From Octopus vulgaris (Eukaryota), in NCBI GenBank assembly GCA_951406725.2, contig OX597824.1:37820001-37884000 (forward strand): DNA of 64,000 nucleotides. Reading direction: 5' to 3'. A model generated the notes under the pieces. The model had not been told where the DNA came from. It ran no database searches and saw only the letters and a program-made list of their open reading frames with translations. Made by a program: the position numbers and the translations under genes. Below are positions 1-64,000 of the stretch, piece after piece (position 1 is the first letter of the stretch; each line of letters opens with the position of its first letter).

Positions 1-499
1 AATTTAATTAGAACAGCGACTATTGAAGTCTATCGATTTACTCAATAAAAACTTTAATGTGTGTGTGTGTGCGTGTGCATGTGTGTATACACGTCCGTGT
101 GTGTGTGATGTGTATGTGTGTGTATGTGTGTATGTATGTATGAATAAATACGCAAATACGTGACATGGCGTTCACATTTTCCATATCTCAGTTGCCTTGC
201 GTAGAAATGAGCAAGTGAACATATTGGCACGTTTGTGTGTGTGTGTGTGTGTGTATGTGTATATGCGTGTGGATGTAGTTGTGCAAATGTATGTGAATGC
301 TTACGTGCGACGGTGTGTATGTAAATGTTTATGTGTGTGATTAGTGAAAAAACGATAATGCTATAAATAATGAAGAGACGATAATAAATTTATTCGTTAA
401 TGTAGAGCTGAAAGGGATGATAAATAGTAAAGCAAGCACATCAAATTGTCATTTGTGCAGACACATTTTCAAACACACACACACACACACACACACACA

Positions 500-678
<179 letters not shown>

Positions 679-689
679 TTGATAGTTAT

Positions 690-1620
690 CGCCAAGCTAA
701 CATGGCAGTCCAGAAAAATAGGATGAATGCCAGCACGAGGCCAGCACGAACCTGTGTCCATTATAACCTTCGAACAGTGGAGGTCAGCCGCTTTCCCTTG
801 CTGATCTGGTATCTACAGACTAGTTTCAGGGTATTTGCCCCTTATCAATGTAGAGTAGCCGAACCCAGCTGGCGTCGCTACTGACCGTCTGTTCTACATG
901 GTAGAAGTGCATGTAAAGCAATCAGTGAAATAATAGGGACGATGATGGGTGCCTGTGAGGATGGTGGTGTTGGTGAGGTATGAGCAAGTGCGGCAACGTG
1001 GGTGAGAGCAAGGGAACGAGCCAGGTTGAGAGGTGGGGTTGGGGAAGAAACTGTGGACCAGGAGGACATGTAGGTCGTGGAATCGTTTGAAGGAAGGGTG
1101 GAGTAAGTTGGGGAAGATGTGCAAAGTGGAGGGGTCGGACTGGAGTCGCCAGAAAGCTCGGAAAATTGAGAGGCAGGGTGGAGGGGTGGTAGGTGAGGGG
1201 AACTGGATACGGTAACGGCGAGGCGGGTGCGGGAAGAGAGGGCAGATGCACGATCGACAGAACATGCTCTGGCTAGTGGGTATGGGTAGTAGTGAGGGGA
1301 TATCCACGAAGGATGAAGTGGCGAGCCATGAGTTGAGACTGAGTCTCAAAGTCATGATTGTCACTGCAGATCCTGTGCAGACGGAGGAACTGGGCGTAGG
1401 AGATAGAGAGCTAGGTGTGGGTAGGGTGGGAGGAGGAGAAGTTGAGGTATGAGTGTGAGTCGGTGTGTTTGTAGCAGAGGGGAGTGATGAGAGTGGAGTG
1501 GTGTATGTTGACCGAAATATCGAGAAAGGCGACGGAAGTGTTGGAAATGGTGCAGGCGAATTCGAGGGCAGGATGGAAGGATTGAGCAAAAGGGGAGAAG
1601 GAGTCTAGTTGTTCACGCAC
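690..1620 (-). mobile_element. Penelope-like retroelement remnant (RT thumb plus Cys-rich linker, Neptune-like) with 3' pLTR
   Basis: Frameshifted minus-strand peptides FAQSFHPALEF..VAFLDISV..YKHTDSHSYLNFSSSHP and PGSFPCSHPRCRTCSY are typical of Penelope RT C-terminus and linker; a hammerhead lies downstream. Confidence 0.85.
812..854 (-). ncRNA. Minimal type I hammerhead ribozyme, U3-A8 core variant
   Basis: Minus strand reads TCTACA-TTGATAA-GGGG caaata CCCT-GAAACTAGTC^-TGTAGA: 6-bp helix I, 4-bp helix II, palindromic ACTAGT helix III, GUC site. Confidence 0.85.
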
Positions 1621-1775
1621 CGATACAGTCATCAATATAACGACCGTATAGTTCGGGAGTAGAACCAGTGAATCTTGAAAATATTTAGGCCTCAACGTAG
1701 CCAACAAACAGGTTTGCATAGTTGGGGCCCATTCTCGTTCCCATGGTCACTCCCCAGAGTTGTTGGTAAGACTCC

Positions 1776-1833
<58 letters not shown>

Positions 1834-1836
<3 letters not shown>

Positions 1837-2019
1837 TGCAGGCGTGACTGTTCGGTAAGATGCTTGCTTCTCAACCACGTGGTTCCGGATTCAATTCTGT
1901 TGTGTAGCACATTGCCCAAGCGTTTTCTACCACATCCTCGGGCCGATCAAAGCCTTGTGAATGGATTTGATAGGCGGAAACTGAAAGAAGCCCTTCGTAT
2001 ACATACATACAAGTATACA

Positions 2020-2090
<71 letters not shown>

Positions 2091-2315
2091 GTGTGTGGCT
2101 TTGTGTCTGTTTTTGCCCCGCTCCTCATAAGCCTTTTGATAACCGGTGTTGGTGTGTTTACGTCCTCGTAACTTAGCTGTTCGGAAAAGGTAAAGCGATA
2201 GAATAAATACCACGCTTAGAAAGTAATAAGTACTTGGGTCTATTCGTTCCACTAAAATTCTTTGAGGCGGTGCCCCGGTATGACAGGAGTCTCATGTGTG
2301 AAGCAACCGAAAGAT
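1834..2315 (+). mobile_element. tRNA-derived SINE family A (internal TA/TG microsatellite)
   Basis: Homologous to copies at 7310, 13920, 19570 and 46563; shared blocks AAAGCCTTGTGAATGGATTTG and GTAACTTAGC. Confidence 0.85.
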
Positions 2316-2352
2316 GGATGACGTGTGTGTATGTGTACAATACGTATGTATG

Positions 2353-2383
<31 letters not shown>

Positions 2384-2387
2384 TTCT

Positions 2388-2620
2388 TAATACTAAAGGC
2401 ACAAGGCCCGAAATTTAGGTGGCGGGGCTAGTCGATTTTATCCATCTCAGCACGCTACAGGTACTTATTTCATCGACCCCGAAAGATTGAAAGGCAAAGA
2501 CAGCCTCAGCGAATTTGAACTCAGAAAGTATAGACGGACGAAATGCCGCTAAGCCACCATACTCAACTCGGGCTAAGCATTTCGCACGGTATGCTAACGA
2601 TTCTACCAGCTGGCTGCCTT
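2388..2620 (-). mobile_element. tRNA-derived SINE family B (Meta-domain-like)
   Basis: B box GAGTTCAAATTC and CCTTTCA.TCTTTCGGGGTCGAT core, shared with more than ten copies in the window. Confidence 0.85.
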
Positions 2621-2699
2621 AATATATCTTTGTATATAATGCACATACAAAGGATTCTTCGAAAGTAATGCAAAAGCAGATATAACTCTTTCCCCATTA

Positions 2700-3990
2700 G
2701 CTGACACAGGCCGAATTGTTGGTCGAGTAATATTTCCTCTAAACAAATATTTTAATCGACATAGTCCCCATCACAAAACGAAGATAAGATATATTACAAC
2801 CCTTCTAGTAATAATATGTATCATAAAAATTGACCCAAGAATAAACCTAGGAAAATAATTTGGTTCACCGCTCCACCCATAAATGTTAAATCTGACATAG
2901 GTAAGAGATTCTTGTGTTTCTTAGATAAGCATTTCCCAGAAAATCACCGTTATATTATCATATAGCTACTGTCACAATATGAAGAGCAACATTACCCGAA
3001 AATACCACCAAGCGCCCAGTTGCATTTCTAACTGTTGAGACTCTCGAAACTCTGGAGCTTGCTCACTTGACCTGGCGTACACATTAAACTCCGTCGTACA
3101 TGAGGCAGAAGTAACAGCAACGTTATGTGATAACCTAATCAAAAAGAAGAATTACATCGGGTTATGTGAAGGCGACTTCAAGAAACGTTATGCTAACCGT
3201 CTGTCTTTCTGGCACATGAACGAAAGTAAAACCACACAAGTTGGCTAGCCATGTATTGGTCTTGAAAACCAATACATACACTCACGCCAGATACACTCAA
3301 GTGGAAAATCGTAGAAAAATTCATGTCATAGGTTAATGGATAAAAAGAAATGCAAGTAATGCGTAACTGAAAGATCACATATCTTTTTTAGTCTAAGATT
3401 TCCACCGCACTGCTGAATTCCAGATCAGAAATTTTCAGCAAATGCTTAACATAAGGACAAGTTTCTTTCGGAGAATTGGAGAATACCACCCTATCCGGAC
3501 TGAGCAGCTGTATCGCAAGCTTTAGACCACCTCCGTTGATTCTACAACAACTAGCTTTGTGGCTTTACGGTCAAACGAGACAACTCTAATTCTTCTTTTT
3601 TTTCCCCTCGTTCCTTTCACCCTTCAAATGTCTGCATCCACCGTCTCGTCCTTTTCATGATTTTTCTCGTTCTATTGACCCGATTTGTAACTTGTATAGG
3701 CCATATGCTCAGAGCTTGAGATTGCTTGGACATACTAGGCATGTTATTAAAACCTGTTGTTAAAACCTATCTCCATTGTATGAAACTATTAGTAGCTTTT
3801 AACTGCATACTGTGTACATTAAACAATGTATATATAATTGTATAATTGGTGTCTCGAAAGAGATTATATGTGTCAATGTATTATAAGTACTCACGACTTC
3901 AATATTCTCATTAATAGCAATCTTCAAATAAAAGTTTACACACTTTAATGGTGCTTAGTAAAGAATAGGATTGGTATTGTTTGTTGCACA
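2700..3990 (+). mobile_element. Decayed Penelope-like element (linker plus GIY-YIG endonuclease, 3' UTR)
   Basis: Broken frames give IGKRFL.FLDKHFPENHRY and YIGLCEGDFKKRYAN, homologous to ORF 55275..55739. Confidence 0.8.
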
Positions 3991-4706
3991 AAAATATGGA
4001 GACACAGCAACTACACACACACACATACACACTCACAACCGCATAGATATATATATATATAGATACATACGTATAGGGATACATGCATACATAGATGCAC
4101 TTTTGCCAACTCTAATGGGATTATTTTTATAAACAATTCTGTACACGTGCGCGTGTGTGTGCGTGCGTAAATATGCATGTATGCATGTGTATATGAATAA
4201 TGTATAACTGATTTATAAATGCATGCAGATATGTGTGTGTATTTAGTGACCTCAGTTCTATGCAACACAGCGACAATAGACCATTAAAGATGTTTTTCCA
4301 GAATAAATACCACGACAGTAATACTAGTAATGAGGTAAATGTTTTCCTCGTTTATATTCTTGGTGAATGATTGATTGGCATCTATTATCGTGATTATTTC
4401 TCTTGAAATTCTAGTTTTATTTCTTGCTCTTTGTTTTCAAACATTTTCTATAATGATAGAGTTTTGTTGCTACATTGTAACAGCTACTGTCTGGTGATGA
4501 TTATTTCGTCGTGGCCAGACACAAAAGCACACTATTGAACTTTGTTTGCACGATGAGATATCACATATTTCAGTGCTCCTCAAACTGGAAAATGCCGTCT
4601 CCCACCAAAACTATTCTGAATTTTGAGAAGTTATGTAAAAAAAAAAAAATTAATCAAGCATGATATTTCGCTTGTCCCCTTTTCAATCCTCATAGCTACA
4701 CATCAG

Positions 4707-5012
4707 TGTGACTCCTTTCCCCATAAAGAATATGGTTTAGCCCAGTATTCCTCAACCGTTTTTACCTATGGGCTCCTTTGATTCCTATCTTACTCGGATA
4801 GACCCTCCTAACCATTCGATGTTTTTAAAAATCCTATAATATTTTTATAATTCAAAATTGTGACACATTTCCCCATAAGGAATATGGTTTAGCCCAGTGT
4901 TCCTCAACCGTTTTTTACCTATGGGCTCCTTTGATTCCTATTTTACTCGGATAGATCCTCCTAACCATTTGATATTTCAAAAAATTCAATAATATTTTTA
5001 TAATTCAAAATT
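4707..5012. repeat. Tandem duplication, two ~152-bp units, each with a hAT-like terminus CAGT(G/A)TTCCTCAACC
   Basis: Units start at 4707 and 4859 and are highly similar. Confidence 0.85.
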
Positions 5013-6304
5013 CTTAGGAATTGCATAAAAAATTGTTAAAATATTTTGTGCAATGTAGATGTATAACCAATTTATTGCTGATAAATTTGAACCTAGCCTA
5101 AACAGTTATTACAGTTATTTATTTTTTTTTGTTCTTTATGTTACGTTCAACAGAAACCTGATATTATGTTTGATATTTCCGTAGATCACTTTATGTAAGA
5201 TGTTTTTTTTTTCATTTGTTTTACATTGTAGGAACACATTTTTGTGATGAGGAATTTTCTATATGAAGTTTGTTGTTTTAGAGTAAGTGGGAGAATTTTG
5301 CTTTCATTCAAACCGGATAATTTTCTTTTAAATCAGCTACAGACAACAATGAAAAGAATGGTTTACTTTAGTTTCAATTAAACTACAAATTCATTCGTTA
5401 TATTCACCGCCTTCAGATTTCTTTACTCTATACTTTTGAAGTTTGAGAAGTGAAGTTTATATTGCACAAAAAAAAAATGAAATTTATATATATTCTTAAT
5501 CAAATGCTAAAATAATGTGTATAGGTTTTGGGTGTATACCAAAGGAAAACATATAAGTATATTTTTTTATTCGTTACCAAAGTGATTGGGTTTTGAAATT
5601 TAGAAAATTGTTTTCGGTAAAGCATTGGGTTGAAAAGTGATAAAGCAACAGATTCAACCACTAAGTAGAAGTTCTTTTCCAAATTCTTCCTGAGTTTAGA
5701 TTTCCCTGGTTCAGACTGAAATGAGGCAAAATAACAAGTTAGAATCAAACCTGTGAAAATGTTATCCTCTTCTCGCTGTGGATGCAAATGTTTGAACTCA
5801 ATAAGTCTGAGATGTTTTTGATTAGGCGAGACTCCGGACTTTCCTCGAGTGCTGGAATTTGGTTCTTTATTTCGTAAAGCAGGGTTGAAGTTGACATCTG
5901 TTGTTTTTTGCACAAAGATGTTGTTCCAAATGAGGTCATTTCAAATTAGGAGCTGCGTGTTATATGTGAGTGAGTGTGTGCGTGTGTGTATAAATCAAGT
6001 TTATTTTTTAACATAGGAGGTAAATATTTCTGGTATATATTTATATATATGAAAGTAAAAATACAAAATTATTTTCTCATATAACAAATGTATTCATAAA
6101 ACAGTTTTACTGGGAAAAATATTAGTTAATTTTATCACAAGGTGAGTATTTCTACAAAAAGAGAGAGGAAGAGGTAGATCCACATATTACTGAAAAGTTT
6201 TCGTATCGGAAAAGTTTTCATATAAGAATTGGTTTCGTACATGAACATATGAATGTGTATGTGTGTTACAAAGTGTATATATAAAATATGATACAAATAT
6301 TTAC

Positions 6305-6534
6305 TATATATATATATATATATATGTATGTATGCATGCATGTATGTATGTATGCATCTATGTATATATGTAGGCATGTAGGTATATATAAATATATATA
6401 TTTATTTATATACATATATATGTATATATAATAATTATATATATATATATACATATATATATAACATATATATATATATATATAATATATATAATATATA
6501 TATAACTATAATATAAATATAAATATAACATACA

Positions 6535-6592
<58 letters not shown>

Positions 6593-6637
6593 CATATATA
6601 TATTATATATAAAAAATATATAAATGTATAATATATG

Positions 6638-6684
<47 letters not shown>

Positions 6685-6712
6685 TATGAATATATGTATA
6701 TATATATAAGTA

Positions 6713-6760
<48 letters not shown>

Positions 6761-6771
6761 ATATATATATA
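6305..6771. repeat. Degenerate (TA)n field
   Basis: Direct observation. Confidence 0.95.
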
Positions 6772-7309
6772 TCAAACACTTTTATTAAAAAATTGATACT
6801 GCTCTTGAGAGAGTATATTACCTGAATATTTTATAGATATAATCGAATTTAAATGTGCTACATCCTACAGTGTTTAAAACAGAAAACTCACTTTCTGAAA
6901 ATATGATTTTTAAATGAGGTATTTTAATAGTTACCGTTTTCCAATGTACACTGCCGATACAATATCGCCTAAGAGAGATGATTAAGAAAGCTTAATTTGT
7001 GTCTGCGTGCGTGCGTGGGTGTATATGTGTGTGTGAGAGAGAGAGCGAGGGGAGGGATTCAGAAAGAGAGAGGGAGAGAAAGAAAGAAAGGGAGAGAGAG
7101 AGAGTTAAACAGAGCTGTGAGAGGCAGACAGACAGAAACGAAGGAGTTTGCTGCTCCATTCTGAGTTTTTCGTTATCACTTGTCTTAAATTTTCCGTTTA
7201 CATTAGGAGGAAACCAGATCCGAATTTTGGAAAACATTTGTTGAGATATGGTGGGATTATTTTAAGGCAAAGAGACCCACATCAACACTTATAGTTAGAG
7301 ATAAAAAAC

Positions 7310-7835
<526 letters not shown>

Positions 7836-8651
7836 ATATATGCACACACTAGTATGTGTAAGCAGACTGTAAATAATTGAAAATTATGGAAAATTACCAA
7901 AAACTTAAGATTTTAATATATTACTCGAGGCACTGATGTTAGTGCACAAGCCGTGCAACCTTCATGTAAACACGGCGAGTAAGCTGGACATTAACTTAAT
8001 TATGTAGTGAACCAAACAATGTCAGTTCATTAAAATTTTTACCCATAGTAAAAGAGCTAATCATTATCTTAATGATTACCATTGTTCAAGACAAGGGAGA
8101 CAATTACCATAATTTCAAATAATTAAAACTATGAATGGAATATCGATTGTGTCTAATATGTAGGGAATGGTGCTAACACCGGGTATGTTTTGGTCTCATT
8201 TGACTTCATAAGCATAATCTTATCATTACTGCAGATCTTTGATGACAAGGAAAATATAGGAGTTTCGTTAATGAATACTGAATGGGATGTGATAATGTCA
8301 AAGAATAGCTATAGAAACACACTACTCACTTTGCAAATAGCTTTTCGTACTGCGGGCATCTTTAAATATCTCCCACCTAAAATATTTTCTTAAAATTATA
8401 ATAGCAATATTCATTCACAAAAATCACATATACTACCCAAACTCATTCTCCTTTGCAAGATATTTCACGTTACTTTAAATTCAAGGTCTGTCTCCTTGGG
8501 CTCCTTCTTGACCGGAGTTAGTCATTAACATAGTGGTTTTTCTTTAATAGGAGTGCAATTTTAATTAATTAAAACTGTTTGTCACACAAAACTAAACGTG
8601 TTAGAATTCACTTTATCAATTGTCTTACATGTAGTAGATATGTCTGGTTAT

Positions 8652-8700
8652 TTCCACCGAGTTTGACGAGTCAATAAACTCGAAACATCGATGTCTGGGA
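8652..8700 (+). pseudogene. Relic type I hammerhead (catalytic core partly deleted)
   Basis: TTCCA-CC-GAGTTT..AAACTC-GAAACATCGATGTC^-TGGGA: helices I and II present, 10-nt palindrome ACATCGATGT, core shortened to CCGA. Confidence 0.55.
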
Positions 8701-9263
8701 TTCCTGATAGATGGCGACACTGAACAAACCGGGTGTTTTCACACCTCTTCCCATAAGAGGGTTATTTTCTCTGCAGTAACTACAGTATATTTGCCTTTTA
8801 GCAATTGAAATATATCCCAAACATATTTTAACTGACCTAAATTTTGCTTATTCCTAAACAATGCTTGGCACTCACATTTTGTTAATACATGACGCTGTAT
8901 TTATTTACATATTCGTCTCTGTGTTGCCTGTTGAATTTTTTTGGTTCTTTTGCCTTCCATCACATACCCTTTCACCAATTAAACTCACATACACCCTTTT
9001 CCTTTCACATTGCAGTTCGAACATATTGCTATTCGAACTCTTAGACTGACCTCCATATTCCAGCTGCTCCATGCTATGCTGATCATCAATAAAGTTGTAA
9101 TTAACTTCTAATTCTGAATCTAATCAGATTTTCTTTGTTCCCTTGTTATTTGCACCACACTATATGCATTTTAAATAATCAACTGCATTGGCTAGCTGCT
9201 GCTAAGATACCAGCCTAATGTTTTACACATACACACACTCACACACATGTACATACATATATG

Positions 9264-9337
<74 letters not shown>

Positions 9338-9351
9338 CATATATATACATA

Positions 9352-9382
<31 letters not shown>

Positions 9383-10861
9383 TATACATAATATATATAT
9401 ATTATGTATATATATATGTCTGTGTATGTTTGTGTGTGTGTATGTGTGTGTATGTATGTATGTATGTATTTATGTATGTATGTATATCGAATATTTTCCT
9501 CTTTGCTGCCTATAATAGTCTCCGTTTGTCGTTGTATCCTCTACATCCATCTGACTCCACTTATATCCGTCTTCATAATGTCTAGATTAAATCTTTATTT
9601 TATGCATAACAATGCTAGAACAACTTTACCTAGAATCCATTCTGTGCCATCTTTTACATTTTTTAAACCTGATTTATACAGTCTTATACTAAATTTTCCA
9701 TTCCTATATTGCATAACCATAAAGTAAAACAGCTTTATTGACCAATAGTAAACATAGAGGCTATATTTTTAGAATAAATCGAGAGTTTTAATTTGATGTG
9801 ATGAAGAACTACTACTACGCCACATATAAAAAAAATACTGAAAATCTATAATTTATTTTTAATATACAAAGGATGGTTGAATCGTAAGCGCATCGGATAA
9901 AAATGTTTTGCCGTACTTGTTTCGACTCTTCCTTTTTAAGTTCAAATTCCACCGGGGTTTGCCTTTTATCCTTTCAGAGCTTTTCAAAAATAACCATTTC
10001 CAATAAACCACTAGCTGGAGACCTGTTGTCCTAGGCTTGTCTTATATTGTTTCCAGCTGCCCTTAATTTCTACAAAACACCGGTTGCCAGTCTGTATTAG
10101 TCCCTACTCCTTCCTCGAACAGCATCGGTGGCTTGAAGAGGTAGCTGCTTCGATATCCTCTCACCGCGTTTTACCTGCACTAACAGAAGGGAAACTTCCC
10201 ATTTAGAGATCTTTTTATCTTTGTTATCTACACGGAAGTCAAAGGTAAAGGGTGATGGAGAGACAGAATCGGTGAAGCGCCGAGCAAAATACCTTACAGA
10301 ATTTAATTACATCTCTATAGATTAAATACTTCTGGGAACGTATTTACTCTTTATTCGATCGAAGATCGATAAAATAAGTGTATTACTCTTCGATTTAATC
10401 AACTTTACCTTTCCTTGGAAATGAGTAGATTTTTGCCAATATTTGATATGAAAACATGATTATAAGTAGATTGACCTTTAGATGCAACTTGGGCCGATAT
10501 AACAGAGCTGCTGGAGATGAAATTTTTATCAAAGTGTTTAGTTTCGTCCCTTTAGTTTGCAAGTTTAAATCGTGTCTTGATAATGCCAATAAAATAAATT
10601 CATTTCATATTCTGTAAAACAATCATTTAAAACCGCACAAAAGGTGGTCCTTCATCTCATCCGATAAAATCAATTTATTGTATCTATTGACCATATCAAA
10701 TATTCTGTGTATAAATAATAAGTTTCTCGACACGTAATACATATTATCATAGTAACTACATTGTATACACGTAATTTCATTATGTTATAATAAATATATA
10801 ATATTAAAGCAAATACGTTATATTATGTGCTGTGATACATTAGATTATTATGATAAATATA

Positions 10862-11080
10862 AAAGCGGTGAGCTGGCTGAATCGCTAGCATACCGGACAA
10901 AATGTCTGGCGGCATTTCATCCGGTTTTACGTTCTATGTTCAAACTCCACCAAGGTTGACATTGTCTTTCATCCTTTCAGGGTCGATGAAACAAGTACCT
11001 GTGAAGCACTGGAGTCGATATAATCGACTAAAACATTGTTCCCAAATTTTTCAGGTCTTATGCCTATTACACAAAAGATT
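10862..11080 (+). mobile_element. SINE family B copy
   Basis: Head GCGGTGAGCTGGC, B box GTTCAAACTC, Meta-like core. Confidence 0.8.
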
Positions 11081-11880
11081 ATTACAAAATTTACATTATA
11101 TCATAACGATATGCATGTTATATTATATATACGTAATGCATTATATCATTATGACAAATACATTATACTATCTACAAGTAATGCATTATATTATGATAAA
11201 TATATAATATTATTTGCCGTAATATACAATACTATGTACCGTATGATGAAATTTAAAATTCTTATAATTTCGGTCGACATCAGTTAAATCATTTCCATAT
11301 TCTGTGAGAAACTGGATTAAAAGATGTCGAAGAAAACCAAAATTTGCAATTTCTCCTCACATGCTATCATTAGCTTAGGCTTTCGCACTAAAGAATATTC
11401 ACTGCAAAACCGATATATTTACATACACACAAGAGATTGCGTCAGGCGTTATTTGAAGGAATTTACATTTTAAAAATCGAAATATGCATCCCTTTATGCC
11501 TTGATGAATAACGCAAAATTAAAAGCTTCAAACCAAGTATGATCGTCTTAACTGACAGAAGAACCACTTCCAGAATCTTCTTGGGAAATTTCCAATCATT
11601 ACTGACAAAATTGTTGCGCCTATCATAAATTGCAAATTGAATATCAAAATGGGTAGCTTCACAACAGACTACTGTCAAAAAACAGGAAAGTATTTGAATT
11701 GGTTAACATGCGGGTACTTAATGATCTACTTTAACTCCACCTACAGTAAAAACCCAATTAATAAATGAACTGAATGTTCACTTCCCCTAAAAGAAAGAAA
11801 GCTAACTTATACTATATATAGAATTACTGGGGTGTTACATGAACAATTGTTGTAGCTAAGATCTATAACATAATCATATA

Positions 11881-12303
11881 CAGGGCAGCGCAAGATAAAG
11901 TAGCCCGGGTTCCGTAGCATTTTGTAAATGCAGAGATAAGTTTGCAATTGCCATAGAAGAATTTGAGATCGACGTTTGTATCGTTCCCTTTACCGGAAAC
12001 TTGAATTCAAAAATTCCTGTGCGTTTACTTAAACAGAACCTGTTTTGACAATCTCCAACCTTTTCCATATGGCATCTTTCAGAAAAAGCTAGTGATGTTC
12101 CCTCAATGCAATCTTACAATCAACTAATGAGGTGAGGATGTGGCGAGAATAACGTAGCAAACAATCGACTGGTGTGTCATGTTTGTTCAGCAGTTACAAG
12201 CGGTCGAAATAACACCATGACACTTGAAAACGAAAGACTGGATGTTTTTTCGTGCGTATAAATTTATTTCTGCATTTATACTACTTTTCCGTGCGCCACC
12301 CTG
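11881..12303. mobile_element. Tc1/mariner-type internally deleted element or MITE
   Basis: TA|CAGGGCAGCGCAAGATAAAGTAG ... CTACTTTTCCGTGCGCCACCCTG|TA imperfect TIRs with TA TSD. Confidence 0.8.
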
Positions 12304-12399
12304 TATAATTAAATCTAGCTAGAGCTCTGGAACATTCTTCATAGAAACCAAATCAGGTTCAAAAAGATTCGCTTAGCAGCATAATACAGAAATTTAAAC

Positions 12400-12850
12400 T
12401 CTTAGAGAATATTAACAAAAAGTTCTTCCATGCAGTTACAGAATCAATATTGCTTTGTGGCTCTTCTATCTGAACATTAACTAAAAGGCTTCAAACTATG
12501 CTGGATAGCCTATAGATGCGCATGCGCTATGTCATATTAAATGTGTTCTGGGAATGAAATCGTACCAATGAAAACAATCATACAATAAGCTCGTTAAATA
12601 TCAGGCACGATTAGAGAAAAGTGTTTGTTTAGCGGACACTGCTCGAGAAGTAAGGGTGAGACGGTTACACGCGACTTTGGACACCTCTGCCAGGTCGAAA
12701 TCACGATGGCCCCCTTGCCAAAATATACGTCGATCTGCCAACAGTTGATACTGGATTTCAATGATTAGAACTTCCATTTCCATGGACGACAAAGATGAAT
12801 GGAGAGGCAGAGTTGAGAGAATCGTCAACAAGTTTGACCCTTTAATGATG
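12400..12850 (+). mobile_element. Decayed RTE-clade LINE 3' coding remnant
   Basis: FFHAVTESILLCGSSI*TLTKRLQTMLDSL*MRMRYVILNVFWE resembles the RTE C-terminal region. Confidence 0.7.
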
Positions 12851-13919
12851 TCGCATGTTCTGGCGGTTCAATAAAAATAACTCAATAAAATAAGTGCTGG
12901 ACTAAAGCAAGTGTTGATATCGGTATGACCGAACTAAAACCTTGAAGGCAGACCCACACCACCACTATGAATGCAGTTCAATGATGGAATCCCGTAAATG
13001 GGTGAATCACTGTATTTTAATTAGAAGCAATGCAAATCCGTGCAGCAATATCATTATTTTATTTAGTAGCAACTGGAATATAAAGATATAGAAATGTAGG
13101 GCGTGGTGTAATAGAAAGATAATTACACATTGCAATACTTTAGAACCGCTAGAAATATCGATATCCTCTGATATTTCATACAGTATTGATTTCCTTTGAC
13201 AATGCACGAGGCCAAGTATTTCAGATAGAGGAAATGATTGATTGATTGATCGAAATATATTAATAATCCTTATTTTACTTACACCAAAATCATTTGAACT
13301 CAAAATGAAGAGAAAATAAACTAAATCCTGTAATTTATCCCGATGCTACTATCAATTCGGTGCGTTTACTATATGAAATGGATTGATTTATCTTGACATG
13401 GTAGAAGGCCTAAAATTTAGGGGAGAGAGAGTAAGTTGCTGTGCTGCTTATGTCTTTCCTAAAGACATTAATGGCATTCATAAATTTACACTTGGAGAAA
13501 TAAAATCTGGGTACGTGTTTTACATTAAGATTTTACCTCAGAGGAAGATATTTTTAAGCGAATCAAAAGACTATAATTCTGGACGTTATCAGTTGCCTAC
13601 TTGTCTTTAATTACCTAGAATATTTTGATTCCCTCTCTGTTCCAGTGCAATTATCGTCAAGTCTAAACTAAAATTTTATTCACATCCTATAAAACTATGG
13701 TCTCTACTTTAAAAACTAAGTTATATTTACCAATTTTATTTAGTTTTCAGCTAAGAAGTAAGCAAAGCTGGTTTGCACGATGCAAAGTGTAAAGTCCAAT
13801 CTGTTTCCAAAGCAATATTTTACTAAATATGTTCAACACGTTAGTGTTTATCCTTCCGTTCTTTTCTTTCGGGAACAATATAAAGAAAACTTTTCGATTG
13901 GTGAGTAAATCACCTTTTT

Positions 13920-14265
13920 AGCTTTTACTTGTTTCTGTTATTGAACTATGTCTATGCTGGGGCTCCGCCTTGAAAAGTTTAGTCGAACAATTCGATGCCA
14001 GTACCTATGTCACCAGACTGATGAACTGCTAAGTTACGGGCAACGTAAACAAACCAATACAGGGCATCAAGCGATAGTGTGGGATAAACATAAACACTCA
14101 CACACTCACACACATACACAAACACACATACACACACACACAGGCACACACAAACACACATTTATATACGATAGACTTCTTTCAGTTTCAATCGACCAAA
14201 TACACTAACAAGGCTTTGGCCAGCCTAGAGCTATAGTAGAAAACACTTGCTGAACTGAACCTGGG
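13920..14265 (-). mobile_element. SINE family A copy (diverged)
   Basis: Shared blocks GCTAAGTTACGGG and CAAGGCTTTGG. Confidence 0.8.
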
Positions 14266-14809
14266 ATCTTCGTATCATACATCAACGCCATAATTGGAAC
14301 ATACCATCTGCCCTGTTCAATTGTGTAAAATTAATCCACTACAGTCACTTGATATATTCGAATGACTCGTAGGCGCATCACTGAAGGATCTGTGTGAAAG
14401 TAGGACAGTCAACTCAACGCCCGATATTGAGGTTTCTCATACTCTAAAGAGGATTTGAATTCATGACTCTTAATCGCATCTTTATTTTGGGCACAAAACT
14501 GCTAATTTTTGGTGGGAGGAAGATAGTCAATTACACTGACCCCAGTAGCTCACTATATTGTATTTTAGTGACCTTTGAAGGCAAAATTAATCCTGGTTAA
14601 AACTGAACTCAGAGTGTAAAGAGTCAAAAGAAATACTACATGGTATGTTTTCGATTCCCTTTCAATTATTTTTACTGGCTTACAGAATAGAATTCTTTAT
14701 TATTATAACATTTTTAATTCCAACTCAGTCGGTTTGGATCGCTAATAATTGTCCTACTAAAATCATACACGAGATACTCAAGTGACACAGCTCCGTCTCC
14801 ATATTAGTT

Positions 14810-14998
14810 TCAAATTTTGACACAAGGTTCGGGAGATGAGATAAGTCGATTATTTCGACCCCAGTGCTCAATTGGTACTTATTTTATCGACCACGAAAGG
14901 ATGAAAGCAAAGTCGACCGCGGCAGAATTTGAACGAAGAATGTAAAGTCGGACGAAATGCCGCTCGGCTTGCTAAAGATTCTGCCTGCTCGCTGCCTT
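14810..14998 (-). mobile_element. SINE family B copy
   Basis: ATCGACCACGAAAGGATGAAAGCAAAGTCGACC core. Confidence 0.85.
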
Positions 14999-15161
14999 CG
15001 CTCTGTCTCTATATTAAAATTTATAAATGTAGTGACGGCAATGGCGGCAGTGGTGGTGGAGGTGGAGGCGGCGGCGACGGCGACACCGGCAACGGCGGTG
15101 ACTGCGACGGCGGCGGTAGTGGATGCATTCTACAGAATAGCGACCAGGAGGAGGAGGTGGG

Positions 15162-15261
15162 GAAGAAGAAGAAGAAGAAGAAGAAGAAGAAGAAGAAGAA
15201 GAAAAAGAAGAAGAAGAAGAAGAAGAAGAAGAAGAAGAAGAAGAAGAAGAAGAAGAAGAAG
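15162..15261. repeat. (GAA)n microsatellite, preceded by a GGC/GGT-rich low-complexity tract
   Basis: Direct observation; accounts for the poly-K and poly-R ORFs. Confidence 0.97.
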
Positions 15262-15912
15262 ATTTACGAAGTGAAGGGCGTATTCCTAAGATTTACTCAA
15301 CTACGTATATTAAAATATCAACAAAACACGTGAAAAGAAAAATGATTTCCTCGCGAAATAGAAAAGAATTCTTCGTCATGATAAGCCTCAACAATCAGGT
15401 AGGGTAAAAGAAAATAGAAATCAATGCAACACCAATAGGAGAAGTAATTAAAGAATTCTGAGGAATATTGACCGCAAAGGAATTGCTAGGGACAAGGCTG
15501 TTCAGAACAATAAACACATCACTAATCAATCCCGAGATGCCACACCAACTGAAGAAGAAGCCCAGACGCTACACTATAAGAATAACTGGCAGACTGGCAG
15601 ACACTAGGAAAGGTTATAATCCAAAATTTCTGATGGAAATATTTAATAGTATACTAAAAGAATCAGGAACAACATCTGGTCTGGGCACTAAGGAGAATAC
15701 TTCAATAATACTGTGTCACAATTTTTTTTTCTTTCTTTGGTCAGTAAGTGTTATTTCCTATTTGCTTCTATCTAGAAACTAAAGGAAATGACTTCTGTTC
15801 CCTTCAAACTTTACTTTTATCACCTGGACATCAATGTTTCCAAACTGACTTGTTTTCCATTTCAGGCAGATTCAGCACTGAGTTGCTGAAGCAGAAATAT
15901 TTCTATAGCAAA

Positions 15913-16212
15913 CTAGCAGTATCACCCGGCGTTGCTCGGGTTTGTAAGGGAAAAAACTATATAAGCATTTTTAGAGAGTTACTTCCCTTATATAATAGCA
16001 AAAAATTGCATTAAAAATGAGAAAAAATTATGGTAATTTTTTTTTTTAAATTGTAGACTTATCGTAGACGCGCGCTAATACCCAGAAGGGCTCGATATGA
16101 ATCACGACTATAAGATACCCGCTTTTGGTTACACTGCACCGCAAAATGTGGGAGTAGTTACGAATCTAAATCGTAGGAGACAGACACACAACTTCACTTT
16201 TATATATAAAGA
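15913..16212 (-). mobile_element. Non-autonomous Helitron (300 bp)
   Basis: Minus strand starts TC (A|TCTTTATATATA), ends with hairpin CCCGAGCAACGCCGGG then CTAG|T; inserted between A and T with no TSD. Confidence 0.9.
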
Positions 16213-16375
16213 TATTCTGCTCAAAATCACAGATTTGTTTGTCATTTGTTTGACATTAACCAGTTGAGGATGTCCTTTAGTAGCTGACAACATGTGTACC
16301 TCCGATCATGAGCAGGGGTAGTGGGGGAGCATCATAATGATGTGTTAAGAAGGATTCTTTGATGTTTGAATAAAT
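16213..16375 (+). mobile_element. Diverged fragment of the 29328-29868 repeat family (host of the Helitron)
   Basis: Reverse-complement similarity to about 29595-29771. Confidence 0.8.
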
Positions 16376-16829
16376 GTAAGAAAAGCAAAGTTTGAAGGAA
16401 ACATTAGTCATTTTTCATACTTTCTAGGGGTACGCAAATAGGAAATAACAGTTGCTACCCAAGGACAAAAACCGTGTTACACAGTGCAATCAAGATAGAA
16501 CAAATCCTAAACTCTACAGACACACAGCCTACTTTCATTACAGTATTATCGCTGAAGATAAATACCTGAAGTAAAACATATTTCGAGTAGAGGAGAAGCG
16601 TTTCCTCAAAGTTTCGAATGGCTGTGATGTTCAATCAATGACCAACAAATCCACGACCGAAGACATAAGAAGAAATCTGAGAATGGCATAGGATCAATAG
16701 CCAAATATTTTTGACAGAGTCCTAATATGAATCATGGAAACATTAGCAAGAAAACACAGATAATGAACAGATACTATAAACACACTATGAGTAAATGGTT
16801 ACCAGAACGGTGAATTATAAAAACTAAAC

Positions 16830-17057
16830 CTATTTCTTTACTACCCACAAGGGGCTAAACACAGAGAGGACAAACAAAGACAGACAAACGGATTAAATCG
16901 ATTATATCGACCCCAGTGCGTAACTGGCACTTATTTAATCGACCCCGAAAGGATGAAAGGCAAAGTCGACCTCGGTGGAATTTGAACTCAGAACGTAAGG
17001 GCAGACGAAATACGGCTACGCATTTCGCCCGGCGTGCTAACGTTTCTGCCAGCTCGA
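16830..17057 (-). mobile_element. SINE family B copy with Tx1-like tail
   Basis: Nearly identical to the units of the 47289-47874 array. Confidence 0.92.
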
Positions 17058-17699
17058 TGGCAAATATAATCCAAGGATTTCTTTCTCTCCACTGTTTTGC
17101 TGTTTGGATTTAACACCTTTAAACAATTTTGAGTTCAGTTGCAAATGCTATCGGAAGACAATCACTCTCTTTTGTATATGATCGATCTCACGTTTTATGT
17201 TGCAGATATCTAAACAATTAGAAACACTCCTACAGACAGTACATAGATTTACTCGAAGGACAAATAATCAGGAATCCATTCATAACTTGACAGAATACAG
17301 CGCACATAAATGTAAGCAACGTTAAGGAATGACTATTAAAAACGCACTAGGTTAAATCTAAATACATATGGCATTAATATGATGGGGCCACCAGATGAAA
17401 GCTTCCCAACCATTAGATGCGGTACTGCAGTGCAGAACCGGTCGTCATTCAGTTATTGCTATGCGCAAAGTTCTGTAGGGGAAAAGGGAATCAATAAGAT
17501 ATTAATAGAATGTTAAGTAAACTAAGCAAGCAAGAATTCTGGGGAAATATGTTGGATATTGGGAATGGTATGGGAGTATTTAAACTCAGTAAGCAGCAGG
17601 TTGCAGACCAAGCTGAGAAAGGTCCTTCCCTTCTTGAAGCAATTTTAACTCTGTCTGTGGACAGTGGTTTCATTGAGACCCCATCTAAATAATTATCTG

Positions 17700-18500
17700 A
17701 GAAATTGAAGAAATACAGAGAAAGATCAACTCAGAATTACAAGAACCAGCATTACAAATGTAGATGGATAATAGGGGGAAAATAGAGAATCCAAATATGA
17801 CGCTGTCATTTGAAAAAGATAAAACGCGAGTGACATGTTAGAAATAAAGAAATTTTATATGAATAACGTTGTTGGAAATCAACGAGCGATCCTTAAAAAT
17901 TTGAGACAGATACTTAAGCAGCTGGAGTCCCTTAATAAGTCCCTCATTTGAGGGCAGTAGATCGAACCAAAATTAAATAAAAAATATCAAAAGTGAATAA
18001 CGTAATTGACAAGATTGTCTTTGAAAACATGAAAGACACCAATTCATTGATATGAGCGGGTGTTAATGTAGTTTCAGAATTGTTGTGGGGTGGAAGAGAA
18101 AGAGTAGGAAGACCAACAGGTACATTGGCGATAAAGTCGAATAATAATGAAGATTAGCGGCCTAAGCAAAGATATGCGTGAACTGAACCAGTGGAAGCGT
18201 TGTTGGTGAATTAAAGAAGAAAGAGAAAGTAGATTGGAGGAAATGTATCTGGTGACGAAAAACAGAATTGGGACAGCGATCAAAGAACTAAGGCAGAGAG
18301 TAACGGCAAAACTGCCAAAATCAGAAAATACGATGGAAGAAACAACCAATTAAAGAAAAATCGTATTTTGCAATCAAAACTGAAATGCTTGCTTGATATA
18401 TTTGAAGGAAAATTGAAATGATAACATAAGACCGAATGCTGAAGAAAGCAAATTATTTGGCGGAAAAATTTTGGGAAACTGCCAAACGAAATAATAAATG
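17700..18500 (+). mobile_element. Old Dong/R4 LINE N-terminal remnant
   Basis: Stop-interrupted A-rich frames (ISGLSKDMRELNQW, IGTAIKELRQRVTAK) resemble the R4/Dong pre-RT region. Confidence 0.55.
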
Positions 18501-18525
18501 GTTCTGTCAATGCAACTCGCTGATG

Positions 18526-18560
<35 letters not shown>

Positions 18561-18563
<3 letters not shown>

Positions 18564-19257
18564 CATGTAATGAAAAGAAATATTACAAGTAACTGCAGAA
18601 TATGTGGAGATGGACAAGAAACAATAAATCATATTATCTCTAGCTGCCCAGTCCTGGCTAAGAAGGAATATATTCACAGACATGACAGAGTTGGAACCTA
18701 CATACATTGGAAGCTATGCCAACATTATGGAATAACAACAGAAAAAAGATGGTATAGGCACACACCAGAAAAGGTCACAGAAAACGAGAAAGCAACCATA
18801 CTCTGGGATATGCCGATGCACACATATAGAGAAATTAAGGCCAACAGACCAGATATAGTTGTCAGAGATCATGAAGAAAAAAAATGCTTTCTAATTGATG
18901 TATCAATACCGGCAGATGACAACGTGTCTCTAAAAGAAATGGAGAAACTCTCAAAATACAAAGACCTGGAAATAGAGGTAACTAGAATGTGGAATCTGAA
19001 AACAGAAATAATTCCTATCATAGTAGGTGCATTAGGCATGATAAAAAAATATTCAGACAAATACATAACAAAAACACCAGGACTTACAAACACATATAAC
19101 ATACAGAAAATTGCACTACTAAGCACTGCACACATCCTACGCAGAACACTTTCCATACAATAACCATCAGAGCATCACAACAAATCACAGCACATACCCA
19201 AGGCACACAGAGCTGCGCTCGGTAGTGAAGTGAAAGCACGCTATAAAAATAAAACTA

Positions 19258-19260
<3 letters not shown>
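18561..19260 (+). mobile_element. Young 5'-truncated Dong/R4 LINE: CCHC knuckle, restriction-like endonuclease and 3' UTR
   Basis: Open frame CRICGDGQETINHIISSC..YIHRHD..NRPDIVV..CFLIDVSIP..KE.EKLSKYKDL..PIIVGALG, stop at 19163; (AAT)n on both sides. Confidence 0.95.
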
Positions 19261-19347
<87 letters not shown>

Positions 19348-19569
19348 AAGAAGAAGAAGAAGAACAACAACAACAACAACAATAACAACAAGAACTTGAA
19401 CAAGAGCAACAACAACAATTATTATTTCAAATTTTTGTCACAAGGGCAGTTTGGGGGAGGTTGGGATGAGTCGATTACATCGGCCTCAGTATTCAACTGG
19501 TACTTATTTTATCGCCCCCGAACGGATGAAAGGCCAAGTCGACCTCGGCGGAATTTGAAATATATTCCT

Positions 19570-19830
19570 CTATTCTTTTACTAGTTTCAGTCATTTGACT
19601 GCGGCCATGATGGAGCATCGCCTTTTAGTCGAAGAAATCGACCACAAGACTTATTCTTTGTAAGCCTGGTGCTTACCTTATCGGGTTCTTTTGCCGAACC
19701 GCTAAGTTACGCGGACGTAAACACACCAACGTCAGTTGTTAAGCGATGGAGGGGGGACAAACACAAACACAAAGACAGACACACATTAACACACCCACAT
19801 ACACACACACATACACACACACACACACAC
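19570..19830 (-). mobile_element. SINE family A 3' half
   Basis: Match to about 46760-46955. Confidence 0.85.
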
Positions 19831-19844
19831 ACACAAGCACTCAG

Positions 19845-20530
19845 GAATGGTCTTTGCTCAAACTCGCAACTATAGCTCCATAAAGGAGCAGCAGTATGGA
19901 AAGACTTGCCTGACAAAAGCTATCATACCTACTCCCTGTCAACAATTCTTTGTGGATGCGGCTGACTCAATGCATACCTGCGTCTCATCAGGCAGGGAGT
20001 ATTGAACCCTTCTTTAAGTTGCTGTTGACTGTAGTTGGACCGCCTGAATAGTGGAACGCGTCCTTATCACAAGAAATGAAAGAGCAGATGCTCCAGTCTG
20101 GGCTGATCAAAATTGCAAGGCAAGACGATCGGCGATAATATATAACAGAGACGACATATGAGTTCACGACTTTTGTCCGATATTTCAAAGACAGTTTCCT
20201 CTCAGTCCATGCTGAATGAGTCTAACCATTTTATTCGTACCATCGTCCCAGATCCAATCCGACTGGTAGTTCAAACTGAACCAAACACTGAGAAAGTTAA
20301 CAACAAATCCGTCCATCCAGCACCTCACGACACAATTTGAGGGCAAAGACTTACCTCTCAAGATGCCAAGTTACAAGCTTAACTTGCCCTGGTTAATTTT
20401 TGCTTCTGTCAAAGTTCGTATTTGTTTAGAATGATGACGACCATCACGATTTCATAAGTGACCGACACTTTTATGGTTACATCGTCCATTTATATCGACA
20501 AGGCTCTTCCTCGTCCCATTTCGAACAGGA
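19845..20530 (-). mobile_element. Decayed Tx1/L1-like LINE ORF2 fragment
   Basis: Minus-strand remnants (EAKINQGK, RKLSLKYRTKVVNSYVVSVIYYR) homologous to 25400-25550 and 51064-51210. Confidence 0.75.
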
Positions 20531-21436
20531 TGATCCCCAAATAGCAACAATTATCCGAAATTGTGGCTCGAGTGTCAGTACATACAAGAGAGACGAGAGA
20601 AGATTTTTGATAAATTAGGCACGTGATCTGAAACGATTTCGACTGGTGGCCATTTACTCTAACCACTCAGTAAATTTCTACTATACATTTCGGTGATCTA
20701 GCCGCTAGATCTGATTGCTTGATGTACCTAACGTTAGTTTGTGTGTGTGTACAAATACATAACTCTACGCCTGTATACCGAGGCTTGAAGTAACGTAGAC
20801 GGTCTTGATGCAGAACGAAGGAGCCAAACAACAGGAGGTTAGAGGAGCTGAGAGAGTGGTAGAGGCATCAGATTTGATACGTGACTAGTACTTTATTTAT
20901 CGACCACGTAAAATTTACTTCGGTGGATTTTGAAGTCAACGTAAAGAGCCAGAACAAATACTGTCCTAACGATTCTACCAATTCACTGTCTGTCTTCATA
21001 AGTTATAAACTAACTGAAATAAGCAAGACGACATTTTAATTGATAGTGGTATCATATATTGAAGAACTTCTTTCACGTCTGATTTAACTGAAGGAAATTC
21101 ATTTAAAATTATTATCTGCATACTCAACTAGTTGGTAACTTAAATAGATTCGTATCGATTGGACAAATAAAGTTGAATACTAAAGAAAACAAATGATATT
21201 GATATAGAACACCAGAACGAAACATTATTTCCTATCAGGGACTGTTAATGAAAAATAACGCAACGAGACAAAACTCCGAAATATTAACAATTTTAATTGG
21301 AACTGAAGGACAGCAATCAAATGCATTTGTTACATAGCAACAAAGAACATTGCCCAGATATTTGTTTATTTATTGTTATGTCTATTTATATGTTAAATGT
21401 CTATTTGTGTTGTTTATCTGGTTATATGAACGTCTG

Positions 21437-21745
21437 GTAGAGGCGCGTTGGTTTAATGCTTAGGAAATTTGGCTCACGATCCTGAGGTCATGAGATCAAT
21501 ACCTGGCGGCGCGTTGTGCGTCTTGAGCAAGACACTTTATTTCACGTTGCTCAAGTCTATACATTTGGAAAAAATGAGTTGTACCTGTATTTCAAAGGAC
21601 CAGTCTTGTCACATTCTGACAACTAGAGAAAGTGTAGGCGTGCCTGTGGAGCGCTCATCCACTTGCACGTTAATTTTACTGGCAGGTTGTTTCGTTGATT
21701 GGATCACTTGGAACACTCGTCGTCGTAACCGACGGAGTACCAGTT
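21437..21745 (+). mobile_element. tRNA-derived SINE family C (diverged)
   Basis: tRNA-like head plus GCGTTGTG..CTTGAGCAAGACACTTTATTTCACGTTGCTC, shared with 28100-28352. Confidence 0.75.
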
Positions 21746-21753
21746 TATGAACG

Positions 21754-21784
<31 letters not shown>

Positions 21785-21858
21785 GAAGTAGTAGTAACAG
21801 AAAAAAGGAATTTCGATTATCCCCACGTAGTGAGTTGTAATGTATATAAGAAATTAAA

Positions 21859-22060
21859 AAAGGAAAATACGCACACTTACATAGTTTTAATACAATTTTT
21901 AATATATCGACCAGTTTCGCTATCGCTATTCATGATATTATGTTTTATTTATTTGAATATATCTAAATAAGTAAAACATAATATCATGAATAGCGATAGC
22001 GAAACCTGTCGATATACTAAAAATTATATTAAAACTATGTAAGTGTGCATATTTCCCTTT
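21859..22060. repeat. ~200-bp near-perfect palindrome (fold-back Penelope pLTR-like fragment) in a (TA)n context
   Basis: Arms of about 100 bp centred at 21960 with almost no loop. Confidence 0.92.
21981..22015 (+). ncRNA. Minimal hammerhead-like motif, A3-U8 core variant (mirror copy 21904-21938 on minus strand)
   Basis: ATATC-ATGAATA-GC gata GC-GAAACCTGTC^-GATAT; the mirror has GAAACTGGTC, implying consensus GAAACCGGTC. Helix II is only 2 bp. Confidence 0.55.
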
Positions 22061-22079
22061 ATATATATATATATATATA

Positions 22080-23363
22080 CGAGGGGCGTTCAATAAGTAA
22101 TGCCCCTGACCCACTTCCCATAGCAGTAGAGCAAGGAAACTTGGAACAGTTATTAGTCTTTTTCTACATAGGAACCACCCAGAGTTACGCATTTCTGCCA
22201 TCGTTTGATGCAGCGCTGGAGACCGTTTTTGTAGAAGACCCCGTCTTGGTCCTCCAACCACGACGTGACTTTAGAAATCAAGGCTGCATCATCTGTGAAA
22301 TGCTTTCCTTTCAAAACTTCATGGCTGGGAAGAGGTGAAAATCAGAGGGTGCAAGGTCAGGAGCGTAGGGGGGATGGGGAGGAGTTCATAGCAGCACGCC
22401 TGTGCTTCTGACCTGGCGACACGCGAGTTGTGAACCGGAGCGTTGTCCTGCAGGAGGAGGATGCCTTTGCTGATCTTGCCCCGCCTCTTGATTTTGATAA
22501 CTTCTCATAATTTCCTCAAAAGTGAAGCATAATAGGCTCCTGTAATTGTGGTACCCTTTGCCAGGAAATCTGTCATCACTACTCCGTCCTGGTCCCAGAA
22601 GACTGTGAGCATGACCTTGCCAGCGGAGAGCTGCACCCTTGCCTTCTTTGGAGGAGGTGAGTCACGGTGCTTCCACTGCATTGACTGGGCTTTGGTCTCT
22701 GAATCATAGTGATGGACCCAGGTTTCATCCTGTGTAATCAGTCTTTTGAAAAATTTTGACTCATCTTCTTGGCACATCTCCAAATTCACCCTCGAGCACT
22801 CGACGCGTTCTTGCTTCTGGAAAGGCGTGAGCAACCTGGGAATCCATCTGGCAGACACCTTTTGCATATGCAAATGGTCATGAATGATAGTTTCCACAGA
22901 CCCGGTACTAATCTTGACCTCATGGGCTATTTGGCGAATAGTTATGCATCGATCTTCCAAAATGGCAGCCTCAACTTGACGGACAGATGCCTCATCAATG
23001 GCAGAAGGGGGTGACCAGATCTGGGAGCTGTTTCCACAGAGTTCCGACCATGTTTGAATTCACGATGCCAGCGTTTTACAAGGTCATATGATGGGGCATC
23101 ATCACCATAAGTTACTTTCATTTCATCAAAAGTCTCCTGTGGTGTGCGTCCTTTCAAATACAAAAACCAGATCACTGCTCGACACTCAACAGGCTCCATT
23201 TTACACTTGACTCAGTTCAAACACCTGTACATCAGAAACCACAATTAGCTCAGAGCTGTAATTTGCCACTTAATCTATAGAGATATAAATAATTGCACAT
23301 GCAAAATTTCAGCTAGATCAAACAACTGTAAGTGGGTCAGAGGCATTACTTATTGAACGTCCC

Positions 23364-23366
<3 letters not shown>
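22080..23366 (-). mobile_element. Full-length mariner transposon (irritans/Hsmar2-like), frameshifted transposase
   Basis: TIRs CGAGGGGCGTTCAATAAGTAATGCC, TA TSD, 1287 bp; ORFs 22942..23199 and 22505..22960 with WIPRLL, ITQDETWVHHYD; downstream HPPYAPDLAPSDF. Confidence 0.96.
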
Positions 23367-23462
<96 letters not shown>

Positions 23463-24084
23463 CATATATATATATATATATATACATATACATACATACA
23501 TACATACATACATACATACATACATACATACATACATACATACATACATACATACATACATACATACATACATACACGTGTGTGTGTGTAAATGTATATA
23601 TGCTCTCTTTCTCCTTTTAATTTAGAATACCAACTCGGTATCGAGGTTATGAAGGAAAGCATCTTGTTTTGTTCATCATGCTTTAAATCTTAAGGTTTTA
23701 TGATCTCAGATGTATGTATGTATGTATGTATGTATGTATGTATGTATGTATGCATGTGTAACAGTATTCATGTACTTACGTACGTATGTAGGTATATCTA
23801 TGCAAGTCTATGTATGTACAGCAAGTCTATGCCGTCGAACAATATCGTGAGTCATTGCATCAAAGCTCCAATTAAGTTGTTTGGGGAACGTGGACAGTCT
23901 CACATTAAATGTTCTGAGTAGAAGCTTGTATTCAAAAATTAGGCAGGGTTGGCGAACTCATATACCTCTTCTGTTGTATAGTACCGCCAACTTATTACGT
24001 TTTACCCAAGTGTTTGGTTTGATTGAAACGCCTGAACTTTCATTTCACTTGGAAAGGACACGTTCCACTTATTAGATTGTCTAC

Positions 24085-24872
24085 CCTCTACGAAACACCA
24101 ACAGCGCGGACACGGTATGGTGTAGCTTCTGATGCGCACACATGCACTGGGACTGCGGCTTTAACAAAGATTCCTAGACAATGAGCAGGTGTGGTCACCT
24201 TTTGTCAGGTAAATCTTTCCACAGCTCGTCTTCTTGATAGAGCTGCAGTCGTGAGTAAAGCGAAGACAAAGACTGGGCACTCAGTAACTGGAGTATTGTC
24301 AGGCCCTCACAATCCTCTACCAGTCAGGCAATGCAGATGGTAGAACTTCCACGATGACATTCTGTAAAGCGCTAGTGGTGGAGAGGCACGATGACATTCT
24401 CGAGGAAACTCTAGACTTCGATAGGAATCGACTGGTTGGTATGTTCTGAAGAACTTTTCACTCAAGAATTATAGATAACTTCAGAAAACCCTGACAGATT
24501 CACCGGCTGGAGGAGGTAGGGAATTGCTGGTTCAAGACAAACTCACTAGGTACAGAAGCGTCGCCAGGCGGGCCTGGCCAAGACACACACTGAGTGACGA
24601 TGCTGTTATGGAAACACTCGTGCAGTTCCCATGTATTGCTGTTTTGTGGTTCTGACATCGCTTGTGAAGATAGCTCGGTTGCCTTCCTTTAAGCAAGAAG
24701 GACAGCTAGTTTTTCCTCTAAGCAGCTGCCCCTCTACTCTTATATGTTGCAATTGTGTTATTAATTGTTTTTTGTTACCACTTTTGCACACGTTCTACAT
24801 AAACCTACGACCTTTGCTTATATTGTATGCTTTGTACTTTTCCTTTACTCCTTGTGACTAATGAAGAAATCA
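24085..24872 (+). mobile_element. Decayed Tx1-like LINE 3' fragment and tail
   Basis: Homologous to 51300-51700 (VWSPFV, DDILEETLDFD); tail CCTTGTGACTAATGAAGAAATC. Confidence 0.7.
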
Positions 24873-24945
24873 TCATCATAATCGACGTCGGTGAGTTTGT
24901 CTTGAACCTCGTTAGTCGTTATCGTCTGCTATCGTTGTTGTTGCT

Positions 24946-25011
<66 letters not shown>

Positions 25012-25049
25012 GGTGTTGCTGTTGTTTTTAAAGCACCTGGCACAGGTGG

Positions 25050-25552
25050 GGCCCTGATCAGTTTAGATCAGTGTAAAACTTTCGATAAGATCGACCATCT
25101 GTACCTGGTGGCGGTCCTCAAGGCAGCTGGTTTCGGGCCTGTATTCAAGGGTTGGATCGCGACCATCGGTTCAGTGGTTAGAGTGAACGGTCACCTCTCA
25201 GAGCCGTTCAACATCATGCGCTCAGTCCGACAAGGTTGTCCCCTCTCGTCTCTCTTCAACGTACTGACTCTCGAGCTACTACTAAACAAACTGGAGGCGT
25301 TGGGAGGCATTCCGCGTGACTTAGGATGTGGGACATGCGTGTCAGCATATGCTGATGGTGTTACTGTAATGACATCGGGTCATAAACACATAGAAATGAT
25401 CGGCACCACTCTTCGGGACTACGTGGCGGTTTCAGGAGCGACAGATAACCAGGTAAAAATCAGTGGGCTTGCGGCTCGGCACCTGGAGAAGCAAGTCCAC
25501 GCCGTCCAACTGCGTCATTGGGCGCTGGAGGGACGGACCGGTTAAATTGCTC
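25050..25552 (+). mobile_element. Tx1/L1-like reverse transcriptase fragment
   Basis: LISLDQCKTFDKIDH..VRVNGHLSEPF..RSVRQGCPLS..SAYADGV (YADD mutated). Confidence 0.92.
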
Positions 25553-26254
25553 AACAGGAATAAGTGTCACTTCGATCGTATCTTTGTATATACACGGACT
25601 TCGCAAGAACTGGACAGCCATAATAAAGCTGTTTCATTCGATTGCATTGTTTGTAACACCCTTCATGCTTTTGTGCGCCTATATTTAATGGTACCTATTA
25701 ACAGTTTTGAAGAGTGAGCCATCGCATGTTCGGTGTAACAATATGAAACGGACTTGAAAATTTCCAGATGGTAAACTGTGTCCGGCAAAATTGGCCAAAT
25801 TTAGAAAGATCCATAGATCCATTGTGAAATATGAATTTATGAAAAACTTTTAGAGGATGGAAAATTACGAGTGTGCCGAACTGTGCTAAATTCGAGCGAA
25901 AATTAATCTAGATCAATGGACCCCAAAGTGGACAGTACTGTCCCTTTGGGGCCGGGGGAAAGATCCAGAGGAGAGGGAAAACATTGAAAAAAAGTGGGGT
26001 GATAATGGGGTGGCCAAAAGGGGGCAACTGATGTTTAAAAAATCCCAAAATAATAAATTAATTAGGCCGAGTTGTATTTGTGAAATACAGTTGTTTTGAA
26101 TTTTCTGTAGAAAGTGGTCTATGTTTGTGGTGGAGAGTAGGGAGTTGCTAGGAATATGCTCATTTCATGAGAATTCAACTGCTTGTTCTTTGAAATTTTC
26201 TTCATATTCAAACAATATTTTCTTCAAATTAAAACGAGGAACTAACATAATATT

Positions 26255-26507
26255 TTGTTTTGGGATTTGGTTTGTAAGATTCTTTATATGAGTTCGTGTG
26301 TTGAAGCATATTCTGTTGTGTCTGGGGAGAGTCATTTTCTTTTTGTGCCTTATAATGTAACATACTCACCAGTAAAATTTCCCCTTATTTCTTATTTTCT
26401 ATTTTTTTAAATTTTATTTTTATTAATAAGAAATAAGTGGAAATTTTACCGGTGAATGTGTTACATTATAAGGCACAAAAATAAAATGACTCTCCCCAGA
26501 AACAACA
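26255..26507. mobile_element. 253-bp insert with 83-bp fold-back arms, flanked by a 12-bp direct repeat
   Basis: Arms 26314-26396 and 26425-26507; TAACATAATATT at 26243-26254 and 26508-26519. Confidence 0.85.
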
Positions 26508-26982
26508 TAACATAATATTATAACCCTACATTGTCAGGACTTAAAGTCTTACTAAATAAAATGCCCTTGGAAATTTCAACTGAAGTGATATAATTATACG
26601 ATTATAGATGTGGACAATTTTTTTAGATCAAACACTGTTTCATAAGTTATTCATGAATTTAATGAAGTAGTTTATTTCCATGTGTGGCAATACTAATTTA
26701 TATCAGCACATTTATACAAACGTGAGTAATAGAGAGGTACGAGATAAAACGTTTTCGTTTGCAAGTCTGAACGATATTTTACATGGTAGCACACATGAGA
26801 TATATCTTAGCAGGATTGTATCTTACTGACCTTTTCAGTACCAATAAAACAGTCCACCAGTACGTTAGTCTGGGGAATTTGTCCGACTGAACTTTTCAAC
26901 AACGACTTAGCAAGATTATCGAAAATGTTCAATGTTCCACAACACTAACGTCGTCATCTCTTCAATCTGCTGCTGTTGCAGT

Positions 26983-26998
26983 TACCACCACCACCACC

Positions 26999-27087
<89 letters not shown>

Positions 27088-27093
27088 CACCAT

Positions 27094-27190
<97 letters not shown>
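26983..27190. repeat. Compound (CAC)n(TAC)n(AAT)n microsatellite
   Basis: Direct observation. Confidence 0.97.
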
Positions 27191-27191
<1 letters not shown>

Positions 27192-28099
27192 GTAATACTG
27201 CTTCCGCCGCCGCCGTTCCCATATCACTACTTTTGATATTACTGATGGATTATATTACCCGAATTTCTTTTATTTTTATTTTCCCAGGCCTTACAACGCT
27301 GTACGTGTTATACGACAGTTGGACACTGTTTATCTTATGAACAACATTCGATGTTTCATTTGTGTGTGTGTCTCTTCGGAAACGTTTAATTTATCAGACA
27401 ATTCGTAAAGCGTTATGCATGACATTACTGATCTCAAGAAAAAGAAAGCAAAAATTGCTTTAAGAGTCTCGCGTGGATCCAATAAATGACCTTTCGTTGT
27501 TATGTACTTCAGAGTATTTTTGTTCAAATCATCGCAATTTTTCTTCTGTTATTTTTCGATCAATTCTCATTTTAATACAAAAGGAATGAAGTGCGTACTT
27601 TTCGTTGTATGTGTCTTCTCTAAGCATCGAAACCCCGCTGAAATATAACCTTATACACACGCACACACACGCTCACACATACACGCATGCACACATATAC
27701 GCATGCATGCATACATGCATACGCACACACATACATACATCCATCCATACATACATACAGACATGCATACAGACAGACAGACAGACATACATACATACAT
27801 ACATACATACATACATACATACATGCATGCATGCATGCATGCATGCAGAAATTCTAATACATTCTTTGTACATCTTGTCGAGCATATTAGATTGATATCA
27901 CTTTCTTCATTGAAGAGACTCTTCATAACAGATCCGAACACCAGAAGACAAGAATAGAAAGATTTCACTGGAGGCTGGTTAATTTATTTAAGATTTCAGC
28001 TGAGTGTATGGTTTACTACGAATCCAGATTCAGGTGAAGAAGTTTTGTGTAGTTTAATACAAGGGAGCTGATTCCTTTCTTGGTAGTGAAAAAAAATAA

Positions 28100-28352
28100 T
28101 AATAAATGCGCCTTTTTAAAGCCTAGCCAGGCTCATGAGCCCGGTTTCCCGGTTTCAATGGCGTATGTGTTCCTCAGCTGGACGGGACGCCAGTACATCG
28201 CAGCGTTACTCATTTTTGCCAGCTGGGTGGACTGGAGCAACGTGAAATGAAGTGTTTTGCTCAAGAACACAACGCGTCGTCCGGTCCAGGAATCGAAACC
28301 ACAATTTTACTATCATGGTGCTGACACCCTAACCACTAAGCCACGCTCCTCC
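28100..28352 (-). mobile_element. tRNA-derived SINE family C with V-domain-like block
   Basis: A box TGGCTTAGTGG, B box GTTTCGATTCC, CTGCGATGTACTGGCGTCCCGTCCAG, (TTA) tail. Confidence 0.88.
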
Positions 28353-28629
28353 ACTATTGGTAGTGAATTATGGTATAAACCAAATTCCGGTCTAAACTTC
28401 TTTCTAGAAAGAGCAATGTCTTTTATTATTTCAGTAAATTTATTTCATTAAAATTATTTTTAATGAGTGATTTCACTGTGCAGATGTACACAGCTCTGAG
28501 TAGTTTGAGAACATGGAATATTTTGCTTTGCCGATTTGACGTTATATTGACAGTATTGAAGTTCATATAAATGTAGAACCGAGGAGAGCAATTTTCTGGA
28601 TGTTGTTAATATGTTTAAATAATGGCTTT

Positions 28630-28926
28630 GTTTGTTCCTTCTCATGCCTGGCTCATTAGGGCCGGTTTCCCGGTTTCCTTGGCGTATAGGTTGCCCACAT
28701 GGACGGGACGCCGGTCCGTCGCAGGTGAACTGCAAGACGCAGGAGGAAAGAGTGAGAGGAAGTTGTGGCGAAAGAGTCAGCATAAGTTCGTCATTACCTT
28801 CTGCCGGAGCCGCGTAGAGCTTAGGTGTTTCGCTCATTAACACATACATCGCCCGGTCTGAAATTCGAACCCGCGATCCCTCGACCGCGATTCCGCTGCT
28901 CTAACCACTAGGCCATGTGCTTCCAC
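28630..28926 (-). mobile_element. tRNA-derived SINE family D (different head and body, same 3' module as C)
   Basis: A box TGGCCTAGTGG, B box GGTTCGAATTTC; shares GGCGTCCCGTCCA..TACGCCA..GAAACCGGGAAACCGG. Confidence 0.88.
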
Positions 28927-29043
28927 TTAGTGTGATTATTATATACTTGTTTGAGGATTACATATTGTTGATTTCTTTTTATCTCTTTTTTCTTTTTGTA
29001 AGTCTTTACACGCAAAACACTCACAAGAATACACATTCACATA

Positions 29044-29077
<34 letters not shown>

Positions 29078-29169
29078 CTTTGTTTCGTCCTGTGCTGTCC
29101 ATAATGGTTTTCTTAATGTAAACCCTTGTGGTTAATAAAGAACTCGTCATTATTATTATTATTATTATT

Positions 29170-29265
29170 CAGTAGTTTTATTTTTATTTTTATAGCGTGC
29201 TTTCACTTCACTACCGAGCGCAGCTCTGTGTGCCTTGGGTATGTGCTGTGATTTGTTGTGATGCT
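29170..29265 (-). mobile_element. Dong/R4 3' UTR-only insertion in (TTA)n
   Basis: Near-identical reverse complement of 19171-19260. Confidence 0.92.
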
Positions 29266-29266
29266 A

Positions 29267-29326
<60 letters not shown>

Positions 29327-29327
29327 G

Positions 29328-29866
29328 AGTGAGCGAGCAGTGCATGCCATCAAAGTGACACTGGGGTAAAATATACGAAGTCCAGTATACCCATCATGAC
29401 TACCCGTCTGATAAGGGTACACTAGGCACATGCATCACAACCATGTGTGCGCGACATGGTGATCTAATATCAAGATAAACAACGCATGACCTTGCAGGTG
29501 GGGCCCAGTTAGAATTTTCTTCTGGTTGAGTAACCCATCCCTGAATAAGGGTTGTTTAAGGATGTTGAATGAAACACCCATATTTCCAGAGGTGAATTAT
29601 TCAAACCTCAAAGAATCCCTCTCAACACATGGCTATGATGCTCCCCCACTATTTCTGCTCGTGATCAGAGATGCACATATCGTCAGTCAGCCACTAAGGG
29701 ACATGCTCAACTGGTTAAGGTCAAACAACTGACAAGCAAATCTGTGGTATTGAGCAGAATATTTGCTGTAGCTCATCTTTTATACCAAGACAAACAATAT
29801 ACATAACACTTCCAATCAGTTAAGATCAGAAGCCACGAGAGCCACTGCCTGGTACTGCATCAGGGC

Positions 29867-29868
<2 letters not shown>
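29328..29868 (-). mobile_element. ~540-bp non-coding interspersed repeat inserted in (TAA)n, probably a non-autonomous retroposon
   Basis: (TTA)n on both sides; second diverged copy at 15890-16375; no ORF. Strand inferred from tail orientation. Confidence 0.65.
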
Positions 29869-29933
<65 letters not shown>

Positions 29934-29953
29934 GTTATTATTATTATCATTAC

Positions 29954-30007
<54 letters not shown>

Positions 30008-30046
30008 CAGCAATTTCTTCGTCTTCTTATTATTATTATCATTATG

Positions 30047-30126
<80 letters not shown>

Positions 30127-30142
30127 TATCATTATCATTACG

Positions 30143-31530
30143 TTCTTTCACTGCACCACCGAACACAGCTCTGTATGCCTTGGGTATGTGTTGTGGCTTG
30201 TTTTTGTGTTGTTACTTTTACTGTATTTAAAGTACTTCCGGTAGGTTATGTGCGGCGCCTAACAATGCTATTTTCTGTGTTATGCCTATTCAGAAGCCTT
30301 AGTGTTTTGGTTATGTATTTTTCGGTATGCTTTTTTAACCATGCCTAATGCACCTACTATTATAAGGATTATTTCTATCTTCACGCCCTACATTTGGGTT
30401 ATCCCTATTTCCAGATCTTTGTATTTTGATAGTCTTCCCGTTTCTTTTTGTTATGTCGCAATACTACACAGTGGCTGTGTGAGCTACGAAATCCTCGTCG
30501 TCTCTGTTATATCGCAGTACAACACAGTGGTTGTGTGAGCTACGAAATCCTCGTCGCCACTGTTATTTCGCACGTTCGGATGCCTTCTACTCAACTCTGC
30601 TCGACTCTAGTCTCTACTACCCTCTGACTTCTCCCTCTATATCTACGTATTGGGCTAGCCTACTTCATCGTCTGGGGGCGTCCACACAACACTTTTAGAG
30701 ACGTATTGTCATCTGTTGAGATTGATGTGTTAATTAGAAGGCGTATTTTTTCTTGGTTGTCCCTGTCAACAATATCTGACATATTAGTCTTGATCTCTCT
30801 ATCTGTGTGTATTGACACATCCTAGGGTATGGTTGCTCTATCATTTTCTGAGACTTTGGGCGAGGGAATACCTATTCCATCTTGTTCCTCTTGTCATTTC
30901 GCAATGCTGGCGAAGCTTCCTGTGTATAAAAATCCCGACTCTTTCATGTCTGGGTGCATTACTTTTTGGCCAGAACTGGACAACCAGAGTTAATATGATT
31001 TATTGTTTCTTCTCCATCACACGTATTCTGCGCTTATGTATTGTAGTTTTCCTTATTATGTGTTTTTTGTGGTGTCTTATGTGGAGGTTTTGATCTTGTG
31101 CCACAATTAAAATCACTTCTGTCTATTCTTTGAGATCCGAATTTTTCAACCAGTAGTGGTATTTTACCATGTCTATTTTCTTTTTTTCTCTGTTTAGCTT
31201 ATCTCAATATTTGCTGTTTAATGGCTTTTCTTGTCATCATTTTATCGTGGGATTTTATAGTTCCAGTTTTACCTTGGATTTTAGTTGCTTTATAGTTTTC
31301 TTCTTCTTCTTCTTCTTCTTCTTCTTCTTCTTCTTCTTCTTCTTCTTCTTCTTTTAACCTTTGTATACTGTGTATATTTCCCTTCCTTTTCATTGTATAC
31401 CGTGCATACTTACTCTTTTTTCTGTTATTTATTTATTTTATCATTTCATTATTTGTAAACCCCCAACACTGCGGCTGTCTTTGTATTGTCCTCTTCATCC
31501 TTTGCCCTGGTGGCAAAAAATTACATCATC
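30143..31530 (-). mobile_element. Decayed Dong/R4 LINE 3' half
   Basis: Homologous to 18561-19260 including the 3' UTR; interrupted by an LTR element and (TTC)n. Confidence 0.9.
30449..30691 (-). mobile_element. 243-bp solo-LTR-like element with internal tRNA-Ser(GCT) primer-binding sites
   Basis: TGTT...AACA termini, 5-bp TSD CTTTT (30444-30448, 30692-30696), minus-strand TGGCGACGAGGAT at 30547-30559, two 56-bp tandem units. Confidence 0.88.
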
Positions 31531-31914
31531 ATCATCATCATCATCATTATTATTATTGTTGTTGTTGTTGTTATTATTTTAATTTTTATTATACTATCTC
31601 TATTTCTAACTCTATATATTCGGATAGTTTTTCAATATCCTTGAGCGGTAGATTGTTGATCGTTGGAATCGATACTTCGATTACAAGAGATTTTGCAAGA
31701 ATATCTCGACGAATTGCTTTACTCTCCGTGCCTGGATGAACTGCTGGCATTTCTTAGAATATTGTCACTTTATTATTCCCTCAGATCTGTTATACTGTAT
31801 GCGTGGACATTTTTTCTACAACTTCCAAACTGCTGGCTTAATTTTCAGAATATGAAACCGTCAAATCGGCCATGTCTTTTTTTTTATATATATATATATT
31901 TCCTTTTATGTATC

Positions 31915-31952
<38 letters not shown>

Positions 31953-31984
31953 CATTATTATTATTATTATATTTTCTCCTTCTT

Positions 31985-32073
31985 TCTTAAAATCTCCCAT
32001 TTCTCGCCGAGTGTTTTCCGTACATCTAGGGCAGAGAAGCTCATTGTATGCATTCCCAGATTAGACACGCAAC

Positions 32074-32078
<5 letters not shown>
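31985..32078 (-). mobile_element. Probable 3' end of another Dong/R4 family, in (TTA)n
   Basis: Short unique insert between TTA arrays; minus strand resembles the R4 ORF end and 3' UTR. Confidence 0.45.
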
Positions 32079-32144
<66 letters not shown>

Positions 32145-32459
32145 CATTATTATAGTTGTTGTTGTTGCTGCTGCGGCTGCAGCTGTTGTTGTTGCAGTTG
32201 CTGTTGTTATTGTTGTTTTTGCTGTTGCTGTTGTGTAGGAGGTCTTTTCGAAGCTTGTGAATTATTGTTGAATTTTGTTGTTTTTAAGAACTGTATTTGT
32301 TTCCTTCATTTTAATTCATTTATTCATTTATTGTATCAGCTTATTAAAAAGTCAAGCTTATTAAAAAGTCTGAAGGCTGCTGGCTTTGTTAAATTTTCGC
32401 CCCTTCGGGGTGGAATTTGTATTTTAATTTGTAAAATTTATCCATTTTTATAAAAATAG

Positions 32460-35400
32460 CAAAATAATATGGCGTCAAATTTTACGGCAAATAGTCAGGG
32501 GAAGGGAGAACAGAAATTAGAACAGCTATTTTGACGCCGTCTTCTCAACACTGCGACAACCACCACTGCCACAGCTTTTGCAGACCGAAACAACAACAAC
32601 AACACTAACGACAACAAAGAAAATGAAAACAAAGAAAACATTAGCAACGAAAGAGAATGTGAAACAGAAAACAAATTATCAAATTGTCCTTTAATACGCC
32701 TGTACTTTCCACCTCCGCCGCCACCAACACCATAAATACCAACACAAAAATAAAAACACGACAACATGCAAATTTAATGTTGGTGGATTTGTTGATGTGG
32801 CTAGCCAAAGTGAAGAAATTATTTTATCGCTGGAAGAAATTTTTTAAAATGCATCAAAACATTCTCACTGTGTCTAGACAAAATCCATCAGACAACAGAC
32901 CAACTTCAGAAGTATGATACACAAAACCTTCGGAACAGATTTAAACGTGCCTCAGACCGATCTGGAGCATCGTTGCACATTGGATGCAGAGCAGTTAAAA
33001 TAAAGCTAGTCGACAGAATACCAGTAATAAACATCTTTTTGTTGGTAGCGCCTGTCTTTTTCGATGTAGAGGGCACCACAAATATTCTGCAAATCCTGAA
33101 GCTGCTGGAACAAAGTTTGTCGGCCTAAGGAGTTGTGTCATTGATACGAACAGATCACCAAAGCACGGAGTCCATCCCGGATCTGATCACTCAGCCAAAT
33201 GGCATAAAACTATGCGTGGACGTTGAGAGCAGACAAGTGAGGTGCCACTTGTATGGTAACACAAACCACAGCAAAAAGGGAGAGACAGAAGATCATCACG
33301 TCTATCGTTATCATCACCACGACAGCAGCAGCAACAAGAATACCGTAAATCCTCGAGTATAGTCCGCCCTTGAGTATAATACGCAGGGGATTTTTAGGGG
33401 GATGTACCTCTGAAAAACCTAAACCTTGTGTATAAAATGCACTCCTCTAACTTGAGTCAATATAACGTCCTTGGTTAGTAAAAATGTATATGGTAACGTC
33501 CTTTATTATTATTGTATATATAACATAATGCAAACGTGTTGCTTTTTTGTGCCTTTTGTTTGCAGAAAATAAAGAAATAACAGTAATAACAGTAATAACG
33601 TTTAATAAATGTTGCTTACTGCAAGTTATGGATGATTCTTTTATGACTTCATTGCTTTCAGGCTTAGCTTAGGGTATTTTCGCGCCCGACATCACAAAAT
33701 GCATCTGAATAAACATTGCCGGACAGCAAATAGAGTCTCGGACATTGCTTAGAAAATAATTTTCCTTTTTAACCTCGTATATAGTACGCATTAGGGATTT
33801 TGACCATTAAATTTTGGGAAAAAAATGCGGATTATACTCGAGGATTTATGGTCGCAAAAGCATTTGCGGTTGCAACAGTAACAACAGCAAGTGTAAAACC
33901 AGCTATTGCAAAAGAAGCAGTGACAGCAGCAGCAGCAACAACAATGGCAACAGAGACTGCAGTACTGTAGCAACAACAGCAACGACAAAACCAACAACAG
34001 AAGGAGAAACAGCAGCGACCAAAACAAGATATAAATAGCACTATTGGGACCACAGCATCACAGCAGCATCAACAACAGCAACAAAACGTCCAAAACAACA
34101 ACTATATCAACAATGAAACAATAACACAAACCTCCCCAAGGCACACCCCTCTCTGGCTCACATTACATAGACATATCGTGTAATATGTCTGGAAGAGACT
34201 AAGTGACAAACAGTAACGAATGGGAAAAAAGAAAAGAAACCAAAATATGCCAAACAATAAAAAACGGGAGATACGAAAGAATGGCGGTGGGTCCTTTAAG
34301 CAACGATGTTCTCTAACACCACTCTCAACAGCTCTTACACCAGTATTATCAACATTATCATCCCATTACCACCACTGCTACCATACTACCTCCACCACTC
34401 CTATCACAGATGCCATCATCACAAGCTCAACTAACGTCACGCGTACTCCAACAATTGGAACAGATTACCAAAACAAAAGTAAAAAGAAATCATTAACTAC
34501 ATAAACACAAAGGATAAAATCACAAAAACGATAAAAACGCTATTGAACCAAATACACCAAAATACAAGCAACACGCGATAACTACATTATATTAAGGAAT
34601 AGCATTCCGCTATACATAAAGATCATTCAAATATTACAACACACATAAGCCATTATAAAAGGGAATACCCCATACCCCAAAGATGTAGGAGACTTCAGGG
34701 GGATACTATAAATAAAAGACTATAAAGAAATACTCGTAGAAACATCCGAAACAGCTGAAAAGATGGAACAGCTGTTCTTCCATAAAAATAAGGTGTCTTT
34801 TCACTTTGTTCTCTCTTATCAAACATGGCCGCACTCAGAATGTGAACGCATGTAATCTGGATCCACCGTTGAAGCAGGGCTACCTTCTCAACGACCTCAG
34901 GAGACTAGATATAGATGTAGTAGTCCATCGGCGAGACTAGAGTTTCTGATCGACAAGCATTCATGAAGGACAGGACATACCGCAGCTGATGATACGCAGG
35001 TATTACCAGCATTTCCTTGGTGGTAAACATGCGTGGCTGCTGCTTGTCACAGTTGCTTTTACACAGCTCACCTCTTTGACTAAGCTTCATTCCTGGATCC
35101 AATGTAGACCAAAGTAGAATGCCTGGTGCCTAGGGTTGTCTGGCGCTTGCAGCCCTCTGCCGGCCAAACAATGCAGTTGATGGAAAGCTTGGGCATTGAC
35201 AAAAATCAACTGGGTAGTCTGTTCCGGAGAACTTTTTGAATCGAGAGCTCACGGATAATTTCCAGAGATTCTCGGTCTGGAAGTGCTACCAAGTGGCATA
35301 TTGCCTGACCAGAATGAACAGGTCTAACTTGTAGAGTCATGCCGAACACCCGCAGTTACATATGGGATGGATCCGGCTATCAACTTAATCCATTCTGAAG

Positions 35401-35780
35401 ATTGTCCCAGCGTCTTCCTTTGACTGGGAAGGACAGCCAGTTTTCATCTGTCTGTTGACTTTAACGAAAGAGGTTATGGTAGACAGCACTAAAAGGGCTG
35501 GAAAGGGACACCTTCCTCTTTCGTCAAAGTCCTCATCAAATTTTTAAAGCTTCACTTGAAAATGAAGTGTGGGTGGAGGAGGAAGTGTTGCTTTAAAGCA
35601 GATTTGTTGAAAGGTAGATGCGAGTGACAAAGATGGTCTGAGTGAACGGCTTTGGTCTGAGTGAGCGGTTTTGCTCTGAGTATAAGTCTGTAGATTACAA
35701 GAGGAAGATTGGGAGAGAGCACTAACACTATTGGTGTGGTGGTCGTGCTTTTGAGAGGTTTCTACGAATAGCCTTTGGAG
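32460..35780 (+). mobile_element. Decayed Tx1-like LINE material: ORF1 with zinc knuckle, APE endonuclease start, 3' ORF2 piece
   Basis: IPDLITQPNGIKLCVDVESRQVRCHLYGNTNH (degenerate CCHC); KQGYLLNDLRRLDIDVVV..IGET (APE motif); about 35470-35640 similar to 51960-52140. Probably more than one copy. Confidence 0.65.
33343..33851. mobile_element. Tc2/pogo-type MITE (509 bp)
   Basis: TIRs CCGTAAATCCTCGAGTATAGTCCGC / GCGGATTATACTCGAGGATTTATGG; TA on left, TC on right; subterminal TIR repeats. Confidence 0.88.
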
Positions 35781-35814
35781 TTCCCTGCCCTTTCGGGGGA
35801 CAAACTTCTGTTCC

Positions 35815-37290
35815 GAAGTATTTCTTTGTTCCCAGATATTTGTATACTTCAGATTGGTCTAGATTTCGAATAGCTGTGGTAGTATCAAGTTCTATGTTTT
35901 CTACCTTTATGAACTTCCCTGCATTGAAAGTAGCCTTTGCACATTTATCAAGTCCGAATTCCATATCTGTATCAGAGCTGAATTCTTTAACAAAATTCAT
36001 GAGCTCTTCTAATTCTTTTCCGTTTTTGGCAAACAGTTTCAGATCATCCATATAAAGTAGATGATTAATTTTCTAGTCAAAGCTCTTATACCTTCTCTTA
36101 GCATTATTCAGTTGCGTGGACAAATGGAACAGAGCGATGCAGTATAGTAATGGTGATAATGAATCACTTTGAAAGATATCACAGGTGATATTGATGTCTG
36201 ACGAGGTGTGGGCTTGTGCATGATTTAAAATGATGGTGGTTCTGCACGAATTCATGATTACTTTTAAAAAGTTCACAATTGTTGGAGTTATCTTGTAAAT
36301 TTCCAGGGCTTTGATGATCATTCACGGGGGACACTGTCAAAAGCCTTCTTGTAATTTATCCAAGCAGTGCTAAGGTTTCTGCTTTTAGATTTGCAATTTT
36401 CAACGACCGATTTATCAATCAGTAATTGGTCCTTACATCCATATGAACTCCCTTTACATCCTTTTTGTTCCACTGGGAATAACTCCCTATTGTCTAATAA
36501 TTCATATGCTCTATTCGCTATTATAGATGTTAATAGTTTATATATGGTGGTGAGGCATGATATGGGTCGGTATTTTCAGGGGTTAGTAGTTTCTTCTGCT
36601 TTTGGTAAGAGATATGTAATCCCTTCTGTAAGCCACTTTGGAACTTTCGCAGGTTTGGACAAGACTTCATTGAGTCCTACGGCTAAGTTGTGGTGGGTGC
36701 TCATTAAAGAGTTTAGCCAAAAATTTGGAATCTTATCTATACCTGGGGATTTTCATTTCTTTGACTTGGCGAGCGCCGCTTTCACTTCTTCAGTTGCTAT
36801 ATCCTGCCATTCTTCATATTTGAGGTGGATATTGGCCTCTTCTATGTCCTTGACCCAATGTGCATTCTGATTAAACTCCTTTGGATTACTACAAATGTTA
36901 TTTTCAAAAATCTTCAGTTTGCTACTGGGGAAGAGGTGTTTTCACAATAATGGTATTTTCCCCTAGTTCCCTGTAGAATTTTTTCTGATCTGCTTGAATA
37001 GTATGTTTTGTCTATGGAACGCTTGAGTTGTTTTTGTATCTTGCCAGTTGTTTGGTTTTTAATTTTAGTTTTTTGTTTGAGGAATTCTGTCTGTGTATCC
37101 GCTGTTTTCTTATAAAGGTCATGTTTAGCGATTATTCTTATTGGTTTGTTTGGTTTATTAGTTTTCCCTTTGCTTGCTTCAAGTAGATATATCTGCTCTT
37201 GGTTAGATTATTTGCCGGTTTATTCTTTCCATCCATGCCGGGCTGTTTGTTAAATTGCACTTTGTTGTTTATCTCTAATTTTAATACCGC
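35815..37290 (-). mobile_element. Dong/R4 LINE reverse transcriptase pseudogene
   Basis: PKWLTEGITYLLPK, KYRPISCL, GCKDQLLIDK, NYKKAFDSVP, IFQSDSLSPLL, YMDDLKLFAK, MEFGLDKCA. Confidence 0.95.
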
Positions 37291-37299
37291 ATTGTTGTT

Positions 37300-38600
37300 G
37301 TTGTACGACAACTCATTGCTTATTTTGCTGGGTATGAGGGAAAGTGTCAGCAGTCAGCCAGCAGACTAAGGTGACACTTGTTAATTGGTCATGCAGTGCC
37401 AAGCAATGCTGATTTTCGTAGGTGTTCTACCTTCGCACTTGCACCAATCTTTTTAAGCTATGTTGGTAGTTGAGTGCTGATACTTCCAAGTGCACCAATT
37501 ACTATTGGTATCATGTCTACTCTCTTCATTGACCGCAACTTTCGTATTTCCCACTTTAAATAGTCATAGCTGCTTATTTTTTCTTCTTTCACATTGACCC
37601 TGTTGTCACCGGGGTATGGTATGTCGATTATCACACATGTTCTTTCTTTTTTATTCACCACAACTCTGTCCGGTGGTCGGCTGATCACACTGGATCATTG
37701 TATCCCACAAGATTTTTGCAATTCTCATTTTTGGTGACTCCTTCTGGAGTTTTCTCATACCACGTCTTTGCTCTTTGTAGGCCGTGATTTCCACAGAGCT
37801 CCCAATGGATCATTCTTGCCACATTGTCATGGTGTCTTTTGTATTTGCGTTGTGTTAATTTCGGGCATTCACTAACATTTCACCCCTCTCACCACACATT
37901 CTGCATTTGTCGCTATCGGTAGTGTTGTCTATTCTGCACTTCAAATACTTGGTCCTTAATGCTTGTTCCTGAGCTGCGCATATGAGTGCTTCTGTCTCTA
38001 TCGTCAGGTCACTCCTCCTCATCCATTTCCACCGGGGTCCTCTGTATCTATGCTGACGTTCACATCACTTGTAAACTGACCGTATATTTTCTTTTCTTTC
38101 TATGCCTTTTCTTTTCTTTTTTTTTTTTTTTTTTGTTCATTTCTTGTTTAAATTTTTCTTTAGTTACGCAATTTTCAGTTTTGATGACGCTGGCCTTCTT
38201 CGTGTATTTCAACAGTGGCTCCACGGCTGTTTTTCTCTGCTTCAATACAGTCCTGGCAACTGATCAAATTTCTCCCACCCTTTCTTCTATCGGTGTCAGT
38301 CATAGGGTGGAAGGCTCCATGTACTGTTAACGTTTTTCTGGACATGGCATCCATTTTCTTTTGCCATTTTATAATTCCGAAGTGATACTATCGCCCACTT
38401 CTTAAATGCTTCAGTCTTTGGAAATATTCCATCCTCTGTTGCTCTTTCATTTCTTTTTCCGTTATCTCCTTGAACTCCAGTACACCAAGGTATTTGTATC
38501 CTTCCGTTTCAATTTGCTTAATCAAGTCGCTATTCGGTAATTCAATCCCTGCTAGGGACTGTCCCTTGCCTCTTTTTAGGTAGATTTATTCCACACTTCT
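37300..38600 (-). mobile_element. Second Dong/R4-family 3' fragment (RLE domain)
   Basis: PDRVVVNKKERTCVIIDIPYPGD..YDYLKWEI..PIVIGALG; YKYLGV near 38490. Confidence 0.9.
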
Positions 38601-38825
<225 letters not shown>

Positions 38826-38827
<2 letters not shown>

Positions 38828-39042
38828 GGTGGTGAGCTGGCAGAATCGTTAGCGCGCCAGGCAAAATGCGTAGTGGCGTTTCGTCCATCTTTACGTTCTG
38901 GGTTCAAACTCTGCCGAGATTGACTTTACCTTTCCCCCTTCGGGATCGATAAAATAAGTACCAGTGAAACATTGGGGTCGATGTAATCGACTTATCCCCA
39001 TCCCCACCTCAAACTGCGGTCTTTGTGGCAAAATCTGAAACC
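38826..39042 (+). mobile_element. SINE family B copy (second, more decayed copy at 39119-39315)
   Basis: Head AAGGTGGTGAGCTGGCAGAATCGTTAG, B box GGTTCAAACTC. Confidence 0.87.
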
Positions 39043-39044
39043 AT

Positions 39045-39088
<44 letters not shown>

Positions 39089-40499
39089 TTATTATTATTA
39101 TTATTTTTATTATTATTAAAGCGAGGAGCTGACGGAATCGTTACTGCACTGGACAAAATACTTAGCACCATTTCCTCTGTCTTGACTTTCTAGGTTCAAA
39201 TCCCACAGAAGTCAGCTTCGCCTTTTATTTTTCCACTTGAGTACTGAAGTCAATGTAATCGTCCAGCACCAACCCACCCCTAAAATTTCAGGCCTTGTGC
39301 CTTTAGTAGAAAATATTGTTGTTTTTATTGTTGTTGTTGTTGTGGTGGTGGTGGTGGTGGTGGTGGTCGTCGTCGTCGTCGTCATTATACTCTTTCCACT
39401 TCTTTCGATTCGTCTTTCAATTCTTCTTCTTTCACTTCTCTCCATTTCTCGCTTTTCTACCTCTCTCTCGCACGCTTCTCTATCTCTCTCTTTTTCACTT
39501 TCCTACCTCTCTCTCGCACGCTTCTCTATCTCTCTCTTTTTCACTTTCCTATCCCTCTCTTTCTAGCTTTTCATCATCATCATCATCATCATCATCATCC
39601 CCATTACCATCATCACTACCGCCTTGTTATTATCATTACCGTCATTATCAAAGTTATAAATTCATCATTAGATAACAGAAAACACGCTGAATGTTCCAAC
39701 TAATGGTTTCATATGTAATCGATTGCCAACAATAATCGGTTCTGATGTGAAATAAAGTATTTGTATTTCTGTGTAAGAGCGATTAATTCATTTTTCGATT
39801 AGAGAAAACTTTCAAGCAAAAACCAATTGACAATCAACTAATATCGATTCTCGATCAGATATTAGTTGTTTGTCTCTAATCTCTATGGCTGCTTCTATGC
39901 TTTCATCTTCCTCTTACTCTCTGTGTATCTCTTTTCTCTTTCTCTCTCTCTATCTCTATCTCTGTATCTCTTTCTCTCTCTCTCTCTTTCTCTCTCCACA
40001 CACGCACAAACACGCACTACGTAAACACCTCATCGATCCCTCTCTCTCGATCTTATTTCCTCTCTCTGTCTTTATCTTTCTCTTTTCAACACACTATTTC
40101 TCTCATTCTATCTTCCTAGCGATTATATTTATTCTCCCTCATATTTTTTGCACTAAATCCTATTCTATCTGTCTCCCCACCTCACTCTATCACTCTCTCC
40201 TTCTTTTCTCCGCCTTTCTCTTTCTTTCTTTTTTCTTTCATTGTGTCTTTCTTTCTCTTTCTCTCTCTTTCTCACTCTCACTGTATATGTATGCGTGGAT
40301 ATGGATGCACACACATACTCTCCTTCACTCGCGTACTCACACATATACATACATACATACATACATACATACATACATACATACATACACACAAACATAT
40401 GTAACGAAGTTATAAGATGTTATAGCCGAAACAGCTTTAAGCTAATGGATGTGACTATGCAACTTCTATTCGTTTGCCGTGTGTGTGCGTGTGTGTATA

Positions 40500-40604
<105 letters not shown>

Positions 40605-40863
40605 CTGTATGCGTGTACGATCAGAAAGTAGACCGCGAATAACCTAGAGCGTATCTATACCCTTTTCTTAAATGACGCCGAGACGTCTTTTGGCTGAGGC
40701 TTTACTGAGCCTGGGACAAACTGCGGCTTGTTAAGAAAGCTCTAAATATGGGGTTGTCAACATGGCATCATTCTGAGGCTCCTATAGGTACAGCATGTAC
40801 CTGAAATACCTTTGATGAGATTGCTCTCATGGGTATTCGGTGTGTACATACCTGCAGCAAAAC

Positions 40864-41065
40864 TGCCGCTGTCTAATATTGCTAGCGAATTTATGTCGTA
40901 AAATCCCACTCCAGCATGATGGAATAGTAATATGTCGTCCCCATTCGTTAGTGCGACTCAGCTATGCCGCTGTCTAATATTGCTAGCGAATTTATGTCGT
41001 AAAATCCCGCTCCAGCATGATGGAATAGTAATCTGTCGTCCTCATTCGTTAGTGAGACTCAGCTA
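40864..41065. repeat. Tandem duplication, 2 x 101 bp
   Basis: Units start at 40864 and 40965 and differ by only a few substitutions. Confidence 0.93.
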
Positions 41066-41399
41066 ATGATTTTAACGGGAAGGAAGTAAATTGTGAGAAA
41101 AATTACTGAAGCAACAGAGTGCAACCTAAATATAAAAGAAATAATTGAGCGGTGTTAAAAACATAGGGGCTGGATTGAGACGGATACGAAACAATGGATA
41201 TTACGCCTGAATAACAAGAGTAGGCGCGACGTCGTGAGCCGAAAAATTCGACAGGCTAAAGTGAAAGAATGGTCGATAAAAGTAGTGCGGTCAAGAAGCC
41301 AACGGGTCCAGGAAGATTCGTTAGGAATTGTCACCAATGGTGACAACAAGATAATATTTCTGATAGTTTGTTTAGAGTTTTATCACTGGTTGTTTCACT

Positions 41400-41900
41400 A
41401 TCTGTTACTTTTCTGTAAAATATCATTACCTATAATTTTGGAATCAGTTGGAATATGTTATTCGGATACGTTGCAATCGCGATGCTTGTTTTCAAGCGAA
41501 TTGAGATAAGGAAGTGAAAATGTTTGTTCTTCAAATAAATAGGCTTATAATATCACTTTTTATTGCATTAGCAGTGAATCGGTATAATTTCTTTGAATAC
41601 CTTTTCTGTGATGTTATAGATACTCTATATATCATCGCTTTGAAGAAGCAAGGGCCCCCAACTGAACAGATTAAGGTATTTCTGTGGTTGCAAATTAGTT
41701 GTTGCCTAATTGTATCTTTTCTACTGTGATATGTAATCTGGGAAGTAATGTTTCTTCATTTTGAATTAGTTATCTTTAACGCTATTTGTATTCAATGATT
41801 TGTTGTATTTGTGCATAAATGGAAAATGTTTCCTTACCAGAGATAGAAATTTCCTGGCTATATTAAGGATTAAACCGAGTTGCCTCCCTTTTCTTGGTCC
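41400..41900 (-). mobile_element. Decayed Penelope-like linker/GIY-YIG remnant
   Basis: NIARKFLSLVRKHFPFMHKYNKSLNTNSVK and CNHRNTLICSVGGPCFFKAMIYRV. Confidence 0.75.
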
Positions 41901-42418
41901 TGTCCTAACGAGAAGGTGTTTCAGGGACACTAGCTTCCCATTAAAACTGCTTGTAGGAATAGGACAAATCATGTGAATGAATGAATGATTGAATGACTAA
42001 ATGAATGCATAAAAGAAGATATTTTAGACGCCCTGGGGTGATTAAAATTTCTATATATGGATACGGTTTCCTCCTTTGACTTTTTGTTTATTCTAATATA
42101 CACAAATTCTACACCATTTATTAAGAATATGGTAAAGTATACATATCTCTACGCGCGTGTGTGTGTGGAACGTTTTTGATGTATCTATGTTTATACATAC
42201 GTTTGTATTTACATACATAAAAACAAAATGATATTTGTATTTATAGATAAATGTATGCGTATGTATGTATGTATGTATGTATGTATGTATGTATGTGTGC
42301 ATGTATGTATGTATGTGTATATGTGTGTGTTTATATACTATATATATATATTATACACACACGTACATTCATGCACATACACACACACGCACGCATACAC
42401 ACACACACACACACACAC

Positions 42419-42509
<91 letters not shown>

Positions 42510-43873
42510 TGTGTGTCTACTCCAAGCTGCAAATTACATTTTTGCACCTAGCCAACTGAAATCTTGCATAAGGCACATCTTTTGAAGGAAAAGATAAAAA
42601 GCTATGTGCTCTTTAAAAAGAAACATTAATATATTTAAGCTTTTATAGTTATCAGACAAACTGTTTTGTATTCATTTTTATTACCATTATATTTGAACTT
42701 GTGTGTGTGTATATATGTGTGTGTATGTGTGTGCGTGTGTGTGTGTGTGTGTATGTGTATGTGTGTTTACTTGTGTGTAAAAATAGAAAAGCAAACACGA
42801 ATTCCAAATAATCATTTTAAGAAGACAAAAGGAAATGAATACTATTTTCTTACGAGTTATTTATTTATTTATTTTTTTCATTTTTCAAGCCCCAGGACAA
42901 AGAAAGTCGGTTACTTGATTTCCATGTAGTATAAGTGATCAAGATCTCGAAACCCAAGCCTGAAGAGGACACGGTTCCGTTGCAGATTAGTTTAAGGCCA
43001 GCAATTTTGAGTGAAGGGTGCAAACCAATTGCATCGAATCTAGTACTTGACTGGTACTTTATTTTATCGACCCCTGAAGGGTGGAAATGCAACGTTTACC
43101 TCAGTGGGATTTCAATTCAGAGCGTACAGAGCTGGAAGAGATGCCGCTAGGCATTTCGTTCGACGTGCTAACGGATCTGCCAGTTCGCCATCTTAATGGA
43201 TTCTTTGCCTCTTCAAAATTTATATTTTTAATGGTAAGAATGCTATTGAATATGATATCAAATTATCGATTAAGCAAATTAAAAACATTCTGAATCCAGA
43301 TCCTGCTTTTCTGTTTTAGTCATTAGAAAGTAAGACAAAATGTTTCGGTGTTTTTATTCCGGTTCTCTTGGTTATGAACACAAATCTTACCAAAATCAAC
43401 TTCGCTGTTTATCTTTTCAGATTTCTATTAAATTTAAGGCGGTGGAGGTGGACAAATGGAACCATTGGTAGAGTGTCGAACGGGGATGCATTGCGGTAGT
43501 TATTCCAGTTTTTTTTGCTTTTTTTTGCTTTTTCTCCATTGAGATCATTGAGATTTCGGGTGACAGAATTAATCTATCACCCAGTTTAAGGCTGTATCTG
43601 GCTCTCGGGTGCCTTTGGCGGAGTTCATTCTGATGCAAGCGTTCGAGATGGGTTTCATGTTCAAGATTAACATACTCTCTTCAGATTTCATGCGCGCGCG
43701 TGCATGCATGTGTGTGCGTGTCTGTGTGTGTGTGTGTGTATGTGTGTGTGTACGTGCGCACACACACACACACATATATCATTTGTGTTATGACTACAGC
43801 AGGTTACGAAAATTGCAGGATAAGGTCTGTTATATCAATTATGGAAACTCGGATAAATTTACAAAATTGAAAA

Positions 43874-43936
43874 ACTACACTTTCTTCTTTGCCAAAAGGC
43901 CGCTTTTCGGCGCTTTAGCTCAGATCAAAGTGTAGT
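43874..43936. pseudogene. Palindromic U2 snRNA 5'-end pseudogene
   Basis: Plus 43901-43936 matches U2 nt 3-38 (about 31/36, including AGATCAAAGTGTAGT); minus 43874-43902 matches U2 nt 10-38. Compared with the recalled U2 consensus. Confidence 0.85.
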
Positions 43937-44233
43937 TAACAATTGGGGGGAAAAAAAACTATAATTACGATGCAAATTGAATTTGAATCAAAAATGCTAA
44001 AGTTCAGGATTTTTAAATTCATTTACATTAAAAGTTTTTATTGTGAGAAAAATATTTGTTTAAATAAAGACAGAAATAGAATAAACACAAACTTCGATTG
44101 TAAAGATAAGGGAATAATATTCTAAAGGTCAATTAAAAAAAGGAAACTAGAGTTTTGGGAACAAAATTTATGAATCATCACAACTACATAAAGAATTTTT
44201 TTAGCATATATATGTGTAGTTGCGTATGTAGTG

Positions 44234-44268
<35 letters not shown>

Positions 44269-44277
44269 GTTTGTGTA

Positions 44278-44386
<109 letters not shown>

Positions 44387-44788
44387 ATAGGAGGCAGAGC
44401 GGCAAATATCCATATAAGTCTGCCAGACACAGTTTAAAATAATTTGTACGTCAGAGGCTCTTCTCAGATTTGGTCCAGAAAGTTCTAATAAATATCATAC
44501 TGGTTGCTGTCAGAATTTTGCGTTCATTTTCTTTGCTGGCTTCAAAGCCGTGAAAATTTGTGCCTTAAGGTTGACTTACACTCCATGGAGATGTATTCAA
44601 ACTGAATACCTCGAAGCTTTTTACTACAATCTGGTGACAACCTAATCTTTTGTTTCAAAATACCAACATTAAATTAGTTTTTTTTTAAAAAGTGAGTATC
44701 TTTTCAACCAAACAAACTTTCCATTCATTCACTTAAATACCTTTATGTTACTTTTCTGGCTTGTAATTTCAATACACACACACACACA

Positions 44789-44853
<65 letters not shown>

Positions 44854-45683
44854 TACATCTTTTCATTTCACCCCGTCATCCGTTAATTTCATCTTGCTGG
44901 CGTTGTTAATATCAATCGATTTAGTAGTTATAAAAAAATTTTTGTTCAAATTTTTACATCATTAACTTCCGTTTTTTATTCCATTTCGTCAACCCTGAAT
45001 TTCGTCTTAGTTACCGAGAACAACAGCTTTACTTGTTTTGTCATGAATCTGAAGAAGCAAAGTAAAAAAACAAAAATTACACATTGAATCTTAGAACACA
45101 CTTCTTTTCATTTCATTAAGCGCAGTTACATTCCATAATGCTTAATTTGAATCATCACAGAATCGTATTTCTTCAAACATCAACAGCCTTCAGCATTGAA
45201 GGTGTTCTCTTATTTGTTCTGTTTGACTATTGTTAAAGGCAACTATTTAAAGAAGACACAAAGAAAAATACTGATGCGATCTGTTATTTCCTCGACTCTC
45301 TTAGAAAATTCAGTCATAAAAATTATTTTCATATCAAATAATGTGATGTCACAAAAAAAATTTTTTTTTAAATAAAAATACTATTTTCTTTATCGATTTT
45401 TCTTTTATTACATCTACAACCTGCGAGATAATTTTTTCCCTTTCGTCATCCATCTGCCATTCCAAAACACTCCCTGTCAGTCATCCTGAAAAGATGGTAG
45501 GGAACAACCAATTTCGACTTTAATGAAACACACCCTGTCAATAATACACACACACACACACACACACACGCACGTTCAGATTTGCAAAGATATCGAGATA
45601 AAATACAGAAGAGATTTTCTTTAAGAAAGAAATGTATAAAAATAAAGATAATAGCTTTTATCACAAACAAGCATGTATATTTG

Positions 45684-45737
<54 letters not shown>

Positions 45738-46562
45738 CGTATGACAATGCGTTAACAAGTATTCCCGCTCTCTGGGTTATATGTAAAAATACATGCAAGG
45801 TTCAAACATGTATACGCAGATAAGTGCAAAAGAAACGCATACATTTTGTCATTATACCCATTAAAAATATATGCAAATATATGAATATATATATGTATAT
45901 GTATATGTATATATATACAAAAAAATTCAAAATGTCTTGCATATGTCTTCATAGTGCTCATTTCAATAAACGGTTTCCCAGAATAACAGAAATATCATTT
46001 GCGAGATAAAGAAGCTTCTATTAAGAGACGGTAACAAATATTATGTTGGGCTGTCATTTTCTCACACTTGATGGATAGTGTTGCAATATCAGTGTTGTGT
46101 TATAACTATCAAACAGTAATTTTTCATGTTTGAAGAGAAGAAAAATAAAGTGACATGCATTTCGTTTCTTCATTTCTGCGTAATTCTTGTTTTCCAGGCA
46201 CCTAATAGTATTCTCTACTTCAAATGATGAAAACTTTAAAATACAAAGAAGCCTATAAAATTCTTAACGAATCTACGTTAACGTAGAAGAATAAAAGACA
46301 CTTATGCTAAAAGGTTAACAGAACTTCTCAAACGGATGAAAATGATGCGGTTGATAGCCAACAAGATCAATGTCTATAGGTAAATTGTCTGGGTGAGGGA
46401 GTGGGGGTGGGAAGGTCTGATACGAATAGTTCAAACTGAGGGAATTCCGTTAAACGCCAATTGGTGGAGTGCCATGTTAAGCCTATAACCGACAAAAAAA
46501 AATTAAAGAATAAAACAAAAAACACCTTATCGTTTCTGACTTTGATTTTTAATAATCAAGGA

Positions 46563-46955
46563 TAGGCGTATGAGTGGCTGCGTGGTAAGTAGCTTGCTTA
46601 CGAGCCACATGGTTCCGGGTTAAGTCCCACTGCGTGGCACCTTGGGCAAAGTGTCTTCTACTATAGCCTCGGGCCGACCAAAGCCTTGTGAATGGATTTG
46701 GTACACGGAAACCTAAAGAAGCCTGTCGGATATATATATATATGTATGTGTGTGTATATGTTTGTGTGTCTGTGTTTGTCCCCCCAACATTGCTTGACAA
46801 CCGATGCTGGCATGTTTACGTCACCATAACTTAGCGGTTCGGCAAAAGAGACCGATAGAATAAGTACTAGGCTTCCAAGGAATAAGTCCTGGGGTCGATT
46901 TGCTTGAACAAAGGCGGTACTCCAGCATGGCCACAGTCACATGACTGAAACAAAA
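46563..46955 (+). mobile_element. SINE family A, best-preserved copy
   Basis: A-box-like TGGCTGCGTGGT, B-box-like GGGTTAAGTCCC, CORE-like CACCTTGGGCAAAGTGTC, internal microsatellite. Confidence 0.9.
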
Positions 46956-47288
46956 AAAGTTTAAAAAGAGTTAAGAGATAGGCTAACATCTTAATTAAGA
47001 CATATGAAACTAAGATAAAACATATCGGTCTCGATTTTTGGCACGAGGCCAGCAATCGTAAGAAAGCTGGTAAGACAATCACATCGACTTCAGTGCTGAA
47101 CTGGTAATTTTATCGACCCAGAAAGGATGAAAGGCAAAGTCGACCATGGTGGAATTTGAACTGAGGACATAAAGATGGACGAAATATCGCTAAGTATTTT
47201 GTCCGGCGTGGTAACGATTCTGTCAGCAGCTCAATGAAAAAACTCAAATGAAATATTTTACATGATTGTAGTTACGAACATACTATAT

Positions 47289-47874
47289 CTATTTCTTTAC
47301 TACCCACAAGGAGCTAAACACAAAGAGGACAAACAAGGACAGACAAACGGATGAAGTCGATTATATCGACCCCAGTGCGTAACTGGTACTTATTTAATCG
47401 ACCACGAAAGGATGAAAGCGGAATTTGAACTCAGAACATAGCGGCAGGCGAAATACCTATTTCTTTACTACTCACAAGGGGCTAAACACAGAGGGGACAA
47501 ACAAGGACAGACAAACGGATTAAGTCGATTACATCGATCCCAGTGCGTAACTGGTACTTAATTTATCGACCTCGAAAGGATGAGAGGCAAAGTTGACCTC
47601 GGCGGAATTTGAACTCAGAACGTAACGGCAGACGAAATACCTATTTCTTTACTACCCACAAGGGGCTAAACACAGAGGAGACAAACAAGGACAGACGCAC
47701 GGATTAAATCGATTACATCGACCCCAGTGCGTAACTGGTACTTATTTAATCGACCCCGAAAGGATGAAAGGCAAAGTCGACCTCAGCAGAATTTGAACTC
47801 AGAACGTAGCGGCAGACGAAATACCGCTAGGCATTTCGCCCGGCGTGCTAACGTTTCTGCCAGCTCGCCGCCTT
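47289..47874 (-). mobile_element. Head-to-tail trimer of SINE family B within one TSD
   Basis: Units 47641-47874, 47457-47640 and 47289-47456; flanking direct repeat TTGTAGTTACGAACATACTATATC at 47266-47289 and 47873-47896. Confidence 0.93.
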
Positions 47875-48424
47875 GTAGTTACGAACATACTATATCATGG
47901 GATTGCTATTGTTGTAATCATGGTCATGCTTTTTTTACAGGCCTGCTATGACTGTAGTTGTAGCCTCATGATATCAATAGAACTGCTATGACTGCAATCA
48001 TGATGGTATCACAACTCGAATAGGACAAATAGGTTTTCTTGAAAAGAATTACTCAGAAATAGTCAAATAGTTTTAAATATGCTAATTTCTAAAAATTTAA
48101 TTACTTATTCAATTCATATGATTTCAAAAAATTAAGACCCAAAACTAGTAAAATGCTCAACTTGTTAAAACTGAAACTTAATTCTATATTTTAGTAAAAG
48201 ACTTCAAAGCAGCAACAGCAGCCGTTCATGAATTTGGACCTGGAGGTCTCCATTTCTAGCGATTTCGAGGGCTACCTCCCAGTGGTGTCGGGCGTCAACG
48301 AAGAGCCCTCGACGACAACAAGACGACCAAAGTTTTTTTTCCAAGGTCTGGGGTCTCCCGCCCCTAAGCCCTAGACCATCACCTAATCACCCTTACCCGT
48401 CTTGTTGCTTAACAACAACAACAA

Positions 48425-48463
<39 letters not shown>

Positions 48464-48529
48464 TAGTAGTAGTAGTTTTATATAATATACATCTATATAT
48501 GGACGTGTATGTGCATGTATGTATATTGG

Positions 48530-48737
48530 TTTCGAATTTTGGCACGAGGTCAGTAATTTCAAGAGAGGAGGAAGTCGACTACATCGACGCCAGTGTTGGA
48601 GTGGTACTTACTTTATCGACCCCGAAAGGTTGAAAGGCAAAGTCAACCTCGGCGGAATTTGAACTCAACGTAAAGTCGTACGAAATGCCCGCTAAACATT
48701 TTGCCCGACGTACTAACGATCCTGCTAGCTCGCCGTT
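48530..48737 (-). mobile_element. SINE family B copy (alternative tail)
   Basis: Core match; tail type shared with copies at 14810, 39000 and 47030. Confidence 0.85.
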
Positions 48738-49257
48738 TTATATTTATGTATATTAAAGACACACAAACGTAGTTTAAAATAAAGCTGTATTGAATACTTG
48801 TTTCTCTACTGTTTTCGTATAATAATGACAATTCCTTGGTGGGTTATGAGCGATTGATTAGGTGTCTGCAGCTGATGAAACGTAGAAATACTTGCCTTAG
48901 AGTCCGACGACTCGTTGGTGGCTCGGCGGCTCAATGACTCAGTTTACAATGTGTACAAACAATGTCTTTATGGAGAATTTCTCTTCAGAGTCCTTTTATG
49001 CTATCAAGGCCTTTACACGTTTCAGTGTAAAGAATCGTGCTAATTATTTTAATCACCACTTCTAAGTTCGCCATTAATGTGTGAGCGTATGTGTGTTTGT
49101 GTGTGCGGTATGAGAGAATGCGCACGCGAGTGTTTGTGCTAAATTGAGTTCAAAGATTATTGGAAATATTTGAGCACTGGGGTCGATGTAATCGACTGAC
49201 CTCCTCTTCCGAAAATGCTGGCCTTGTGCAAATATTTGAAACCAAGTATATGCACAA

Positions 49258-49311
<54 letters not shown>

Positions 49312-49316
<5 letters not shown>

Positions 49317-49514
49317 TAATCCAAGCATGAAAACACAAAGAGAAAACACAACAACGCGAGGACGTGGAACAAATATAGTATTACTGGACGCTCAGGAAGG
49401 AAGGGAAGGAGGAGGGTTTTACGTTTCGAGCGGAGCTCTTCCTCGGAAACATAGGAAAAGGAAAGATCCAGAGAAGGGAAGACGGAGGAAAAAATTGCCA
49501 ACGGTACACACGCA

Positions 49515-49518
<4 letters not shown>
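49312..49518 (-). mobile_element. Solitary Penelope pLTR-like insert in (TA)n
   Basis: ~200-bp unique segment between TA arrays, carrying a hammerhead motif. Confidence 0.75.
49416..49450 (-). ncRNA. Minimal type I hammerhead ribozyme, U4C core variant
   Basis: GTTT-CCGAGGA-A-GAGC tcc GCTC-GAAACGTA^-AAAC; palindrome ACGT, GUA site. Confidence 0.78.
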
Positions 49519-49605
<87 letters not shown>

Positions 49606-49606
49606 C

Positions 49607-49676
<70 letters not shown>

Positions 49677-49700
49677 TAGATAGATAGACAGATAGATAGG

Positions 49701-49786
<86 letters not shown>

Positions 49787-51063
49787 TATTGGGTAAGAAA
49801 AAAAGAGGGTACTGCATGCAGTTCCTCGTACTGACAGACAAGCCGCCATTATGCTTAACAAACGAACTCTGTTGTTACTATTTCGCTATCAATTTTGAAT
49901 AATAAAACGTTTGTATTTGTTTGTTTTTAACAATAACATTTTTGTTTGTGTTTTCTTTTTAAACCATATCCTACAACTCAAAATATATCAAATCAATATG
50001 TTTACATTTATTAAATTGTTGCAACTAAAATTAACCCACCGCTATTATTCGATTGGCATATCAACATTATTTACTTTAAGCTGACGAAATAATAAAAAAA
50101 AAAGACTGGCTGTAAAATGTAATGTTTGGGATTAGTTTCACAAACAAAAGAGAATGAGGAATGGCTGTTGAGAAGACGAGGAAGGAATGGTTATTGATTT
50201 AATGTTGCTTAGATGACATGCATCCGACTGGAGATTGATGCGTTGATGTTAGTTTGGCATGATAAAAGACAAAGAAGACCAACAACTAACAGACAGGCGA
50301 ACAAACAAAACAATTTATAACCAAACAACATTGCTACCTGACAAGAAAGAGACAAAGATTTCTGCGAAATTCATGTTATATAACAAAACAGGGAGATCTA
50401 ATCTAATGAATTTTCAAAATTTGGAAGATGTTTAATTTTCGACCACTGTTGTTTAGGAAAAGAGAAAAGCAGATTCTAAAATATTTATCATTGGGAGGTT
50501 AAAAGGTGGTGTAATAGATAGAGGGTAGAAGCAAACGCACTATTTATAAATATACTGCATCGGTATAGATATATTGATAAAGAAGCTTTGCTAATATTCT
50601 TGCTTTCGAGGTTGTCTACAATGTCTCTACCTCCGTCTGGCTAGTTAAAATTAGACATTGAGAAGCGTATGGCGGGGAGGTGGGTGAAAGATCAATTTAG
50701 TGTCTATTGAATGAAAAGCCGTTGTAAGTTCAAATCTTATTGCCTTCCTTATATATATTTTCCAGAGTAATATTTCTTAAAGCGAATTCCGCAGAAGTGG
50801 ACGTTGCCTTCCATTCTTTCGGGGTCGATAAATTAAGTACCAGTTGCGTACTGGGCCGAGCTAATCGACTGACCCTCTCCCTAAAAATTTCGGACCTTGT
50901 GCCTAGAGTAGAAAAATTATTTCTTAACGCGGGTTTCTATTGTTCCCCTTCTAAAGAACGTTAGAATTTTTTAATGATGTGTTTAGAATTAAGATATTCC
51001 AAAGCCGGTTTTGTGCTCATAACTTCTTTCTTTCACAATGTCTGTTATCTTCCATAATGTTGT

Positions 51064-52466
51064 ATGACTTGGTCTGGGAGGTCGCTATCCTTGCTAAGGA
51101 GGGCTGAGTTTGCACGGGTGTTTATAGCATCTGTGATAACCTACCGCCTAACCATTGTGCCTTGCCCCGGGATGTGGCTGACCAAGCTGGAACGGATCCT
51201 TTTCCATTTTCTTATTTCGTTGTATTTTGCTGTATGTATACATGCACACACACATACATATATATATAGATAATATGCATATCTTACATCTGCTGCCAGA
51301 AATCGTTAAAGGGTGGATTAGGAATGCCTTGGATGATGATACACATGTATGCGCTGAGGCTGAGACACATCTGGCTCTACCTGGATGGTGAACGGGTGTG
51401 GTCACCGCATGTCAAGTTCTTCCTGTCACAATTGACGTCCCTGCGGAACGTAGGCGCATGGATCACACGGAGACCGAAAATGAGAAGAGGGGGTGCAGAC
51501 ATGCGCTCGCTCTCTTCTCCTGAGCGAGCAATACTGACAGCGAGGCTACCACTGCGGATTTTTATAGCGGGTTGGTAGAGCACATGTCCGACGACGTCCT
51601 GGGGGAGACTCTAGGCTTCGATGAGGAACAGCTTGTCAACCTGTTCGGAAGACCATTCGGGCCGAGTTATCGGGACAACTTCCAGAAATTCATGGCCTGG
51701 TTGCACTACCGATCGGCCTTGTCAGTTCGAGAGAGGTTGTCAAGGCATGGTGCTGGTACCCCAACCACATGCTCGAGGTGTAGGCGTGTCAAACTGTCAC
51801 GCACACCTTCGTACATTGTGAGGAACTAAGAGGACTGAGAACCTATGTCGAACAACTGGTATCAGATACCGAAAGAGTACGGTTATAGACTGTGTCTATC
51901 AAGATTGTGCCGCCTCCCTCCTTTAACAAGAAAAGGTAGGCGTCATTTTTCTGCATAGTAGTCGTATTGGAAGAGACAGTATGGGTGACGCGGTGAAGAG
52001 GAATTGAGACAGGCAACTTTATCTCTGGACATGGGTTGGTTAGTTTTTTTAACTACCACCTGTCCAGAAAGATCAGCCTGGAGAAAAGGTGCCTGTCTCA
52101 AAGAACGTTTGAGAAAAGATGGACAAATGTCGTAAAGAGGTTGAGAGAGACTGGGACCGCGCTAGTGTAGCCGGTATGAAAGGAAAAGATGGAAAAAAAA
52201 AAACGGAAGAAAAAACAACACAAAAAGGGTAACATAAAAAGTTTAAAAAAAAAGGAAAAAAAACCGGCGGGTCGAACACGAACCCGAAAAATATATCATC
52301 GTGTAATTTTAAAATTCATTTCGACTTCATTGTACTGTGTAAATTCATCCGATTTCATTATATTCGATTTTTTAACTAATGTATAACCCCAGCCCCTAAA
52401 TGTTTTTGTTTTGTCCTTGTACTACCCCCTCTGTGTCATGGCCTGTGTGCCGAATAAAAGAAATTA
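51064..52466 (+). mobile_element. Decayed Tx1-like LINE 3' portion with 3' UTR
   Basis: WSGRSLSLLRRAEFARVFIASVITYRL, GGLGMPW, DNFQKFMAW..ALSVRERL..TCSRC (zf-RVT-like); ends AATAAAAGAAATTAG. Confidence 0.88.
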
Positions 52467-52944
52467 GTTAGTGAGAGCGACCATCAGTTAGTGAACAGAG
52501 ACTAACTAGAGTCATGGCCACAAGCAGGCATCCACAAAAGACAAACTGCCAGAGGGAGTAAGAAGGTTACAATCAGCAAACTATGAGACAACGTCCCACG
52601 ACTATAATTTTCACTAGCTCAATTTCTTTTCTCTTACAACATCATTCTATCACTATCTATGGTTTACTACTACAATAAGAACGTGTACACACATACAGGC
52701 CGAAATTAGCTCTTTTTACTTCGCATGCTTTTCCATTTTCTAATTAATTGTACCAACCCGTTGTGGTTTTGGATATATAAAAAGTAATGGTAAATAAATA
52801 TTTCTTTACAACTTCGATCACTGTTCTTCCATCTTGCACATTTGCAACAGCAACACTCGTTACAATCGCTAATTGCCAATATATATCATAATACTAACCG
52901 TTACACTGGCGACCACTGATTCCGCCTTAACAATAACCGTTACA

Positions 52945-53316
52945 GGTACAAGGCCAGCAAGTTCGGAGAAAGGGATTAAGTTGATTACATCGACCCCAAT
53001 GCGTAACTGGTACTTAATTTATCGACCCCGAAAGGATGAAAGGCAAAGTCGACCTCGGGGGAAATGAACTCAGAACGAAACATCTGTTTCTTTATTGCCC
53101 ACAAGAGTCTAAACATAGAGGGGACAAACAAAGACAGACAAACGGATTAAGTCGATTACATCGACCCCAATGCGTAACTGGTACTTATTTAATCGACCCC
53201 GAAAGGATGAAAAGCAAAGTCGACCTCGGCGGAATTTGAACTCAGAGCGTAACGCAGACGAAATACCGCTAAGCATTTCGCCCGGTGTGCTAACGTTTCT
53301 GCCAGCTCGCCGCCTT
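52945..53316 (-). mobile_element. SINE family B dimer
   Basis: Full unit at about 53083-53316 followed by a headless unit at about 52945-53082. Confidence 0.88.
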
Positions 53317-53556
53317 TGGTAGCTTCAACATTAAAGAGGGTTAGAAGTTTGTGAAGATATATTTGCCTATTGCAAGTATGCAACTTCAAGAAATTGGTTG
53401 TGACTTCTCATGAACGTTAATAAATGAGTTTGTTTATAAGATTGTCTATAGCTGGGCGGAAATAAAAACGATAAAGATTTATGTCGATGTACCGTGAGAA
53501 GAAACAGAAACACTCTTGGTATTCCTCTTGGAAGTGGTGGTGGTGGTGGTGGTGGT

Positions 53557-53747
<191 letters not shown>

Positions 53748-53977
53748 TGTTGTCATTTAGAATTACACCTCAATAATTTCTGCCTCAATTCTGTGTAATC
53801 TATCGGTTTCAGTCTCGCAATACCGTGCTGCACGGAATTTTGTCAGTGAACAGGTCGCGGTCTCAAAGCGACGAAGATATTTTGACAAATCAAATTTAAA
53901 TGATGAAGCGAATCTAACAGTTTTTGTGTGTTTTAAATGGCTTATAAACACATTCCACGCTGCAATTGTTATATATA

Positions 53978-55239
53978 CCAGGTCATCCCATAAGTTCTGT
54001 CCGATTTTACCTTTTTTATGATAGTATTTTAGAATGTCTAATGAAATTAGAAATTATTTTTATGCATTTTTGTACATTTAAACTAATTAAATATTATTTC
54101 ACAGAATAATAGAATCAAAATTTCTTTGATTAAAACCCTTTCTAACATGGAAGTATCCAAAGAGCATTTGAGGCACATAATGCTTTATGAGTACAAAAAA
54201 AGGAAACTCTGCTGCCGAAGCGACTCGAAACATATACTCAGTTTATGGGAAAGAATGCTTGAATGAAAGAACTTGCAGAAGATGGTTTGCAAAATTCAGA
54301 AGTGGAGATTTCAGCCTTGAAGATGAAGATCAAACAGGGGGTCCAGTTGAGTTTGATGATAAGCTTCTTGAGGCATTACTTGAAGAAAATCATGCATTAT
54401 CAGTTGAAGAATTGACAATAAAGCTTAGTTCAAACTACACAACTGTTCATCGTCATCTTCAACAACGTGGAAAGGTTCCTAAACTTGGAAAATGGGTGCC
54501 TCATGAATTGTCCGAAAACAACCGCAAATCCCGATTTGACATCTGCTCTTCTCTCCATTTTCGCGAACTCGTTTCACCCTTTTTGGATTGACTTGTGACT
54601 AGTGACGAAAAATGAATCTTCTATCGAAATGTTAAACGTCGTAAAAAGTGGCTTAGTAAAAGGGAAAAAGCTCATCCACCACCGAGAAGGGAACTTCATG
54701 GAAAAAAGGCTCTGTCTATCTTGTGGGATTGCAAAGGAGTAATTCACTTTGAATTGTTATCACCTAATGAAACAATCAATGCTCAAGTCTATTGTCAGCA
54801 ATTAGAGCGTTTGAACCAAGCTATGAAGAAAAAACGACTCGCTTTAGTGAATCGAAAAAGAAGTGATGTTTCATCAGGAAAATGCGCAACCCCACACTGC
54901 AGAGATCACATCACAGAAGATCGAAGAGCTTGGTTGGAAAGAGTTCCTCATCCACCTTATTCTCCCGACCTTGCTCCTTCAGACTACCATTTGTTTCGTA
55001 GTTTTCAGAATCGTTTGGGGGACATAACTTTCGCGAGCCAGGAGGAGATCGAAACTGACATTTCAGAGTTCTTTGCTTTGAAACCAGAGTTTTACATTGA
55101 CGGGATTTAAAAGCTTGTAAATAGATCGAAGGAAGTCGTAGATAATCGGGGAAAGTACATTGATGATTAAATTTCAATTAAATAACATTTGGTCATTTGA
55201 TTTCTTTATTAAAAATTCGGACAGAACTTATGGGCTGAC

Positions 55240-55243
<4 letters not shown>
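53978..55243 (+). mobile_element. Full-length mariner transposon, pseudogenised transposase
   Basis: TIRs (C/T)CAGGTCA(T/G)CCCATAAGTTCTGTCCGA, TA TSD; ATG at 54147; WVPHEL, VTSDEK, HPPYSPDLAPSDYHLF; stops and frameshifts. Confidence 0.96.
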
Positions 55244-55335
<92 letters not shown>

Positions 55336-55341
55336 ATATAT

Positions 55342-56020
55342 TTATTGAAGCTACCGTAAACTCTATAACCACTAAAGACACCGTTTTGACGAAGAAATAC
55401 GTGGGCCTGACAGAGGGTAATTTCAAGGCCAGGTTCAATAACCACACTTTGAGCTTTAGGCACTGGAACAAAAGAAAAGCGACACAATTATCCAATCATA
55501 TTTGGTCTTTAAGAGATAAAGGTGTCGATTATAACATACAATGGAAGATTTTGGCCAGATGTAAGCCCTATACTAACGGCAGCGGAAGGTGCGGTTTATG
55601 CGACATGGAGAGATGGCTTATCTGGAAAAGCAGCTTAGACCCTACCACATGTCTAAATACAAGGACAGAGCTTTTCGGATCATGCCCACATGTGACTAAA
55701 TTTCTGTTACGTTTTTGGTCCCCTAAAGAAAACGGATAGAACATGCTTTCTGTGTTATGTCCCAAGAAGATTTTATATATTTTTATATATTTTTATATAT
55801 TTTTATGTATTTTTATATAATTTTTATGACGAAAAATGCGAGCGATGTATAAGTACGCAGGCAAAGCAGAGTTATAACAGAGTAATTTCCCTTCATTTTT
55901 AACGGTATTTTTTCATAACGTTTTCAAATAGCCAGATAACCGAAGAGATGGTGTTGTGGATTTCCACTTCGGCATCTGAAACTCAGAGTTTTATCTTGAC
56001 TACCGAGTAATGTAACATAT
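55342..56020 (+). mobile_element. 5'-truncated Penelope-like element: GIY-YIG endonuclease C-terminus plus pLTR, in (TA)n
   Basis: Open frame KYVGLTEGNFKARFNNHTLSF..TQLSNHIW..WKIL..RCGLCDMER..LNTRTELFGSCPH, stop at 55739. Confidence 0.93.
55934..55996 (+). ncRNA. Type I hammerhead ribozyme, U4C core variant
   Basis: AGATAA-CCGAAGA-GATG..CATC-T-GAAACTCAGAGTT^-TTATCT: 6-bp helix I, near-palindromic AACTCAGAGTT. Confidence 0.8.
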
Positions 56021-56025
56021 TGTAT

Positions 56026-56066
<41 letters not shown>

Positions 56067-56123
56067 AGAGAGAGAGAGAGAGAGAGATTTATATATATAT
56101 ATATATATATACATACATATATG

Positions 56124-56169
<46 letters not shown>

Positions 56170-57099
56170 TATACACACACACTTATATATATAATATACA
56201 TGGGAAAAGCTATCTATATTTTGTTTTGTTTATTCTTTATTCCTTGTGCTTTCAGTTAGTCATTCTAAATTAAGATAAATCTTCAGTCACAATGACATCA
56301 TTTCATTTCCCAGGTGATATCATTTATCCTACATTTCAACAGCAACAATATATGTCAGTAATCTTTAATATCTCGCCATGATATCACTGAATACAGTATA
56401 ATAGAACCGATACGATGCTAAATAATTTATCATTATTCTCCAAGTGTTATGAATATTTCGAGCTTTCTCCCTATATTTGACAGATCTCATATACCTTGAT
56501 ATAATTTATTGCTTCGTTTTTCAAATGGAATTGCTTATATGCATTTTATTTGTGAAATAAAACGCTTCATATATGTTTATTAGGACCGAGAAGAATTTTT
56601 GTTACGCTGCATTCTAAACAAACAAACAATGAGTAAATAAACCGTTGATATGAGAGTTAAATCTAATTAAGACATGACAAGATGTTGTGACGTTCATTAC
56701 TTGTCTCTTCTATCATTAGTAACAAAGAGAAGCGAGACAATGTGGCTATATCCCTAATCTAAACTGAGTATTTATATCGCGCCTGTGGCGCTCGTCTAAG
56801 TTATTGTTTAGCCTCAAGTCAGCACTTTCCAAATCCATCTTTTAAAAGACAGAAAATATTTTCTCAGCTAACTTACTTACTGTATAGTCATAGACTGTCT
56901 CCATAAGTTTACACAGAAGAGAATCGAACTTTATTCATATGTAATAAATCTTAAGAAACAGCTTAAAACAAGTGTATCACTAAGAAATATAGTAGGACAA
57001 CAGTCAAACAATCTTTATGTAAGATTTATGAACTTCCAGATTCAAAACTCAGCTACTGGAAACGATTTCTTCAAACCGTTTTTCGGCGTCAATTTGACT

Positions 57100-57850
57100 A
57101 TAATGGCAGTTGTACAGTTGTGGAATATTTTAACACAACATTGCAAAACAAACGAAGCAATTTTCACAACGATACACTGTTTCGTTCCTATTTACACATC
57201 GAACATAAACCTCTATGGATAGGCGAAGAACTGTACCTAACAATTTACCAAAAATCTTGTAGACAATCCAAAGGACTAAACTCAATTTCTCAAACCAATG
57301 TCAGACACCCACTGGCCATTGTTTAATTCATAAAGGATTATCGTAAAATCGAAAGTATTTTCAAGCATATATAATGCAGTCTATTGTAGGACATCGACCC
57401 GAATATTATGGTCTGTTATATAACACATCCGCTGCAGAATAATAAAATCAGGAGTTATTTTATTTTTATTTCGTTAAGTATCGCATCGTATTACAGCCTT
57501 TGGCAATCCTGGAAATAAAGTAGGAATTTGTGAACTCTTGTGACACTCCTATAGATATTGATTGAGAAATTGTCAACTCCCAACGGGCTAAAGTAGTTTC
57601 TTCCCAACTTAATGGATCTTCTGTACCCTGAAAGATGGTTGCATAATTTTCAGTTATTCATCAACGTTCAACGTCCTTTCTTTCTTATGCTTTACACATA
57701 CGATACAGAAAACATGAAAATATTTTACGTCTTTGGCATGCCAAACAGATGAATAGATGCTCAGCGTATTACAATGGCATAGGGGAATTTGTGACGTATT
57801 TTGTAATGTTTTTTCGAGGTCAATCAAATTTCGGTAACTAATCAATTTTT
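57100..57850 (-). mobile_element. Possible highly decayed piggyBac transposase C-terminus
   Basis: Minus-strand remnants GVDNFSINIYR and RGLCSMCK..TVYRCENCFV resemble the GVD motif and the Cys-rich domain; many stops. Confidence 0.45.
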
Positions 57851-57949
57851 TTATGCTTTTCTGAAACTTTTTGTTTCTATATTGTCATGTTACTTCATGT
57901 TAATATTTACATAGGTGGGGAAGAAGTACTCAGTACATGAATTTATATA

Positions 57950-59074
<1,125 letters not shown>

Positions 59075-59083
59075 CAACAACAA

Positions 59084-59232
59084 CATCGAAAAATACCTTA
59101 GGAATGAGAACCCAGTTTCGAAATTTCCCCCAGACACCTGATGAAGGCTGGTGGGTATATCAGCCGAAACGTTGTGTTAACAACAAACAAGATGAGGACA
59201 AATATCCGTCGATTGTAAATAATGTAAATAAT
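59084..59232 (+). mobile_element. Solitary Penelope pLTR-like fragment after (AAT)n(AAC)n
   Basis: Short unique insert containing a canonical hammerhead. Confidence 0.7.
59133..59178 (+). ncRNA. Minimal type I hammerhead ribozyme, canonical core
   Basis: GACAC-CTGATGA-A-GGCTG gtgggtatat CAGCC-GAAACGTT^-GTGTT; palindrome AACGTT. Confidence 0.9.
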
Positions 59233-59477
59233 GGATTTCTCCTTCTGTTTTTTCTTTTGTCGTTCAGTCTGTGCCCCCGTCAACGGCCTTCTCTTACACG
59301 TTTATTTTTTATCTTTATTTTATACTTTCTCCGAATATTGTACCTGTTATATACTTTCCAGGCTTTTCCCTAGTGTTAATATTTTACTATTTTAAAAATA
59401 TTATTAACTATTTATACGTTTATGAATTTGTGTTGCAAGATTCCTGATGTGAAACCGTGTGTTGGAACAGATATTGT

Positions 59478-59908
59478 TGTATTTCAAGATGGTCGGGTTT
59501 TTTTCTTTTTTTGCCAAATAAACATAAGCAATATATTATTCGTTCTTTACTCGTTTATTACTGTTCTTATTCTAACTCATGTCCATTATCCGGAAATCTT
59601 TCGTCACACATCTGTGACCTCTTCAGCGACACTTTCTGTCTTCGTGTGTGTTCTTGCTCCGCTTATTCCATTCTTTTCTTCTATAGAAGAACGGAATGAA
59701 ATAAGAGAAGAACAGAACGGAATAAGCGGGGCAAGAGCATACACGAAGACAGAAAATGTGGCTGGAGAGGTCACAGATGTGTGACGGAAGATTTCCGGAC
59801 AATGAACATGAGTTAGGATAAGAATAATAGTAAACGAGTGAAGTACGAATATATAGTGCTTGTGTTTATTTGGCAAACAAACAAAAATAATGACCATCCC
59901 GAAATACA
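59478..59908. repeat. ~430-bp fold-back (arms about 200 bp, 23-nt loop)
   Basis: Arms 59478-59682 and 59706-59908; mismatches are mostly transitions. Confidence 0.93.
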
Positions 59909-61439
59909 TCGCGTTTTTTTTTTTTATTTTTCATCATTTATTCCTTAAATATCACTTTTCTCTTATCTTCCATTTCACCTCACATTCGTGCCTGTCACAT
60001 CCTCCTCCCTCCCATACTGTTCTTTCACATACAATACGATTACACATACGCACCGTCCTCCCACAAAAGCACAAAAGAAACTTGCCACTTTATTCATAAC
60101 CAGCAAGAACTCTGCAAATGCAAACAAGAAGTTTTAATATTCCAAAGAAAAATACAAATACATTTATAATGTGTACATGCGTATTTACTCGTAATGTGCA
60201 TGAGCACTTGATTATTCGTATGCGTGTGTGGGAGAGTGTGCGCAATTATATATGCATTTGTTGTTCATACATTAACGTAAAATATTTGGCTTTGTTCGTC
60301 TTAAAATACAAATAAAATGTTATAAAATATCTCAGTGACATTTCTTTTGTTAAATCTCAAATGCATTTCAAAACATGAAATAACCATTAACTTTTCATGA
60401 TAACGTGACCGGCTACACATTTCGAAACCCTAATATTCATTTTTCTAAAGATAATATGAACCCAACTGAAAGTGTAAACCAATCCTAAGGAGAATACAGC
60501 TCACCAAAGCTTGCATTAAAACGACGATGAATTTAGAATCCGATACTACAACAGGTCACTGAATCAATCAACATACGCAAATCAAAAGTAAACGTAGCAT
60601 GTGAATATGTTGCTGTTGTTCAACCCTACTCAAACCAGCAAGTCAGCTTTCCAGCTGTAACCATTACGTCCCTTTTTATGGACCACATGTTTAATATGTT
60701 TTTTTTTTCCTTTTCTAAGGCAGCAATGTTTGGATATTACTGCTATTTCTAAGAGAATGAAACATCACCAAGACGAACTCTCGTTTGGCTACTTTATGCT
60801 ATAGATAAGCTAATTGCGTCGCGCCTTTTTATTATTTATTTTTCTTATATATTTTTCTAAATTTCAAGTTTACTGTATCTAAAACTACCGACGATAATTA
60901 AATACACGATATTATATATTGTGTATATAACTGTTATACCCGGCTTTGTAATTATTATATAGAACAAATTTAAAATATAAAGAATAAAATATATAAATAT
61001 ATAGTGAGCCAAGGAAGCCGATAGTTTTTGATAAACAACGGCAGTAATTTTATTCAGCTAAATACACGTCATTGATCGGTTGAAATTACCGAAATACGAC
61101 AACTTTAACACGTAATAACTTTGAAAATACAAACTTTTCTCAACAACACTAAGAGTAAAAGATGTTTTATATGACATATCCTACCAGTGTCCGAAGTTTG
61201 AAAGTGTTTAATTAAAAACATTAATTTCTCGATCTGCCGTTCAAAGGGAAAAGATTCAGGACTTTACTAAATAAACCTCAAAACTATTGTAGATAAAATT
61301 AGATTATATATAATTGTGAATATTCAAGTGAATATAAACAAATTAAGCCAGTTTATAGAGTAAGATCCTAAAGGAAAGGATCATGAACCGCAAATTCCGA
61401 ACCTGAGTTTTACAGAATACAATTGGTTATATTAGCTGA

Positions 61440-61730
61440 AGTTGAAATTAGGAATCGCCGATGAAAGCCAACTGGTTAGCTTGTTCCAGAGGACTTTCGG
61501 ATCTGAACCCATGGATAATTTTCAGAAATCCCTAACCTGGCAGTACTGCGGGGGCACTACCAGTTCGTGATAATCCGTCAGCAGAGCCAGTCCGATATGT
61601 TCGCAGAATGACGAAACTGTTCTGCACGCACTCGTCCAATACTCGAACATTGCTGACTTGCGGAGTTATGTCGAAGAGTTGCTGCCATGTTCAGGATGGA
61701 CCTGAAAATCTGTGTCCGACGTTCGGGTGG
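61440..61730 (+). mobile_element. Tx1-like LINE zf-RVT remnant
   Basis: ADESQLVSLFQRTFGSEPMDNFQKSLTW..QNDETVLHALVQ, homologous to 51590-51860. Confidence 0.8.
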
Positions 61731-62729
61731 AGAACAAAAAAAAAATTGTAACAGTCAGATAAACAATGCGTTCCAAGATCGAACCTAAAGACTTGAAGGA
61801 TGTTACTATAGACCTATTATCTGGCGGCAAGTGTGTACGAACAAGGTTTCGTCTGGTGGAGAGGAGGTAACAACTTGAAGACAAAAGATGAGTGCCAGAA
61901 GAGATGCAAACATCACTATCACCACCACCATCACATATACTCGAATTATATGTGGTTCCAGGATAATCATGAAAGACAAAAAAAAAGCAAAAATATTTTC
62001 ACGTGAATAAATACACTTCTACTTAACAGACGTTTACTTCGCTTTCCTTTTCCTGAGATATTCTAGCTATTTATCATTAAGGCTAACATAAATTCTTAGG
62101 AATGTTTACCGTTTTGTTAACAATGAAACTGATCTTGTCAAGCAATTTAGAAAGCTGACGGATCTAATGACGCAGTAAATAGATTTAGGTTGTTTGATTA
62201 GGAGCATCGCTTTGTCACGAACAATTATCAAATAACAAATCTAAACATGAACAATAAATTTTGATTCTGTTTCAGTACAATCACAAACCTGTAAGTCTTT
62301 ATAAACCATTCAATGTGTTAGCAACTGCATTTGGCAAAGTAAAATTAGGGTGTCAGAACTAAAGTTTCGTGTTTCAAAGCTAAATAAGAAGTAATTGTTT
62401 AAAAAATGATTTGTGAAGACATCAGAAAGTGTAATTTCGTTGATGTGTTCATCGATCAGCCTGTTGAAAACAATGAAATTATCAGAAAATTCAACGCTGA
62501 TCTGTATATTCAATGATTTTTTTTTTTTTTTTTTTTCGTATTCTAAGCAAATTTCAGGAAATAAGTGCTGCTCAGTGAGCCTTTCAATCAACGTTAATGA
62601 ATACACACAATAACAAACTAAATAATTAATTCCTACTTCCTCATCCTTTTCTTAAAACTTTTGTAAATATCAACGGAAGCAACTAAAAGTGTTGCAACTG
62701 CTACAATTAGTGCTGTTATTGCTTCTGTT

Positions 62730-62785
<56 letters not shown>

Positions 62786-63266
62786 ACTACTTCTACTACT
62801 AAAAACTCAATTTCAAAGAATATTCCTCGCCCCAGGTATATCAGGTGGATATTTATCATTTTCTGAAATTCTGAGTCTTTAAAATTTTTTGAATTTCTTT
62901 ATTGCTTTTTCTCTCGTCTGTTGGAAGGAAACGGTTGAATCTATTGTCTTAAGGAATATGCTTACTTTTCCTCCTTGTGTTCATGTCTTTTTTGTTTTGT
63001 CAGTCTTTGGTGGTCGATTTTCAAAACTTGTTTTGCAGTTATAATGGTGACACGGTGTGTGCTGGCTATTGTTGTTTATACTGATGATGATGATTATTAC
63101 TGTTGTTATTGCTGTTGTTTTCTTTTTCTTTCCTTTTTAAAATAATTTTGTTAGTCTCGTTCACACGCAAAACCCTCACAACAACACACGCTCACACACG
63201 TACAAACACATTCTTTGTTTTGACCTGTTCTATCCATAATGTTTCTTGTGGTTAATAAAGAAATCT

Positions 63267-63312
<46 letters not shown>

Positions 63313-63894
63313 CATTATTATTATTATTATTTCCCGTCATGTTTTCTGCTTGTTTGGGATTTATTTTGGATAGAAATGTTTGGCGATTGTCTGCTTTTCT
63401 TTCGTTTATTTCCTCGTTAAGTTGTTGACTGTTAAATGCAGTTATTGTATGGTTCTAGAATGTTATGTTTCAGGTTGTCCCTTTTTATTAGGTTTGCTTT
63501 TTTTTTATTATTAGGTTTTCTGCGTCTTATGCATAACTGCAGTTGTATTGTTTTATGTTGCTTTGTGCGATATTTTTTTATTGCATGTACAATTATTTTA
63601 TTGAAAGCTTTCTCTGCAATTTCTTTGATGACAACAATGAACGTGTAGCAAACAGTTACATGACAGTCATCATATACGGTACATAATTATCTGGATGAAG
63701 TGCTTAGGTAGACTGAATCTGAATTGTCGCACTCGATAACATAAAGATATTTCACACACACACACACACAGAGGCTTAAATACTGCAAGTTATATTTCCT
63801 ACAGTATTTGTAGCACACCTAGACAGCATTGTAAAGTAAACAAAACTATGCATAAGCATGGTTCCTAATGTTAGTGATTGTGGTGTTGTTAAAT

Positions 63895-64000
63895 AAGGCG
63901 GCGAGCTGGCAGAACCGTTAGCATGCCGGGCGAAATGCGTAGCCGTATTTCGTCTGCCGTTACGATCTGAGTTCAAATTCCGCCGAGGTCGACTTTGCCT
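63895..64000 (+). mobile_element. SINE family B 5' part (runs off the window)
   Basis: AAGGCGGCGAGCTGGCAGAACCGTTAGC..GAGTTCAAATTCCGCCGAGGTCGAC. Confidence 0.92.

Follow-up and report, generated by a model that had tools for sequence, protein, structure and literature searches.

A likely relic of reverse transcription: two back-to-back U2 snRNA pieces within a dispersed repeat of Octopus vulgaris

A stretch of 64,000 nucleotides of Octopus vulgaris DNA, here called the window, contains a short palindrome whose two halves both resemble the 5' end of U2 snRNA, which raises the question of how two opposite-facing pieces of one small RNA came to lie back to back and whether the resulting hairpin serves any purpose. 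An earlier note, made from the sequence, had described the palindrome as a record of hairpin-primed second-strand synthesis on a cellular RNA, and the letters and coordinates that it gave are confirmed here. Most likely, a reverse-transcription accident occurred once, long ago, and its product was spread by a repeat element; the copy in the window would then be a decaying relic, probably without a function of its own.

The palindrome is a 63-nt hairpin formed by two opposite-facing U2 snRNA 5' pieces at approximately 43874-43936, with the following parts:

43874..43902, minus strand: left arm, U2 nt 10-38 (by eye against the Rfam consensus and fly U2)
43901..43936, plus strand: right arm, U2 nt 3-38 (cmscan, and by eye against the Rfam consensus and fly U2)
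43901..43909, no strand: inversion junction, where a shared CG, nt 3-4 of U2 in the right arm and nt 10-11 in the left, closes a 5-nt loop

Between 43873-43902 and 43908-43937, 23 of 30 positions are paired around the loop of 5 nt. Upon folding of 43865-43944 as RNA, free energies of -27.4 kcal/mol for the plus strand (z = -5.7) and -33.5 kcal/mol for the minus strand (z = -7.1) are obtained, and none of 200 shuffles folds as well on either strand. Outside simple sequence, no other hairpin of the window combines 22 or more pairs in 30 with a loop of at most 10 nt, and no second copy was found when one was sought within the 64 kb. The resemblance to U2 was counted by eye against the Rfam consensus plus the extra A of fruit-fly U2 (PMC4640811 supplement), in fly numbering throughout. 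In the right arm, 31 of 36 positions match (differences at nt 8, 14, 15, 19 and 23), and in the left arm 26 of 29 (differences at nt 22, 27 and 28). As these mismatches fall at different sites in each arm, each arm is nearer to U2 than to the other arm. The comparison with the Rfam U2 model that the earlier note had proposed gave a sub-threshold match for one arm of the two: cmscan against RF00004 gives the right arm 22 bits (E 0.015), below the gathering score of 46, with nt 1-38 alone aligning well, while a search with the left arm by itself lists no U2 match even at an E cut-off of 10, so that its U2 identity rests on the count by eye. Thus read, both arms derive from U2 as had been claimed, and the claimed common stop near nt 38 holds, both arms ending at U2 nt 38. 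The palindrome is not a full-length U2 snRNA gene, for which RF00004 would be expected to reach at least 46 bits; it keeps the 5' part, is truncated at the 3' side and has no A tail at either end, as in tailless retrocopies.

Other repeats and relics populate the window. A long inverted repeat outside simple sequence lies at 59537-59851, with 146-nt arms that are 88% complementary, a 23-nt loop and further symmetric flanks, and has the look of a MITE-like or fold-back element. Copies of an abundant SINE-like repeat, which we take to be an octopus SINE, occur at 43022-43197 and in at least 10 other places with 69-81% identity, and a 184-nt piece of it stands in tandem at 47285-47825. A 101-nt unit is present in two tandem copies, 96% alike, at 40864-41065. 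Mariner-type transposase relics are found at 58275-58898 (Transposase_1, E 7e-23) and, judged by eye, at 22505-23059 and 54181-55110, and a weak zf-RVT match at 51524-51829 marks a non-LTR retrotransposon relic. On the plus strand, 46198-46380 has strong splice-like signals at its bounds and, by eye, stops in three frames, and may be a non-coding exon near the hairpin.

The locus is one member of a larger set. Contigs from four of 24 runs were aligned to 43785-44205 at 80% likeness, in which contigs do not equal loci nor depth copy number. Partial fits made up 26 of 28 contigs in organism A (run X2), 28 of 34 in organism D (X14) and 11 of 11 in organism E (X19), and contigs less than 90% alike numbered 21, 26 and 6, respectively. 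The partial fits mostly stack on 43838-43946; indeed, summed depth peaks at 43875-43889 with 1184 (X2), 1746 (X14) and 53 (X19), against a single-locus depth of about 46, 46 and 4.8, which is regained outside approximately 43830-43949, with a small second bump at 44040-44099 in X2. Contigs of up to 2.9 kb align over some 40-70 letters only and then continue with differing ends. At least 8 of the 27 pieces listed, from a total of 76, are non-orthologous and span the loop into both arms. The contigs of the fourth run, X8, which may stem from RNA, cover 44058-44205 of the locus and one paralog piece, which leaves the hairpin outside their reach, and they carry no weight for or against any reading here. 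Judged by eye, likeness to the window persists in the loose ends (22 of 88 seen) as far as about 43811 leftwards and 43965 rightwards, giving the following feature:

43811..43965, no strand: visible extent, as a lower bound, of an unclassified dispersed repeat (contig pieces, and loose ends by eye)

The family likeness thus reaches at least 60 nt to the left of the U2 arms, and since it continues beyond both arms, the common unit is larger than the palindrome. The palindrome is therefore, with good probability, a passenger within a dispersed repeat. Because the copies are dispersed across contigs, the host element is presumed to be mobile; an old segmental duplication instead of a mobile element is possible.

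The paralogs also inform on the history of the palindrome. Most of them keep the U2 letter at 43906 (nt 8) and 43913 (nt 15), where the copy in the window has drifted, and paralog loose ends have the same non-U2 letters as the window copy at nt 19 and nt 27-28. No alternative letter occurs at nt 14 among the variants listed, a listing that is incomplete and in which an absent row is no proof. Some paralogs lack two letters at 43930. As judged from these letters, the common departures from U2 point to one founder that was then multiplied and not to repeated independent insertions. The paralog variants listed cluster on the CpG sites 43901, 43902, 43909 and 43911, and inner stem pairs are broken. 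Such clustering of changes on CpG is expected from methylation-driven decay. The event that made the palindrome accordingly most likely did not take place at this locus, which descends from a multi-copy repeat, and in this respect the earlier reading has to be moved from the window to a founder; its other elements stand, namely the derivation from U2, the end of both arms at nt 38 and the junction at CG.

The orthologous site, where an empty state had been suggested as a check, is filled in both organisms in which it could be seen, and no empty site appeared in these two. In organism D, one contig holds the locus over 43785-44201 with 17 other letters and 2 gap letters; in organism E, 43866-44044 is present with 2 other letters. 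Ten of the 17 differences in organism D can be placed, and three of them fall in the 63-nt hairpin (43906, 43911 and 43934), that at 43934 breaking a stem pair and that at 43911 weakening one. Divergence is thus at least 3/63 (at least 4.8%) in the hairpin and 17/417 (4.1%) overall, in a single comparison with small numbers. Within these small numbers, the comparison with organism D shows no extra conservation, the hairpin appearing no better preserved than its flanks.

Turning to the centre of the palindrome, the loop consists of exactly U2 nt 5-9 and is closed by the only two CG dinucleotides of fly U2 nt 1-38. This is what would be left if, in the founder, a cDNA had run to nt 3, its terminal CG had paired with the CG at nt 10-11 and the strand had then copied itself to nt 38, the new end joining the target through the 4-nt overlap. 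Self-priming of this kind, which the earlier note had seen at the centre, would need a single RNA and has an in vitro precedent in group II intron-type reverse transcriptases (bioRxiv 2022.03.14.484287). The CG junction on which it builds is real, but its primer would be of 2 bp, 16% of random junctions would have an overlap this long, and the two other routes considered below yield the same letters. Furthermore, the CG pair forms with a probability of 0.02-0.06 in the decayed arm, and no snap-back insertion made by a LINE was found in the literature searched. Nor did the copied-back strand continue into the attached target DNA, as it ends where U2 ends and the inverted match of the flanks is no better than chance. 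We consider this route unlikely.

The flanks had been described as extending the symmetry, with AATTG on one side and CAATT on the other. This is not borne out: of 3000 random segment pairs, 2390 do as well as the 5-bp inverted match seen here, which puts it at chance level; since AATT is self-complementary, a direct repeat mimics such inverted symmetry. The letters of the flanks fit better, if only suggestively, with a direct repeat that has degenerated and resembles a target-site duplication:

43865..43877, plus strand: left copy of the degenerate, target-site-duplication-like direct repeat, its last four letters being the start of the left arm
43941..43961, plus strand: right copy of the degenerate direct repeat, in which the G and A runs have lengthened

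In the window copy itself, the direct-repeat score is 19, a value that 172 of 3000 random pairs also attain and that is not significant. Organism D lacks two letters at 43945, and the paralog loose ends behind 43931 have a short form of the right repeat in which 15 of 17 letters equal the left flank (by eye, from 30-letter loose-end consensuses). The last four letters of the left repeat copy are U2 nt 35-38 in antisense, an overlap that, at four or more letters, has a 1.6% chance, while arm and flank overlap by one letter only on the right. The left flank resembles, without fully matching, the L1-type target motif given in PMC5322556. Among the contig pieces and the 22 of 88 loose ends, every copy of the host repeat that could be judged has the hairpin, and we infer the target-site duplication from the flanks themselves. 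Two other candidate readings of this region were dropped: a mariner-like likeness of the left flank, since 4 of 40 shuffles scored as high as the best match of one flank (42) and 12 of 40 as high as that of the other (48), and an endonuclease-like reading frame seen by eye across the empty site, which found no support in Pfam. In the six-frame Pfam scan of the flanks, one of 12 frames gave a weak match (Cyclin_N, E 0.059), below the cut-off.

An origin by reverse transcription is highly probable. For the step that joined the two arms, we tentatively prefer twin priming by a LINE reverse transcriptase on U2 at nt 38, to which we give somewhat less than an even chance. According to this scheme, the nick in the bottom strand of one target would prime a first cDNA on U2 at nt 38, running to about nt 3, and the end of the top strand, which matches U2 nt 35-38 in its final four letters, would prime a second cDNA running to nt 10. 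The two U2 cDNAs would then join at the CG, repair would duplicate some 14 bp or more in direct orientation, and the host element would multiply with the hairpin as its passenger. Twin priming would therefore explain both the stopping of the two arms at the U2 end and the direct flanks. The segments are indeed opposite, with overlaps of 4 nt at the target junction and 2 nt at the inversion junction, but the other segment is U2 and not the 3' end of a LINE. As a precedent, 3'-truncated copies make up 65% of snRNA copies (166 of 256 analysed) and mostly show target-site duplications as well as complementarity at the junction, while inverted chimeras of U1, U2, U5 and U6 with L1 fit twin priming (PMC4476161). 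In parallel, about 70% of inverted L1 have 2-5 bp of microhomology at the 5' junction (PMC2912911), and antisense RNA chimeras, including tRNA and 5S cases, are likewise ascribed to twin priming in PMC13174262. Against twin priming, the cases described in these papers join an snRNA to a LINE and not two copies of one snRNA, and tailless copies among the vertebrates screened in PMC5322556 are those of mammals and a lizard only. A reverse-transcriptase relic is present in the window at 24916-25545 (Pfam RVT_1, E 7.5e-11), with nine solved non-LTR reverse-transcriptase relatives and a Tx1-named relative at 37%; such an enzyme therefore existed in the genome, which speaks to availability only. A single decayed copy tells little on the enzyme step responsible.

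The third route places the inversion at the DNA level. A tailless U2 copy (nt 1-38) would have come first, and a later replication switch in the founder would have made the strand jump at the 4-nt overlap, copy nt 34-10 backwards and return at the CG. Both overlaps that it requires exist, the loss of U2 nt 1-2 and no more is as predicted, and the majority class of snRNA copies is the single tailless one (the 166 of 256 of PMC4476161). However, two rare events would be needed at one site, and a single-arm relative is not evident in the loose ends seen (22 of 88). We regard a template switch as unlikely, slightly more so than self-priming. Good support exists for what twin priming, self-priming and the template switch have in common, and for that alone: a U2 piece was reverse-transcribed, ended at nt 38 and was later spread by a repeat.

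Several known systems resemble the palindrome in part. Tailless snRNA retropseudogenes (PMC5322556, PMC4476161) likewise consist of the 5' part of U2 cut beside the branch-point recognition region and have no poly(A), and the direct-repeat flanks and the short overlap with the target may be further points of likeness; unlike them, the palindrome comprises two overlapping back-to-back copies, is of invertebrate-type U2 and has been multiplied within a repeat. Twin-primed inverted snRNA/L1 chimeras (U1, U2, U5 and U6 in PMC4476161, with tRNA and 5S cases in PMC13174262) also contain a reversed, 3'-truncated snRNA whose end overlaps the duplicated target, but their partner is a LINE, whereas that of the palindrome is a second U2 piece. 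SINEU of crocodilians (PMC4494074) is a multi-copy repeat with U2-derived sequence from one master copy, and many copies from one master are indicated here as well; SINEU, however, has a U2/U1 5' head and a poly(A) tail, whereas the U2 part of the palindrome is internal, with repeat on both sides. Among recently active families, the repeat table for Octopus vulgaris in PMC13282606 includes a single 'SINE U' and a single 'U-L1' entry, and the palindrome's repeat family may already be in that library, unnamed; palindrome-related terms had no match in one supplement of the same paper, and PMC4758252 held nothing relevant to the palindrome.

Two further element types touch snRNA sequence. The Utopia and Keno retrotransposons (PMC4640811) have their break point in the same U2 region, but they insert before U2 nt 39, and the arms of the palindrome end one base short of their site. 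The link to them that the earlier note had drawn finds no support here: neither U2 from nt 39 onward nor an element adjoins the palindrome, and none of the six frames of 43785-44206 matches Pfam. Dada DNA transposons (PMC3706591) are alike as mobile elements with inverted copies of snRNA sequence, but their sub-terminal repeats are 7-9 bp long and far apart, and they have a transposase and sit in U1, U6 or tRNA genes. At the palindrome, no insertion in a small-RNA gene, transposase or short sub-terminal inverted repeats were found.

Whether the hairpin could act as an RNA had been raised together with its origin, as a transcript would have the size of a pre-miRNA and one arm antisense to U2. 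Size (about 60 nt) and stable fold agree with the idea of a microRNA precursor or a cis signal for the host element, two transition differences between the arms give G-U pairs on the minus strand, and paralog pieces pile up on the hairpin. Conservation does not follow: in the one comparison with organism D, with its small numbers, neither arm is conserved beyond the flanks, the ortholog breaks the pair at 43934 and weakens the one at 43911, and paralogs lack inner C-G pairs at CpG sites. In addition, the pile-up may stem from the 80% cut-off, the loop has only 5 nt with a GC-rich stem behind it, and no Rfam family reaches its gathering score anywhere in the window. A function of the hairpin as RNA is thus very improbable. 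Six short motifs had no match in four supplement files of an octopus microRNA paper (PMC9699675), files that possibly contain no sequence lists.

A more specific role can be written down for the minus strand, where the copy would have been recruited as the 3' end of a 271-nt RNA (44186-43916), a putative box C/D guide for methylation of U2 A30, with two elements that belong to this rival reading only:

43920..43923, minus strand: box D-like CTGA, created by one substitution at U2 nt 23 and immediately preceded by 13 nt antisense to U2
44175..44181, minus strand: box C-like heptamer with a 4-bp closing stem

The geometry is that of such a guide, with a perfect box C, a box D after the 13-nt U2 antisense (at least 10 nt being expected) in the A30 register and a 4-bp closing stem. 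A box C 50-400 nt upstream occurs in 168 of 2544 tiles, and the closing stem accompanies it in 6 tiles, which overlap and probably represent a single site. There is also a weak match to Rfam snoU2-30 (RF00493), but its 15.3 bits (E 3.4) fall short of the gathering score of 60, and Rfam aligns a different box C, of poor quality. The guide is not invariant, as the change of organism D at 43934 lies within it, a single substitution separates the box D from plain U2 antisense, and the paralog loose ends lack it. The pattern was found post hoc, and no host intron is known. We hold a box C/D guide at this locus to be hardly probable at all. As a separate observation, the box D and closing arm of the Rfam snoU2-30 consensus read like U2 antisense with few changes. 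This likeness of letters hints that guides of the U2-A30 type could arise from antisense U2 copies.

Wider searches returned little that resembles the palindrome. The junction motif matched seven loci in metagenome contigs, all of them the same GC-rich sequence, which lacks the remainder of the hairpin; the arm-end pattern matched six loci in viral contigs, none with a U2 interior; the U2-arm motif had no match in viral contigs, nor the left-arm motif in prokaryote genomes; and three palindrome motifs occurred in no paper in the full text of the literature. A U2/U2 palindrome, or a repeat carrying one, was not found in the literature searched, whose scope lay outside older subscription papers, Repbase and Dfam. 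The component events are known, and the arrangement and its spread appear to be undescribed.

Collectively, the locus extends 3'-truncated snRNA retrocopies to invertebrate-type U2, in a back-to-back U2/U2 form. An unclassified repeat family with U2 antisense sequence can mislead the annotation of U2, snoRNAs and microRNAs. It is improbable, but would be of wider reach, that an undescribed mobile family uses the captured U2 fold-back as a working part and seeds hairpins antisense to the U2 branch-point arm, whose copies, perhaps including that in the window, would be raw material for snRNA guides or small RNAs. If one copy were truly a working box C/D guide, it would give a direct view of snRNA guides arising from antisense retrocopies of their own target.
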